A DNA stretch of 60,872 bases, the filler included. It is 8 parts of 8 records of this genome, joined end to end, with 100 filler letters (N's around TTAATTAATTAA, not from the genome) between each part and the next. Parts side by side here need not be neighbours in the genome. Positions count along the whole stretch, not along the records: positions 1 to 10,402 come from SRR31156797_38724; 7 more parts are not named here. One strand, written 5' to 3'. The position numbers and the translations under genes were made by a program. Within the stretch, counting starts at the first letter, position 1, and every line of letters starts with the position of its first letter. The notes beneath the pieces were generated by a model that was given only the letters and a program-made list of their open reading frames with translations, searched no databases and was not told where the DNA came from. This document shows positions 1 through 60,872 of this stretch, piece after piece.

Positions 1-77
1 AGACTTTTTAATGCATATTCCGGGTTTAACTAATAAAATATAACAAGAATGGGGTGATAGGCAAAAACTAGAACTAT

Positions 78-515
78 ATGAAAAATATATGGTGCACACT
101 TTTTATGGTTTGTATTTGCATCCCTTTATGGACACAAACACATATACCTGATTCTAAAACTATTATTGGTATTTGGAAACAAAGTGCAGTAATGAGTCTG
201 AATGGAAATATGGTGGAAGTAAAATCAGGGAATTACAAAATATACAATGCCGATAGTACTTACTACACAATCGTTACCAAATCATCAGGAAAAAATAATG
301 GCATTGGTCAATATGGTACTTATCAGATTAATTCTTCATCCATATTAACAGAGCACATTCTCAAACATGGGTTTAATTCTGATTTGGATGGAACGGATCT
401 GGTTGTGCAATATAAATTAATTAAAGAAAATACCCTGTTCTTAAAATGGCAGCAAAACGAAAGGTGGTTTATTGAAAAGTGGATACGAATGCCCGTATTG
501 CTGAATGGGAAATGA
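78..515 (+). CDS. Secreted DUF4488-like protein (Bacteroidota)
   Basis: N-terminal signal-like stretch; GIWKQ...GNYKIYNAD...GTY...TEHI...EKWIR pattern recalled from DUF4488 proteins. Confidence 0.55.
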   Translation: MKNIWCTLFMVCICIPLWTQTHIPDSKTIIGIWKQSAVMSLNGNMVEVKSGNYKIYNADSTYYTIVTKSSGKNNGIGQYGTYQINSSSILTEHILKHGFNSDLDGTDLVVQYKLIKENTLFLKWQQNERWFIEKWIRMPVLLNGK

Positions 516-685
516 ATCATCATTTATGCCATTGAAGATAACTGTCTGACTTCTTAAAAATCCATATTTTATATAAGGATTAAATACTGAAGCATATTTC
601 AACGCTCTTTATCCATGAGATTGAATGTTTAATCACAAATAATTCTACCGCTACTTAAGTACTTGTGTAAAAGCGTAGGAAATAA

Positions 686-693
686 TAACTTTG
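686..693 (+). promoter_or_regulatory. Bacteroidota -7 promoter element (TAACTTTG)
   Basis: Exact match to the TAnnTTTG consensus, 52 nt upstream of the ATG at 746. Confidence 0.55.
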
Positions 694-745
694 TCTGCAT
701 TTCTGTGATGTATACTCATCAGTTTTAATTATTATTCTTTTATCT

Positions 746-1837
746 ATGAACAAGATTTTATTAGTGTTGTGCTTAACCCTAATGGTCTGTGCTATATCTT
801 GTAGCAAGGAAGAAGGGGTAGGTGGAGATTCAGGAAAACAAAGCTTTCTTGATGTTTCATTATCCACAATAAACTATGCTGCCGAAAAGGATGCCAGTTT
901 AGTAGAAGTTAGTACCGATGGCGATTGGCAAGCGGCTTGCGATGCCGACTGGATTACCTTATCTGCCAAAGAAGGAGAGGAGTCTACTGCCTTTCTTATT
1001 GCCGTATCCAGCAACCTTAAATTTGCCAGAGAGGCAGTTGTAACCATTACTGCAGGTAAAAAAAGTAAAGAGATCAAGATTACGCAATCGGGGGTTTCGG
1101 TTATCGAATTTGAGATTAATGGTGTTGATTTTAAGTTTCTACCCGTTGAAGCTGATACATCTTTCTGGTTAGATGGAATGACTTATCTGGCAACACGAAC
1201 AGTTTACCTTGATAGTTATTTTATTTCAGAAACAGAAATTACCAATGAGCAGTGGAGAGCTGTAATGGGAAGTTTGCCATACGAAAATGAAAATAGCTTT
1301 CCGAAACTTCCTGTTGTGATAAATTGGAATAATATCACCAATGAGTTTCTTACCAAAATAAATACGCTCAACGATTATAACTTCCGATTACCTACAGAAA
1401 ACGAATGGGAAGTAGCAGCTAAAGGAGGTTTGAAAAGCGAGAATACAAGTTATCCGGGAAGTATTTATATTGATGAGGTGGCTTGGTATTGGGATAATGC
1501 TTATGGGCAAAGGCATAATGTAGCTACTAAAATTCCAAATGAATTAGCATTGTATGATATGGCTGGAAATGTGAGCGAATGGTGCAGTGATTGGTATCAG
1601 GAATGGACAGATGATAATCTTCCTCCATCTGAATCAACTAATCCTACAGGACCGGAAAGTGGCACGGAGAAGGTAATTAGAGGAGGTGATTTTAGAGCTA
1701 ACCAGTTTGAATACGATAGAAACAATTGTAACCCAAGCGCCCGCGATTTTCTTCCGCCGGATATTGCAACCGAAGACTTTCTGTATGATGGATTTTATCA
1801 TTATACAGGTTTCAGATTAGTAATTCCTAAAAACTAA
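746..1837 (+). CDS. Lipoprotein with BACON domain and C-terminal FGE-sulfatase (SUMF1/EgtB/PvdO, CLec-fold) domain
   Basis: Lipobox AISC; BACON-like DWITLS...REAVVTITAG...IKITQ; FGE motifs TEITNEQW, RLPTENEWEVAAKGG, LYDMAGNVSEWC, VIRGG, GFRLV. Confidence 0.9.
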   Translation: MNKILLVLCLTLMVCAISCSKEEGVGGDSGKQSFLDVSLSTINYAAEKDASLVEVSTDGDWQAACDADWITLSAKEGEESTAFLIAVSSNLKFAREAVVTITAGKKSKEIKITQSGVSVIEFEINGVDFKFLPVEADTSFWLDGMTYLATRTVYLDSYFISETEITNEQWRAVMGSLPYENENSFPKLPVVINWNNITNEFLTKINTLNDYNFRLPTENEWEVAAKGGLKSENTSYPGSIYIDEVAWYWDNAYGQRHNVATKIPNELALYDMAGNVSEWCSDWYQEWTDDNLPPSESTNPTGPESGTEKVIRGGDFRANQFEYDRNNCNPSARDFLPPDIATEDFLYDGFYHYTGFRLVIPKN

Positions 1838-1840
1838 ATT

Positions 1841-2440
1841 ATGAGAACGATATATACTTTTTTGCTATTGCTGGTAGTAACAAGTGGTAGTTTATTTTCG
1901 CAAACGGTAGTTACAATGGATATGCCCGAGCAAGCAGACAAAAAACTGCAGGTGGTTGCTCTTTTCGACGAGGAAATACCGGAAGGTGTTCCGGTTGTAT
2001 TGGGTTTAATGGGTTATGATATTAAAGGAGGTCTGGAACCTATTTCATACAGTTGGTTATTAAATGGAGAAATCATATCTACCAACGATATTGTTATTTT
2101 TACACCTTCCAAAGGTGATGATTTGGCTTTAAGTGTTACTGATAAAAATAAGTGCACATCTACCACAAGTTTCAACCTTAAGTTTGCCCGGATCGATAAG
2201 AAATCAACAACAGAAATTTCTGTATATCCTACTTTGGTTAATGATTTTGTACATATCGATTATCCAACTCAGGAGGAAAATACAGCCTTGGTTCGTATTT
2301 TTAATTCAAGCGGAAAAATAGTGTTGCAAAATACACTCAGTGAATGTAGTGATTTGAATATCAGCCTCACACCGGGAGTTTACTTTATTTCGGTGCGTGT
2401 TGGAGTTCAACATAAGGTAGAAAAAATAATTGTTCAATAA
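1841..2440 (+). CDS. Small secreted protein with T9SS type A C-terminal sorting domain
   Basis: Signal peptide; PKD/Ig-like YSWLLNG...VTDKNKC; CTD ISVYPTLVND...PGVYFISV...KIIVQ. Confidence 0.85.
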   Translation: MRTIYTFLLLLVVTSGSLFSQTVVTMDMPEQADKKLQVVALFDEEIPEGVPVVLGLMGYDIKGGLEPISYSWLLNGEIISTNDIVIFTPSKGDDLALSVTDKNKCTSTTSFNLKFARIDKKSTTEISVYPTLVNDFVHIDYPTQEENTALVRIFNSSGKIVLQNTLSECSDLNISLTPGVYFISVRVGVQHKVEKIIVQ

Positions 2441-2450
2441 ACGATAAGTC

Positions 2451-5400
2451 ATGCAATATATATATAGCGTTATAAAACGTATTTCAATCCTTTCTGTTTT
2501 GTTCGTATTCTTCATCCATACATTTGCACAGGAGAATACACCGGCACAGGATTACGCACAACAATTTTTTCAGGCTCGTCAGCAAAGCAGTTTAAAAAGT
2601 GCTTCACAAGCCATACAATTAAAACAAGTCTATCAATCTTCGGAAAAGGCAAAAACACCGTTGTATATTTTTGATAAATCAGACAAAGGATTTGCTATTG
2701 TTGCTCAAAATCAAAATAGCTACAACGTAGTTGCTTATTCAGATGACAATAGTTTTGCTGCGGATACCATACCGCCTCAGCTAATGGCTTTGCTTAACTA
2801 TTACGAGGATTCATTACAGTTTTCTCAACTTAAATCTGTAGTAAAAACGGTTGGTACACCTGTTGTAGCTCCTTTGTTAGATGAGCATAATATTGCCCTT
2901 AACCAATATGATCATCCTGAAGTAGGAGATGGAAAAACAGGTTGTGTAGCAACAGCTCTCGCACAAGTAATTAAATTTCATGCTGCAGAAAATTCGACAC
3001 TTATCGAAGGAAAAGGTTCTTTTTGTTACAACTATGAACCTTTTGGCGAGTTATGTGCCAACTTTGAAAATGCCGACTATACTTCTGACGAATTATTGTC
3101 GTATCACGTTGCTATTGCTATGAAAATGAGATTTACCCCTTCGGGCAGTAGTCCAGCTGATTATAGTGGATTAGCCAATGTAGCTGAACACTTTGACTAT
3201 TACCTTCAAGGTGGTCCCAATGAAAGTTTTTATCTAAAAAATGAGTTGGAACATAGAAGGCCTTTCTTTGCCGCGATTTATGGTGAACCAGATGGACATG
3301 CAGTGGTGGTAGATGGATACGATGATCAAGACTATTACCATTTAAACTTTGGCTGGGGAGGGCATTTTAATGGTTATTTTGTAAATGCTGATTATGTTTT
3401 TAGTACAAATTCTCAAAATAAATTTAATTCAAGCTTCAACAAAGTTTTATGTATGTCACCTACTCCGCTAATTGCAAATGAGCAAGATTCTTTAGCCTTG
3501 CTGGCAATTCATCATGCATTGGGGGGATACGAAGCAACCCATTGGGATATTTCGAAGCCTGTATGTTACTGGCCAGGCGTGCTATTGTTTAACGAAAGGG
3601 TAATTCGTTTAGATATAGAGTTGTATTCAGCTGCATTAACTGAGCAAAGTATTGCAGATGAAATAGGTGACCTACCGGAATTGCAAACCTTGACTATTTT
3701 TGGTCCTATAAATGGCGTAATTCCTGCTACTATAACCAATTTGAGTAATCTAGAAGTTTTAAGAATTCATAATGAGCAAATTTATCTTGATCAAAACAAT
3801 TATAAGGGAAATTTATCTTCATCTATACCAAGCGATATTAATAAACTAACCAAGCTTACAACGCTTTCTATTCGAAATGGATTGGAAGGTACCATACCAA
3901 ATTTATTAGGGCAGTTAAGTAATCTGAACTACATTAATTTTTATCAGGATACCACATATTTTGGGAAAGGCAAATTGACAGGTTCAATACCTGATAGTTT
4001 TAAAGATCTAAGCCAGTTAAGGAGTTTAACTATTGTCAATAATCAGTTAACAGGAAGCATACCGGCTACAATGACTGAAATGTCTGAGTTAACCGTGGTA
4101 GATTTGTCATCCAATCAATTGTCTGGTAATATTCCTGCCTTAGCAATGCCTAAACTAAGCATATTAAACCTGAGTGATAATCAATTTTCGGGTTTAAGTG
4201 ATGAAAACTGGACTTGTCCCGAATTAAAGGATCTTAACTTAAGCAATAATAATATTTCTGGTGATTTCCCTACAAGTATTAATAGTCTTTCATCTTTGGA
4301 GCATTTAAATGTTTCCTATAATCAAATTAGTTCACTACCGGAAACCATAAGTAGTTTAAAAGCTTTAAAAAATTTAGTGTTAGCTGATAACCAGTTAACA
4401 GAACTACCTAAAACAATTGGAGAATTAAGTATGCTGGAAGAGATTAATGTGGATAACAATCAATTAAAAGCTTTACCGGATGGCTTGGCTTTACCAGTTT
4501 ATCTTGAATCATTATCAGCTGCCAATAATCAAATTGCCTATGTGCCTGATAATCTTGGTCAGGTGCAAAGTCTGCAATCCTTACTGCTTGGTTATAATCA
4601 TATTCAATCCATACCTAGTGATTTGGGGAATTGCGCTGATTTGGTAACACTAGAGCTCAATGATAATCAAATTGATAGTATTCCGGCTTCATTCGAAAAT
4701 ATGCAGGAAAATACGATTGTATTATTGCAGAATAACCAAATACAAGGCGCTATTCCTGAAGCATTGATGAAGAATACCTACCATTTACGATTGGATAATA
4801 ACCGTTTTCGATACAATGATATTCCGGATTCCGAAGAATTACATCATGGATTAAGCGAGCAAAAGACTGTGGCACTTGAAAATCCAAAGGTAAAAGTGCA
4901 AATGGGAGATACTGTTAAAATTGATATTCGTACTATGGGAAAATTTACGCATCCCGACAATGAATATTACTGGCTTTACTATCCCGAATTTTTACCACGA
5001 ACTACAAAACCTGATGAATTTGAATCGTTGGAAAGCAATCCTGTTTTAGAGGTAGTTATCAACGAAGAAACCATCAATAATACATACTACTGTAAGGTGT
5101 TTAACCCTGCATCTCCTGATTATACTTTTCAATATGACGGCTCAATGCATGAAGCTCCGTGTTTATATCATTTAAATACCGACACACTTTCATTTGTTAT
5201 TGCCACAGATGAGGAAATTATTGCCGACGAATATCCGGAAGATTTTGTGACCTCCTTGGCCAACACCAATGATTATTCAATAAGCGATGGTAAAGTTACT
5301 TTGGTACCACCTTTAAAAATAAAACGAGGTACATTACTTTGGGAAGCATCTGAAGATGGTGAAACATGGGAAGGGGTTAGAGATCAAATGAGCAATCAGG

Positions 5401-7946
5401 TATTACAAAGTAATATTGAAAGCGTAGCCACAGATAAATTGGTGCTGAAACCTTTAGTGGATGCATATTATCGTTGTGGTATTGTTGAAAATGATTGTGA
5501 GACTTTATATAGTGAGGGTATTCTGGTAAAAAGCCCAGGGAATATATTATTTGATGAAGTTATTAATGTGGTTGAGGCACCACAAACCATTAGTGTGGAT
5601 AGTATAGAAGTAGTGGTTCCTCAATATTTTTATGATGAAGATTTCAGGTTAACCATTACCAAATTGGATAATGCTCCTGCGGCACCAGATACAGTAAAAG
5701 CAGGAAGTGCTTACGATATTAAGGTGAGTTTTGGAGATACCTTTGAACAGCCTTTGCTTATTAAACTAAAGAATATTAATAAATCGCTGATAAACGAAAC
5801 GAACATCAACCAGTTTGATGCAGTGTATTTCGATGATCATGCCAGAGAATGGAAATTATTTGAAGATGCGGATATTAGTTTGGTAGATAGTTCTTTGGTA
5901 TTTGTAACGCATCATTTAACAAAAGTACAATGGTGGAGTTATACCGATGAATACCGAATGGGCTTTACCGATGTGTATGAACGTAATAATATCAGGGTTT
6001 TTTATAAAGATAAGGATAGTAACTATCTGAAATTGATTTATGGCAGAGAGCAAACACCGCAATCCTGGCATGTGGCTGATGTTCCATTGATGGTTCAGGA
6101 TATTACAGAATATCTTTCAGAAGTGATGACTAAATATAAGGCTCTGGGTCTATCTGTTCCTGACGAGAAATTTAAAGTTTATGTGGAAGATTTAGGTGGC
6201 GATGATGGTGTTGTTGGTGTTTTAGGAATGATAAAAGGTTATCTGTCATTGAGTACAATACTATCCAACCCATTGGAATTACGTCAGGCATGTGCTCATG
6301 AGTATATGCACTATATTCAGGATAATTATATTTCGGCTCACGGAGGAAACTTATTTTGGATGGAAGCACATGCTACTTTATCCGACAGGATAGTTTGGGA
6401 TGACACCGTAATTCCGTTTTGTGAGTCGGAACAGTTTTTAGAGGAGGGACGAACAGGTAAAAACTATGCCTTTAACTCCTTGGCCAATTCCTGGGATCAT
6501 TGGGATATGAGCGTGCTAACCAACAATATATTTGGCGATAGACAGTATTATTATCAGGCAGGTACGTTTTTACATTATATGCGTAGTTATCGAGAAGGAA
6601 CGGCTAAGCTTGAACCTGCTGCACTGCTTAAAGAAACGCCCTGGTTACAAAGCTGGCGAACTTATTTGGCTAGTTTTGTTAGTTCCCACCTGAATTCAAG
6701 TCTGGGAGATGAGTATGAAGAATATGTGAAATATATTTTTTCCGGTAAGAACGAATTTTTTACCATGATTCATAAAGATGGTAATCCTTACACTTTTATA
6801 AAATCATATGGTAACAGAGGAAAATTTACCCATCCGGTAACTTATCGTTTTAAAGAAGGGGATGAAATGACCCAAACGGACGAGATGAATATCAAAGTGC
6901 CGTACCTGGCTTCAAAAATGGTGTTACTGGAGAATGCCAATCCAGATACAATGGTGATGGTAAAATATACTAGAAAGCACGATTATGATATCGATCACAA
7001 AGTGTATTATGGCACCTACGATGTTTTAAACAAGGAGTTGTCTTATGTAGATATTACAGACTCTACAGAGTTTAGCTTCCTGTTAGAAGCCAGAACCCGG
7101 GAAAATGCCAAAACAGAATTTAAAAATTACAGTTTTCTGCTTTTGGTGAACAAAGAATACATTGGAACCAGCAGTTTAATCAAAGATTTTAATGCTTCGT
7201 TTGACCTAACTGCTATGCCGGTGCTGGATATTGAAAGTATAGGCGCCCTTCACTTACAGACAAATGAAAATGGTAATTGGATCAAACATGCTTTTTCAAC
7301 AGAATCCGATTATATTAATTTGGGAACACCTATACCCAGTTATCTTGCATTTGCTACAGAATACGATGTGCGGATGGAAAACAAAACCACAAGTAGGCAA
7401 ATTGTAAACGATCATACTTATCAGATAAAAACGCTGTTTACAATAATTATGGATGAAGGAAAAATAGATGGCAAGATAACCTTTGTAGATAGTATTGTTT
7501 ATACGCAAACCATAGAACACGATGTGTTGAATGGTATTTTAAAACTGACAGAACGGGAACAAAAAATACGAAAACTGCATCAATTTAATGAATTTGTTAG
7601 TGGAGGTGATAGAGGAATTGTTTTGCAGAAGGTTTTTGATAAGCATATCAATACAGTTGGAGATAAAACAGAAACATTTTGGATAAAAGACTTTATGAAT
7701 TATGTTAGGCCGGTAGCTGAAGCAGAGAGTTTAAACGAAGTATACGGTAAAAACCTAATGCTCTTTAAAACGAATAATACTATGGAAACGGAAGAGGTAA
7801 TTACAAAAATAGATGCGCGTATAAGTGAAACCAAATATGATCAGGATGGGCAAGTGAGCTCTAGTATAAATAATAACTATGTAAGTACCGATTTTTCTAA
7901 TTCGAATATAGAGCTCTATTTTATCATAAAACTAAGAGAAAAGTAA
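2451..7946 (+). CDS. 1831-aa secreted multidomain protein: I69-like prodomain, C10 (SpeB-like) cysteine peptidase, LRR array, ZU5-like region, HEXXH metallopeptidase-like domain
   Basis: TGCVATALAQ (C165), GHAVVVDGY (H283), HLNFGWGG; many LxxLxLxxNxL repeats; VTHHLT; AHEYMHYIQ (1283-1287) with downstream WMEAHA. Confidence 0.85.
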   Translation: MQYIYSVIKRISILSVLFVFFIHTFAQENTPAQDYAQQFFQARQQSSLKSASQAIQLKQVYQSSEKAKTPLYIFDKSDKGFAIVAQNQNSYNVVAYSDDNSFAADTIPPQLMALLNYYEDSLQFSQLKSVVKTVGTPVVAPLLDEHNIALNQYDHPEVGDGKTGCVATALAQVIKFHAAENSTLIEGKGSFCYNYEPFGELCANFENADYTSDELLSYHVAIAMKMRFTPSGSSPADYSGLANVAEHFDYYLQGGPNESFYLKNELEHRRPFFAAIYGEPDGHAVVVDGYDDQDYYHLNFGWGGHFNGYFVNADYVFSTNSQNKFNSSFNKVLCMSPTPLIANEQDSLALLAIHHALGGYEATHWDISKPVCYWPGVLLFNERVIRLDIELYSAALTEQSIADEIGDLPELQTLTIFGPINGVIPATITNLSNLEVLRIHNEQIYLDQNNYKGNLSSSIPSDINKLTKLTTLSIRNGLEGTIPNLLGQLSNLNYINFYQDTTYFGKGKLTGSIPDSFKDLSQLRSLTIVNNQLTGSIPATMTEMSELTVVDLSSNQLSGNIPALAMPKLSILNLSDNQFSGLSDENWTCPELKDLNLSNNNISGDFPTSINSLSSLEHLNVSYNQISSLPETISSLKALKNLVLADNQLTELPKTIGELSMLEEINVDNNQLKALPDGLALPVYLESLSAANNQIAYVPDNLGQVQSLQSLLLGYNHIQSIPSDLGNCADLVTLELNDNQIDSIPASFENMQENTIVLLQNNQIQGAIPEALMKNTYHLRLDNNRFRYNDIPDSEELHHGLSEQKTVALENPKVKVQMGDTVKIDIRTMGKFTHPDNEYYWLYYPEFLPRTTKPDEFESLESNPVLEVVINEETINNTYYCKVFNPASPDYTFQYDGSMHEAPCLYHLNTDTLSFVIATDEEIIADEYPEDFVTSLANTNDYSISDGKVTLVPPLKIKRGTLLWEASEDGETWEGVRDQMSNQVLQSNIESVATDKLVLKPLVDAYYRCGIVENDCETLYSEGILVKSPGNILFDEVINVVEAPQTISVDSIEVVVPQYFYDEDFRLTITKLDNAPAAPDTVKAGSAYDIKVSFGDTFEQPLLIKLKNINKSLINETNINQFDAVYFDDHAREWKLFEDADISLVDSSLVFVTHHLTKVQWWSYTDEYRMGFTDVYERNNIRVFYKDKDSNYLKLIYGREQTPQSWHVADVPLMVQDITEYLSEVMTKYKALGLSVPDEKFKVYVEDLGGDDGVVGVLGMIKGYLSLSTILSNPLELRQACAHEYMHYIQDNYISAHGGNLFWMEAHATLSDRIVWDDTVIPFCESEQFLEEGRTGKNYAFNSLANSWDHWDMSVLTNNIFGDRQYYYQAGTFLHYMRSYREGTAKLEPAALLKETPWLQSWRTYLASFVSSHLNSSLGDEYEEYVKYIFSGKNEFFTMIHKDGNPYTFIKSYGNRGKFTHPVTYRFKEGDEMTQTDEMNIKVPYLASKMVLLENANPDTMVMVKYTRKHDYDIDHKVYYGTYDVLNKELSYVDITDSTEFSFLLEARTRENAKTEFKNYSFLLLVNKEYIGTSSLIKDFNASFDLTAMPVLDIESIGALHLQTNENGNWIKHAFSTESDYINLGTPIPSYLAFATEYDVRMENKTTSRQIVNDHTYQIKTLFTIIMDEGKIDGKITFVDSIVYTQTIEHDVLNGILKLTEREQKIRKLHQFNEFVSGGDRGIVLQKVFDKHINTVGDKTETFWIKDFMNYVRPVAEAESLNEVYGKNLMLFKTNNTMETEEVITKIDARISETKYDQDGQVSSSINNNYVSTDFSNSNIELYFIIKLREK

Positions 7947-7972
7947 TCTACAATTGATTGTAGATTGAATAT

Positions 7973-7998
7973 AAGCCGGGGTGAGAACTCCGGCTTTT
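7973..7998 (+). terminator. Rho-independent terminator
   Basis: AAGCCGGGGT-GAGA-ACTCCGGCTT hairpin with GNRA loop and T-run, just after the 1831-aa gene. Confidence 0.8.
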
Positions 7999-8017
7999 GT
8001 TATTAATAATTCTAAGC

Positions 8018-8055
8018 ATCACAGCATTTTTACAAGGCTGTGATATTTCTGTGAT
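8018..8055 (+). promoter_or_regulatory. Candidate OmpR-family regulator binding site
   Basis: CTGTGAT direct repeat with 11-bp period (8038-8055) plus an inverted copy ATCACAGC (8018-8025), upstream of the response regulator. Confidence 0.55.
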
Positions 8056-8133
8056 CTTTTTTATCTACTTTCATGTTTTATAGAAGTTGTTCAGATAGTT
8101 GGGGTATGTATATGTCTGTTTTAATGAAAGAAT

Positions 8134-8835
8134 ATGGAAAAAATATTGATAGTAGAAGATGACAAAAATATATCTGATTTACTAAGTATTCACCTTCATG
8201 ATTTAGGTTTTGAAGCAGATTGTGTTTACGATGGTAAGGAGGGATTGGTAAAGGCTTTAAATAATGTCTACAAACTTATGGTGCTGGATATTAGATTGCC
8301 AGGAATGGATGGTTTTGAGATTTGTAAAAGAATTCGTCAGGAACACAATCTAATGCCCATTATCATGCTTACTTCTAAGTCAGAAGAGATTGATAAAGTA
8401 TTAGGATTGGAGATAGGAGCGGATGATTATATGACAAAACCATTTAGTATAAGAGAGTTTGTGGCACGTGTAAAAACGATCTTACGCAGAAGCGAGATGA
8501 ATCATCAAATTTCAACATCAGATAAAGAAGAGGAATTATCCTACGATCACTTTTATATCAATATTAGCAAGCGTATTGTAAAAGTGTATGATAATCAACT
8601 GGAGCTTTCTCCAAAGGAATTTGATTTATTGGTTTTTCTGGCATCACATCCGGGCAAAACCTTTACACGAATGCAATTGTTGAGTAGCGTTTGGGGCGTT
8701 GAGTTCGAAGGATTTGAGCATACCGTTAATTCTCATATCAATCGCTTAAGAAGTAAGGTGGAAAAGAATATGAATGAGCCGGAGTTTATTTTAACAACAT
8801 GGGGCGTTGGTTACAAATTTAAAGATGATGTATAA
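8134..8835 (+). CDS. OmpR/PhoB-family response regulator
   Basis: Receiver VEDD...LDIRLPGMDG...GADDYMTKPF; winged helix NSHINRLRSK...TTWGVGY. Confidence 0.95.
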   Translation: MEKILIVEDDKNISDLLSIHLHDLGFEADCVYDGKEGLVKALNNVYKLMVLDIRLPGMDGFEICKRIRQEHNLMPIIMLTSKSEEIDKVLGLEIGADDYMTKPFSIREFVARVKTILRRSEMNHQISTSDKEEELSYDHFYINISKRIVKVYDNQLELSPKEFDLLVFLASHPGKTFTRMQLLSSVWGVEFEGFEHTVNSHINRLRSKVEKNMNEPEFILTTWGVGYKFKDDV

Positions 8836-10316
8836 TGGGGAAGAACGATAATAAGAAAAAATTTAGCCGTTTATTTTGGCAGATATCAGCCATCTTTTTA
8901 ATTGTATTGGTGGTGTTTGCAAGTATAGCAGGATATATAGCGGTGCAGGCAGCCCAAACCTATTCGGTCGAAGTGAATCAAAACCTGAACAGGGAGCTGG
9001 CCAAAAATACGGTTAATGTTATTAAGCCCGAATTCAAAAATGGAGTGGTTAATAAAGCGGCTATTGAAGATATAGTCCATTCTATGATGGTGATAAACCC
9101 AAGTGTGGAGGTGTATTTATTAAATACCAAAGGCAAGATATTGAGCTATGTTGCACCGGATAAAGTGGTCAAGTTAAAGGAGGTTTCTTTAAGTCCAATT
9201 CAGCAGTTTTTAAGCGATACACAGGGTAAGATAATTTATGGTGACGATCCCAGAAATCCGGGCGATAAAAAGATATTTTCGGCTGCTGAAGTCTGGGAGG
9301 ATAATATCCTTACCGGATATGTGTATATCGTCCTGGCTAGTCAGGAATATGTTTCTGCGTCGCATATGGTTTTGGGTAGCTATATTATGGCCTTAACAAC
9401 CAAGTCGATGGTGGCTATATTAATTGTTACAGCCATGGTGGGATTGTTTTTGCTATGGATCATTACTAAAAAGTTGAATACCATTACCAACGGAATAGAG
9501 CGTTTTCGTTCCGGTGATTTAACTTCCCGAATTCCAGTTGAAAACAAAAATGAGCTGGATAATATAGCCATTGTCTTTAACGAAATGGCCGGAACTATCG
9601 AGAAAAACATCGAAGAATTAAAAGGTATCGATAAACTCAGAAAAGAGTTGATTAGTAATGTGTCTCATGATTTACGAACGCCTATTGCTTCAATTCAGGG
9701 ATATGCCGAAACATTGCTGATTAAAAAAGACACCATTAAAACCGAAGAGAATGAAAAGTATCTGAAAGTGATTTATAATAGCTGTGAGCGTTTGCAAAAG
9801 ATGGTGGATGATTTATTTCAGCTATCAAAACTGGAAGCCAAGCAGGTAGCTTTGCATAAAGAGGTTTTCTCTATTGCTGAGCTGGTGAATGATGTGGCTG
9901 GTAAATATCGTTTGCTATCACAAAAAAAAGGTATTAGCATCAATGCATTTGTAGCTAAAGATACGCCATTGGCGGAAGGAGATATATCATTGTTGGATAG
10001 GGTTTTACAGAATTTAATAGATAATGCGATACGATTTTGTAAAGAAGGGGATTATATTAATATAGAAGTGGAAAGGGGAGATGATCAGCATGTGAAACTA
10101 AGTATTGCCGACTCAGGCGAAGGAATTAATAAAGAATCATTGCCATTTATTTTTGAACGTTATTATATAGGAGATGAATACAAACAATCTTCAGGTTTGG
10201 GTTTGGCCATTGTAAAACGAATTATGGATTTACACCATTCTACCATTGAAGTTCAGAGTATAAAAGGAAAAGGAACCCGGTTTACATTTGACTTACCTAT
10301 TGCCAATATCGCTTAA
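8835..10316 (+). CDS. HAMP-domain sensor histidine kinase
   Basis: Two TM segments, HAMP, H-box SHDLRTP, N-box NLIDNA, G-boxes DSGEG and GLGLAI; TAATG overlap with the regulator. Confidence 0.95.
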   Translation: MGKNDNKKKFSRLFWQISAIFLIVLVVFASIAGYIAVQAAQTYSVEVNQNLNRELAKNTVNVIKPEFKNGVVNKAAIEDIVHSMMVINPSVEVYLLNTKGKILSYVAPDKVVKLKEVSLSPIQQFLSDTQGKIIYGDDPRNPGDKKIFSAAEVWEDNILTGYVYIVLASQEYVSASHMVLGSYIMALTTKSMVAILIVTAMVGLFLLWIITKKLNTITNGIERFRSGDLTSRIPVENKNELDNIAIVFNEMAGTIEKNIEELKGIDKLRKELISNVSHDLRTPIASIQGYAETLLIKKDTIKTEENEKYLKVIYNSCERLQKMVDDLFQLSKLEAKQVALHKEVFSIAELVNDVAGKYRLLSQKKGISINAFVAKDTPLAEGDISLLDRVLQNLIDNAIRFCKEGDYINIEVERGDDQHVKLSIADSGEGINKESLPFIFERYYIGDEYKQSSGLGLAIVKRIMDLHHSTIEVQSIKGKGTRFTFDLPIANIA

Positions 10317-10353
10317 TTATTAACTGGTTAATCAGCACAATTATAATAATATT

Positions 10354-10370
10354 CAACTCCGCTGGAGTTG
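10354..10370. repeat. REP-like palindrome
   Basis: CAACTCC-GCT-GGAGTTG perfect 7-bp stem, 32 nt before the contig end. Confidence 0.45.
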
Positions 10371-10402
10371 TTAAATAATAACTAATCAACAATTCTATAA
10401 AT

Positions 10403-10502
10403 NNNNNNNNNNNNNNNNNNNNNNNNNNNNNNNNNNNNNNNNNNNNTTAATTAATTAANNNNNNNNNNNNNNNNNNNNNNNNNNNNNNNNNNNNNNNNNN
10501 NN
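10403..10502. other. Artificial contig linker
   Basis: 44 N + TTAATTAATTAA (stops in all six frames) + 44 N. Confidence 0.99.
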
Positions 10503-12470
10503 ACGTGATACATCAGCACCATACGTGTCCACTGCTTCCTTTAGGGTGAGTATGGGTCCCTTGGACTTGCTCATCTTCTGTCCTTCAAGTGACACGAATC
10601 CGTTCACTGCAAGGGCACGTGGCCATTTATCCTCTTCAAATATGGCAACGTGGTGGAACAGGAAGAACAACAGGTGATTTGGTACAAGGTCCTTTCCTGA
10701 TGATCTCAGGTCAACCGGATACCAGTAGTCGAAATCTGACTTGATATTGGCGATAAGGGTTTCAGGAATTCCTGTATCAATGGCTGCCTGCTGGACGGAA
10801 CCTTTTCCAAGGAGCACATAATCAAAGAGTGAGGGTTTTAACTGGTCTACGCTGATGTCCTCATTGGCAAAGAACTTGTTAGTGATATAATATGACATGT
10901 AAATGGTAGAGTCACCAAGTGATTCAATCAGCCAGTTTGTATCGAATGGAAGCAGGGTACCAAGTCCTTTCTTCCTTGCACATGCTTTGTCCTTGAGCCA
11001 GTCCACTTTGTTGTTGAACTCAACCCTGATCTCCTCAGGGATGATGTCCATGTTCTTTATGCACCTGTAGACTTTGTCCTTCCATTCGGGATTGGAATAG
11101 TTGAGGAACCACTGTCCTTTGACCATGTTAACGACACATTTGGTTCCGCAGCGGCACACTACAGGTTCACTGAATTCATAAAATATCTCTCCAATGCCTT
11201 CTTCAAGGAGGTCACGTGTGAGTATGTCCTTAATCTTTGAGACTGCAACCCCTGCATATTTGCCAGTGTTCTCTTTCAGGACACCACCATGGAACTCACG
11301 GCGATATACCATCTTTGTAGCTTCTTCTGCTTTAGGGTCTTTCTGGTTCTTCACACCAAGCTGTTCCACAGCTTCCACTGCCGGATATTCTCCGAATTCC
11401 TTAGCCTTTATGAGTGATATAAGTTCGATATCCCTGAGATCCTCAGTGATGCCATATTCTGACAGGTCACTGTCATAGAGATCTTTGAGTGCCAGATAGT
11501 CATAAGGTGCGTGAGCCGGTACACTCATGACAACACCACTGCCGTTACCGGGTTTGACAAAGGATGCAGGCAGTGTGATAATCTCATTTCCTGAGAGTGG
11601 GTTTGTGACCTTAATACCTACAAGGTCCTTTCCGGGTACGTTCTCAATGAACTCAACTGTCCTGTCGGTAAATGTGAGTTTGTAGTATGCTTCCTGGCTT
11701 ACCACCCATATTTCCTCACGTCCGTCCTTGCTGACCTTTATCTTTGCGTGTTCGATCTCAGGATTTACCCAGAGGTTGGTGACGCCAAAGATGGTCTCAG
11801 GTCTGAGGGTAGCACATGGAAGTATCATTCCGTCATACTGGAATTTAATAAAAGTGAAATCAACAATGGTTGCTTCCTCACCGTGGAGGATATCATGGTC
11901 TTCCACCGGATTGTTGTCGTTGGGACACCATTTGACGGGGTGTGCACCTTTCACGATGAGTCCCTTGTCATGGAGAAGGTTGAACTGCCATTCAATGAAC
12001 TTTTTATATGTATCATCGGTGGTTGTGAACTTGCGCCTCCAGTCGATGGAATATCCGATGGAGCGCATGGCTTTTTCAGCTTCCACGCTGAAGTAATCGA
12101 CTATCTTCTCTGGCTCATTTAGTGTAACAAGAATGTCGTCAGGTATTCCGTGCAGGCGGGAATATACATCCATTGTCTGCGGATCCTGCGTGTCAATGAG
12201 CTCTGCAAGTCCCACAATAGGTGTTCCTGTAACATGGAAACCCATAGGGTAAAGTACATTGTATCCAAGCATTCTCTTGTGCCTGGCAATAACATCTCCT
12301 ATTGTGAAAGTCCTGGTGTGCCCGGCGTGTAAATTGCCGTTTAAGTATGGATATGGGATGGTTACGAAGTATTTTTCCCTTTCATCTGGCTCAGGCTCAA
12401 ATATCCTGCTCTCATTCCAACGGCTTTGCCATTTGTTTTCTATTCCCTGTGCATCATAATCCTGTTCCAT
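10503..12470 (-). CDS. leuS: Leucine--tRNA ligase, archaeal type (3' truncated)
   Basis: PYPYLNGNLHAGH (HIGH), ATLRPET, GKDLVPNHL, KMSKS; SD GAGGTG supports ATG at 12470. Confidence 0.96.
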
Positions 12471-12745
12471 TGTTAGCACCTCACACCGGACCTAAATAAC
12501 TTCAAGAGTCCATTACATAAACTCATTCATGTATGATATTAAGTTTCTGTACCAACCTGACAGGAAATTATCCTATTTCCATAAGTCTGGATCAAACAGG
12601 ATAGTTGGTAAGAACTCTCAGGCGATACATTGATTGTTTATTCAGCAGTGTTTCAAGTGGTAATAAGTAACAACCTACATAAAGCACACGGAAAAGCAAT
12701 ATGTATCTGCTGGCAAGGATACTTGTGCACAGGTAGTGTGGCAGA

Positions 12746-12916
12746 TCACTCGTTGTATGAGTCCCACAGTCGGACCATTTGTTCTCCACAGAAAGGGCAA
12801 CAGATATTAAGATCGCCACAGCTATTGCATGGAATCACTACTTCTCTGAAGTAGCCGCAGTTATGGCACTTATAGCTCTTTCCTTTGGGAGTTTCATTTT
12901 CAATTTGTATGCTCAT
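12746..12916 (-). CDS. 56-aa Cys-rich zinc-finger/zinc-ribbon protein (absent from ORF track)
   Basis: Hand translation MSIQIENETPKGKSYKCHNCGYFREVVIPCNSCGDLNICCPFCGEQMVRLWDSYNE*; three CxxCG motifs; GGGAG just upstream of the ATG. Confidence 0.75.
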   Translation of the reverse strand: MSIQIENETPKGKSYKCHNCGYFREVVIPCNSCGDLNICCPFCGEQMVRLWDSYNE

Positions 12917-13043
12917 TTTCTCCCATTCTCCATTTTAACATTGAATTCCAAATGAGATAAAGTTAACTAGTTGCACAATAATATATTTTTATTTACATCC
13001 TGACCGTTATACTTATTCTCGATCATCCTGTAATCCTTGTTAT

Positions 13044-13553
13044 ATGGAATATACGATCATAGGTGGCTCTCTATATGTTGAGAATGTACCTGAATTTCTT
13101 GCAAGGTTAAGGTCCGTCTCTTCATCTCATAATACTATTATACAGGCAATGGATGCTAACAGGATAGCCGGGGAAGACCACGTGACATTCGCTATTCACA
13201 AAGCGCTGCGTGCAATAGAAAACAACTCGAATGTGGCACACGATACCGGCATAGAGATAATGAGGTACGCTTCCGGAAAAAGACAGATAGGAGAAGCTTT
13301 TTCCATGGGTGTTCATGAAGGGCAGATGAACGTTGTTTTTGTTGTCCTCGGGGAAATCGAAGATGTAAACAATACTGTCGATGCATTGGCATCTATTGTT
13401 GAGGAAGCTCCTGTGCTGGAATATTCTGATTCTAAAAGAGCAGGTATAACCGAGCAATTCTCCATAACAGAAAAAGAGATCCAGGCTGTGGGAGAGGCGA
13501 TGATTTCTTCCCTTGTACTGGAAAGGGTAGCTCTTGTTGATGTCCTGAAATAA
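13044..13553 (+). CDS. cgi121: KEOPS complex subunit Cgi121
   Basis: IQAMDA...GEDHV...EIMRYASGKRQI...MG...LVLERVAL pattern. Confidence 0.9.
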   Translation: MEYTIIGGSLYVENVPEFLARLRSVSSSHNTIIQAMDANRIAGEDHVTFAIHKALRAIENNSNVAHDTGIEIMRYASGKRQIGEAFSMGVHEGQMNVVFVVLGEIEDVNNTVDALASIVEEAPVLEYSDSKRAGITEQFSITEKEIQAVGEAMISSLVLERVALVDVLK

Positions 13554-13657
13554 ACTTTTCATTATAACCTGTTCTTCGAAAATCTAATATAGAAACCATT
13601 AATACATGTGCTATTAAATTCCTTACTGTCATAAAATAAAATCAGGAAATGATAATT

Positions 13658-14749
13658 ATGCCTCATCCTAAAACAGCTGAAGAGATGACCAAATGTGCCG
13701 GACCTATTGAAAATGCCCTTCTGCCACGATTATTACATGTTACTGAAGCAGCAGCTATCGCAGCTTCCCATCAGATGGGTCGTGGTGACAAGAATTATTC
13801 TGATCAGGTTTCCGTGGAGGCCATGCGCAGGACGTTGAATGACCTTGATATGAAAGGTATTATAAAGATTGGCGAGGGAGAGCGTGACGAAGCTCCAATG
13901 CTTTTCATAGGCGAGGAAGTAGGTACCGGACAGGGTGATCTTGAGGTAGATATCGCTGTTGATCCGCTTGAAGGTACCAATCTGGCAGCCGACGGAACAC
14001 CGGGTGCTATTTCAGTTATGGCCATGGCTGAAAGGGATGGTCTCTTCCATGGTCCTGACATATATATGGATAAAATAGTCGTGGGTTCTGAGGTAGTGAA
14101 GTACGAAAAAGAACATCCTGATGAAAAAATAGATCTTGATGCCCCTGTGATTAAGAACCTGGAGATCGTTGCAAAGGCTCTCAACAGGAGCGTGGATGAG
14201 CTTGTGGTTGTCATCCTTGAAAGGGAGAGGCATGAGGAAAAGATCAAGGAGATTAGGTCAACCGGTGCCAGGGTCAATGTAATTAGTGACGGTGATCTGA
14301 TGCCTGGAGTTGCAACTGCTATTCGTGGGTCCGGTATCCACATGGTGCTTGGTGCAGGCGGATCTGGTGAGGCGGTGCTCACTGCAGCAGCTATCAAAGT
14401 ACTTGGTGGTAAGATTCTTGCAAGGCTTGTTCTGCCTACTGTTGCCAATGGCGGTACTCCCGAGGAGATTGCTGAGGAGAAGGCAGAGAAGATGCCAAGA
14501 CTTGAGAAGATGGGCATCACTGAAGAGAACATCAATGATATCCTTGACACCGAAAGACTGGCTCCGGGAAAGGACATAATCTTCTCCGCAACCGGTGTAA
14601 CAACTGGTTTCCTTTTAAAGGGTGTGAATCTTTTCGGTGAAGGCGACGCAAGAGCAAACAGTCTTACCATGGGAAGTTCGGGTGTTGTCAAGTTCACAGA
14701 TACTATCTATATTAATGACAAGGAAAAGACTCCTCTGAGATTTATCTGA
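13658..14749 (+). CDS. glpX: Class II fructose-1,6-bisphosphatase
   Basis: VTEAAAI, IGEGERDEAPML, DIAVDPLEGT, YMDK, DGD, FSATGVT; start may instead be 13649. Confidence 0.93.
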   Translation: MPHPKTAEEMTKCAGPIENALLPRLLHVTEAAAIAASHQMGRGDKNYSDQVSVEAMRRTLNDLDMKGIIKIGEGERDEAPMLFIGEEVGTGQGDLEVDIAVDPLEGTNLAADGTPGAISVMAMAERDGLFHGPDIYMDKIVVGSEVVKYEKEHPDEKIDLDAPVIKNLEIVAKALNRSVDELVVVILERERHEEKIKEIRSTGARVNVISDGDLMPGVATAIRGSGIHMVLGAGGSGEAVLTAAAIKVLGGKILARLVLPTVANGGTPEEIAEEKAEKMPRLEKMGITEENINDILDTERLAPGKDIIFSATGVTTGFLLKGVNLFGEGDARANSLTMGSSGVVKFTDTIYINDKEKTPLRFI

Positions 14750-14775
14750 CCCCTGTGTGACCCTATATATTTGAA

Positions 14776-16050
14776 ATGAAAGTACATATCTCGACCTACG
14801 GCTGTTCTGCAAGTCAGGCATCAGCCGAGATCATGAAGGCAAGTGTCAGGGACAGCGGGCATGAGCTTGTCCCTGAGAAAGATGCCGAAGTAGTTGTTAT
14901 CAATACCTGTACTGTGAAGTATACCACCGAGCAGAAGATCCTTCATAAGATCAGGGATTTTGGTGAGAAAGGTGTTCAGGTAATAGTCTCAGGATGTATG
15001 CCTGAGGTGCAACTTGAGGATATAATGCACCAGAATCCCAATGCCCATATACTTGGTGTGAATTCGATCTCAAGACTGGGGCAGATGCTTGATTCTCTGT
15101 CATCTGCAGGAGGGAGTGTTAAGGTATTTCTGCAGGAACCTGAAGGCTTCCAGATGGTTCCAAGGATCAGGTACAATTCTAATATCCATATCTGTCAGTT
15201 GTCCCAAGGCTGCAATTATGCCTGTGCTTATTGTATAGTTACTGTTGCACGTGGTAGCTTGCGTTCTTTTGAACCAAGTGAAATAGTTGAGGATGTAAGG
15301 AGAGCTGTGGAGGAAGGATGTCGAGAGATCTGGCTCACTTCACAGGATAACGGTCAGTATGGGACCGACAAGGATGTTCTTCTCCCTGAACTGCTTGGAA
15401 TGATATGCCAGATTCCGGGCCAGTTCAAGATAAGGGTCGGGATGATGAATCCGTTCTCTGTGACGCCGATACTTGATGACCTGCTTGATGCATTTGAGGA
15501 TGAGAAGATATACAGGTTCCTGCATCTTCCTATACAAACTGCTTCTAATGATGTGCTGGAGAATATGAACAGGTATCATTCGATATCCGAAGCAAACATT
15601 ATTATTGAAAAGTTCAGGGACAGATTTCCTGATATGACGCTTTTTACTGATCTCATAGTTGGTTATCCTGGTGAAACGGATGCGGATATCAAAAAGACCA
15701 TTGAATGGGTAAAGGAATACAGGCCAGAGAAGGTGAATATCTCCCGCTTTACTCCAAGGCCGCATACAAAGGCGTGGGACCTTCGGAAGATCGACTCACG
15801 CATAATAGTGAACAGGTCCAATGAGCTGCATGAGGTCTGTGAGGCTGTCAAGCTTGAGTCAAGGGAAGATGTGATTGGCAGGGAGCTTGATGTTTTCCTG
15901 TCAAAGCCTGCAAAACAGAAGGGTATGATGGCACGCACCGATTCCTACAAGCCAGTGGTAATTCCAGAATGTGACCTTGAGCCTGGTATTACGTGCAGGG
16001 TGCACATATACGATGCAACACCGGGCTATTTCCTTGGGAGGATAGTATAA
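14776..16050 (+). CDS. tRNA t6A37 methylthiotransferase (archaeal e-MtaB/CDKAL1-like radical SAM)
   Basis: UPF0004 cysteines (YGC, NTCTVK, SGC), CxxxCxxC GCNYACAYC, RVGMMNP, C-terminal TRAM-like region. Confidence 0.88.
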   Translation: MKVHISTYGCSASQASAEIMKASVRDSGHELVPEKDAEVVVINTCTVKYTTEQKILHKIRDFGEKGVQVIVSGCMPEVQLEDIMHQNPNAHILGVNSISRLGQMLDSLSSAGGSVKVFLQEPEGFQMVPRIRYNSNIHICQLSQGCNYACAYCIVTVARGSLRSFEPSEIVEDVRRAVEEGCREIWLTSQDNGQYGTDKDVLLPELLGMICQIPGQFKIRVGMMNPFSVTPILDDLLDAFEDEKIYRFLHLPIQTASNDVLENMNRYHSISEANIIIEKFRDRFPDMTLFTDLIVGYPGETDADIKKTIEWVKEYRPEKVNISRFTPRPHTKAWDLRKIDSRIIVNRSNELHEVCEAVKLESREDVIGRELDVFLSKPAKQKGMMARTDSYKPVVIPECDLEPGITCRVHIYDATPGYFLGRIV

Positions 16051-16085
16051 CAGTTAATTACAGCTTTGTTTAGAGATTTCTTGTT

Positions 16086-16642
16086 TCATAGCTGTTCGTT
16101 CTGCTCTTTTATCTCTCTTCTTTGAAGTCTCTGAACCTTGTCAACTATCTTCTTGTCATACATCTTGACGATATCACTGCGGGTTATTATTCCCAGCAGT
16201 TTTTTGTTGTCACTTCTTGATACTACCGGAAGTCTTCCTATATCCCTTGCAGCAAGACGTTTCAGGACAGTGTTGAGATTCTCATCGAGGTAGGCGACTT
16301 CTACATCCTTGCTGGCTATCTCATTTATGTTCTTTTCAAGTTCATCGTGTCCCACCTTGTCCCTCAGATCTTTGAGTGTTACCATTCCGCAGAGCCTGCC
16401 ATTAGAGTCAAGTACAGGGAATCCTGCATGTCTGCTGGATTGCATCAGGGATACAAGCGCACCAACGTTCTTGTTCTCGGAAACTGTCTGAACGTTATGT
16501 TTCATGGCGTCCCTGACAAGGAGTGATTCCATGATGTCGACTTCTCTTCCTTTTCTAATGGTGAAGCCACGGCGGTGAAGTCCCTCGGTAAAGATGGATT
16601 CGCTGTTCATGGAACTTGACACAACATTGCTGATGACACAGG
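16086..16642 (-). CDS. C-terminal CBS-pair fragment, probably of a ClC chloride channel (5' truncated)
   Basis: ESIFT motif preceding two CBS domains (GFPVLD, RLPVV...GIITRSD); frame is open to the contig edge. Confidence 0.75.
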
Positions 16643-16742
16643 NNNNNNNNNNNNNNNNNNNNNNNNNNNNNNNNNNNNNNNNNNNNTTAATTAATTAANN
16701 NNNNNNNNNNNNNNNNNNNNNNNNNNNNNNNNNNNNNNNNNN
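16643..16742. other. Artificial contig linker
   Basis: 44 N + TTAATTAATTAA + 44 N. Confidence 0.99.
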
Positions 16743-17984
16743 GCCCCGGGTGCCGTCGGCCAGGATCACCCAGTCATTTCGCTTGCAGGGGAACCAGGGC
16801 TCGCTTTTATGGAAGGGCCGGGAGACTTGATCCATCAATTCCTCAATGGGCACCCTCAGGGTCACTCCAAGATAGGGATTTTCAAGCCGGGTGAACACAT
16901 TGATGCTTTTGACCAGCCAGGGAACCCCGTGATAGATGATCCGCTCCCCCTCCCTGACAGCGCCGATGTTGAGCATGAGCCGGCTCTGGTGCCAGAATCG
17001 CGGCAGGGTATTCTTGGCCGCCCACCCGACGCCGAGGAGGAAAAGAATGGTCAGGGAGAGCAGCACCCAATCCTCAAATATATAAAATACCAGGATCAGG
17101 ACAAACAGGGTCAGCACCAGGGTCAGCACCCGGAAGACAAGATCGATGGCCCGGATATGAAACGGCCTGTATTTGGCGGTATATCCCGGTAGAATCTTCA
17201 TGGTCAAAAGGTACAGGAACCGCAGAAACAGCACCAGTCCGGCACAGGCGGCCACGGCAATGAAAAGAAACAGGCCCCGGGTCCTGAAAAAGATTTTAAT
17301 GGAGTCCTGGGTGGAGTCAATCAATGACTGTTCCTTGGCCTCCATCTCCGCCAGCTGCATTTCGGTGATTTCCAGCTTGTTCCGGATCTGGTTTTCCACC
17401 CCTTCCCACTCGGGCATCAGCTTTTTGATGTTTTTCTTCAGCTCTTTATCATCCGTCTGAGCGAGCAGTTCCCGGATATTTTCATTGGCATCCCGGGCAA
17501 CGGGGACCCGCTTCTGGTAAAACGACAACTCGTCCTTGAGTTTTGTTTTCTGCCTGGCCTTGACCGTAATTCGTTTGAGTTCCTTGATCCCGGGCTCAAC
17601 AAGGGAGATCAGTTCATTTTTCCAGTTAAACTGCTCCGCTTTTTTCTCCGCAAACAACCCCACATCCACGCCGGTGGCGATTCGCTCAAAATCGACACTG
17701 GCGCCTGCCAGCATTTTATCCAGCTTTTTCAGCTCCGCCGTAAGCGTTGCCTTTTCCGTTTCGGAGGTGCTCTTTTTAAGCTGGGACTGTTTCTCGGAGA
17801 TTCGCTGGTTCAGGCTTTTTTTCAGCTCAATGATGGAAAGGAGCATTTTAATGGACGACCCGTCCCGATCCGATACGGCCTCTCCCCCTGCCGGAGATTC
17901 GGGATCACTGGCCAGCGCGGCCGGATTGCCCCCGGAACAGATCAAACAAACGAGACTTAAAACAACGATAATTCTCAAATACAT
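16743..17984 (-). CDS. Membrane protein with periplasmic coiled coil and MscS-like region (3' truncated)
   Basis: Signal peptide, long heptad-rich helix, TM helices, then GAVREGERI..GVPWLVKSIN resembling the MscS beta domain. Confidence 0.6.
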
Positions 17985-18037
17985 ATGATTTCATTTCTCC
18001 AATGGATTGGTGTCATTACAAATTGCGGCCCATGGAA

Positions 18038-18544
18038 TCAATCGGAACAGGCTGCGATATTCTCCTGGCAGATTTTCTCGCTTCTCTTCTCGACAAGCCG
18101 GGATTCCCGGCGCCTTTGGGCTTCCCTGTTCCGCCGTTTCTGACTGGCTGTTTTCAGATCGAGGCCCGGCACCTCAACGGGCTTGAAATCCTCCCCAAGG
18201 GCCACAAAGGTGAGATAGGCCGATGCCGTATGGGTCAAGTTGCCGGAAAGAATATCTTCGGTCTCCACACGGACACCGATCTCCATGGAGGTCTTTCCCA
18301 CATGGTTGATGCTCGCCTTAAAGGTCACCAGATTGCCGATTTGAACGGGATTGTGAAAATCCAGCCTGTCAATGGAGGCGGTCACACAGATTTTCCGGGT
18401 GTGCCTGCAGGCCACCACGCCTGCCGCGTTGTCAATCAGTTTCATGATCACACCGCCATGGACCAGTCCGGCCGGGTTGGCATCCTGGGGCAGCATCACC
18501 TGTGAAAGGGTTACAGCGCTTTCTTCAACGGTTTTCAAATCCAT
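18038..18544 (-). CDS. Acyl-CoA thioesterase (YciA-like hotdog fold)
   Basis: PQDANPAGLVHGG...IDNAAG...VTAS...TSMEIGVRV...TFVAL. Confidence 0.92.
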   Translation of the reverse strand: MDLKTVEESAVTLSQVMLPQDANPAGLVHGGVIMKLIDNAAGVVACRHTRKICVTASIDRLDFHNPVQIGNLVTFKASINHVGKTSMEIGVRVETEDILSGNLTHTASAYLTFVALGEDFKPVEVPGLDLKTASQKRRNREAQRRRESRLVEKRSEKICQENIAACSD

Positions 18545-18774
18545 ATTATCTCCTTTTTCGTTGGCGTCCCCCGGGGTGTCGGGATGGGTTTCTTACATGC
18601 TCCTTTTAATACAACAACCGGAATGCATTGTACAACATGAATCAAAATTTCAGGATGTTCCGTCAAAATATTGATATGGCCCCTGCAAAATGATATAGAT
18701 CCACGCTTAAAAAAAAGCAGGACACCCCGATTTTCGGGATAATGTACATAACGAATTTTAAGGAAGATCAAATA

Positions 18775-19356
18775 ATGAGCGTAGAAAACGAATTACAGGC
18801 CCGCAGCGAATCCAAATGTGAACTTTGCGGCGCAACAGACAGCCTGGGTGTATATGAAGTACCCCCCACGTCAGACGGCAGCGTGGACCAGTGTGTGCTG
18901 ATCTGTGATACCTGCCGGGGGCAGATCGAAGATCCGAAAAAGATCGACGTTCACCACTGGCATTGCCTCAACGACAGCATGTGGACCCAGGTACCCGCCG
19001 TACAGGTGATGGCATGGCGCATGCTGAAGCGCCTGAGCACCGAAAGCTGGGCCCAGGATCTGCTGGATATGCTCTATCTGGAAGACGAGACCCGGGCCTG
19101 GGCCGAAGCAATGGGCGAAGACGCCGCCGAGGAAGATACCGCCAAGCGCGTGGACTGCAACGGCGCCCCCCTTACGGCAGGCGATACGGTAACCCTGATC
19201 AAGGATCTGGTGGTAAAAGGCGGGGGCTTCACGGCCAAGCGCGGCACCGCCGTGCGCAACATCTCCCTTGTGCAGGATAACCCCGAGCAGATCGAAGGAC
19301 GGGTAAACGGCATGCAGATCGTCATCCTGACAAAATACATCAAGAAAGCAAAATAG
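18775..19356 (+). CDS. PhnA-domain zinc-ribbon protein
   Basis: CELC and CDTC; C-terminal DCNG..L.AGDTVTLIKDL.VKG..FTAKRGT. Confidence 0.88.
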   Translation: MSVENELQARSESKCELCGATDSLGVYEVPPTSDGSVDQCVLICDTCRGQIEDPKKIDVHHWHCLNDSMWTQVPAVQVMAWRMLKRLSTESWAQDLLDMLYLEDETRAWAEAMGEDAAEEDTAKRVDCNGAPLTAGDTVTLIKDLVVKGGGFTAKRGTAVRNISLVQDNPEQIEGRVNGMQIVILTKYIKKAK

Positions 19357-19372
19357 CGATCCCCCATTCCTC

Positions 19373-19411
19373 AAAGGGCCTTCCGCTTTTTACGTAAACC
19401 GGAAGGCCTTT
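19373..19411. terminator. Probable bidirectional terminator hairpin
   Basis: GGCCTTCCG / CGGAAGGCC stem between convergent genes. Confidence 0.6.
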
Positions 19412-19434
19412 GGGTTCCCATCCGAATGATGACC

Positions 19435-20097
19435 TTACCCGGCCGTATTCCCCGCCAGTTTGAACAACTCATCCAGTTCATAGACCCGGGGAGATGCCGA
19501 CGAAGAAAAGCACGCATTGATCATCGCCCCGGCCACAATATCGCCCTTGACGGGCCGATAGCGGGTGAACAGCCCCAACCGGTTCAGGAAGTACAGCAAT
19601 ATCCCCCCGAGCCGCTCCCCCGAGCGTTTCTCGGGCCTGTCCCCCTCAAGGAGGCTCGGCTGCAGGATATGAAGCTGCTTGAAATTCAGCAGCCGGACAT
19701 CCCTTTCCAGTTCTCCCTTCATGCGGGAATAAAAAGAACGGGCCTTGGGGGAGGCATGGGCGGAAGAGACCAACACATGGCACGGCACCCCGTTTTCCCT
19801 TGCGGCCCGGGCAAAACGGTACTGGTAGGTATAATCCACAAGATACTGTGCCGCCTTGCTTCCCGCCGTTTTAATGGTGGTACCCAGAGCTGAGAAAAGA
19901 ATGTCTCCTTTTACAAGGGCCTGATACCTTTCAGGCGCATCAAAATCGACCACATGTTCCACCAGTTTTTCATGCCCGAGCCCGGAGCTGCGCCGGGTAA
20001 AAATAACCACCCTGCCAAACCTGTCATCTTCCAAAAGCCGGGATACCAGGCATGACCCCACAAGACCGGTGGCCCCGATTACTAACGCTGTTTTCAT
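19435..20097 (-). CDS. NAD(P)H-binding oxidoreductase (TIP30/YraR-like atypical SDR)
   Basis: GATGLVG, SALGTT, VDY, YSRMKGELE, QPSLL. Confidence 0.88.
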   Translation of the reverse strand: MKTALVIGATGLVGSCLVSRLLEDDRFGRVVIFTRRSSGLGHEKLVEHVVDFDAPERYQALVKGDILFSALGTTIKTAGSKAAQYLVDYTYQYRFARAARENGVPCHVLVSSAHASPKARSFYSRMKGELERDVRLLNFKQLHILQPSLLEGDRPEKRSGERLGGILLYFLNRLGLFTRYRPVKGDIVAGAMINACFSSSASPRVYELDELFKLAGNTAG

Positions 20098-20164
20098 CTA
20101 ACCATATTTCCTTTCCATTATTGCAGCAGTGAGATTACTGTCTCCCCCCTGCCAATATCCCCGG

Positions 20165-20214
20165 TTGAAAAAACAGGACAGCCTTGCCCGGCCCCCCAAG
20201 GGGCCGGGCAAGGC
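20165..20214 (-). terminator. Rho-independent terminator of the acyl-CoA ligase gene
   Basis: Perfect 15-bp stem GCCTTGCCCGGCCCC / GGGGCCGGGCAAGGC (20181-20214); T-run follows on the minus strand. Confidence 0.7.
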
Positions 20215-20251
20215 CGGCGACACGGTTATGGAATTCCGTTCCTGGTTATGA

Positions 20252-22036
20252 TCAGTACATGCCTTCGATTGCATCCTCATAGTTTTTCAGGATGATATTC
20301 TTTTTCAGCTTGAACGTGGGGGTCATCATGCTGTTTTCGATGGTGAACTCCGGCACGAGGGTCACCTTTTTGATGGTTTCAAAGGAGGCCAGCTCCTTGT
20401 TTCTCTTCTGCACCTCGCTGTCGATCATGGTTTTGATCTCCGGACGCAGGATAAGCTCGGAATAGCTCTCATAGGAAATCTGCTTTTCCTCGGCATAGGC
20501 TCTGACGTTTTCCTCATCCAGGGTAACCACTGCGGAAAGGTATTTTCGTTTATCTCCCACCACGCAGATCTGGTTGATATATTTGGAGGCGGTCATGATT
20601 CCTTCAATACGGGAGGGAGCAATATTCTTTCCGCCGGCGGTGATGATGAGATTCTTTTTACGGTCCGTGATCTTCAGGACATTGTTTTCGTCAATTTCGC
20701 CGATGTCACCGGTCTTGAGCCATCCGTCCTCGGTAAAGGTCTCAGCGGTTTGCTCGGGCATCTTGTAGTACTCTTTCATCACGTTACGGCCGGAGGTGAG
20801 CACCTCACCGTCGTCGGCGATTTTATGGAACAGCCCTTCTCCGGGAGGGCCCACCACGCCAAAATTATAATTATTCAGGCGGTTGACATGTGAGAAGGAG
20901 GTGTTCTCCGTCATGCCCAGGCCTTCCAGGATCAGAATGCCGGCCCCATGGAAGAACCGGGCGATCTCGGGATTCAGGGGGGCGGCGCCGCTGATGCACC
21001 ATTTCACATTGCCGCCCAGTGCCTTGTGAATCTTAGAAAAGATAAGCTTGGTGGCAAGCTTGTACTTGAGCCCCAGGAGGAAAGGAACGGGCTTCCCGGC
21101 AAGTTTGCATTCGCTGACCTGGCTGCCCACTTCACAGGCCCAGTTGAATATTTTCTCCGCAGCCCCGCCTTTTGCCTCCACACCGCTGATGATCTTGGTA
21201 TGAATTTTTTCAAACACCCTCGGCACACTGATAAACCAGTGGGGAGCGGCCAGGCCGAAATCATCCAGCAGGGTGTCGATCCCCCGGCCGAAGGTGGTCC
21301 GGTTACCGACCTTGATGGCGGTATAGCAGCAGGTTCTGGCAAAAACATGGGCCAGGGGCAGAAAAATGAACATCTCTTCCCCGTCATAAAATTCCCCGCA
21401 ATGGAAAACGGACTGGGCGGTGCTGGTGATATTGTCATGGGTCAGGACAACGCCCTTGGGCACCCCTGTGGTACCTGAGGTGTATACAAGCCCTGCCGTG
21501 TCCCGGGGTGTGACCTGGCGGGTCCGCTCTTCAAAGGCGGCATCGCCGATATCCTTGCCAAGGGCCAGGAACTCGTCATAGGTAATCACCCAGTCATCTG
21601 CCGGGGCCTCGCCGTTGAATAGGATGACCTTTCGGATATTTGAAATGCTATTTCGGATCTCCAGCAATTTATCAAGCTGGTTCTGGTTTTCGGCAAAGAC
21701 AAGAACGGCATCGGAATGGTTTATGATATATTCGCAGTCAGGGGCCAGGTTGGACTGATAGATACCGACGGTACCCGATCCCATGGTCATGCTGGCAACA
21801 TCGGTAAGAATCCATTTATAGCAGGTATAACTCAAGATATTGATCTTGTCCCCTCTCTCGACGCCAAGGGCGATAAGGCTTTTGGATACAGATTTGACCT
21901 GATCGTAAAATTCCTGCCAGGTGATGGATGTTGCATTGGTGTTTGCATCAAACCATCTGTATGCCGGCGCATGGGCGTACTGGTCAACGGTCTCGCAGAG
22001 CATCTGGTGAAAATTGGCGTAATCTTTAAACTCCAT
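20252..22036 (-). CDS. Long-chain-fatty-acid--CoA ligase (AMP-dependent synthetase)
   Basis: YTSGTTGVPKG, LPLAH, EGLGMTE, TGDIG, DRKKNLIITAGGKNIAP; SD GGAGGA before the ATG at 22036. Confidence 0.92.
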   Translation of the reverse strand: MEFKDYANFHQMLCETVDQYAHAPAYRWFDANTNATSITWQEFYDQVKSVSKSLIALGVERGDKINILSYTCYKWILTDVASMTMGSGTVGIYQSNLAPDCEYIINHSDAVLVFAENQNQLDKLLEIRNSISNIRKVILFNGEAPADDWVITYDEFLALGKDIGDAAFEERTRQVTPRDTAGLVYTSGTTGVPKGVVLTHDNITSTAQSVFHCGEFYDGEEMFIFLPLAHVFARTCCYTAIKVGNRTTFGRGIDTLLDDFGLAAPHWFISVPRVFEKIHTKIISGVEAKGGAAEKIFNWACEVGSQVSECKLAGKPVPFLLGLKYKLATKLIFSKIHKALGGNVKWCISGAAPLNPEIARFFHGAGILILEGLGMTENTSFSHVNRLNNYNFGVVGPPGEGLFHKIADDGEVLTSGRNVMKEYYKMPEQTAETFTEDGWLKTGDIGEIDENNVLKITDRKKNLIITAGGKNIAPSRIEGIMTASKYINQICVVGDKRKYLSAVVTLDEENVRAYAEEKQISYESYSELILRPEIKTMIDSEVQKRNKELASFETIKKVTLVPEFTIENSMMTPTFKLKKNIILKNYEDAIEGMY

Positions 22037-22263
22037 AAATCCTCCTGTGATGAATGAACCTGCTATTACTGATACCTGTTTGTTGCCCCCGAAGAAGGGG
22101 ATAGCTATATTTTTTTTCTGATTACTTTGAAGCCATAACATTCCTTATTTCTAAACATTTTTTTTTATAACCGAGTCACCATAACACAAGATTATTTTTT
22201 TTAACAGGAGTGAAAATCAGGGGAGTAAAAATATCATGGGGGGGCCGTTGAAAGGCTTCGGGG

Positions 22264-23020
22264 TCACGGCCTGTCCAGGGGCAACCGGATAATAAAAGTC
22301 GCCCCCTTGCCGGGTTCGGATATCACATCCATGGTGCCGCCGTGGTTTTCAGTAATGATGAAATAGGAAACAGAAAGGCCAAGGCCCGTGCCGACCCCCA
22401 CCGGCTTGGTGGTAAAGAACGGCTCAAATATCCGTTTTTGGGTGGCTTCGTCCATGCCGGGACCGTTATCCCCGATCTCCAGGCGCATCATGTTGGTGTC
22501 CGGTTCCCGGGAAAGCCGCAGGATGAACCGGGGCTTGTCCCCACTCTTTTTTTCCATGTTTTCCTGCATGGCCTGGGCCCCGTTGCTTAAGATATTCAGC
22601 AGCACCTGCTGAATTTTGGCTCCCTCACAGGGCACCATGGGCAGATCATCTTCATACTCCTCCCGGATCTCGATCTGCCTGAAGTCATAGTGCTTTTTAA
22701 GATCATAATCGGTACCCGCCAGGTCAAGGGTTTTGTGAATAAGGTCCGCAAGGTCGTGGGAAGAGACCCGGGTATCGCTCTTCCGGGCAAAGCTGAGCAT
22801 GTTGTCCACAATCTCAGCCACCCGGCGTCCGGACTCGTTGATGGCTTCGATCATGCGCAGGATACCACGTTTTTCCATAAAGGCCATGATCGTCTCAATA
22901 TTGGTACCGACTTCCCCGGCGGCACTTTGATTGGCAGGGATATCAACATTGGTCAGGCGATTGCCCATGACATTGGCGGTCTGGATCATTCCGGCCAGGG
23001 GGTTGTTGATCTCATGGGCC
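22264..23020 (-). CDS. Sensor histidine kinase, C-terminal part (5' truncated)
   Basis: AHEINNPL at the contig edge, QQVLLNILSNG, DNGPG, FEPFFTTK, GTGLGL. Confidence 0.92.
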
Positions 23021-23120
23021 NNNNNNNNNNNNNNNNNNNNNNNNNNNNNNNNNNNNNNNNNNNNTTAATTAATTAANNNNNNNNNNNNNNNNNNNNNNNN
23101 NNNNNNNNNNNNNNNNNNNN
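23021..23120. other. Artificial contig linker
   Basis: 44 N + TTAATTAATTAA + 44 N. Confidence 0.99.
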
Positions 23121-23434
23121 AGGAAAAATGTGGCGGTTGCCTCAATTGCCAGCAGGGAACCGAAAACATCCCCCACATAGGCGGAGTAGAGCGACCAGTT
23201 GGTTCCAAACTGAAACTCTAGGGTAATGCCGGTGACCACACCGACGGCAAAGTTGATGAGAAACAGTTTGCCCCAAAATTTTGTCATCTTGAGGTACATC
23301 TCGTCCCCCGTTTTGACATATTTGGTCTCCATGTAGGCCATGATAAACGAAAGTCCCAGGGTCAACGGGACAAACAGGAAATGGAACATGGTGGTGGCTG
23401 CAAACTGGATCCTCGACAGTAATAACGCATCCAT
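23121..23434 (-). CDS. cydA: Cytochrome bd ubiquinol oxidase subunit I (3' truncated)
   Basis: LSRIQFA...[11 protein letters not shown]...[32 protein letters not shown]. Confidence 0.95.
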
Positions 23435-23527
23435 AAATTTCCCTCCTTAATTAAAATTGGTTCTCTTCGTCCTGCGAAATAATATAAAATGTTCTTCCTG
23501 TTGGAACTGTTGTAGCACCCGTCATTA

Positions 23528-23965
23528 TCATCGCGGCGTTTCCAACTGATCCGTGCAGGCGTTTTCATCTTCAAGCATCTGTTTGAAATTTGTCCGTTTG
23601 AGGGTGTTGCGGAGTTGGTCCCGGGCTCTTTCCCAGACCTGGTGTGCCGAGCATGCCGGTGCGCGCTGGCACGATTCGGGTCGAATGACGCAGTCATTCA
23701 GATAAATCTCGCCGATAACGGCTTCCACCACATCGAGCATGGTAAGCTTGTCCGGAGATAAAAGCAGGCGGTAGCCGCCTTTGGCCCCTTGAACGATTTC
23801 GACGATTTTCGCTTTGGACAGCTGCTGTGCAATTTTGCCAAGGAATTGATCCGGTATCTCCATGGCCCGGGCGATTTCTCTACGGCTCGTGGTCACCCCC
23901 TCGCCCTGACGGGAAAGGTAGAGCACACATCGAACAGCATATTCACCGGCTCTCGTCAGACGCAT
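23528..23965 (-). CDS. Rrf2-family transcriptional regulator with three Cys
   Basis: MRLTRAGEYAVR...GAKGGYRL...C-x6-C-x5-C (CVIRPESCQRAPAC); real start inferred at 23965, not 24208. Confidence 0.92.
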   Translation of the reverse strand: MRLTRAGEYAVRCVLYLSRQGEGVTTSRREIARAMEIPDQFLGKIAQQLSKAKIVEIVQGAKGGYRLLLSPDKLTMLDVVEAVIGEIYLNDCVIRPESCQRAPACSAHQVWERARDQLRNTLKRTNFKQMLEDENACTDQLETPR

Positions 23966-24133
23966 GATTACCCTACCCTTACTGAGCGATTGTCGAGCGG
24001 GAGCCCTATGGATTGAATCGACAAATCCACAACCACTCGGATCTTCATAATTTCTGCAGGCGATAGACGCAGCCCAAATAGTCGCTTCGCGATATGATGG
24101 GAATGCTTTGTCCGAACGCACAAAATATGATAA

Positions 24134-24178
24134 ATAAGATACTATTAGTCCTATATTGTTTACGCACTCATCTGTCAA
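24134..24178 (-). promoter_or_regulatory. Sigma-70 promoter with overlapping Rrf2-type operator
   Basis: TTGACA at 24178-24173; imperfect palindrome ATAGGACTAATAGTATCTTAT (24154-24134) over the -10/+1 region. Confidence 0.55.
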
Positions 24179-24301
24179 GAATTTTTTATCGCGGTTATTG
24201 GTGCTCACGCGGGTCGTGGATTACAGTGGTTTGACTTTCTGAGGATAAACTTTTTGCCCAATAAAGGTAGCGGGCAAATTGGTCATTTCTGGTTGGGCAC
24301 T

Positions 24302-26050
24302 TTATGCGTGTTCCCAGAAGCGTCGATATCGCGGGCTGTCCGAAAGGAGAGCGGCGTGGTTCCCCTGGGCAACGACACGACCGTTGTCGATAAGGATGGA
24401 TTCGTCCATTCGGTGAATGTCGATCATTCGGTGTGTGATCAACACCACGGTTTTCCCCGCTGTCCGTTCCAGGATGGCCTGCATCAACTGGCGCTCGGTC
24501 ACACGGTCCAGCCCTTCGGTGGGTTCATCCAGCACCCAGATCGGTGCATCGTGAACAAAGGCCCGGGCAACCGCCAACCGTCTGGCTTGCCCGCCGGAAA
24601 GCATTTTGCCGGCCTCTCCAACCCAGGTGTCCAGACCGTCGGGAAGACTGTCGACAAACGGCAGCAGTTGGGCCGCCGCCAGCGCTTCCCGCAAGTCTCT
24701 CTCCGTTGCTCCGGCGCGCGCCATGAGAAGGTTCTCCCGTAGGCTGGTGCTAAAGATGTGGGCCTGTTGGGAGACCACGGAGATGCTCTGCCGCAGATCC
24801 GATTCTCCCAGCGTACGAATGTCCACGTCGTCGATGCAGAGACGGCCCGATGCCGGTTCCCAAAATCTCACCATCAGATTTACGATCGTGCTTTTACCCG
24901 AACCCGTCGCCCCTAAGACGGCGACACGTTTGCCTGCCGGCACCTGGAACTTCAGACGGTCCAGGACAAGAGGGGACTTTTCATCATAACGAAAGCTGAC
25001 ATTGTCTACTGTCAAACCGTATCGATTCGGGAGGGAGTGGGACCGTTCCGGGATTTGAACGGCAGACTCCGATGTTACGATTTCCATCAGACGGCGGCCG
25101 GCCTCACGGGTCCTGCCCAGGAACTGAAAGGCCGTTGGCAGCGGCCAAACGGCTTCATACGAAGCCATGACAGCCAATGTTACGAGGGCGAGTGCAGCCC
25201 CGCCATACTCGCCGGCCATGTCGATGCGGTCAACACCGAGGTAGAGCACGAAAGTAACGGAAAGTCCGGAAATGAGGGTAATCAATGCACTGGTAAACCC
25301 TGTGATATGGCTCATGCGGCGCTGGGATGCCAGGAGTCTCTCGCTCTCTTGACGAACCGCATCCAGGTGATGCGTCTGGGCCCCGTACACCAGCAGTTCC
25401 GGCAATCCCTGAAGACCCTCAACGATGCGCACCCTCAGTCCTGCGCTTTGGCGAGCGAGTCTACGCCCGGTTTCTGTACCGAACGATACCGCGGCAAACG
25501 GGACCATGACGCCGGCAAGCGTTAGAAAAGCAAATGCGCAAACAGCGATGACCGGATCAAACAGCCACAAAAGGCAAAAAAGAAGAACAGAGACAGCCAG
25601 TGCTGCGGCAGAAGGTGACAAGACGCGTACATAAAGATTGTCCAGGGTGTCGATATCTTCCACGAGTCGGTTGAGTACATCTCCGCTTCGGTATCTGGAA
25701 AGGCAGGCCGGCGCCAGTGGTTCGATATGGCGATAGAACCATACCCGGAGGCTTTCAAGTATTCTGAATGTAGCATCGTGGTTGACGACCCGTTCGCCAT
25801 AGCGTGCCAGGGTTCGGCCAAAGGCAAACAGGCGTACCCCGATACTCGGCAAAAAGAAGTTGAACTGCCAGGTGCCGGCAGCAGACAGACCGGCAATCGC
25901 CGTCGCAGTCAGAAACCATCCGGCCAATGACAACAGCCCCACGGCACTTCCAACGGCAACCACCCCCAGCAGGATACCCAACAGCATCCTTTTCATATGG
26001 GTCTTAAACAGTCGGAGAAAGGGGCCGAGTTCCTGGGGTCGGTTACCCAT
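24302..26050 (-). CDS. cydC: Thiol reductant ABC exporter subunit CydC
   Basis: GLLSLAGWF, RYGERVVNHDATF, Walker A GATGSGKST, LSGGQ, LDEPTEGLD. Confidence 0.93.
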   Translation of the reverse strand: MGNRPQELGPFLRLFKTHMKRMLLGILLGVVAVGSAVGLLSLAGWFLTATAIAGLSAAGTWQFNFFLPSIGVRLFAFGRTLARYGERVVNHDATFRILESLRVWFYRHIEPLAPACLSRYRSGDVLNRLVEDIDTLDNLYVRVLSPSAAALAVSVLLFCLLWLFDPVIAVCAFAFLTLAGVMVPFAAVSFGTETGRRLARQSAGLRVRIVEGLQGLPELLVYGAQTHHLDAVRQESERLLASQRRMSHITGFTSALITLISGLSVTFVLYLGVDRIDMAGEYGGAALALVTLAVMASYEAVWPLPTAFQFLGRTREAGRRLMEIVTSESAVQIPERSHSLPNRYGLTVDNVSFRYDEKSPLVLDRLKFQVPAGKRVAVLGATGSGKSTIVNLMVRFWEPASGRLCIDDVDIRTLGESDLRQSISVVSQQAHIFSTSLRENLLMARAGATERDLREALAAAQLLPFVDSLPDGLDTWVGEAGKMLSGGQARRLAVARAFVHDAPIWVLDEPTEGLDRVTERQLMQAILERTAGKTVVLITHRMIDIHRMDESILIDNGRVVAQGNHAALLSDSPRYRRFWEHA

Positions 26051-27854
26051 GTCCATCCTCCTCTTGCAGCCGGTTTGACAACCGGTGAAACACGCCGCCG
26101 GCCTCGCTCAATGCAGTAAAAGTGCCCTGTTCCACGATCCTGCCCCCGGACAGGACCAGAATCCGATCGGCCTGTTCCACATCCGCCATGCGATGGGTCA
26201 CGGTCAGTACGGTGCGGCCGGTAGACAGTTGATCCAATGCCCCAAGAACCAGGTGTTCATTTTCCACATCCAGTCCGGCTGTGGGTTCGTCCAGCAGCAG
26301 GATCGGCGCTTGTTTCAAAAAGGCCCGTGCCAATGCGACCCGCTGAGCTTGCCCCCTGGACAGGCCGTACCCACGCTCCCCGATAACCGTATCCAACCCC
26401 ATGGAAAGAGGGTGTACAAACTCCAGTACTCTCGCTGAACGTGCAGCATCCATGACAGCCTCCGTTGAAGCATCAGTACGCCCCATGCGAATGTTGTCCC
26501 GGATGCTTCCGAAAAAGATGAACGGCTCCTGACCGATCCAGGACACGATTCGTCGCAGGCTTGCTGGATCCAGGCGGTCCGTGGGGATTCCATTGGCCGT
26601 TATCTCTCCCCGGTTCGGCTGGAGAAATCCGAGCAGTAGATCGAGCACCGTCGTCTTTCCCGCACCACTTTCGCCAACCAGTGCAATTTTTTCACCGGCG
26701 TGGATTGTGAAGCTGATGCCATTCAACGCGGGTCGCCTGCCCCCGTCGAAAGCCAGGTGCACATTGCTGAAACAGACTCCGACACCGCCGGAGGGTTCGA
26801 AAGGCAAAGGTTTGTCGGGACCGGTGGGCACCGGCACAGAAAGCACCTTGAGGATTTCCCTGGCAGCACCGACGGCTTCGGCCCGCGCGTGGTAATGGGT
26901 GCCAAGCTCTCTTAACGGCAGATAGAATTCAGGCGCCAGCAGCAAAATGAAGAACCCTCCTGAGAGGGTTAAGGGCAGCCCCCATGTACCGAAATCATAG
27001 TACCCCAGATACGTCATACCAAGGTATACCGCAACAATGGCAATGGCGATCGCGCTGAAAAACTCAAGGATAGCGGAAGATAGAAACGCGATGCGCAGTA
27101 CACTCATGGTCCGTTTTCGATAGTCGCGTGAGACCCGGGCAACGCTCTTTTCTTCAGCGCGGCTTTTATGAAATAATTTAAGGGTTGGCAACCCCTGCAA
27201 AACGTCCAGAAAATGCGCGCTCATTCGTGACAGCGCCTGAAAGTTGCGTTGACTGACACTTTCCGCCCCCATGCCGACCAGTATCATGAACAGGGGGATC
27301 AGCGGGGCGGTGACCAGCAAAAGGCCTCCGGCTGCCCAACTGACCGGAAAGACAAAGGCCAAAATGGCGGCGGGAATCGTTATGGCCAGGGCCATTTGCG
27401 GAAGATAGTGGGCAAAGAAGCCGTGAAGCCCTTCCACCTGTTCCATAACGGTGCTTGTCAGTGCACCGGTGTTTCGGCCGGTCACATAGGCTGGGCCGAG
27501 CCGGGTGATATGTGCCATGAGGGTAGCACGAACTTGTCGACGAATTTTTACACTGGCCTCGAAGCCCGAAACCTCACGGCCCCAGCCGAAGAGCGACCTG
27601 ACCAGACAAATGCCCACAAGCGCAAGGAAATAGGGCCAGAGCACTTCCCGATTTTTTCCTTCGATCACCGCACCGTGGATGATGCGCGCCAGAAATCCGG
27701 CCTGTACAATGAGCAGCATCCCGCTGCCCAAACCCAACCCGACGGACAGCCCGATCCAGCCCCTTGCCGGTGATAGCTGTTTAAACAACCAGCGCAACCC
27801 TGTTTTCGCATCGGTGCTCTGACCGTCTGATTCTTTTAAATGTTGAATTTTCAT
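26043..27854 (-). CDS. cydD: Thiol reductant ABC exporter subunit CydD
   Basis: YLPQ, PLIPLFMILVG, LLLAPEFYLPLRELGTHYHAR, GESGAGKT, LDEPTAGLD. Confidence 0.94.
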   Translation of the reverse strand: MKIQHLKESDGQSTDAKTGLRWLFKQLSPARGWIGLSVGLGLGSGMLLIVQAGFLARIIHGAVIEGKNREVLWPYFLALVGICLVRSLFGWGREVSGFEASVKIRRQVRATLMAHITRLGPAYVTGRNTGALTSTVMEQVEGLHGFFAHYLPQMALAITIPAAILAFVFPVSWAAGGLLLVTAPLIPLFMILVGMGAESVSQRNFQALSRMSAHFLDVLQGLPTLKLFHKSRAEEKSVARVSRDYRKRTMSVLRIAFLSSAILEFFSAIAIAIVAVYLGMTYLGYYDFGTWGLPLTLSGGFFILLLAPEFYLPLRELGTHYHARAEAVGAAREILKVLSVPVPTGPDKPLPFEPSGGVGVCFSNVHLAFDGGRRPALNGISFTIHAGEKIALVGESGAGKTTVLDLLLGFLQPNRGEITANGIPTDRLDPASLRRIVSWIGQEPFIFFGSIRDNIRMGRTDASTEAVMDAARSARVLEFVHPLSMGLDTVIGERGYGLSRGQAQRVALARAFLKQAPILLLDEPTAGLDVENEHLVLGALDQLSTGRTVLTVTHRMADVEQADRILVLSGGRIVEQGTFTALSEAGGVFHRLSNRLQEEDGHG

Positions 27855-27932
27855 GAGAAGGTCCCAGACCCCAAACTGAGCAGGTAGCCGACAGTCACAA
27901 CGAGTGTTTATCTACGAGAACGCTGTCCTGCC

Positions 27933-28610
27933 TTATTTTTTTCCCATCCCCACATGCCAGTGCGCCGCTTCCTCCTTAAGGGTTTTGTCCAAAATGGCCC
28001 TACGACTGTTGCGGACCTCTTCGACGATGGCCTTTCTTGCACCGGTCACATCATTGGCCACCAGTCGTTCAATCACCAGAGCATGAATGTCCTGCAATTT
28101 TTTGCCTGCTTTTCGCATCACCATGAAACGGGCCAGCCTGTCGAGAATACGGCGGATGGCATCGGCAAGCTCCTGATTTCCAGAGGCCTTGGCCAAAAGA
28201 TAGTGAAACCGTTGGTTTTCTTCAGTATAGCGCGTATAGGCCCGGTCATCGTCTCCCGTATAACCGGCATGGACCTGTTTTAATTCCTCCAACTGCTCCG
28301 AATTGATGTTTTTGGCGGCTCTTTCAATCGCAGCAACTTCTAAGATTTCACGCATTTCAAGCATGTCACGCAACTCTTTGAGCGTAATTCTGGTTACGAA
28401 GTATCCCGACCTGGGCTTGATGGTGACCAGCCCTTCTTGACCGAGCATTTGCAGTGCATCCCGTACCGGGGTAATGCTGGTACCAAACTGTTTTTTCAGA
28501 TCTTCGATGGCCAAACGTTCACCTGGCTTGCGACGATCCAATATAATCTCTCCCTTCAATTTGGAATAGATTCGATTTTTGGCAGTACGCTCGCGGTCCC
28601 TTGCAGACAT
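27933..28610 (-). CDS. GntR-family (FCD) transcriptional regulator
   Basis: PGERL...SITPVRDAL..L..EGLV; FCD NQRFH...ASGN...H. Confidence 0.92.
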   Translation of the reverse strand: MSARDRERTAKNRIYSKLKGEIILDRRKPGERLAIEDLKKQFGTSITPVRDALQMLGQEGLVTIKPRSGYFVTRITLKELRDMLEMREILEVAAIERAAKNINSEQLEELKQVHAGYTGDDDRAYTRYTEENQRFHYLLAKASGNQELADAIRRILDRLARFMVMRKAGKKLQDIHALVIERLVANDVTGARKAIVEEVRNSRRAILDKTLKEEAAHWHVGMGKK

Positions 28611-28771
28611 TGCGGTTTTCCGTGGTTGTGGGTGGTTTGAATGAACAGGGTGATATCTCTTCCTGACTGGATCTGCACGCCCTGCTTTATTGCTGACAAT
28701 GACTTGATGTGCAACAAAAAAATTGACTTTACAATTTATCTAACTTAGTTGTTGATGCAATATAAAAATAA

Positions 28772-28785
28772 ATTGATATATCAAT
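28772..28785. promoter_or_regulatory. Candidate GntR operator
   Basis: Perfect 14-bp palindrome ATTGATATATCAAT directly before the SD of the divergent methyltransferase gene. Confidence 0.65.
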
Positions 28786-28796
28786 GGAGGCAAAGC

Positions 28797-30248
28797 ATGA
28801 TACCTACAAGTGAAATCCGAATGGCCAGTGCCCACTATTCCCGCATGGGGAGGGAAGAGTGCGACCGCATTCACATCGCAACACTCGAAATCCTTGAACG
28901 GACCGGTGTAGACGTTCACGATGAGAAAGCCCGGAAAATTCTCGTGAATGGGGGTGCCGATGCGGACGGTGTGCGTATACGGCTTCCTGAATTTATGGTG
29001 ACCAAGGCATTGGCGAGTGCGCCCGGGCGTTTGACGCTTTATGACCGGAATAAAAAGCCCTCCCTTCGTGCCTGGGGCCACAACACCTACTACGGAGGTG
29101 GTTCAGACTGTCTGACCGTGTTGGACCACAGAACCGGTGAACGCCGTGAACCGCTGCTTGAAGATGTTGTCACCGCAGCCAAAGTGATGGACTTTTTACC
29201 CGAGATCGATTTTGTCATGTCACTTTTCCTTCCAAAGGATGTGGATCAGCGTATCTACGACCGTTACCAGATGGAGGTGATGCTGAACCATACAACCAAA
29301 CCCATCGTTTTCGTCTCTCCGGATTTCCAAGGGTGCAAGGCAGCAGTGGAGATGTGTGAAACCGTGGCAGGCGATGCCGAATCGTTCCGCCGCCACCCTT
29401 TTGCCACCTGTTACATCAACGTTACCTCCGGTTTGGTTGCCAACGAGGAGGCCCTGCAAAAATGCATGTTTCTGGCGGAGAAGCGATTGCCGCAATTGTG
29501 GATCCCGTTAAATGCAGGCGGCGTTAACTCGCCGGCCACGATCGCAGGGTGCATGGCCTCCATGAATGCCGGTATACTTTTAGGCGTGGTGTTGTCCCAA
29601 TTGGTCCATCCGGGCTCTCCCATCGCAGTGCCGGGCTGGAACGGCGGCCCTTACAACTTGAAGACCATGGTAGGGAACTACGTTTTGGCCGACGAACAGG
29701 GCGTACCCACGAGCATGGGTAAATACTACGATCTTCCTGTTTTCGGGTTGGGTGGTTCCACCGACGCCAAGGTGCTCGATCACCAGGCCGGAATGGAGTG
29801 CACCATCAGCCTCATGACGGCACTCCTCCATGGCGCCAATATCGTCCACGACGTAGGCTTCATGGATTCAGGTCTGCAGGGCTCTTTGCAGCTTCAGGTA
29901 TTGGCCAACGAAACCATCGGTTTCCTTCGGGCAGCCACCAGGGGGGTCGTTGTGGACGAGGAGACACTTGCCCTTGACGCCATCGATGAGCTGGGTCCGA
30001 CGGGAAACTTTCTGCAGCACCCGCACACCATGCGTCATTATAAAGAACCGTTTTACTCCAAATTGTACGACAAAGGGCCTTATTCCCTTTGGGAAAAAAA
30101 CGGCAGCCTGACAGTGGAGGAGAAGGCCTCCAAAGAGGTAGACAGGATCTTGGGAGCCCATTTCCCTGAACCGCTCTCCAAAGAGATTCAGGAAAAAATA
30201 TCATCCATCGTGAAAAAAGAGCAGGCGTGGATCGACAGTGTAAAATAA
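28797..30248 (+). CDS. Trimethylamine methyltransferase (MttB) superfamily protein, non-pyrrolysine
   Basis: IH.ATLEILERTGV, TTKP, SPATIAG, GGSTDAKVLDHQAGME, GP.GNFL.HPHT; no in-frame TAG; SD GGAGG. Confidence 0.92.
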   Translation: MIPTSEIRMASAHYSRMGREECDRIHIATLEILERTGVDVHDEKARKILVNGGADADGVRIRLPEFMVTKALASAPGRLTLYDRNKKPSLRAWGHNTYYGGGSDCLTVLDHRTGERREPLLEDVVTAAKVMDFLPEIDFVMSLFLPKDVDQRIYDRYQMEVMLNHTTKPIVFVSPDFQGCKAAVEMCETVAGDAESFRRHPFATCYINVTSGLVANEEALQKCMFLAEKRLPQLWIPLNAGGVNSPATIAGCMASMNAGILLGVVLSQLVHPGSPIAVPGWNGGPYNLKTMVGNYVLADEQGVPTSMGKYYDLPVFGLGGSTDAKVLDHQAGMECTISLMTALLHGANIVHDVGFMDSGLQGSLQLQVLANETIGFLRAATRGVVVDEETLALDAIDELGPTGNFLQHPHTMRHYKEPFYSKLYDKGPYSLWEKNGSLTVEEKASKEVDRILGAHFPEPLSKEIQEKISSIVKKEQAWIDSVK

Positions 30249-30286
30249 ACCCCACCGTGTCCGTTTACCGAAACAGGAGTATGCAG

Positions 30287-31031
30287 ATGTCCAACGACGA
30301 CCATTTTTTTATCAGAGAACCCTGGGTGTACGACCGGCAGTCAACACCGTATAAACGCGCCGATGCCCATCAGGGATTCGAAACCCGCTGCCTTCACACC
30401 GGTTTCGATCCCATGGCGACCCATGGAAGCGTTCCCTCCTTCACACCGCCCCTGGTTCAGTCGGTCACCTATCCCTATGAAACCTTCGATAAGATCCCTT
30501 GCCCGGTATACGGGAGAACCCGTACACCGACCAATACGGTTCTTGAAGAGCGTCTGGCCGCATTGGAAGGCGGAGAGGCTTGTATTACCGCCGGTTCCGG
30601 TTCCCAGGCGCTGTTCAATCTAATCTTCACCCTTGCACGGCCCGGTGACAACGTGGTCACCTCTCTCAACGTTTTCGGCGAAGGGTACAAGCAAGCGGCG
30701 ACGATATTTCCCGAACGCTGCAATGTTCAGTTCAGGTTTGTCGAAGAGCCGGAAAATCCTGCCGCCTGGGATGCGAAGATCGATGAGAAGACGAAACTGG
30801 TCTGGGTGGAAACGCCCAGCAATCCCTGCCTTTTTGTTACGGATATCCAGGCCGTGGCCGATGTTGCCCATGGCAAAGGGGTACCGCTGTTGGTGGACAA
30901 CACCACGGCCACCGCTGCGATACAGCGTCCCATGGCGTTGGGAGCGGATATGGTCTTGCTCTCTATTTCCAAATTCCTTTCCGGCAATGGCACCGTCCTT
31001 GGTGGTGCACTGGTGGGACCGGAGGCACTCG
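30287..31031 (+). CDS. PLP-dependent Cys/Met metabolism enzyme (gamma-lyase/sulfhydrylase family; 3' truncated)
   Basis: FET..LH.G, YGRTRTPT, LEERLAALEG, ETPSNP, VDNT, SISKFLSG (PLP lysine). Confidence 0.88.
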
Positions 31032-31131
31032 NNNNNNNNNNNNNNNNNNNNNNNNNNNNNNNNNNNNNNNNNNNNTTAATTAATTAANNNNNNNNNNNNN
31101 NNNNNNNNNNNNNNNNNNNNNNNNNNNNNNN
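31032..31131. other. Artificial contig linker
   Basis: 44 N + TTAATTAATTAA + 44 N. Confidence 0.99.
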
Positions 31132-31672
31132 AAAGTTGCTGGAACCAAAATGGACGGATCGCCTGCTTGGCCTGCTTGGCGCCAATGCCGCGGTTTTTGA
31201 ACCTCTTCTTCGGCATACCGTCAATGCAAACATTATCAGGGGCGGAGACAAGATTAACGTAATACCCGGCGAAATTGTCATAGAACTGGATGGCAGGCTT
31301 TTGCCCGGATTCGGCCCATACGATTTTATCGGCGAATTACGTGAACTGCTGGGGCCGGAAGTGGAATTGGAAGTATTGCGATACGATCCTTGTCCGGGCG
31401 CCCCGGATATGGGACTTTTTGATACACTAGCCGGTATACTCAAGGATGCCGATCCCCGTTCGATTCCGTTGCCTTTTCTAATGCCCGGCGCCTCCGACGC
31501 CAGGTTCTTCTCAAAACTGGGCATCCAGACTTACGGCTTTTTACCCATGGACCTGCCCGAGGATTTCGAATTTGCTAAAAGCATCCATGCCGCGGACGAA
31601 CGGATTCCGGTCGATTCGGTCAAATTCGGCGCCGATGCCATTTTCAATCTCTTGCAACGACTTAAGGATTGA
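31132..31672 (+). CDS. M20/M25/M40 metallopeptidase, C-terminal part (5' truncated)
   Basis: GGDKINVIP...DGRLLP...GASDARFF...IHAADER. Confidence 0.88.
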
Positions 31673-31711
31673 TACAAGAGGCCTAAATAGTTTATGAATT
31701 TTTCTGAACAT

Positions 31712-31737
31712 GTAGCGGCGCCCCCCTGTGGGCGCCG
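31712..31737 (+). repeat. GTAG-type REP element
   Basis: GTAG foot, then CGGCGCCC-CCCTGT-GGGCGCCG hairpin between convergent genes. Confidence 0.6.
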
Positions 31738-31831
31738 TATTTCTTAGCTTTAAGGGTGGAGCGACGCCTTGTTAGCGGTTTGTATTAAAGTCTTTTTTTC
31801 ACTCTATTGTTGATTTATAATTTGTAACTGA

Positions 31832-32449
31832 CTACAACCCGCTGATGTACTCCACAAGACAATCAATCAATTTATTCTCACGGCCCGAATAAAAGTGGTC
31901 TGCGCCTGGAATAACAACGGGCTCAACCGGATTGTTAAGCTTGCGGCCAAGTTCCTTTCCAAGCCTCGGAGGCCCTATCTCATCATGCTCTCCGCAAATC
32001 ATCAGCCCTATCTCCGTATCCGGAGACAATCCGTCAAATTCCATGAAAGCCGCTGGCGGCGCGATTAGCATCAGGGGGGCAGAACCCTTATCCTTAAGAC
32101 CCGCCCAGGCGAATGCCGCCGTCCAGGCTCCGAATGAATAGCCGATCGTCAGGAGACGCTCCGCGCCGCTTTCTTTTAAAAAAGCTGCCGCCGATATAAT
32201 ATCATCCTGTTCTTTAATACCCTGGCCATGGGAACCAGTGCTGCCTCCTACTCCTCTAAAATTGAAGCGCAAGCTGGAATATCCCGCTTGTTTTAAGGCC
32301 CGACAAGCCGCATCAACCACGTTGTTATACATGGATCCGCCGTATAACGGGTGGGGGTGGGCGACTACGCCGACGCGGCTCCCGCCCGCATCATCCAGCA
32401 ATCCTTCCAGAACTACACCATCGCCTTGAATACTGACCGGTTTTGACAT
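31832..32449 (-). CDS. Alpha/beta-fold hydrolase
   Basis: HPHPLYGGSM.N.VV, RFNFRGVG.S.G, GYSFG nucleophile, GEHD, GADHF; SD AGGAG. Confidence 0.92.
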   Translation of the reverse strand: MSKPVSIQGDGVVLEGLLDDAGGSRVGVVAHPHPLYGGSMYNNVVDAACRALKQAGYSSLRFNFRGVGGSTGSHGQGIKEQDDIISAAAFLKESGAERLLTIGYSFGAWTAAFAWAGLKDKGSAPLMLIAPPAAFMEFDGLSPDTEIGLMICGEHDEIGPPRLGKELGRKLNNPVEPVVIPGADHFYSGRENKLIDCLVEYISGL

Positions 32450-32955
32450 GCCTGCTCCTCTCATTAACTTTTTACATCCATCCGCCATGCTGTAGAGCAG
32501 CATCATAACAAATCTTTAAGCAATAAATGAAACATGATTTTCCATGAAATTGAAAGCAAGCTGGTTACTAATTTGGCATCCCGCAGGCCGTCGTCCTGAA
32601 AAAGTAATCAATTCAATATGGTAGCCGAACAATAATATGCGGGTGCAAACCCGTCGCACCCTTTCAATTCATCCCATGCTCTTTTTTTCCGCACACCAAT
32701 GAAGCATTCATGCCGCCCTTATCGGGTTTTTTCTTTAAACATTGATACATTGCCTTATCCGATATACCGGAATGCCGTAAGGAACAATCAGTGAATTTCG
32801 CTAAAGGAAATCATGGCTGCCATGATTTACTTCATATCCGTTTAGCGTCTAATATAACCTTAAAATGTCTCATGCATCCAGGTTGGCAGCGTTCGGTCCT
32901 CGGGCCTGTCTGGAATCTCAGGACATTAAACCGTAAATTAAAACTTTGACAGGAG

Positions 32956-34098
32956 ATGGGAATGTCAGGTTTTCCGCAGGAATTGAATTCTGAATGGCTA
33001 GACGAATACCAAGAACGTGAACCCGCAGCAGTAAAATTTGAAGAACAACCTGTAGACAGCACTTTGGGCGCATACATGTCCGAAGTGACCGGCCACTCCC
33101 GCATTACGCCCGAACGTGAAATCATACTGGGCAAGCGGATTAAAAACGGCCAGGAGATCATGGTAAACCTGGTGATTAACAGCCCCATCCGTATCAAGGG
33201 AATGCAGGAATTGCGCTCCGATATTAACGACTGGCTGGAAAAGCGGATCAGGCCGACATGGAGTGAAGGAGAAGCCATCCGCATAATCAGGGAACGGGTC
33301 AGGGAACTGGCGCTCAAGCATCAGAAAAACAAAAAGCTCAACCATTTGAGCATCAGACTTTCAAGGATAGAAGGCAAGGTTCGTCAGGCCCTGGATGAAC
33401 TGATAACCGCCAACCTTAGACTGGTTATCACCATGGCCAAAAGCTATTCGAATAGAGGCCTGCCATTGGCCGATCTGATACAGGAAGGAAATGTCGGGCT
33501 GATCAAGGCGGCCGGTAAATATGACTATTCAACCGGTTTCCGGTTTTCAACCTACGCCATCTGGTGGATACGCCAGGCCATAGTCAGGGCCATATACGAT
33601 AAGGGAAGGACAATAAGGCTGCCTGTTCATTTGCTGGAAACCCGCAATGCCTTCTACAAGGCCTACTACGAATTCATGAGGGAGGAAGGCCGCGAACCGA
33701 GTCCCAACGACATAGCTTCCATGATGGGAGTGCCCCTGGATAAGGTCGTCTCCCTGATCCTTTACATAAAAGAACCACTGTCAATAGACGCCCCAAGAGG
33801 AGACGACGAAATAAGCCTCCTGGACAACCTTGTCGCCGAGGACGTTGCTTCTCCATCCGATAATATCAACTATCGCGAACTTTGCGCCATGGTCAAAAAG
33901 GCATTAACCAACCTGCCCGGCCGTGAAGAAAAAGTGCTCAAGGAAAGATTCGGGATAGAAAGGGATGAAAAAAGGACCCTCGAGCAGGTGGGGCGGGAAT
34001 TCAATATTTCAAGGGAACGCGTCAGGCAACTGGAAACCCAGGCCCTCGAGCGCCTGCGCAGGCCGGAAAATATTCAGGTTCTGTCCGGTTTGATCTGA
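32956..34098 (+). CDS. RNA polymerase sigma-70 factor (RpoD/RpoS-like, lacking region 1.1)
   Basis: ANLRLV..AK.Y.NRGL, DLIQEGN.GL, FSTYA.WWIRQAI, TIRLPVH, RTLEQVG...SRERVRQ. Confidence 0.93.
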   Translation: MGMSGFPQELNSEWLDEYQEREPAAVKFEEQPVDSTLGAYMSEVTGHSRITPEREIILGKRIKNGQEIMVNLVINSPIRIKGMQELRSDINDWLEKRIRPTWSEGEAIRIIRERVRELALKHQKNKKLNHLSIRLSRIEGKVRQALDELITANLRLVITMAKSYSNRGLPLADLIQEGNVGLIKAAGKYDYSTGFRFSTYAIWWIRQAIVRAIYDKGRTIRLPVHLLETRNAFYKAYYEFMREEGREPSPNDIASMMGVPLDKVVSLILYIKEPLSIDAPRGDDEISLLDNLVAEDVASPSDNINYRELCAMVKKALTNLPGREEKVLKERFGIERDEKRTLEQVGREFNISRERVRQLETQALERLRRPENIQVLSGLI

Positions 34099-34166
34099 TT
34101 TAAAAACCAAGTGAACTAAAACAAAGCATGTACAACAAATAAATCTCGTTACCATCAAACCCGTTA

Positions 34167-34198
34167 AAAGGGCGGTCTTAGAGCCGCCCTTTAGTTTT
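34167..34198 (+). terminator. Rho-independent terminator
   Basis: AAAGGGCGG / CCGCCCTTT stem followed by a T-rich tail. Confidence 0.7.
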
Positions 34199-34594
34199 CT
34201 ACAACCTACAACCACGTCGAATAGCAACCTGCGCCTGTGAGTTAATAAGGATAACAAATAGCTGGCCGGCGAATTGGTGTTACTCTGCGCCATTGAGATT
34301 TTGACCGCCGAAGGTGACAAATACACAAAACCGATTCCTTACAGCCCGTGATTGTCGCACCATGACTCTTAGGGGGACGGTGATATCGAACTGTCAGATA
34401 AAGTCTTGAAAAATGGTGCGAAATAGTGCGTCCACGAGGGCAGTCATTCCACTGAGCTATGGTTTCGCGATCCCGAACCTCCGCACCAACACAAAAAACA
34501 CCTGTTCAAATGGTTCAAAGGCGTTATGAGCCTGGAATCCATGGGTTACAATAATATAATCAGTCATTGGAAAAAAAAGGATAGGGGAGCAGCC

Positions 34595-35518
34595 ATGAAC
34601 TGTCCTAAGTGCAGCCAGGAAAACCCTGACACATTTAATTTCTGCCGAGTGTGCGGAGCAAAACTGGGTCTGAAATGTCCAGCCTGTAACGCTGCTGTCC
34701 TTCCAACCGATAATTTTTGCGGTAACTGTGGTCGTGACCTTCAAAAAGTCAAGGAAGGCGGATTAATAGTAGCTTCAAACGCCGTCTCCCCGATAATAAG
34801 TTCATCCTCGGGCCAAAAGCGGATGGAGTCCTTTACCAATTCGATTGGTCAGCAATTTGTTTTGATCCCGGCAGGGGAGTTTATAATGGGCAGCCCAAAA
34901 GGGGAAAAAGATCACTTGGACAATGAAATCCAGCATGAAGTCGCATTTTCAAAATCCTTCTTTATGCAGATTACTCCAGTGACCCAAAGTCAATGGCAGT
35001 CGGTGATGGGGGCCAATCCCAGTGAGTTCAAAGGGGATGACGGATGTCCGGTCGAATCTGTGTCCTGGAATGATGTCCAGGAATTTATTCGTAAACTGAA
35101 CGCCAGGGAAGGAACGGACAAGTATCGCCTGCCAACAGAGGCGGAGTGGGAATATGCATGCCGAGCCGGAAGCGCTTCGGCCTGGTGTTTTGGCGGTGAT
35201 GAATATTTACTTGACGAATACGCCTGGTACTTTAATAACGCCGTGGGAAAAACTCACCCCGCGGCCGGTAAGAAGCCCAACGAGTGGGGGCTTTTTGACA
35301 TGCATGGCAATGTTTGGGAATGGTGCCGGGACTGGAGAGGCGCCTATACGTTGGACGCTGTGACCGATCCAGGAGGTCCTGCAGGCGGGCGTGCACGAGT
35401 TATTCGCGGCGGCGCATGGAGTCATGGCGCTCAAGACAGCCGCTCAGCCAATCGAGGCGGCAGCGTCCCCGACCGGGGCGGAGCCAACGTTGGTTTCCGC
35501 CTGGCCAGGGATAAATGA
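34595..35518 (+). CDS. Double zinc ribbon + FGE-sulfatase (CLec-fold) domain protein
   Basis: CPKC, CRVCG, CPAC, CGNCG; IPAGEFIMGS, RLPTEAEWEYACRAG, DMHGNVWEWC, RVIRGG, GFRL; SD GGGGAG. Confidence 0.9.
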   Translation: MNCPKCSQENPDTFNFCRVCGAKLGLKCPACNAAVLPTDNFCGNCGRDLQKVKEGGLIVASNAVSPIISSSSGQKRMESFTNSIGQQFVLIPAGEFIMGSPKGEKDHLDNEIQHEVAFSKSFFMQITPVTQSQWQSVMGANPSEFKGDDGCPVESVSWNDVQEFIRKLNAREGTDKYRLPTEAEWEYACRAGSASAWCFGGDEYLLDEYAWYFNNAVGKTHPAAGKKPNEWGLFDMHGNVWEWCRDWRGAYTLDAVTDPGGPAGGRARVIRGGAWSHGAQDSRSANRGGSVPDRGGANVGFRLARDK

Positions 35519-35616
35519 ACCTCTACTCTGTTTCCTTTTACCTTTATATACATCTACGCGTAAGCAAAAATAATGTTGGGAAGTGTTGTGTTAAAATCGA
35601 AAGTCGAAATAAATCT

Positions 35617-36102
35617 TCAGGCCGATTTTTGCCTGTAGCGGTCGATCACCTTTCTTACAATCCCATAAGCCGAAAGGCAGAAATATATTAGACAGGCGGT
35701 TACTGCCGTATACCAGCCCACTAATAGTTTACCGGAAAACAGCGTCAACATGGTTATCAGATATGCCGAACTCAAGCACAGTAATATCTCTACAATCATG
35801 ACTATATTCAAAATCCATTTCTTTTTCAGAAACATATTGAACAAGATAATGGGGACCGGCCACAGGTAACCGAAAAATAAGAAAAAAAACGAATCCCAAC
35901 TCGACATGGCATCGTCAAAGATTACTTCATAGGCATAGACCGTCTTGGGACTCTTGATTTTCAGGGTGATCCAAGGCTTCGATTTTTCGGCGCCGCCCGG
36001 CAGTTCAAGCTGTGAACAGCCTCTGGCAAGTGGTAGAAAAAAAGAAACAAGCAACAACAAGGCGCAGATTGCTTTTATGTTCATTTTCGTCGATTGTTTC
36101 AT
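35617..36102 (-). CDS. Hypothetical membrane protein (about 4 TM)
   Basis: Several hydrophobic helices; start uncertain. Confidence 0.6.
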   Translation of the reverse strand: MKQSTKMNIKAICALLLLVSFFLPLARGCSQLELPGGAEKSKPWITLKIKSPKTVYAYEVIFDDAMSSWDSFFFLFFGYLWPVPIILFNMFLKKKWILNIVMIVEILLCLSSAYLITMLTLFSGKLLVGWYTAVTACLIYFCLSAYGIVRKVIDRYRQKSA

Positions 36103-36373
36103 AGTCTCACTTTGGAGGCTGCTTCGGCGCCAATATCTTAACATGTAATTTAGAGCCTAATTGATGAGTTCCAATGTAAGGATATGCATCCGATGAAATG
36201 ATTGTAACCCATTTTCAAGGCGGAAAACTGCATTTTTGAAGGTTTGTTTGGCCCGGTTAAATTACCGATACACTTCTTCAGGAACTCGTCGGCTGTGACA
36301 GCGGCTTCTGCGCATAAACAATCCTTGACAATTTTGCTCTTCGGGCTTATTTATACACACGTATGAATTAATT

Positions 36374-36473
36374 NNNNNNNNNNNNNNNNNNNNNNNNNNN
36401 NNNNNNNNNNNNNNNNNTTAATTAATTAANNNNNNNNNNNNNNNNNNNNNNNNNNNNNNNNNNNNNNNNNNNN
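36374..36473. other. Artificial contig linker
   Basis: 44 N + TTAATTAATTAA + 44 N. Confidence 0.99.
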
Positions 36474-36643
36474 ACAAAGCGCAGCATCCAGCCGATGACC
36501 ATGGTCAGTTTATGATTGATACGAACAGAAAAGTTTTTTCCGAAAACACTTAAAATATAATAGGAAATATTTTCAACGATCACCATGATCAAGGTGAATA
36601 GAAAAAAGAAAAATACACGAATACCGGCTATTAGATATCTCAT
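36474..36643 (-). CDS. Membrane protein N-terminus, possibly a lysophospholipid acyltransferase (3' truncated)
   Basis: ATGA overlap with the serpin stop; hydrophobic N-terminus; no catalytic motif visible. Confidence 0.4.
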
Positions 36644-37914
36644 TCGACTCCCGGGTTAGTGACTTGTCCCATGAACAAAATTGCACCGCTTTCATTGTGC
36701 TTAATAATGAACATGAAGGGATGATCTGCACGGAACTCAATGGGCGCTCTCTGTACGGGTGCCATCGAGGTTAGCTTCATCACAACTGCCGTTGCGGCTG
36801 CGGCTTCCGTTTTGACCTCATCAACTTCGATAAACGCTTTATGGATCACAGCTGAGATCATCAAGTCCTTTTTACCGGTCATGCCCGAAAATTCTGCATC
36901 ATCAGTAAACGGAATGTTCATTCCCAGTTTTGTCAATGCGGGCTTCAGTTCATAATCGGTTTCAAGTTTATATTTTGGCATGTACAGCAGGATATCTTCC
37001 CATACCCTGTTGTTCTCATGCTTTTTCAACATACTTTCATCTACTTTTTTCACAAGATCCTTAAGACCGTTCCTTTGATTCGGCAAGAGGATCATCATTG
37101 AATATTTGTAACCCTTATAAGGGATCTCCAGAACCTGTGTGCCGTTGATCTTGGAATAGGCATAGCGACCACGCTGATACATCATATCACAGATACTTTC
37201 ACCATCTTCAAGCGAATAAAAGGGTTCTTTTCGCGTTAATTCCTTGTTGAAATGCTCCGCCCATTCGGCATTAAAATAAACAGCATTGGTCAGAACCATG
37301 CGCGTATCGGCATCAATCACACCTTTGGGGATCAAGTTTTGAATACGTTCATTGGTTTTATCTTCCACCCAATCATTGATTGTCTTGCGGGAAGCTTCAG
37401 GTTTCTTGACAAAATTCAATTCACGGGATTCGCTCTTATAATCAAGCTTTACCGTTTTTACATACTTTTCCAATAGGGGAAATTTGTTTTGCACCCAGAC
37501 AGCATTTGCAATATTGATCTCGAAATCCTCGTTGCTTTGGGACAAAGAATCCAGCATCAAACCGTAATCACGGTGATATTCCATACGCTGAGGCCCATAA
37601 TGCAAAGCTGAGCGCATTTCATCAGCTGTTTGTCCTACAGCACCGGCATAGGTCATAGCCAACGCGGAGGACATGCTCAAAGGTGAAATAAATTCATTAT
37701 TTTCTGAAGATGCATTCAAGGTTCGATACATATCAAACGAGAATGCGTTCAAACCATCCACAACCAAGCCGAGCGCTGATATGATACCGGCTGATTTTGG
37801 AGTATTTTCTCCGGCTTCTCTAATATTGTTATCTTCCCTCACCATTTCTTTTTCGGCACATGCGCTAAATAACACAAGCAGAGCCAACATGCCCGATAAC
37901 AAGATCTTTTTCAT
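36640..37914 (-). CDS. Serpin family lipoprotein
   Basis: Lipobox FSAC; NEFISPLS, INDWVEDKT..I, LTNAVYF.A.W, hinge TEAAAATAV, FRADHPF. Confidence 0.95.
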   Translation of the reverse strand: MKKILLSGMLALLVLFSACAEKEMVREDNNIREAGENTPKSAGIISALGLVVDGLNAFSFDMYRTLNASSENNEFISPLSMSSALAMTYAGAVGQTADEMRSALHYGPQRMEYHRDYGLMLDSLSQSNEDFEINIANAVWVQNKFPLLEKYVKTVKLDYKSESRELNFVKKPEASRKTINDWVEDKTNERIQNLIPKGVIDADTRMVLTNAVYFNAEWAEHFNKELTRKEPFYSLEDGESICDMMYQRGRYAYSKINGTQVLEIPYKGYKYSMMILLPNQRNGLKDLVKKVDESMLKKHENNRVWEDILLYMPKYKLETDYELKPALTKLGMNIPFTDDAEFSGMTGKKDLMISAVIHKAFIEVDEVKTEAAAATAVVMKLTSMAPVQRAPIEFRADHPFMFIIKHNESGAILFMGQVTNPGVE

Positions 37915-37923
37915 TGTTACTCC

Positions 37924-39516
37924 TTAGATAATGGTGTCTTTCAAGTACTTATCGTCTTTTGCAGGATAATCGGACATGTAATGGAGTCCGCGGCTTTCGT
38001 TCCTGCGAAGAGCGGAACGGACGATCAGATATGCTACGGCTGAAAGATTTCTTAGTTCCAACAAGGGCAGGGACACCCTTGTGCGTTTATAATATTCTTC
38101 AATTTCTTCATAGAGTGTGGTCATGCGCGTAATAGCACGATTTAATTGTGCTTTTGAGCGCACAATACCCACGTAATCCCACATGATGGTTTGCAACTCC
38201 GTCCGGTTATTGCGGATCAGCGTCCATTCATGATCATTGGTCACATCCGTATCATCCCATTCGGGAATTGCCACGTTATTTAGACTATTGCGTTTCTTTT
38301 CGATCACACGTTTGGCCGCGCGGTGCGCAAAAACAAGTCCCTCTAAGAGAGAATTGGATGCCAATCGGTTCGCTCCGTGAATACCGGTATGAGCGGTCTC
38401 CCCTGCTGCAAATAAATTATGCATAGAGGTTTGTCCATTCAGATTTGTCATCACACCACCGCAAACATAATGAGCAGCCGGAACAACCGGGATCATTTCC
38501 TTGCTGATATCAATTTTTAGATTTTCTTTACAGTGTGATGCAATATTTGGGAAATGCGCCAGGACCTTGTTTGCCGGTAGATGCGTCATATCAAGATAAG
38601 CACAATTTTCACCGCGTGTTTTGCATTCCTCATCGATGGCACGAGCCACAACATCACGAGGTGCCAACTCCATGCGCTCTTTATCGTATTTTTCCATGAA
38701 CTGTTCACCGGCCCCATTTCTAAGAATACCGCCAAAACCGCGACAGGCTTCTGTGATCAGGAAAGGTTCAGCTCCCGGTTCGTAAAGTGCTGTGGGATGA
38801 AATTGCACGAATTCCATATTTGCAATACGCACGCCGGCACGATATGCCATGGCAATTCCATCACCGGTGGCAATATGAGGATTTGTCGTATGCAAATACA
38901 CTCTGGACGCCCCGCCGGTTGCCAAAAGCGTATAATCGGCATGAAATATATTGACCTCACCTGTTTTTTCGCTCAGAACGTAGGCTCCGAAACAAATATT
39001 GAAGGCAGATTGCAAATTTGACAACACATGGTGATCCGTGATCAATTCTACAGCCATGTGATTTTCGTAAACATGAATATTCGGATGATCTTTTACGCGA
39101 TCTACCAGAGTTTCCTGAATGCTTTTGCCGGTCTGATCGGCACAATGAAGCACTCGGGCATAACTGTGACCACCCTCGCGAGCCAGATCGTATGAGCCGT
39201 CATTCTTCATATCAAATTCCACACCGCGAGCCACCAGATCTTTGATACGTTGCGAAGCTTCCTTGACCATCACATCAACGGCATCTTTGTGGCACATGCC
39301 CGCTCCTGCAATAGTGGTATCATTGGCATGATCTTCAGGATGGTCTTCATCCAGAATAACAGCCGCTACACCACCCTGTGCCAGGGTCGTATTGGTGTTG
39401 CAGAGTTTATCTTTCGTAATAAGACTGACCTCACCATGCTCAGCGACTTCCAAAGCGAAAGTGAGCCCGGCGATACCGGAACCGACAACTAGATAATCAG
39501 ATTTGATCTCAGACAA
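37924..39516 (-). CDS. nadB: L-aspartate oxidase
   Basis: GSGIAG, AQGG, REGGHS, QFHPT, LAPRDVVAR, PAAHY..GG, HGANRLASNSLLE, ESRGLH; TTG start. Confidence 0.95.
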   Translation of the reverse strand: MSEIKSDYLVVGSGIAGLTFALEVAEHGEVSLITKDKLCNTNTTLAQGGVAAVILDEDHPEDHANDTTIAGAGMCHKDAVDVMVKEASQRIKDLVARGVEFDMKNDGSYDLAREGGHSYARVLHCADQTGKSIQETLVDRVKDHPNIHVYENHMAVELITDHHVLSNLQSAFNICFGAYVLSEKTGEVNIFHADYTLLATGGASRVYLHTTNPHIATGDGIAMAYRAGVRIANMEFVQFHPTALYEPGAEPFLITEACRGFGGILRNGAGEQFMEKYDKERMELAPRDVVARAIDEECKTRGENCAYLDMTHLPANKVLAHFPNIASHCKENLKIDISKEMIPVVPAAHYVCGGVMTNLNGQTSMHNLFAAGETAHTGIHGANRLASNSLLEGLVFAHRAAKRVIEKKRNSLNNVAIPEWDDTDVTNDHEWTLIRNNRTELQTIMWDYVGIVRSKAQLNRAITRMTTLYEEIEEYYKRTRVSLPLLELRNLSAVAYLIVRSALRRNESRGLHYMSDYPAKDDKYLKDTII

Positions 39517-39609
39517 GATTCTTTACCTGTGTTAAATTCATATCAGCTAGAAATTTAAAGACCTTTTAAAGAAGAAACCAATGATTTCTTATGTTTAGAG
39601 GTTTAGGGT

Positions 39610-39752
39610 TTAGTAGCCTCGAGCTTTAGCTCGGGGTAAAAAATTCCCAAATAAATGGGTTTTAACCCAAATTATTTATTAAATAAGAAAATGGGGTTAA
39701 AACCCCGATCTTTATGTACACTCTCCCCCGAGCTAAAGCGCGGGGCTACTAA
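39610..39752. repeat. REPIN-like element (inverted pair of GTAG-type REPs with nested inner repeats)
   Basis: 27-bp arms with 25/27 identity (TTAGTAGCCTCGAGCTTTAGCTCGGGG); inner arms GGGTTTTAACCC / GGGTTAAAACCC. Confidence 0.8.
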
Positions 39753-39824
39753 TTTGCTATATCACGAACACACCATTACACCGTTCACGACAGTTCACTG
39801 TTTACTGTTTACTGTTCACTGGAT

Positions 39825-42587
39825 TTAATGCGCATCGAACCAATCTTCCCCTACCCCAATATCCACCTTCAGCGGCACTTTCAAATCGGATGCTGATTCC
39901 ATGATGCTTTGCACTTTGTTTTTCAGCAGATCCAGTTCATCGGGATGAACCTCAAAGACCAGCTCATCATGAACCTGTAAGATCATTTTTGACTTGATCT
40001 TTTCTTTGATCATCCAGTCACGGATGCGTGCCATGGCGATCTTGATGATATCAGCAGCAGTTCCCTGAATGGGCATATTGATGGCAATTCGTTTGGCGGC
40101 TTCAGCCAGATTGCGATTTTCGGAGTTAATGTCCCTGATGGAAAGTTTACGTCCGTATATGGTTGATACATAGCCCTTTTCTTTGCATTCAGCCACTGTA
40201 TTGTCAATGTATTCACGAACACCGGTGTAGCGCTCGAAATAGGATTTAATGATGGCTCCCGCTTCCCCGTAACCGATATTCAATTCCTGAGAAATACGAT
40301 GAGAACCGGCTCCATACATAATGCCGAAATTGATCACTTTGGCTGTTCGGCGCATGTCCGGGGTGACGTCTTCTTGCGACACATTGAATACTGTCGCTGC
40401 TGTATGTGTGTGAATATCAGCATCTTGCAAAAATGCCTCAAGCAGATTCGGATCTTCGGAGATATGGGCAGCTACTCTTAATTCTACCTGGGAATAATCG
40501 GCCGCCAGGATGCTCCAACCCTTGTTCTGCGCCTTAAAGGCGTGACGGATCTCCCGTCCCATCTCTGTACGAATGGGAATGTTCTGAAAATTCGGATTGG
40601 ATGAAGACAATCGACCCGTAGAAGCTACGGTCTGATTAAAGGACCCGTGCACGCGGCCGGTATTCGGATTCACCAGCACCGGCAATGCATCTACGTAAGT
40701 GGAGCGCAACTTGGTCAGCATACGAAATTCAAGGATCTTTTCGGGCAATGGATGTTCGTTCTTAAGTTTTTCCAAAACCGTCACATCGGTGGAATATCCT
40801 GTTTTGGTTTTCTTCACCGGTGGCAGCTTGAGTTTTTCAAAAAGGATCTGTCCCAATTGCTTGGGTGAGTTGATATTGAATACACCACCTGCAATATCGT
40901 ATATCTTTTCCATGGTCTTCGTCATTTTCTGACCGATATTCCGACTCATTTTCTTTAGAAATGCAGTATCAAGATAAACACCGTCGAGTTCCATATCTTC
41001 CAAAACGGGTACAAGGGGCATTTCTATCTCTTCAAAAACCTGAAGAAGATCGGCTTCTTCAAGTTTCTTGTTGAAAACATCGTAAAGCTGGTAAGTAATG
41101 TCCGCATCTTCAGCGGCATAGAAAGTGATCTTGTCCAGGTCAACCTGAGACATGGGGATCTGAGTGCTTTTTTTCTCACCGATCAGATCGGTAATAGGTT
41201 GCATATGGTAATGAAGATAGCGTTCAGACAAAAGATCAAGTTTATAGGAATTCAATTCGGGATTCAGCAAATAAGCTGCCAACATCGTGTCAAACAGTTT
41301 GCCTTTAACCTCTGCACCGTGCTGCTTTAACACTAACATGTCAAATTTAATATGCTGTCCAACTTTAAGGATCTTTTCATTCTCAAGAGCCGGTTTGAAG
41401 GCATCTAGAAACTCGGGTTTGTAAGGAATGTAATATGCCTTCCATGGAGAAAATGCAAAAGAGAAACCAACCAACGGCGCTCTTACAGGATCAACACCAT
41501 CCGTCTCCGTATCAAAAGCGAATACCTTCTGCTTTTCCAGCTTTTCAGCCAGATCTTTCACTTTCTCTATCGTATCACATAGCAAATATTCCTGTTTCGT
41601 CCCTTGTCCGCCATAGTCTTGACGAAGGTGGATCCCCTCTTCTTCCTTCTGCGTTCCGAATTTCTTCGGAACTTCGTCGGACAGGCCCTCTCCTGTACTC
41701 ACACCTTCAAGTCCTAAATCTTTAACAAATTTATAAAGTTCTAAATCTTTCAGATGCTTTAATAACTCTTCCCGATTGAAATCTCCATCGGCCTTCATAT
41801 CGCGCCATTCGGTACTCACGGGTACGTTGACGTCAATAGTGGCCAGTTCGCGGCTTAAACGCGCCATATCCGCCTCTTCCAGCAGTTTATTGCGGGCCTT
41901 TTCGTTCGCAATATCAGGTGCAGCGGATAAAAGACCTTCCATTGACCCATACTTCTGCAAATATTTAACGGCTGTCTTTTCTCCAACTCCCTTGATACCG
42001 GGAATATTGTCCGAACTATCCCCCATCAATCCAAGTAGATCAATGATCTTATCCGGTTCAACTCCCCACTTTTCTTTCACACCGGCCGGATCGTAAACGG
42101 TCAACGGACGTTTGCCGGTTGCCGGTGAGTATAAAAATATATGCTTGGTGACCAATTGCATGAAATCCTTATCACCGGAGACCATGTAGGTATCGATCTT
42201 TTCCTTTTCCGCGCGTTTAGCAAGTGTTCCAATAATATCATCGGCCTCGAAGCCCGGCATTTCGATCATGGGAATGTTCATAGCAGCCAGAATATCCTTG
42301 ATCCATTGGATCTGTGGACGCATTTCAAAGGGCATTTTTTCGCGCGTTGCCTTATATTCGGGAAATTTCTCATGCCGAAAGGTTTTTTCTTTAGAATCAA
42401 AAGCCACTGCAAGATAATCGGGCTTTTCGTCCCGAACGATCTTGAGCAAAGCATTCAAAAACCCATATGTAGCGGATATATGACGGCCGTCGGAGGTAAC
42501 AAGCGGATTGCGGATCAGGGCGAAGTGGGCACGGTATGCGATGGCCATGCCATCAATAATAAATAATCTATTTAAGCTTTTTGTCAT
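39825..42587 (-). CDS. polA: DNA polymerase I
   Basis: 5'-3' exo IDG..AYRA, EADD, GDSSDNIPG; 3'-5' exo FDTET, YAAEDA; pol TGRLSS.NPN.QNIP, DYSQVELR, AKVINFG, QVHDE. Confidence 0.97.
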   Translation of the reverse strand: MTKSLNRLFIIDGMAIAYRAHFALIRNPLVTSDGRHISATYGFLNALLKIVRDEKPDYLAVAFDSKEKTFRHEKFPEYKATREKMPFEMRPQIQWIKDILAAMNIPMIEMPGFEADDIIGTLAKRAEKEKIDTYMVSGDKDFMQLVTKHIFLYSPATGKRPLTVYDPAGVKEKWGVEPDKIIDLLGLMGDSSDNIPGIKGVGEKTAVKYLQKYGSMEGLLSAAPDIANEKARNKLLEEADMARLSRELATIDVNVPVSTEWRDMKADGDFNREELLKHLKDLELYKFVKDLGLEGVSTGEGLSDEVPKKFGTQKEEEGIHLRQDYGGQGTKQEYLLCDTIEKVKDLAEKLEKQKVFAFDTETDGVDPVRAPLVGFSFAFSPWKAYYIPYKPEFLDAFKPALENEKILKVGQHIKFDMLVLKQHGAEVKGKLFDTMLAAYLLNPELNSYKLDLLSERYLHYHMQPITDLIGEKKSTQIPMSQVDLDKITFYAAEDADITYQLYDVFNKKLEEADLLQVFEEIEMPLVPVLEDMELDGVYLDTAFLKKMSRNIGQKMTKTMEKIYDIAGGVFNINSPKQLGQILFEKLKLPPVKKTKTGYSTDVTVLEKLKNEHPLPEKILEFRMLTKLRSTYVDALPVLVNPNTGRVHGSFNQTVASTGRLSSSNPNFQNIPIRTEMGREIRHAFKAQNKGWSILAADYSQVELRVAAHISEDPNLLEAFLQDADIHTHTAATVFNVSQEDVTPDMRRTAKVINFGIMYGAGSHRISQELNIGYGEAGAIIKSYFERYTGVREYIDNTVAECKEKGYVSTIYGRKLSIRDINSENRNLAEAAKRIAINMPIQGTAADIIKIAMARIRDWMIKEKIKSKMILQVHDELVFEVHPDELDLLKNKVQSIMESASDLKVPLKVDIGVGEDWFDAH
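41603..41685. repeat. Palindromic repeat doublet inserted in-frame within polA
   Basis: CTTGTCCGCCATAGTCTTGACGAAGGTGGA and an inverted relative ending ...CTTCGTCGGACAGG with an internal GTTCCGAA/TTCGGAAC stem. Confidence 0.7.
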
Positions 42588-42633
42588 TTTATCTCATAAG
42601 TTTTTTTGAATTTCGGGTTTTTTCTTTAATTTA

Positions 42634-42733
42634 NNNNNNNNNNNNNNNNNNNNNNNNNNNNNNNNNNNNNNNNNNNNTTAATTAATTAANNNNNNNNNNN
42701 NNNNNNNNNNNNNNNNNNNNNNNNNNNNNNNNN
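42634..42733. other. Artificial contig linker
   Basis: 44 N + TTAATTAATTAA + 44 N. Confidence 0.99.
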
Positions 42734-42985
42734 ATGGAGGCCCTGGAGGACCGGATGGATTCCTACAGGGACGATCTTCAGAACAGAGGCGAAGCCCTGA
42801 TCAGGGAGTATGAGGACAAGGCCCGTGCGGAAGCGGAGGCCCTGAAGGCCGAGGCGGAAGCGGAAGCTGCCAGATTGCGGGCTGAGGCTGAAAGAAAGGC
42901 GAAAGAAGAAGAGGAGAGGGCCAAAGCCGAGGCACAGAAAAAGCTGGAAGAAGAGGCCTCCAAGCTCAAGCTTCCGGGATTCTGA
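42734..42985 (+). CDS. Coiled-coil C-terminal fragment of a larger protein (5' truncated)
   Basis: A/E/K-rich heptads ending KLKLPGF; begins at the contig edge. Confidence 0.6.
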   Translation: MEALEDRMDSYRDDLQNRGEALIREYEDKARAEAEALKAEAEAEAARLRAEAERKAKEEEERAKAEAQKKLEEEASKLKLPGF

Positions 42986-43059
42986 CGAGACCTTCCCGGC
43001 TCACCGGTCTTTAAGAGGCGGCTTTTGGCGCATAAAACGCCATTCCTCGGCGGTACCGG

Positions 43060-43851
43060 CTAGGAAACCACCGCGCCTTTGTAAACGGGGGTCTTTACGG
43101 GGGCGTAGAGCTCTTCCTTGCTCTTCCATGCGGAGTGCAGGGAACAGAGCAGTTCCTCACCCCCGAAGTAGTCATGACGGTAGCGGCCGCCGCCCAGATC
43201 CCGGCTGCGGATCTGTACGGTTCCTCCCCGCTTCATCTCCCTTTTATAGAGGATGGAGAAGGAGGCTATCTGACTTTCCGAAAACACATCCAGGGGGACC
43301 GCCTCGCTCAGCCACTCCAGATAGCGGACATTGTGCACATGGGCGGAGCTGTCTATGTCCCGTCTGCGTACGGGAATATCGGTGATGCCGTATCCCTCCA
43401 GACCAAAGAATTTCTCTTTGACATAGGCCCCGGGAAATCCGGGCGCCGATGAACAGCCCCAGCCCCTGTGAAAGGCCCGGGGAATGGCCTTGAGGTGCCG
43501 GCCTTCAAGATCCATAAAGATCCATAGGGTGGAAATCTCTCCCAAGAGCTCTCCCGCAGGGGTAGTGATGCGGAACTCACGGTATCCCCTGTACCGTTCC
43601 AGGGAGCTGATGCGGCTTTCGATGCGGAAGGTCTCTCCGTATCCGGGATAACGGTACATCTCTGACCGGGCTCCCTTGAGAACCCAGGCCTCCCCCTCGC
43701 TGAGCAGGGAGAACATATCCCGGCCGATCATACGGCAATGGAGCTCCGCCGTATCCTCCAGCTCCTCCCAGAGCAGGGACGGGGATATCCGCCCGTCCTG
43801 AAAAACGGATCTGTAGCCCAACTGGATCTCTCTGGTGATTACAGGCTGCAC
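43060..43851 (-). CDS. Acyl-ACP thioesterase
   Basis: Double hotdog; WVL..., RDIDSSAHVHNVRYLEW, YKRE; SD GGGAGG before GTG at 43851. Confidence 0.85.
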   Translation of the reverse strand: MQPVITREIQLGYRSVFQDGRISPSLLWEELEDTAELHCRMIGRDMFSLLSEGEAWVLKGARSEMYRYPGYGETFRIESRISSLERYRGYREFRITTPAGELLGEISTLWIFMDLEGRHLKAIPRAFHRGWGCSSAPGFPGAYVKEKFFGLEGYGITDIPVRRRDIDSSAHVHNVRYLEWLSEAVPLDVFSESQIASFSILYKREMKRGGTVQIRSRDLGGGRYRHDYFGGEELLCSLHSAWKSKEELYAPVKTPVYKGAVVS

Positions 43852-43962
43852 GGTCTTTCCCTCCCGGATGACTCCAGTATAGAGGGCTATGCGGGCGCGG
43901 GCCATAAACATCCGGCGCCGGGAGAGAAATTAACACACTTTTATTTTACTAGTGGAATATTA

Positions 43963-44877
43963 CTAGAGCTCGCCCCGCAGTACGTTCAGCATCTCCACGC
44001 GGGACCTCTGCCCCGTCTTCTTGTAGATGCTGGCCACATGGTTGCTCACGGTGTTGGCAGAGATAAACAGCTCGCTACCGATTTCCTTATAGGTCAGCCC
44101 CTTTTCCAGAAAGAGGATGATCTCCCTCTCCCGGCCTGTGATGCCCCGCTCCTCGAAGAAGGAGAGGGGCTTCTCGCTCAGAGGCAGGGGAACCTTGTCG
44201 GAACTGAGGATGCGATTCATCAGGAAGTAGATGATCACCCCCGCCAGCCAGTTGAAGTACATGGTCTGGACGGGAAAGAGAAGCAGCTCGTTATCCACTC
44301 CCGGATAGAAGAGCTCTGCCGCCACCCGGACCACCAGCAGGACGGGGAGGAAGATAAAGGTCCCCGAGAAAAGAAGGGTAACCGTCAGCCGCCCCCGTCT
44401 GTCCCGTATCAGAGGAAGGGAGCGCAGGGCATCCATGAGCACGAACACAAAGGCGGTGAAGAAGAAAAAGCCCTGGGGAAGGTTCCATATGGGGGAGATC
44501 CCCTTGATCAGGAGGACGACGCCGGAGATAAAGTAGGAGACCGAGGCTCCGATGATCCACCACAGCCTGATCTTCTTCCAGGGCCGGTTCAGCAGATAGT
44601 TGATGGTGGCTGAAAGATAGTAGATCAGGAGGGAGTAACCCGTCACATAGAGAAGCCGGACGGTGATCCGCACCACATCGCTCCGCAGGCCCGCGATCTC
44701 GTAGAGATAGAAGCGCAGCCCCGAGGTGAACAGCAGAAAAAGGATAAAGCCCAGAAAGAGACAGCCCTTGAACTTCCAGAGCTTCCTCTCCTTCAGATGG
44801 TACAGGATGCCCAGGATAAAGGCGGCCGTCATCAGTGCGAACGAAAGGATATAGAAGAAGAATAAGAGATGTCTCAC
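43963..44877 (-). CDS. Membrane-anchored LuxR-family transcriptional regulator
   Basis: About 7 TM helices, then ITGREREI...GLTYKEIG..LFISANTVSNHV..IYKK. Confidence 0.9.
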   Translation of the reverse strand: MRHLLFFFYILSFALMTAAFILGILYHLKERKLWKFKGCLFLGFILFLLFTSGLRFYLYEIAGLRSDVVRITVRLLYVTGYSLLIYYLSATINYLLNRPWKKIRLWWIIGASVSYFISGVVLLIKGISPIWNLPQGFFFFTAFVFVLMDALRSLPLIRDRRGRLTVTLLFSGTFIFLPVLLVVRVAAELFYPGVDNELLLFPVQTMYFNWLAGVIIYFLMNRILSSDKVPLPLSEKPLSFFEERGITGREREIILFLEKGLTYKEIGSELFISANTVSNHVASIYKKTGQRSRVEMLNVLRGEL

Positions 44878-44972
44878 CGGCTGCCCCTTAACAATGATAA
44901 ATCAGAATGTCACCGGATCAATTCTAAATCAATATTCCCTTTCTGACTATCCGGACGGACCGGACCGGCGGC

Positions 44973-47681
44973 TTACAGAGGGTCGCCGGTCCTCAGAATC
45001 TCCAGAACCTCTCTCCGCTGCTCCTCGAGGAGGGGAAGAAGGGCGGCATAGCCCTTATGCAGATGCTCCCGTCTCATGTCGTCGAAGAGTCGCTCCTCCT
45101 GCAGATGCTCAAGGAGGGCCCTCCGTTCGTCCCGACCGATCTCTTTCAGAACGGATTGGAAGACATCCCGCCCCCTGGGCTGCCTTCCGCGGATATACAA
45201 AAAGTCATACACCAGGGCGGTCAGACGGCTCTCAGTCGTCCGGGAGAGGAGGATCTCCCGGAAAAGCTGCCTGTAGTCTCCCCGGCGCAGCCTTATGTCC
45301 TCCCTGTATTTTGCGATTCCCTCTACCACGGCTCCCGCCACGGCAGTCCATATCTTCTGCTGGACGATGGGAGGCAGGGGGAGGACCATGGCGGAGAGGG
45401 CGGCCAGAGGAAAGCTGTAAAAGCTGCGGGCGCCGTTGATCAGGGCGGTCAGAGGCTTATAGCCCCGGATAAGGGTCGTGGCGCCCGTATAGATCCAGGA
45501 CGCCAGGCCCAGCAAAAGAAAGAGGGAGAGGGAGCGGGATCCCCCCGTCAGGGACATCCCGTTCAGAACGCCTTCTATGCGGTAGGAGACGTTGCCCAGC
45601 ACGGGGATGGCCGCTCCCGTAAAGAACAGGTAGGAGGCCAGATCCTTTCCATTGATGAGAGAGCGGCTGTAGCGCTTCAGCTTCCGGCCCCCGTGGGAAA
45701 CCAGATCCGAAAAGACCGACTGAAGCAGGCTGATCAGGAACCAGAGGAGGATGTAATACGGATCCAGGCTCCCCTTCACCGGAAGGAGGGAGATCAGGAT
45801 CCCCAATACGATCAGTATGCCGTTGCGAACCGTGGTGTTAACGTTTTTCAGGCGGCTGAGGAGGGAGATCTTCTCCTTCTTCCTCTGGTTCGTCCGGGCC
45901 GTAGGATTGCCCAGAAGGATGACCGCCGAACGGGAGAGGCGGTTCAGCAGCCTGAAGGAACCGCAGCGCTCCAGAGGGAAGGGCAGAACCTCCGGATTCT
46001 CACCCAGGCGAAACGGCAGGGCGTAATGCCCCGCCAGCCCCCGCAGGGAGGAGCGGAATCCCAACAGGGAGAGGCGTGGGATCAGAAAGCCCATTCCCGG
46101 AGAGGCGATGCTGTAATCGTTGGAACCGCTTCCCAGCTTGACCTTAAACTCATCGTCCCCCCCTGCGATCATCTGCAGAGCCGCGTCGGCGAGAAGCACC
46201 TTGAAACGCTCTCCCCGCTTGTCGATAAGACCGAGATTACGGGCCTTGCGGAACAGGGCCTTAACCGATCCCTGGTTGTAGATGGAGACAAGCTCCACCA
46301 GCTCGCGAAGCTCATCCTCATCCTCGCGATGGTTGAAGAAGTACTTCGTATTGAACAGCTCCACCCCGTTGACCGTGCCCGCGTAGCGGAGGAGGGTCTC
46401 CAGAAAAGCGGGCAGTCCGGCATGCCGGGGAAAGGCGAGGACCACGTCCAGCCCCAGAGACCTGAGCTCCTTCAGGTATTCGGGGAAGCCCGGGATGGAT
46501 ACGGAAAACTCCAGATCCTCAGAGAGGTAACGGGCGGTGAACTCCTCGTGATCCATCTTATGGTACTCCCGGTCCAGGCGCTCCACCTTCTCCACCAGAG
46601 CGCCGACCTCCCGGTTTTTCATCTTCTTCAGCTTCCCCATAAGGGGAGCGAATTCCTCCAGATCGAAGCTCTCCACCCTCCGCCGCAGAACGGCGCCGTA
46701 GTTCTGGTAGAGATAATGCCCCAGAGAGGGGATGGAAAGCTGGTTGATCTTGATCGTTCCCAGGAGATCGTCAAGAGAGACCGCGGGAAGCTTCAGCTCC
46801 GGATAGCGTTCAAAGCCCTTGTTCAGCCCCGGACGGACCTTGCGGTTAAAACGGCGTATCTCTTTGGACACCGCTTTCTGCCTGGCCTCGGACACCCGGG
46901 CCAGCTCAGCCTGAAAGGCCCGCAGTTTCGGATGGTCAAGACAGGAATCATATCCTTCGGGAGACGAACAACCGGGAAAGTAAAGAAGGAAATTCTGTTT
47001 GCCCTTCCCCCTTCCGTGGGAAAACTCCAGAGCGAAATCCACATCGATGCCCAAAAGGCTCCCCGCCTCAAGCACGACGGGGACGATCTGTCTGTGTATC
47101 TCGTTGATATGGACGATGGTAATCCGGGACAGCCCCTTGATGTAGGCGTCCACCAGGACCTGGAGGGCCGTTCTCTTGCCCAGGCTGAAGCTGTCGTAAA
47201 CCCGGTCGTCGAAGCCGCCTTCCACGGAGTTGAGCGGCCTGTCCGGAAGGACGCTGAGATGAAACCTCTGGGTCAGAAGAGCGCGGATCTGGGAGGGGGA
47301 ACCCTCCAGAACCCTTCTGTAAAGGGAGAGAAAAGAGAGGCAGCGCTCGGGCTCCTCCCGGCTCTTCACCGCTTCCCTGACCACGGCCATCAGCAGGCGG
47401 GTTTTGTTCAGATCGAACTGAAACCCGAGGGCCAGGCAGTTCAAGGCGTCCAGAGAGCAGTCGGGGCGGCTGAAGTAATCGGGACGGGAGAGCTTCTCAT
47501 AGTTGATCAGCCCCCTGGTGACGGGGCTGAGAACGGCATGGTTGATACCGTGGAATCCCGACTGAAGATAGGGGCTCCTCTCCCTGTCCTCCCGATTCAG
47601 AAAGGTCAGGGCCTCCTGAATTCCCCGGTCCACATAAACACGGTCCACCGCATTGAACAGATTCTGTTTCTCGCCCCTCAT
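44973..47681 (-). CDS. Large membrane protein with degenerate PHP-like domain
   Basis: FDDRVYD...DAYIKG...ALEF...GVELFN...GSGS spacing resembles PHP motifs; C-terminal TM bundle. Confidence 0.6.
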   Translation of the reverse strand: MRGEKQNLFNAVDRVYVDRGIQEALTFLNREDRERSPYLQSGFHGINHAVLSPVTRGLINYEKLSRPDYFSRPDCSLDALNCLALGFQFDLNKTRLLMAVVREAVKSREEPERCLSFLSLYRRVLEGSPSQIRALLTQRFHLSVLPDRPLNSVEGGFDDRVYDSFSLGKRTALQVLVDAYIKGLSRITIVHINEIHRQIVPVVLEAGSLLGIDVDFALEFSHGRGKGKQNFLLYFPGCSSPEGYDSCLDHPKLRAFQAELARVSEARQKAVSKEIRRFNRKVRPGLNKGFERYPELKLPAVSLDDLLGTIKINQLSIPSLGHYLYQNYGAVLRRRVESFDLEEFAPLMGKLKKMKNREVGALVEKVERLDREYHKMDHEEFTARYLSEDLEFSVSIPGFPEYLKELRSLGLDVVLAFPRHAGLPAFLETLLRYAGTVNGVELFNTKYFFNHREDEDELRELVELVSIYNQGSVKALFRKARNLGLIDKRGERFKVLLADAALQMIAGGDDEFKVKLGSGSNDYSIASPGMGFLIPRLSLLGFRSSLRGLAGHYALPFRLGENPEVLPFPLERCGSFRLLNRLSRSAVILLGNPTARTNQRKKEKISLLSRLKNVNTTVRNGILIVLGILISLLPVKGSLDPYYILLWFLISLLQSVFSDLVSHGGRKLKRYSRSLINGKDLASYLFFTGAAIPVLGNVSYRIEGVLNGMSLTGGSRSLSLFLLLGLASWIYTGATTLIRGYKPLTALINGARSFYSFPLAALSAMVLPLPPIVQQKIWTAVAGAVVEGIAKYREDIRLRRGDYRQLFREILLSRTTESRLTALVYDFLYIRGRQPRGRDVFQSVLKEIGRDERRALLEHLQEERLFDDMRREHLHKGYAALLPLLEEQRREVLEILRTGDPL

Positions 47682-47808
47682 CCGCGCACCATCACATCCA
47701 CAACATGCACCCTATCCCGAGATTAATCAAGAAAAGAAAGAAATTCTGGAAAGCGGGGCGGGACAGGATTAGAATGAAACAAACCTTACTAATACGGGAG
47801 TGTATAGA

Positions 47809-49191
47809 ATGGCGGAAAAGACCCTTTACAATAAGGTATGGGATTCACATAAAGCGGGGGTCCTTCCCAACGGGCAGACCCAGCTGCTGATAGGCCTTCA
47901 TCTGATCCATGAGGTGACCAGCCCCCAGGCCTTCCACGCCCTGCGGGAGAAGGGGCTGCCCGTTGCCTTCCCGGAGCGCTGCTTCGCCACCTGCGACCAT
48001 ATCATCCCCACGGATTCGGACAGCCGCCCCTTCGCCGACGGCCAGGCGGAGGAGATGATGCGCGCCCTGGAAAAAAATACGGAAGAGTTCGGGATCCCCT
48101 TCTTCAATCCCGGGACGGGGAAGCAGGGGATCGTCCATATGGTGGGCCCCGAAACGGGACTGACCCAGCCCGGGATGACCATAGCCTGCGGCGATTCCCA
48201 TACCTCCACCCACGGAGCCTTCGGAACCCTGGCCTTCGGCATAGGGACAAGCCAGGTCAGGGACGTTCTGGCCACGGGCTGCCTGACCATGGACAGGCTC
48301 GGGGTCCGTCGGATCGAGGTGAACGGAAAGCTGAGGAAGGGCGTCACCCCCAAGGACGTGATCCTCTATATCATCAACCGGCTGGGGGTCAAAGGGGGGC
48401 TGGGATACGCCTACGAATACGGGGGAGAGGTCTTTGATTCCATGAGCATGGAAGGGCGGATGACCGTCTGCAACATGTCCATAGAGGGCGGGGCCCGGGC
48501 GGGCTACGTGAACCCGGATGAGACGACCTTCGCCTATCTTAAGGGAAGGGAGTACGCCCCCCGGGGAGAGGCCTGGGAGAGGGCGGTCGAGTGGTGGAAA
48601 ACCCTTCCCTCCGAACCCGACGCGGTCTATGACGATCTGGTCCGCTTTGATGCGGATGACATCGCGCCCATGGTGACCTGGGGCATAACGCCGGCCCAGA
48701 GCGTCGCCGCAGACGGGAATCTGCCGTCCGGGGAGGGGCTGGAAGAGGCCTTCAGGCATATGAAGCTGAGCCCCGGTCAGAGGGCCGTGGACATCCCCGT
48801 TCAAGTCGCCTTTATAGGCAGCTGCACCAACGGCAGGATCTCGGATCTGAGGGAGGCCGCCCGGATGGTCCGGGGGAAGAGCCTAGCCCGGGGGGTCCGG
48901 GGCATCGTCGTCCCCGGTTCCCAGAGGGTTCGCAAGCAGGCCATGGAGGAGGGGCTGGACCGGATCTTCGAAGAGGCGGGTTTCGAGTGGCGCCTGCCCG
49001 GTTGCTCCATGTGCCTGGCCATGAACCCGGACAAGCTCCGGGGGGATGAGATCTCCGCCAGCTCCAGCAACAGGAATTTCATAGGGCGGCAGGGCAGCGC
49101 CGAGGGAAGAACCCTGCTCATGTCTCCGGCCATGGTGGCTGCGGCGGCGCTGAAGGGGCATGTCTGCGATATAAGGGAGGAGGAATCATGA
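47809..49191 (+). CDS. leuC: 3-isopropylmalate dehydratase large subunit
   Basis: [48 protein letters not shown]. Confidence 0.97.
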
Positions 49192-49790
49192 GCGAGATCA
49201 GGACGGTACGGGGAAGGGCCCTGAGCCTGCGGGGAAACGACATAGACACGGACAGGATCATTCCGGCCCGATTCCTCAAGGAGATAAGCTTCGCCCGCAT
49301 GGGGGAGTACCCCTTCTTTGACGAGCGCTTTCGTAAGGACGGAACGGAGAAGGATCACCCCTTCAACAGGCCCGAAAGGCAGGGGGCGTCCCTTCTTGTG
49401 GTCAATGACAACTTCGGCTGCGGCTCCAGCAGGGAGCACGCCCCCCAGGCCCTCTACCGCTGGGGGATCAGGGCCGTCATAGCCGAGTCCCTGGCCGAGA
49501 TCTTTGCGGGGAACTGCGCCATGATAGGGATGCCGGGGGTCACCATGAACGGGGAGGACATCAAAGAGCTGCAGGCATTGAGCGATGCCGATCCGAAGCT
49601 GGAGTTCACCCTCGACCTGGAATCCAAAACCGTGAGCTGCGGGGAACGGAGCTTTCCCGTTGAGATCCCCGAGTCGCGCCGCCGGGCCCTGACAGACGGA
49701 AGCTGGGACAGCACGGCCCTGCTCCTGTCCCACCTGGACCTGGCCCGTAAAACAGCTGATTCCCTGCCCTATATGAAGGGCTTCCTGTAG
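49188..49790 (+). CDS. leuD: 3-isopropylmalate dehydratase small subunit
   Basis: [29 protein letters not shown] overlap with leuC. Confidence 0.97.
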
Positions 49791-49867
49791 ACAGGACGGG
49801 CCCCGTCCCTTAAACTCACTTGCTCTCTGAGCGATGTCAGGGTATTCTCAGAAAGGCAGGAGGCCTC

Positions 49868-50896
49868 ATGGAACAGCTGGAAAAGGTACTGAAGATTCTC
49901 AAAAGCAGACACAACGAACTGCGACGTCATTTTGATCCCGAAGGCACGGACTGCTACAGGATCTTCAACAGGGATTTCGGCAACCTGCCCCTGCTGATCG
50001 ACCGTTACGGCGGCTGGATCCATATGACCATTCTGGAGAATCAGGAGGGTATGGACCTGAGCGAAGAGGAAGTGAAGAAAATCGCCGACGCCCTCTACTG
50101 CCCCATGCATAAGATCGTGGTCAAACGACGGCAGATCCTCAGCGACCACGAGCAGTACGGGGCCCTGGGGGAGGAGCAGTCTACCCTGACTGTCAGGGAA
50201 AACGACCTGGTCTTCGAAGTGAACCTGAAGGACCGCATCGATACGGGCCTCTTCCTTGACCACAGGCCCACGAGGGAGATGGTCAGGGCCGACAGCTTCG
50301 GCCGCTCTGTGCTCAACCTCTTCTGCTATACCGGCTCTTTTTCACTCTACGCCGCCTCGGGCGGGGCCTCCCGCATCACGTCGGTGGACCTCTCAGCCAC
50401 CGCCCTGGAGCAGGCCAAACGGAATTTCAGGCACAACGACTTTCTGCCGGGGGCCTTCGAGTTCGTCCAGGCCGACGTCTTCGCTTTTCTGGAAGAGTCC
50501 GCCGGGAAGGGAGAAAAATGGGATCTGATCATACTGGATCCGCCCACCTTCTCCAACAGCCGGAAGATGGACCGGACCCTGAAGATCCAGAAGGATTACG
50601 TCGAGCTGATCCTGTCCTGCTTCAAGGTTCTGAAGGGGGACGGCACCCTCTACTTCTCCAACAACCAGTCGGATTTCCGCTTCGACAAGAAGGAGTTCCC
50701 CTCGGGAATCAAGATCAGCGAGATAACCCCCCAGACCACGGGAGAGGACTTCAAGGGACGCCCCGCTCACCGCTGCTGGGAACTGACGGGCCTCCTTCAG
50801 GGACGAACGGGAAAAGAGGGCCATTCCAGAAGGTCGATATCCAGGTCCCGGAAGTATCGGCCCGACCGGGGCGGCGCCTCCAGATCCAGACGCTGA
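49868..50896 (+). CDS. 23S rRNA SAM-dependent methyltransferase (stand-alone RlmK/RlmI-like)
   Basis: CYRIFNRD, DTGLFLDHR, VLNLFCYTGSFS, DPPTFSNSRKM, HRCW; SD GGAGG. Confidence 0.88.
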   Translation: MEQLEKVLKILKSRHNELRRHFDPEGTDCYRIFNRDFGNLPLLIDRYGGWIHMTILENQEGMDLSEEEVKKIADALYCPMHKIVVKRRQILSDHEQYGALGEEQSTLTVRENDLVFEVNLKDRIDTGLFLDHRPTREMVRADSFGRSVLNLFCYTGSFSLYAASGGASRITSVDLSATALEQAKRNFRHNDFLPGAFEFVQADVFAFLEESAGKGEKWDLIILDPPTFSNSRKMDRTLKIQKDYVELILSCFKVLKGDGTLYFSNNQSDFRFDKKEFPSGIKISEITPQTTGEDFKGRPAHRCWELTGLLQGRTGKEGHSRRSISRSRKYRPDRGGASRSRR

Positions 50897-51456
50897 CCCT
50901 TCCACTCGAAGCCCAGTCTCCAGGCATGAAGATAACAGCGGTCCGCCTCCGGGCCTGACGCGTTGTACAGGGGATCCCCCAGTACGGGTGAGCCCAGGCT
51001 CTTGAGGGCCACCCGTATCTGATGGGTTTTTCCCGTATAGATTCTGATGGTAAAAAGCCGGGCGCCCGGAATGGCCCGGCTGAAGAAATAGCTGCGCGCC
51101 GGATTCGATCGCGTCCGGCTGAGCTTCCACTGCCCCCGCCTGGAGCGCTCCATATCTCCGATCACCCAGCCCCGCTTCCTGTTCGGCTTCCTGTCCGATA
51201 CGGCCAGATAGACCTTCTCCACACCCCCGCCGGCGATCAGGCGGCTCAGCTCCGCTGCGGCCTCGCGGCTCCGGGCGACGAGGATCAGACCGGAGGTGGC
51301 CTTGTCCAGCCTGTGCACGGGATACAGGGTCTCCCCGGGGCGCTGGGCCTTCAGGAGGCTGAAAAACCCGGGGCCCTTTCCTGAGTTATGGAAATCCTGC
51401 CCCCCCTCTTTCAGGCAGACGAGAAAATCCGCCTCCTCTCTCAATACGGTGATCAT
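50797..51456 (-). CDS. RluA-family pseudouridine synthase
   Basis: VHRLDKATSG, KVYLA, TGKTHQIRV, GDPLY, LHA. Confidence 0.92.
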   Translation of the reverse strand: MITVLREEADFLVCLKEGGQDFHNSGKGPGFFSLLKAQRPGETLYPVHRLDKATSGLILVARSREAAAELSRLIAGGGVEKVYLAVSDRKPNRKRGWVIGDMERSRRGQWKLSRTRSNPARSYFFSRAIPGARLFTIRIYTGKTHQIRVALKSLGSPVLGDPLYNASGPEADRCYLHAWRLGFEWKGQRLDLEAPPRSGRYFRDLDIDLLEWPSFPVRP

Positions 51457-51549
51457 TTTCCCAGTATAGCCTCCGCCCCTGCAGAATTAACAGAGAATTT
51501 CTGGAAAGCTGAAGAAAAGAGTGCGAGAATTCACCTTAGGAGGACAGCC

Positions 51550-51948
51550 ATGGAAAAGAGTTTTAATGAACTGACAGGTAAGACAATCACCCTCCAGAAA
51601 GAGGTAAAACCCAAGGACAGCTACGACGGACTCCTGTCGACCGCAGCCCTGACCAAGCTGATGCTGGACACCGCCTGGGCCCTGCTGGACAAAGAGCTCC
51701 ACAGCGGCGTAACCAGCGTCTGCAGCATGATACAGGTCAACCACGAAGAGCCCACGGTTGCGGGCGAAGCGGTAACCGTGGAAGCGGTGGTGAAAAAGGT
51801 GGAGGAGAACAAGATCTTCATCGCCCTGAAAGCCGTGGACGAAACGGGAATCATCGCCCATGGTCTCAGCGAGCGCCTGATCGTTGACAATGTCTCGCTC
51901 AAGAATCTGGCGCAGCAGCGTTCCGCTCTTCTGAAAACGATTCTCTGA
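51550..51948 (+). CDS. FlK-like hotdog thioesterase family protein
   Basis: LLSTAAL..LM, TSV, VNH..PT..G..V.V.A; SD AGGAGG before the ATG at 51550. Confidence 0.75.
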   Translation: MEKSFNELTGKTITLQKEVKPKDSYDGLLSTAALTKLMLDTAWALLDKELHSGVTSVCSMIQVNHEEPTVAGEAVTVEAVVKKVEENKIFIALKAVDETGIIAHGLSERLIVDNVSLKNLAQQRSALLKTIL

Positions 51949-52024
51949 TCCCGAAACGGGGTCTCCCCTGACCTATGCCCCCTCTCCAGTTCACAAGGAA
52001 GGGGGATTCAGTTAGTATGGTTCT

Positions 52025-52474
52025 ATGGAAAAAGTTCTTATACTCTACGGCAGCAAGCAGGGAAAGACAGCGTCTATGGCGGGCATTATATCAGACGTCC
52101 TGAAAGAACGGGGGTTTCCCGTCGTTCTGAAGAATGTGTTCGAGAGCCGGCCGGAGGAACTGAGTGACTATAAGTTCATCATCCTCGGGAGTTCCACATG
52201 GAGCGACGGCGACCTGCAGTCCGACTTCATCGACTTCGAGCGCGGTATGGACGAGATAGACCTGAAGGGCCGTTTCGGCGCCGTCTTCGGTTCCGGCAGC
52301 AGCCGCTTCCGTTTCTTCTGCGAGGCCGTCCGCATCCTGGAGGCCAAACTCCGGAGCCAGGGAAGCCGGATCCTGCTTCCCTCCCTGATGGTCAACGACC
52401 TGGAGGGCCGCCTGGAAGAGGAAAGCCGCGAGTGGGCCCTGGTCCTGGCGGACGAGATAGAACAGACAGCCTGA
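52025..52474 (+). CDS. Flavodoxin (short chain)
   Basis: YGSKQGKT, GSSTWSDGDLQ, VFGSG....FCEAV. Confidence 0.88.
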   Translation: MEKVLILYGSKQGKTASMAGIISDVLKERGFPVVLKNVFESRPEELSDYKFIILGSSTWSDGDLQSDFIDFERGMDEIDLKGRFGAVFGSGSSRFRFFCEAVRILEAKLRSQGSRILLPSLMVNDLEGRLEEESREWALVLADEIEQTA

Positions 52475-52496
52475 TAAAAAGACAAAGGAAGAGAAG

Positions 52497-52724
52497 ATGG
52501 GAAGATCCCTGGATATTGATAAAACCGAATTGATAGAGATCCACGGCGGAGACCTGATCCTGACCGTGACGAAAGACGAGAACGAAAGGATGTTGGTTCA
52601 TGTGGAGTCGGAAGAAGGGGGAGGGACCATCCATATCACCCAGCACGAAGAGGATGGAAAAACCATCGTCTTCGCCCTGGACCGCCCCGCTCCCCGGAAA
52701 CCCGGTCTCAGACTGGTAAAATAG
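52497..52724 (+). CDS. Hypothetical protein
   Basis: 75-aa ORF co-oriented after flavodoxin with GC3-rich codons. Confidence 0.6.
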   Translation: MGRSLDIDKTELIEIHGGDLILTVTKDENERMLVHVESEEGGGTIHITQHEEDGKTIVFALDRPAPRKPGLRLVK

Positions 52725-52747
52725 AGACGGTTCAGCCCGTCGCCGGG

Positions 52748-53437
52748 CTATTTGGAGAAGTTCAGACTGCCCAGCTTGGTGGCTGAAGGCTTGTCCTCGC
52801 TGCCCCCGTGGGTCACCCGTCCGGCCAGAAGGGCCAGCCTGGCTCCCAGATCCTCATTGATGACCGTAAGCTCTTCGGGAACGTCCAAGAAGAGGGAGGA
52901 GAAATTCCATATCCCCATGATCCCCGCCTCCGCGAGTTCGTCGGCGATGGGCTGGGCCTCCTTCTCGGGAACCGTCAGAATGGCGATCTTTATCCCGAGA
53001 CGTCCGATAAGGTCCTTCAGCTTCTTCATGGGATAGATCCTGAGCCCGGCCACCTCCGTTCCGATCAGATGGGGCGCCACATCGAAGGCGGCGACGATCT
53101 TGAAGCCGTGCCGGGTCAGGCGCCGGTCGGCCAGCAGGGCCTTTCCCAGATTCCCCACGCCCACAAGGAGCACGTCCGATATGTTCCCCTCTCCCAGATA
53201 GAAGGAGATGGCGTCTGTCAGTTCTCCGATCAGGAATCCCTTCTTGGGCTTTCCCACAACGCCGGTACAGCTGAGATCCTTTCTTACCTGAATGGATTTC
53301 AGACTCAGTTTTCCGGCTATATAGCTTGCCGAGATCCACTCTTCTCCCCGCTCGCTGCACTCCTTCAGGAGGGCGAGATAGACGGGGTAGCGCTTGAGAG
53401 TCGGCAGGGGTATATTCACATACGAATTCAATTCCAT
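52748..53437 (-). CDS. rex: Redox-sensing transcriptional repressor Rex
   Basis: IP.PTLKRYP.Y, QVRKDLS..G..G...GF, VGVGNLG.AL, AILTVP, GIWNF. Confidence 0.93.
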   Translation of the reverse strand: MELNSYVNIPLPTLKRYPVYLALLKECSERGEEWISASYIAGKLSLKSIQVRKDLSCTGVVGKPKKGFLIGELTDAISFYLGEGNISDVLLVGVGNLGKALLADRRLTRHGFKIVAAFDVAPHLIGTEVAGLRIYPMKKLKDLIGRLGIKIAILTVPEKEAQPIADELAEAGIMGIWNFSSLFLDVPEELTVINEDLGARLALLAGRVTHGGSEDKPSATKLGSLNFSK

Positions 53438-53443
53438 AGCCCT

Positions 53444-53472
53444 ATTATAAGCCCACATCCGGAGGTTGCCAA
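53444..53472 (-). promoter_or_regulatory. Sigma-70 promoter of rex (leaderless)
   Basis: TTGGCA-17 nt-TATAAT, 6 nt before the ATG, no SD. Confidence 0.7.
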
Positions 53473-53542
53473 TTCACTTTGGGGCTTTTCTATATTTTTT
53501 TATCTTTTTAATTGTATCCCCTTTTATGCTACAATCCTCACC

Positions 53543-54340
53543 ATGTTCTGGAAAGAAAAAGTCTGCTGGATTACGGGAGCCTCTTCGGGCATAGGAGAGG
53601 CTCTGGCAAAGACCTTATACGGGAAGGGGGCCAGGGTCATCCTCAGCGCGCGGTCGTCCGCCAGGCTGGAGGGCCTCTGCGCCGGCTGGGATGATCCCGA
53701 GCGCTATATGGTGCTCCCCCTGGATATGGGCGACCATCCGTCTCTGGAGGAGGCCGCCGCCAAAGCCAACGCCCGCTGGGGACGCATCGACGCGCTGATC
53801 AACAACGCGGGGGTCAGCCAGAGAAGCCTTGCGGCGGAAACGGACTTCAGCGTTATGAAGGCCATAATGGATGTGAACTACCTGGGATCGGCCGGTCTGA
53901 CGAGGGCGGTACTCCCCTTTATGATAGAGCAGAGAAGCGGGATCATCGCTCCGGTAAGCTCGGTGGCGGGGAAGTTCTCCACGCCCCTGCGCAGCTCCTA
54001 CAGCGCCTCCAAGATGGCCCTCCAGGGCTTCTACGACGGCCTGAGGGCGGAGCTGTACTTTCACGGCGTCCATGTCAACTTCATCGTCCCCGGCTTTGTC
54101 AAAACGTCGATCTCATTGAACGCCATGAACGGATCGGGGGGGAAGCACGGAGAGATGGATCCCAACCAGGCCGCGGGGATAAGCTCCGAGAAGGCCGCGC
54201 AGATCATCGTCCGCAATCTGGAGAAAAACAAGCGGGAGATCTATCTGGGAATCGCCCCCAAGGTACGGCTGGCTCTGTTCCTGAGCAAGGCCCTTCCGGG
54301 CGTCCTCGCCAGGATGCTCCGCAGCGCCGACGTGAAATAG
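53543..54340 (+). CDS. SDR-family oxidoreductase
   Basis: TGASSGIG, NNAG, SS, YSASK; real start 53543 (the ORF-track extension to 52808 is antisense to rex). Confidence 0.93.
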   Translation: MFWKEKVCWITGASSGIGEALAKTLYGKGARVILSARSSARLEGLCAGWDDPERYMVLPLDMGDHPSLEEAAAKANARWGRIDALINNAGVSQRSLAAETDFSVMKAIMDVNYLGSAGLTRAVLPFMIEQRSGIIAPVSSVAGKFSTPLRSSYSASKMALQGFYDGLRAELYFHGVHVNFIVPGFVKTSISLNAMNGSGGKHGEMDPNQAAGISSEKAAQIIVRNLEKNKREIYLGIAPKVRLALFLSKALPGVLARMLRSADVK

Positions 54341-54376
54341 CGCTTCGGGATCCTTCGGGTTCGGCTGCCCTGGGAT

Positions 54377-54646
54377 TCAGGATTCCCGGTTCGCTCCGTC
54401 TTCAAACTCCATAAGGAAGAGGTAGAGCTCGGCGGCCAGAGTGTAGAGCTCTTCGGGGATCTCGCGCCCCGGAGTCAGCTCCTCCAGGGCCGCGCTGAGC
54501 AGAGGATCCTCCCTGACGGGCAGGCCGGACTCTTCGGCCAGGGCCAGGATCCTCTCCGCCATCGCCCCCTTTCCGGCGGCGATCAGGCGGGGAGCCTCAT
54601 CCCTTTCCCGGTCCCACTTCAGGGCGGCCGCTTTTTTTATCCCCAC
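54377..54646 (-). CDS. Small FlhB C-terminal-like protein (EscU/YscU/HrcU family)
   Basis: AAALKW....APRLIAAGKG..AERI..A...G.P..EDP.L...EIPEELY..AE; start lies at the contig edge. Confidence 0.88.
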   Translation of the reverse strand: MGIKKAAALKWDRERDEAPRLIAAGKGAMAERILALAEESGLPVREDPLLSAALEELTPGREIPEELYTLAAELYLFLMEFEDGANRES

Positions 54647-54648
54647 AG

Positions 54649-54748
54649 NNNNNNNNNNNNNNNNNNNNNNNNNNNNNNNNNNNNNNNNNNNNTTAATTAA
54701 TTAANNNNNNNNNNNNNNNNNNNNNNNNNNNNNNNNNNNNNNNNNNNN
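54649..54748. other. Artificial contig linker
   Basis: 44 N + TTAATTAATTAA + 44 N. Confidence 0.99.
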
Positions 54749-54774
54749 AAATCGCTTGAAAGTGCGGAGGAATA

Positions 54775-54957
54775 ATGGCTAACCCAAAACGAAGACTGTC
54801 ACATACACGTGGTGCAAAACGCAGAACACATTACAAGTTCAAAGCATCAACAGTCTCAACTTGCGAACATTGCGGACAACCGAAAATGCCACATCACGTA
54901 TGTCAGCATTGCGGTTATTATAAAGGTCGCCCGGTTATTACACCTAAAGAGAATTAA
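54775..54957 (+). CDS. rpmF: 50S ribosomal protein L32
   Basis: MANPKRR.S.TR..KRR.H, CEHCG...PHHVCQHCGYYKG; SD GGAGG. Confidence 0.96.
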   Translation: MANPKRRLSHTRGAKRRTHYKFKASTVSTCEHCGQPKMPHHVCQHCGYYKGRPVITPKEN

Positions 54958-54965
54958 TAATATTC

Positions 54966-55013
54966 GCAGGTAGACTATAAGAACGAGTGATTTCGTTCTT
55001 ATATTTTATCTGC
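54966..55013 (+). promoter_or_regulatory. 22-bp RNA hairpin in the rnc leader (candidate RNase III autoregulatory site)
   Basis: GCAGGTAGACTATAAGAACGAG-TGAT-TTCGTTCTTATATTTTATCTGC pairs at 21 of 22 positions counting G-U. Confidence 0.65.
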
Positions 55014-55024
55014 CGTATTTTATT

Positions 55025-55780
55025 ATGGCAACTATCCTTAATAAAATAAAATCAATCTACTTTTCCTTCTTTCCTAGTAAGCCTCATAAGCTCGCTAAGA
55101 AGGTTTATGGCGTTCATCCATATTCTTTTGATGACGAAGACCTTCTTAAACAAGCATTTACCCATACTTCTGCCATAGATTATGAAACTCAGACCAAGGT
55201 AGACTCTTATGAGAGACTGGAATTCCTGGGTGATGCTGTAATTGAAATGATCGTTACAAGTTTTCTATTTGAACAATTCACAGATGCCAAAGAAGGTGAG
55301 CTGACCCAGATGAGAGCAAAACTTGTAAACCGCACCACTTTAGCTTCAATTGCAAGAGGGTTGCATTTTGGACAATTTCTTTTACTGGGCAAAAGCGGTG
55401 AAAATGACAATCTCAGAAACTCATCTTCAATCCTTTGTGATATATACGAATCTTTTATTGGCGCTTTATACCTTGATGGCGGTTTCAAGGCCGCATATGA
55501 CTTTACATATCAAACCTTGTTGTCTAAACACAAGCGATTATTACCGGCTGCTGAGATTCAGAATTACAAAGGTAAATTGCTTGAATATTGTCAACAGAAC
55601 AGCATGGACATGCCAAAATTCGTAACTACCCACGAAGAAGGTCCTGCTCATGGAAAATATTTCGAAATATCTGTAATGGTTGGAAGTGAATGGCTGGGGA
55701 CCGGTTCAGGCACTACAAAAAAAGCTGCCTCGCAAAGGGCAGCCCGTCAAGCATTAACAACTTTAACAGAATCTGATTAG
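55025..55780 (+). CDS. rnc: Ribonuclease III
   Basis: AFTHTS, YERLEFLGDAV, D.YESFIGALYLD, dsRBD GPAH...G.G.TKK.A.Q.AA. Confidence 0.96.
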   Translation: MATILNKIKSIYFSFFPSKPHKLAKKVYGVHPYSFDDEDLLKQAFTHTSAIDYETQTKVDSYERLEFLGDAVIEMIVTSFLFEQFTDAKEGELTQMRAKLVNRTTLASIARGLHFGQFLLLGKSGENDNLRNSSSILCDIYESFIGALYLDGGFKAAYDFTYQTLLSKHKRLLPAAEIQNYKGKLLEYCQQNSMDMPKFVTTHEEGPAHGKYFEISVMVGSEWLGTGSGTTKKAASQRAARQALTTLTESD

Positions 55781-57531
55781 AAACAATCTTTTAAACTATC
55801 CAGATGATCAATGATATCTTGTCTTGTTGACATGCCAAGTATCTTATCTAAATGTTTTTGTGCTTTTTTTTGATCGCAAGCATTGATCCTGTCTCTTACC
55901 TCGCCAATATAACTAGGTGCAACACTTAGTCCATCTACTTTCATAGCTGTAAAGAGAATTAAAGCTCTGTTCTCGGACGCCATTTCCCCACAGACATAAA
56001 CCGGTATTTCTGCACGGTGCCCGGATTCAACGACTTTAAGTATCATCTTAATAATGGCAGGATCATAATGATTATAAACATCAGAAACTTTTTCATTACC
56101 TCGGTCTACTGCAAGGCCATATTGGGTAAGATCATTTGTCCCGATTGAGAAGAAATCAACTTTTCCGGCATAAGAATCAATATTCATGACCACAGAAGGT
56201 GTTTCGACCATCATACCGACCTTGATCTTCTTATCATAGGGTATTTGTTCTTTGTCTAATTGATTTTTTACTTTCTCAATATATTTGAGGCTTTCCGTCA
56301 ACTGTTCAAGATGAGTGATCATCGGTATAAGGATCGAGGCTTTACCATATGCCGAACTTCTTAAGATCGCTCTTAATTGTGTAATGAAAACAGAAGGATT
56401 TTCCAGGCATATTCTGATCGCTCTAAAGCCCATGAAAGGATTGGATTCATGTCTGATGTCTTTATCCCATAGAGCGGACATCTTGTCACCTCCGAGGTCT
56501 ATGGTCCTAATTACGACCTCTTTACCTTCCATCGCTTCTGTTACTTGTTTATATTCGTTAAATAATTCCTCTTCCTCGGGAAGATGTTGTTTCATCAGAT
56601 ACAAATACTCGGTGCGATAAAGTCCAATACCTCCCCCACCGTATTTTTTAACATCTTCAACTTCTACCGGCAAACTGATATTTGCACCCAGTTTAAAAGA
56701 GTAACCGTCTTTTGTTTCAGCTTTTTTATTATAGGATGCAATGAACTCTTTTTCACGCTTATCGATCTTTATGATCTCGCGATCATATTCATCAATCAAT
56801 TCCTGACTGGGCTGAACGTATACTTTCCCCTTGTCGGCATCAAGGATACAGGTTTGCCCATTCTCTATCACCTTGGTCGCCTCTTTAGCAGCAGTAACCA
56901 TCGGAACTTTCATCGCTCTGGCTAAAATAGCAACATGAGAGGTTAAACCCCCGAATTCCGTAATGAATCCTATGACATTTTCTGAAACCAACATCATAAT
57001 ATCGCTTGGATTCAGATCCTTGGATACGTATATCGTAGGTTTATCTATACCGAATGAGGATAAAACTGTTCGATTTGATATAATAGCTCTTAGAACACGT
57101 TGCTTGATATCACGGATATCGGAAACTCGCTCTTTGAAATACTCTGAATCGTTATCTTCTAAAAGTTCTACATATTGATTAACGACCACTTTATACGCGA
57201 ATGCAACATTGACATGATGTTCTTCTATATAAGCCCGGACTTGTTGTTTGATCTCTACATCTTTTAATATTGCCAGCTGTGCTGAAATAATATCGCTGTA
57301 AGCTGTGCCCAGTTTATCTTCGATCTTGGTTTTTACAAGTTCGAGTTCTTCAGCGACCATTGCCTGAGCCTTTGCCAGCCGTTTCATTTCTTTAGGGATA
57401 TGATCCAAAGGGATCAGTGTTCTTGGAATGATCGTTTTTTGATCAAGCTTTCGAACATAGGCTGTTCCGATCACAATACCATTCGAGGCGGATACACCGT
57501 TCAATTGGTTTATTTCATCGTGCTTAGGCAT
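55777..57531 (-). CDS. ptsI: PTS enzyme I (PEP-protein phosphotransferase)
   Basis: GGLTSHVAILAR, GIGLYRTE, RTIDLGGDK, MVETP, SIGTNDLTQY, CGEMA. Confidence 0.95.
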   Translation of the reverse strand: MPKHDEINQLNGVSASNGIVIGTAYVRKLDQKTIIPRTLIPLDHIPKEMKRLAKAQAMVAEELELVKTKIEDKLGTAYSDIISAQLAILKDVEIKQQVRAYIEEHHVNVAFAYKVVVNQYVELLEDNDSEYFKERVSDIRDIKQRVLRAIISNRTVLSSFGIDKPTIYVSKDLNPSDIMMLVSENVIGFITEFGGLTSHVAILARAMKVPMVTAAKEATKVIENGQTCILDADKGKVYVQPSQELIDEYDREIIKIDKREKEFIASYNKKAETKDGYSFKLGANISLPVEVEDVKKYGGGGIGLYRTEYLYLMKQHLPEEEELFNEYKQVTEAMEGKEVVIRTIDLGGDKMSALWDKDIRHESNPFMGFRAIRICLENPSVFITQLRAILRSSAYGKASILIPMITHLEQLTESLKYIEKVKNQLDKEQIPYDKKIKVGMMVETPSVVMNIDSYAGKVDFFSIGTNDLTQYGLAVDRGNEKVSDVYNHYDPAIIKMILKVVESGHRAEIPVYVCGEMASENRALILFTAMKVDGLSVAPSYIGEVRDRINACDQKKAQKHLDKILGMSTRQDIIDHLDSLKDCF

Positions 57532-57535
57532 TTTA

Positions 57536-57811
57536 CTAACTGTTTTCACCCATTCCAAAATGGTCGGCCACTAAATCCACAAGGGCAGTAACCGCTTCAT
57601 TTTCGTCAGGACCGGTAGCTTCAATTTTTAAAGTTGAACCACTCTCGGCCGCAAGTACCAGCAAACCAAGAATTGATTTCCCATTTACTTTTTTTTCATC
57701 TTTACAAATGAATATCTCGGATTTGAACTTAGCTGCCGTATTTACCATAGCCGTTGCCGGCCTGGCATGAAGTCCCTGTTTGTTTAGAATAATCGCTTCT
57801 TTGGATACCAT
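57536..57811 (-). CDS. ptsH: Phosphocarrier protein HPr
   Basis: GLHARPA (His15), NGKSILGLL (Ser46). Confidence 0.95.
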   Translation of the reverse strand: MVSKEAIILNKQGLHARPATAMVNTAAKFKSEIFICKDEKKVNGKSILGLLVLAAESGSTLKIEATGPDENEAVTALVDLVADHFGMGENS

Positions 57812-58794
57812 TATTTTTCCCTGTTCATGACAAAATCCACCATAGAGCTGAACATATCCCGTTTTCCATATGGAAGCTTCTTTATCATATCATTAATTGT
57901 AACATGACGTAATGTAATAACTTCCTTAATTCTATCAAATATAAAATTATTCGCCAGTATTTCCCTGGCCGGCATAACACCATGTTCACTTATATACTCT
58001 TCAGTTGTTTTTGAAATAAAATCATTCCAATATTCTTTATTAAGCTCTTGTTTTGCAAAGAGATATGGATATGTTTTCTTCCTCTTGACAAGATCAGAAC
58101 CCAAAGTTTTTCCCATATTTTCCGAATCAGACGTCAATTCTAGAAGATCATCTTGAATTTGAAATACGATACCGAGTTCCCTGATGATCTTTTCGATCAA
58201 AACTTCCTCATCTGGGTCTGCACCTGCAATTACAGCCCCTACCCTGGCAGAAACACTCAATAGATAAGCTGTTTTCTTTTCGACCATGTCAAGATATTCC
58301 GGAAGTGAAACATCCGATCTTGATTCAAATTCCATATCCTGTGCCTGTCCTTCACATACGGTCACAACCGAATCAAGGATCAAAGGCATAATCTTGATAT
58401 AGAGATCCGGATCATCCTTATAATGATCCAATTGTTTCAGAGCTAAAGCAAACAGGCCGTCACCGGAGAGGATAGCTTCATTCACGCCCCATTTAGCGTG
58501 TACTGTCTTTTCACCATGACGCAAAAGGTCATTGTCCATAATATCATCATGAACAAGCGTGAAATTATGGATCATTTCAATACAGCAAGCTGCGGGCAAT
58601 ACCTTTTCCAGTGAAATATCACTATTGGACATCGCACTTGCAGCTAAAAACGCCGGTCTTATCTGTTTCCCCGGGTGTTGTAATACATAATTAACCGGAT
58701 CATAGAGTGAAGAAGGTGAAATGCTTGTTACACACTTTCCATATGCCTTGCTGAAAGCAGGGATGAACTCTTTGTAAAATGAAATAAATTTCAA
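57811..58794 (-). CDS. Short-chain polyprenyl (probably geranylgeranyl) diphosphate synthase
   Basis: GKQIRP, FARM FTLVHDDIMD, GQAQD, KKTA, SARM FQIQDDLLE; TTG start. Confidence 0.9.
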   Translation of the reverse strand: MKFISFYKEFIPAFSKAYGKCVTSISPSSLYDPVNYVLQHPGKQIRPAFLAASAMSNSDISLEKVLPAACCIEMIHNFTLVHDDIMDNDLLRHGEKTVHAKWGVNEAILSGDGLFALALKQLDHYKDDPDLYIKIMPLILDSVVTVCEGQAQDMEFESRSDVSLPEYLDMVEKKTAYLLSVSARVGAVIAGADPDEEVLIEKIIRELGIVFQIQDDLLELTSDSENMGKTLGSDLVKRKKTYPYLFAKQELNKEYWNDFISKTTEEYISEHGVMPAREILANNFIFDRIKEVITLRHVTINDMIKKLPYGKRDMFSSMVDFVMNREK

Positions 58795-58795
58795 T

Positions 58796-60175
58796 TTAAT
58801 GATCGTCTTCTCTTAAAGTGCCGAATTCGGATAATTTATCCATAACCAGCTTTTTGATCTTCTCCAAAGTCTCCAATGAATTAGCCTCAAATCGTGTAAC
58901 GATCACAGGTTGAGTATTTGAGGCTCTTACAAGACCCCAACCTTCATCAAAACGGATTCGCACACCATCGACTGTAATACAATCATAATTCTTTGAAAAA
59001 TAATTGAAGGCATTTTCAGCAATTTCAAATTTTATCTGGTCAGAATCGGCATGTAATCGGATCTCGGGTGTTGATACGAACTTAGGTAAAGCATCTAGGT
59101 AGTCACTCATTGGCTTATCAGAACGCGAAAGCATTTGAACTAATCTTGCAGAAACATAAATTGCATCATCAAAACCGTAATAATCATCCGCAAAGAATAT
59201 ATGTCCACTCATTTCTCCGCCAAACGGACCTTTAAGTTCTTTCATTTTCTGCTTAAGAACGCTATGTCCGGTTTTCCACATGATCGGTTTTCCACCATTC
59301 TTAATAACTTCATCTTCCAGTACTTGACTGCATTTTACATCAAATACGATCGGAGCACCTTTTTCTGTGATCACTTCAGGAAGGAATAGTGCCATTAATT
59401 GGTCTGCCCAAATAATACGGCCCTTATTATCTACAACGCCAACTCTATCGGCATCTCCATCGTAAGCAATACCCACATCATACTTACCGGTTTTCATAAG
59501 ACCAATAAGATCCGTAATATTCTTTTCAACAGTTGGATCGGGATGATGATTCGGGAAAGTACCATCGATCTCGCTGTATAATTCTGTTAGCTCGACATTC
59601 AGCATTTTGTATAGTTCCGGAGCTACCAAACCACCGGCTGCATTTCCGGAATCTACAATAACTTTAATTTTTCTTTCAACATTGATCTTTTTTGAGACTT
59701 CTTCAAGATATTCATTTTTGATCTTATCATCGGTGGAAAATTCACCTTCACCGATCTCAAAATCATTTGCAATGATCAAGTCTTTGATCTCTTGTATCTG
59801 AGAACCATAAAATGCTTGTTTATCATACGAAAGTTTAAAACCATTAAATTCAGGAGGATTGTGACTTCCTGTAATTTGAACTGCAGCATCAACGGGACGC
59901 ACAAACTGACTGTAATAATTCAAGGGGGTCGGTAGGATGCCAATATCTATTACATCCAACCCCGTTGATAAAGCACCTTTTGCGAACATTTCTTTTAAAT
60001 GCGGTGTTGTTACTCTTACATCACCACTTAAAGCCAAATTCTTGGCACCATTCCGGATCAACCATGTTCCAAATCCCTTACCAAGATTTATTACAACATC
60101 ATCTGTAAAATCTTCTTTTACAACGCCTCGGATATCGTATTCTCTAAAAATAAATTCATTCATTTCAAACCTCAT
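58796..60175 (-). CDS. Phosphomannomutase/phosphoglucomutase (AlgC-like)
   Basis: FREYDIRG, TGSHNP, DGDADR, GEMSGH, RASNT. Confidence 0.95.
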   Translation of the reverse strand: MRFEMNEFIFREYDIRGVVKEDFTDDVVINLGKGFGTWLIRNGAKNLALSGDVRVTTPHLKEMFAKGALSTGLDVIDIGILPTPLNYYSQFVRPVDAAVQITGSHNPPEFNGFKLSYDKQAFYGSQIQEIKDLIIANDFEIGEGEFSTDDKIKNEYLEEVSKKINVERKIKVIVDSGNAAGGLVAPELYKMLNVELTELYSEIDGTFPNHHPDPTVEKNITDLIGLMKTGKYDVGIAYDGDADRVGVVDNKGRIIWADQLMALFLPEVITEKGAPIVFDVKCSQVLEDEVIKNGGKPIMWKTGHSVLKQKMKELKGPFGGEMSGHIFFADDYYGFDDAIYVSARLVQMLSRSDKPMSDYLDALPKFVSTPEIRLHADSDQIKFEIAENAFNYFSKNYDCITVDGVRIRFDEGWGLVRASNTQPVIVTRFEANSLETLEKIKKLVMDKLSEFGTLREDDH

Positions 60176-60232
60176 ATTTTACGTGTGTAAATATACACAA
60201 TTCAGACATAAATAAAATGTTTTTCAAGATAT

Positions 60233-60262
60233 AAAAAAAGCCCTGTTGCATAACAGGGCTTT
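60233..60262 (-). terminator. Rho-independent terminator
   Basis: AAAGCCCTGTT / AACAGGGCTTT stem with T7 tail on the minus strand. Confidence 0.85.
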
Positions 60263-60280
60263 AAAATATTTTAATTCTAA

Positions 60281-60872
60281 TTAGAATTCAAATGCGTAAG
60301 AAACACCGAGGTTAGCATATGCTGAGCCGAGGAATACCTGTGGTACGCCATTAAGAGCAAAATCAAAGGTTTCACCTAAAACCAGCTCTACACCAAGACC
60401 TTCAACAACAAGATCGCTAAGATCATAACATACCATGGCACCTAATTGCAAACCAAGTGCGCTTACAAAGGTATCATAAATATGAGCGTCATATTTCAAT
60501 CCAAGAAAAGGTGCAACATCTACAACTGGAATGTCTACAACCTTATCCAGAGCATATAAAGCATCAATGTTCAAAGAGATCATATTTAAATCGCTAGACA
60601 GAAAACCTTTTGCAGTATTTCTTTGGTATGAAAAACCAACTTGAGCTACCAGAGGTAAGAAATCCGGTAATTCAAAAAAGTCTGCCAAGGGTTTACGTAC
60701 ACCTAATTTAACATCAAATCCGGTATTAACCGGGTTATGATTGTATGCACCTGCAGAAGTACCGAGCAAACCAGGTTCAACTACTCCACCGGCGACATAA
60801 GCTTTCATTCCAAAACCTTCTGCAAAAGCAAATGATGCTACAGCGATTGCTAAGAGAACAATAACGAAACGT
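60281..60872 (-). CDS. Outer-membrane beta-barrel protein (start just outside the window)
   Basis: Frame continues upstream as signal peptide RFVIVLLAIAVASFAFA; amphipathic strands; C-terminal GVSYAFEF. Confidence 0.7.
   Translation of the reverse strand, partial: RFVIVLLAIAVASFAFAEGFGMKAYVAGGVVEPGLLGTSAGAYNHNPVNTGFDVKLGVRKPLADFFELPDFLPLVAQVGFSYQRNTAKGFLSSDLNMISLNIDALYALDKVVDIPVVDVAPFLGLKYDAHIYDTFVSALGLQLGAMVCYDLSDLVVEGLGVELVLGETFDFALNGVPQVFLGSAYANLGVSYAFEF

Follow-up and report, generated by a model that had tools for sequence, protein, structure and literature searches.

One open reading frame in the window, the whole 60,872-nucleotide stretch of DNA that was analysed, raises the question of how a single polypeptide comes to carry two proteases of different classes and what the region between them contributes. 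A sequence-only reading had described it as one secreted polypeptide in which a C10 cysteine protease and a zinc protease flank an LRR array. The frame and its export signal are:

2451..7946, plus strand: whole open reading frame, 1831 aa plus stop, ATG start
2451..2528, plus strand: signal peptide, aa 1-26, signal peptidase I (SPI) cleavage predicted between TFA and Q, read by eye

The frame is open without interruption over 5496 nt. By eye, its N-terminus, MQYIYSVIKRISILSVLFVFFIHTFA followed by QENT, resembles a signal peptidase I signal, and cleavage would leave Gln as the new N-terminus; Gln at the mature N-terminus after SPI cleavage is the 'Q-rule' of Bacteroidota. The intact 1831-aa frame and the signal peptide bear out a single secreted polypeptide. 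The motif positions are exact (TGCVAT with C165, GHAVVVDGY with H283, NFGWGG at 299, HEYMH at 1283-1287 and WMEAHA with E1305), and the Glu said to lie 18 residues later is indeed 18 positions past H1287, but only 17 residues stand between them. The layout of two proteases on either side of an LRR array turned out to be more complex, because the LRRs are separated from the metalloprotease by a pair of probable Ig-like domains and by a GAIN/ZU5-like domain whose H-L-T motif is invariant. The best explanation, which we hold with moderate confidence, is that the gene encodes an exported modular protease with a self-cleaving domain resembling the MAIN (Microbial Autoproteolysis INducing) domains of Brogan & Rudner (bioRxiv 2026, 10.64898/2026.05.12.724683), yielding a non-covalent two-fragment product. 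On this explanation the Sec-exported chain would comprise, in order, a signal peptide, an I69 prodomain, a C10 peptidase, an LRR array, two Ig-like domains, a MAIN-type beta-sandwich, a gluzincin, a CUB-like sandwich and a C-terminal beta domain.

We examined whether other genomes hold the same gene. Assemblies from NCBI, ENA, JGI and Logan gave 86 full-length homologues that share its Pfam set, 11 come from metagenome loci, and a close relative carries the gene in a chromosome of 5.75 Mb. An assembly or annotation artefact, in which two or three genes were fused by misassembly or a missed stop, was suggested by the protein size and domain mix alone, with no supporting evidence found; given the uninterrupted frame and these homologues, it is extremely improbable. 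The earlier worry about a chimeric assembly is likewise answered by the recurrence of the architecture in 86 proteins from independent assemblies. The architecture had been called unfamiliar, and it is uncharacterised: no description of it appeared among the listed titles and abstract openings of papers on C10, LRR, Bacteroidetes and metalloprotease. It is, however, no one-off but that of a whole Marinilabiliales/Bacteroidales family, whose named homologues include one from Breznakibacter xylanolyticus, a cultured member of Marinilabiliaceae. Conservation was counted over 131 aligned sequences, 82 of them full-length family members and 49 distant relatives (alignment A2); a 35-row alignment (A3) was also used. 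A contig search with the single protein returned a near-identical record only.

The N-terminal part of the mature protein contains the cysteine protease:

2541..2810, plus strand: I69 (Spi/SpeB-propeptide-like) prodomain, aa 31-120, Pfam PF13734 Inhibitor_I69, 61.3 bits (cutoff 25)
2934..3380, plus strand: C10 (streptopain-like) cysteine peptidase core, aa 162-310, Pfam PF01640 Peptidase_C10, 81.5 bits (cutoff 26)
2943-2945, plus strand: catalytic C165
3297-3299, plus strand: catalytic H283

Residues 24-310 align with the SpeB zymogen 1dki (E 3.9e-16), the prodomain matching the zymogen propeptide, and the catalytic motifs TGCVATA (Cys), GHA..DG (His) and FGWGG line up with those of SpeB. C165 was kept in 81 of 82 full-length family members, the exception being a gap, and H283 in all 82. 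The zymogen alignment and this near-complete conservation agree with the intact catalytic dyad noted earlier. The C10 cysteine peptidase with its inhibitory prodomain is a predicted zymogen. The C10 domain is divergent, since its Pfam score is well under the 185-242 bits of ordinary Bacteroidota C10 peptidases.

The C10 core is followed by a putative binding arm:

3477..4820, plus strand: LRR solenoid with N-terminal cap, aa 343-790, Pfam LRR_14, LRR_4 and LRR_8
4848..5522, plus strand: two probable Ig-like domains, aa ~800-1024, with YYCK and YYRC motifs

Several Pfam LRR families matched between about aa 399 and 790, and an LRR N-cap-like stretch was read by eye from about aa 343; together they place at aa 343-790 the array previously put at about aa 340-790. 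The repeats, of 23-24 residues each, resemble those of plant receptors, and the best PDB sequence matches of the array were plant LRR receptor kinases, with E values to 1e-74. The full-length family alignment showed a conserved Asn ladder (N600...N762) and, behind the array, invariant W841, C881 and C1016. A Pfam match was absent from aa ~800-1024 of the window protein, and homologues gave near-threshold Ig_2/Ig_3 matches right behind the LRRs. These results suggest that aa ~800-1024 probably form two Ig-like domains.

We investigated the second protease, which was assigned the following features:

5952..6815, plus strand: thermolysin-like gluzincin domain, aa 1168-1455, from a fold match to lugdulysin and an invariant motif
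6297-6311, plus strand: HEYMH, aa 1283-1287
6363-6365, plus strand: E1305

A bare HEXXH arose in 6.25% of 2000 shuffles of the window protein and is weak evidence alone, but the motif is far beyond chance because it is conserved across relatives. H1283, E1284, H1287 and E1305 did not vary in any of the 82 full-length family members or of the 49 distant sequences, which share 19-30% identity, and Y1368 downstream was also invariant in both alignments. In an AF2 model containing the MAIN-like and gluzincin domains (pLDDT 80.9), HEXXH lies on helix 1274-1290 and E1305 on the next helix, 1301-1308. The two checks proposed earlier for the zinc site, conservation of the motif and its place in a predicted structure, thus came out in its favour, with HEXXH and Glu modelled on consecutive helices of a thermolysin-like fold. 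The best fold match was the M30 peptidase lugdulysin (7bb8_A, Z 18.2, 275 aligned, rmsd 3.7), followed by M1 aminopeptidases (Z 12-13), thermolysin (M4, Z 11.3) and LasB (Z 10.1), and M9 collagenases and M61 peptidases were also matched, supporting the gluzincin-type domain that had been placed after the LRR array. Foldseek gave E 1.6e-6 for the domain, and a profile comparison gave a weak link (E 0.17) to the minimal gluzincin MJ1213 over the HEXXH helix.

Sequence searches with the same region were largely silent. Pfam at E <= 10 over the C-terminal 1031 aa (801-1831) yielded no peptidase family and a lone, spurious DUF257 match, a PDB sequence search with aa 801-1831 gave zero matches, and NCBIfam returned nothing but LRR-driven effector matches far under their cutoffs. 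The M30 family model had no match at E <= 0.05 in 48 relatives, a search in which HMMER filters may mask very weak matches. By sequence, the domain is not a member of M30, though it is gluzincin-like.

A pseudo-peptidase or binding role for the HEXXH domain, in which a thermolysin-like fold would be reused for recognition as in the M1-like domain of TAF2 and C10 would be the only working protease, appears improbable. TFIID TAF2 chains do occur among the fold matches (6hqa_A, Z 10.4; 5fur_I, Z 8.4), a curated peptidase family match is absent for the window protein, and the His-to-Glu spacing of M1 and thermolysin is one to two residues longer than that of this domain. However, all four catalytic or ligand residues are invariant in 131 of 131 sequences, as is Y1368, and pseudo-enzymes normally lose such residues. 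Taken with the model, this conservation makes it quite probable that aa 1168-1455 form an active zinc peptidase.

The domain just upstream of the gluzincin had been missed by the sequence-only reading. It comprises:

5523..5951, plus strand: GAIN-B/ZU5-like ('MAIN'-like) beta-sandwich, aa 1025-1167, AF2 model pLDDT mostly 82-98
5913..5921, plus strand: H1155-L1156-T1157, predicted cis-autoproteolysis site, cut between L1156 and T1157

The modelled sandwich matched ankyrin ZU5 (Z 12.2, 126 aligned, rmsd 2.9), the GAIN domains of CD97 (Z 11.8) and BAI3 (Z 10.2), CELSR1 (Z 9.8) and the FIIND domains of CARD8 (Z 9.1) and NLRP1 (Z 7.7). The ZU5, GAIN and CARD8 matches cover model residues 6-149, and the best 50 matches of model residues 1-149 were all ZU5, GAIN, FIIND or IC97/CASC1 N-domain. 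HLT occupies model residues 136-138, where the penultimate strand (model E129-136) turns into the final one (E139-144). In cleaved aGPCRs, the chains of the N-terminal fragment can be aligned as far as model residue 137, corresponding to L1156, and the GPR56 residue paired with L1156 is L382, directly ahead of the reported P1' residue T383. At the sequence level, a Pfam ZU5, GPS or GAIN match was absent from the window protein, ZU5 was sub-threshold in two of 49 distant relatives (17 bits vs 21), and the A2 profile weakly matched the IC97/CASC1 N-domain across the HLT strand (E 0.026). Judged from the model, aa 1025-1167 are a GAIN-B/ZU5-like beta-sandwich of MAIN type.

The motif itself was highly constrained. 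The position of H1155 held H in 82 of 82 family members and 49 of 49 distant relatives, that of L1156 held only L or F in the same two sets, and that of T1157 held T in all 82 family members and T, C or S in 42, five and two of the 49 distant relatives. H-[LF]-[TSC] was located 90-175 aa upstream of HEXXH in 181 of 222 retrieved proteins, as HLT (154), HFT (10), HLS (9), HLC (5), HFS (2) or HFC (1). Among these 181 proteins, the Glu equivalent to E1305 lay 18 positions past the second His in 108 and 19-21 in 53. Autopeptidases of the ZU5 superfamily have been described (Zhang et al. 2012, PMC3482391), and in the MAIN preprint, MAIN domains of bacteria are shown to cut themselves at HX(S/T), after which the fragments remain together (10.64898/2026.05.12.724683). 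Conservation and modelled position together indicate that H-[LF]-[TSC] at the final-strand turn is a signature of cis-autoproteolysis, and the predicted self-cleavage would probably leave the protein as two fragments that hold together non-covalently.

The sandwich could, however, be a structural spacer or binding domain like that of ankyrin or UNC5 ZU5, so that the LRR-Ig arm would aim two proteases at a target from a single covalent chain. Such a reading corresponds to the one put forward earlier, of a putative ligand-sensing or substrate-targeting dual protease. The top single fold match is indeed the non-cleaving ankyrin ZU5, and the window protein lacks the sequence-level GPS/ZU5 match. 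Nevertheless, all 131 aligned sequences, with identities as low as 19%, keep H-[LF]-[TSC], the third position of this motif is limited to three possible nucleophiles, and the motif falls exactly at the GAIN scissile turn, whereas a spacer would have no reason to conserve such a motif. We therefore regard a dual protease without self-cleavage as unlikely.

The relatives revealed that the MAIN-like and gluzincin domains also occur apart from the C10-LRR part. Retrieval yielded about 105 cluster representatives of the fused type and 70 of the stand-alone type, a gluzincin family for which neither Pfam nor NCBIfam has a model. In the stand-alone proteins, which are 550-1100 aa long and mostly predicted lipoproteins, the two domains lie directly behind the N-terminal signal. 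A search of the close relative's genome returned a single copy of the pair. The two domains were always paired, with 120-143 residues separating their motifs, and MAIN plus gluzincin is a mobile module.

This constant pairing at constrained spacing would also fit a MAIN-like domain that is simply the self-cleaving prodomain of the metallopeptidase, whose cut makes the mature N-terminus and controls latency, unrelated to force-dependent release or to the C10-LRR part. Many secreted metallopeptidases carry N-terminal prodomains, which favours such an arrangement; on the other hand, the model shows the sandwich as a unit distinct from the catalytic domain. We consider this prodomain role somewhat doubtful and prefer the self-cleaving, two-fragment protease.

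About 375 residues follow the metalloprotease domain:

6816..7226, plus strand: CUB/GOLD/jelly-roll-like beta-sandwich, aa 1456-1592, model 2 pLDDT 91.6
7227..7943, plus strand: C-terminal beta-rich domain, aa 1593-1831, no clear relative

Fold matches of aa 1456-1592 were middling and comprised CUB, GOLD and CPE-C domains (Z 8.7-8.0); Foldseek on model 2 gave CUB/GOLD/CPE-C-like matches only, for this first sandwich. An outer-membrane barrel or autotransporter-like anchor was considered for aa 1593-1831 and rejected: matches to outer-membrane barrels reached only Z 6.7-7.6, a C-terminal aromatic residue is absent, and the domain is not a membrane barrel because its strands are charged and polar. 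A protein atlas comparison yielded nothing usable for aa 1590-1831 and sub-0.9 leads only for aa 1020-1460. Pfam and NCBIfam showed no T9SS CTD (Por_Secre_tail, CHU_C) in the window protein, such a CTD was listed for 0 of 86 homologues, and a lipobox was not found in the window protein. The window protein thus has no T9SS CTD, lipobox or recognised anchor, an observation that counts against a force-release model.

Two genes precede the frame:

746..1837, plus strand: predicted lipoprotein with BACON and FGE-sulfatase-like domains, 363 aa, from Pfam and a lipobox-like AISC|SKEE
1841..2440, plus strand: 199-aa protein with PKD-like N-domain and T9SS C-terminal sorting domain, Pfam Por_Secre_tail E 6.5e-9

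The 199-aa gene is separated from its neighbours by gaps of 3 and 10 nt and adjoins the big gene in 10 of 11 related loci, and the lipoprotein gene adjoins it in seven of the 11. The two products, of which the lipoprotein is of surface type, probably cooperate with the big protein, either by acting on a shared substrate or by helping to anchor it. A complex prediction combining aa 1450-1831, the lipoprotein and the N-domain of the CTD protein scored 0.24 (mark 0.34), which speaks neither for nor against binding. The downstream two-component genes (8134-10316) were rejected as partners, being present in 0 of 11 related loci.

The preferred explanation can be laid out as a series of steps. After export, the MAIN-like domain is likely to cut its own chain between L1156 and T1157; by analogy with GAIN and MAIN, H1155 would act as base and the T1157 hydroxyl as nucleophile in an N-O acyl shift. 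The last strand, T1157-S1163, would stay inserted in the sandwich because the cut falls in a beta-turn, and the product would be a non-covalent heterodimer. Its N-terminal fragment of about 1130 aa would contain the C10 zymogen and the LRR-Ig binding arm together with the larger part of the MAIN domain, and its C-terminal fragment of 675 aa would begin with the T1157-S1163 strand and bear the metalloprotease. Zinc would be bound through H1283, H1287 and E1305, with E1284 as catalytic base, and Y1368 may stabilise the transition state. More speculatively, the LRR-Ig arm might bind a target, and separation of the fragments might then free one of the proteases, either from its partner or from the cell; we put this last step forward tentatively.

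A bolder proposal would treat MAIN-gluzincin as a releasable protease cassette and the protein as a bacterial counterpart of an LRR-Ig-GAIN adhesion receptor, with protease output replacing the 7TM part; LRR-Ig-GAIN is the domain order of ADGRA-type receptors. Autoproteolysis between L1156 and T1157 would leave the metalloprotease hanging by one beta-strand, which ligand binding or a pull on the LRR-Ig arm could extract, so that the proteases separate and one is switched on or released. The stand-alone lipoproteins would then mirror the Gram-positive MAIN proteins, being anchored by lipid on their N-terminal side and freeing the enzyme on their C-terminal side. We regard this proposal as rather doubtful.

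These results have several implications. The gluzincin family is unannotated and its nearest solved relative is a staphylococcal M30 peptidase, which points to a new peptidase family. MAIN-type domains would be extended to Gram-negative Bacteroidota, where they are coupled directly to an enzyme on their C-terminal side. The main text of the MAIN preprint (10.64898/2026.05.12.724683) does not discuss this enzyme-coupled arrangement or the N-terminal-side anchor of the stand-alone proteins, and it contains 0 occurrences of lipoprotein, peptidase or metalloprotease; the family may figure in its supplementary tables. If cleavage does occur, the control of a protease by autoproteolysis would become visible in a single T-to-A mutant, and the system could bear on whether GAIN-type release mechanisms predate animals. 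Because the organism is an uncultured marine or sediment relative of Saccharicrinis, the interest lies in protein or glycoprotein foraging rather than disease.

Compared with known systems, the N-terminal part of the protein resembles streptopain (SpeB), interpain A and Bacteroides Bfp in having an I69/SpeB-propeptide-type prodomain ahead of a papain-like catalytic domain, with the motifs TGCVATA, GHA..DG and (F/W)GWGG in common. Ordinary Bacteroidota C10 proteins are 480-960 aa long and contain CUB, PKD, CARDB or BspA-LRR spacers, and six of the 10 examined bear a T9SS CTD; the window protein, in contrast, continues for 1500 further residues after C10 and lacks the CTD.

The metallopeptidase domain shares its thermolysin-like fold, in which the active-site helix bears HEXXH and the helix after it the third ligand, Glu, with lugdulysin and hyicolysin (M30), thermolysin (M4), M1, M61 and M9. 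Lugdulysin is clearly ahead of the other matches (Z 13.4 or less), but its sequence identity is 12-15%, and ahead of the window domain stands a MAIN-like sandwich in place of a conventional propeptide. The lugdulysin literature found consisted of clinical or review papers, with no structural paper among them. Two Pfam families of putative zinc peptidases were matched by stand-alone relatives: DUF5700 by five of 49, over the region of a strand plus the HEXXH helix (best match P0156, 27.4 bits vs cutoff 25), and DUF6782 by two of 49. These matches are short (about 45-90 residues), and the window protein itself has none.

The closest parallels to the predicted cleavage domain are MAIN domains and subdomain B of the aGPCR GAIN domain, which have the same beta-sandwich fold (Z 10-12) and an H-hydrophobic-(T/S/C) motif at the turn joining the last two strands. 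The window domain is likewise found within a large secreted protein bearing LRR and Ig adhesion domains, but it differs from GAIN in lacking the helical GAIN-A subdomain and the GPS disulfides. In the preprint, MAIN proteins are mostly from Bacillota and consist of a signal peptide, ectodomains and MAIN, followed directly by a short cell-surface anchor of the sortase, S-layer or wall type (10.64898/2026.05.12.724683). In the window protein, by contrast, the cut would be followed by 675 residues holding a metallopeptidase and two more domains, with no anchor recognised, and the stand-alone relatives would bear their probable anchor, an N-terminal lipid, on the side opposite to that in the published MAIN proteins.

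The gene at 2451-7946 (+) is a single unbroken ORF of 1831 codons, and the motif positions claimed in the sequence-only reading were all exact: C165 (in TGCVAT), H283 (in GHAVVVDGY), NFGWGG at 299, HEYMH at 1283-1287 and E1305 (in WMEAHA). The following domains were assigned by Pfam or from AlphaFold2 models.

Domains of the protein encoded at 2451-7946
aa 31-120, + strand, Inhibitor_I69 (Pfam)
aa 162-310, + strand, Peptidase_C10 (Pfam)
aa ~399-790, + strand, LRRs of several families (Pfam)
aa 1025-1167, + strand, predicted GAIN/ZU5-like beta-sandwich (first 150 residues of the first AlphaFold2 model, pLDDT mostly 82-98)
aa ~1456-1592, + strand, predicted CUB/GOLD-like sandwich (second AlphaFold2 model; middling matches, Z 8.0-8.7)
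aa ~1593-1831, + strand, predicted final beta domain (second AlphaFold2 model; outer-membrane barrels matched only weakly, Z 6.7-7.6)

The SpeB zymogen (1dki) aligned with the N-terminal 340 residues over aa 24-310 (E 3.9e-16), with its TGCVATA, GHAFVIDG and WGWGG opposite the equivalents in the window protein. A homologue search with aa 1150-1560 (E <= 0.001) returned 86 proteins from NCBI, ENA, JGI and Logan assemblies, with Marinilabiliaceae, Breznakibacter xylanolyticus, Prolixibacteraceae, Paludibacter and Porphyromonadaceae among the named taxa. A few partial proteins aside, they are 1630-1870 aa long and carry the same I69/C10/LRR Pfam set. A near-identical copy of the gene lies on a 5.75-Mb chromosome labelled uncultured Saccharicrinis sp.; this copy (P0002 / L001) encodes 1829 aa and differs slightly, e.g. 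in the penultimate residues, so the window is DNA of a very close relative and not of that record itself. The recurrence of the architecture across several assembly sources, together with the chromosomal copy, dismisses the worry that the gene is an assembly chimera. In an alignment of 82 full-length proteins, which omits P0002, P0021, P0022 and P0025 (partial or duplicate) and P0087 (1296 aa), C165 is present in 81 (one gap), and H283, H1283, E1284, H1287 and E1305 are unchanged in all 82. The architecture and its conservation, and the motifs and their invariance, are established.

A lone HEXXH is weak evidence, since 6.25% of 2000 shuffles of the window protein contain one, and conservation and a correct fold therefore became the deciding question. 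An exhaustive phmmer search with aa 801-1831 against 1.84 billion representatives gave 151 matches at E <= 0.001. Beyond the family that shares the I69/C10/LRR fusion, these included numerous stand-alone proteins, roughly 550-1100 aa long, whose region matching aa ~1025-1440 starts about 30-60 residues from the N-terminus. Among 25 stand-alone relatives scanned, no Pfam family covered this region, and the C-terminal parts carried TIG, PKD, FGE-sulfatase-like or Fib_succ_major domains. The four HEXXH..E residues are unchanged in 49 of 49 distant sequences (48 stand-alone relatives and the window piece, 19-30% identity). Two variant architectures were seen among the stand-alone relatives. P0143 (807 aa) has a HINT/intein-type domain at aa ~553-693, behind the shared module, and thus two different types of self-processing domain in one chain; where others have a lipoprotein signal, P0127 and P0185 begin with either GYF_2 or zinc ribbons, which hints at forms held by a membrane segment, their N-terminus lying in the cytoplasm.

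The AlphaFold2 model of aa 1020-1560, built on the 49-sequence alignment, had a mean pLDDT of 80.9. In it, HEYMH falls within helix 1274-1290, and the following helix, 1301-1308, contains E1305; these two are the predicted counterparts of the active-site and glutamate helices of gluzincins, in keeping with the zinc site that had been proposed. The top Foldseek matches were lugdulysin (M30, E 1.6e-6), M1 aminopeptidases and an M61 peptidase. Lugdulysin was also best in an independent structure search (Z 18.2, 275 residues, rmsd 3.7), followed by M1 aminopeptidases (Z 12-13), thermolysin (11.3), LasB (10.1) and collagenases (9-10). Weak sequence links pointed the same way: the minimal gluzincin MJ1213 was matched by profile across the HEXXH helix at E 0.17, and DUF5700 ("putative zinc dependent peptidase") was matched in 5 of 49 relatives, above threshold once. 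Because no curated peptidase family, M30 included, was matched by sequence, we assign the domain by predicted fold and motif as a gluzincin of a new family, not a member of M30. Y1368, conserved in both alignments, could be the transition-state-stabilising residue, and the domain is probably an active zinc-dependent peptidase.

The sequence-only reading had overlooked the putative self-cleaving sandwich ahead of this domain. Its top 50 structure matches were all of one kind: ankyrin ZU5 (Z 12.2, 126 aligned, rmsd 2.9) and UNC5b ZU5; the GAIN domains of CD97 (Z 11.8), BAI3 (Z 10.2), CELSR1, GPR126, GPR97, GPR110, GPR56 and latrophilin-3; the FIIND domains of CARD8 (Z 9.1) and NLRP1 (Z 7.7); and the IC97/CASC1 N-domain. 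At the turn joining the last two strands (model E129-136 and E139-144) lies H1155-L1156-T1157, the counterpart in sequence of the latrophilin-1 cleavage site, H836-L837|T838 (Arac et al. 2012, PMC3321182).

Residues at the putative cleavage motif (full-length family, 82; distant stand-alone alignment, 49)
Position 1155: H 82; H 49
Position 1156: L 81, F 1; L 47, F 2
Position 1157: T 82; T 42, C 5, S 2

Position 1157 is thus restricted to the three residues that can supply the nucleophile for an N-O or N-S acyl shift. H-[LFIVM]-[TSC] was located 90-175 residues ahead of HEXXH in 181 of 222 retrieved proteins (HLT 154, HFT 10, HLS 9, HLC 5, HFS 2, HFC 1); the remaining 41, judged from length, are mostly fragments. 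Five cleaved-receptor chains (GPR56 5kvm_A, GPR97, GPR110, Gpr126 and latrophilin-3) align as far as model residue 137, which is L1156, and residue 382 of GPR56 lies opposite it. Since the P1' residue of GPR56 is T383 (bioRxiv 10.1101/2025.09.16.676693), L1156 would be P1 and T1157 P1' in this registry. The protein probably cleaves itself at L1156|T1157.

The region of about 225 residues between the LRRs and the sandwich contains two Y-x-C motifs, as well as W841, C881 and C1016, three residues that are invariant in the full-length alignment. Homologues gave near-threshold Ig_2/Ig_3 matches there, and we read it as two putative Ig-like domains. The second AlphaFold2 model (aa 1450-1831) had a pLDDT of 91.6; a membrane barrel was considered for aa ~1593-1831 and rejected because its strands are rich in charged residues. 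The folds of the protein are established at the level of prediction. A T9SS CTD was absent from the window protein and from the precomputed domain lists of the 86 homologues; it was present in 6 of 10 ordinary C10 proteins drawn from related loci.

Two genes directly upstream, at 746-2440 (+), form a tightly packed three-gene set with the large gene, with 3 nt between them and 10 nt from them to it. The first gene product is predicted to be a lipoprotein and bears BACON and FGE-sulfatase-like domains; the second, of 199 aa, combines a PKD-like N-domain with a T9SS CTD. Of 11 metagenome loci that contain a complete or almost complete relative (segment identities of 32-57%), 10 have the gene for the CTD protein next to the large gene and 7 have the BACON/FGE gene there; at loci lacking a neighbour, contig ends were near or the CTD gene alone was seen, downstream. 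An FGE-sulfatase-like domain is fused after the gluzincin in one stand-alone relative (P0168), and PKD or TIG domains in others, so candidate partners encoded separately here occur in cis elsewhere. The pair that follows 187 nt downstream (8134-10316, +) consists of a response regulator of OmpR type and a HAMP/HisKA histidine kinase; it was beside the relatives in none of the 11 loci. Upstream of the set lies a DUF4488 protein of 145 aa (78-515, +).

Elsewhere in the window, a 169-aa ORF (13044-13553, +) matched nearly the full Pfam profile of CGI-121, the KEOPS kinase-binding subunit (E 5.6e-15), unexpected in a Bacteroidota genome because known members of this family are archaeal and eukaryotic. 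A LeuRS-like class I tRNA-synthetase ORF (10455-12479, -) begins with GTG and spans just 674 aa, with no anticodon-binding domain matched at E <= 0.01; it may have a mis-set start or be a split or truncated gene.

"Dual protease with an LRR arm" was a fair first description of the large protein, but the conserved pairing of MAIN and gluzincin in one cassette tells more about it. Every part is of a known kind; the novelty is one of variation and lies in how the domains are combined, in a peptidase family that lacks annotation and in the placing of a self-cleaving-type domain ahead of an enzyme. Zhang et al. 2012 (PMC3482391) united the ZU5, GPS and Nup98 autopeptidases and noted large bacterial surface proteins with ZU5 domains. 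Brogan & Rudner (May 2026, bioRxiv 10.64898/2026.05.12.724683) describe bacterial MAIN domains in 15,000 proteins, chiefly of Bacillota with "Bacteroides" also named, which are cut at HX(S/T), in YfkN between F and S of HFS, and whose fragments remain associated. The main text of that preprint makes no mention of lipoprotein, peptidase or metalloprotease, and its supplementary tables may list the family. The window protein resembles these proteins in fold, motif and LRR/Ig company, LRR and Ig being among their partner domains. The published order, in virtually all cases, is signal peptide, adhesion and enzyme domains, MAIN and cell-surface anchor, whereas the window protein has 675 residues after MAIN (gluzincin, CUB-like sandwich and a further, unassigned beta domain) and no recognisable anchor. 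Tentatively, the two fragments might form a complex that, on coming apart, releases or regulates a protease. For the stand-alone relatives, an N-terminal lipid is the only probable anchor (in 48 of 70, the first 45 residues include a hydrophobic stretch and then Cys, many of these sequences being C-K-K-D-D-like), and the enzyme would therefore sit on the releasable C-terminal side.
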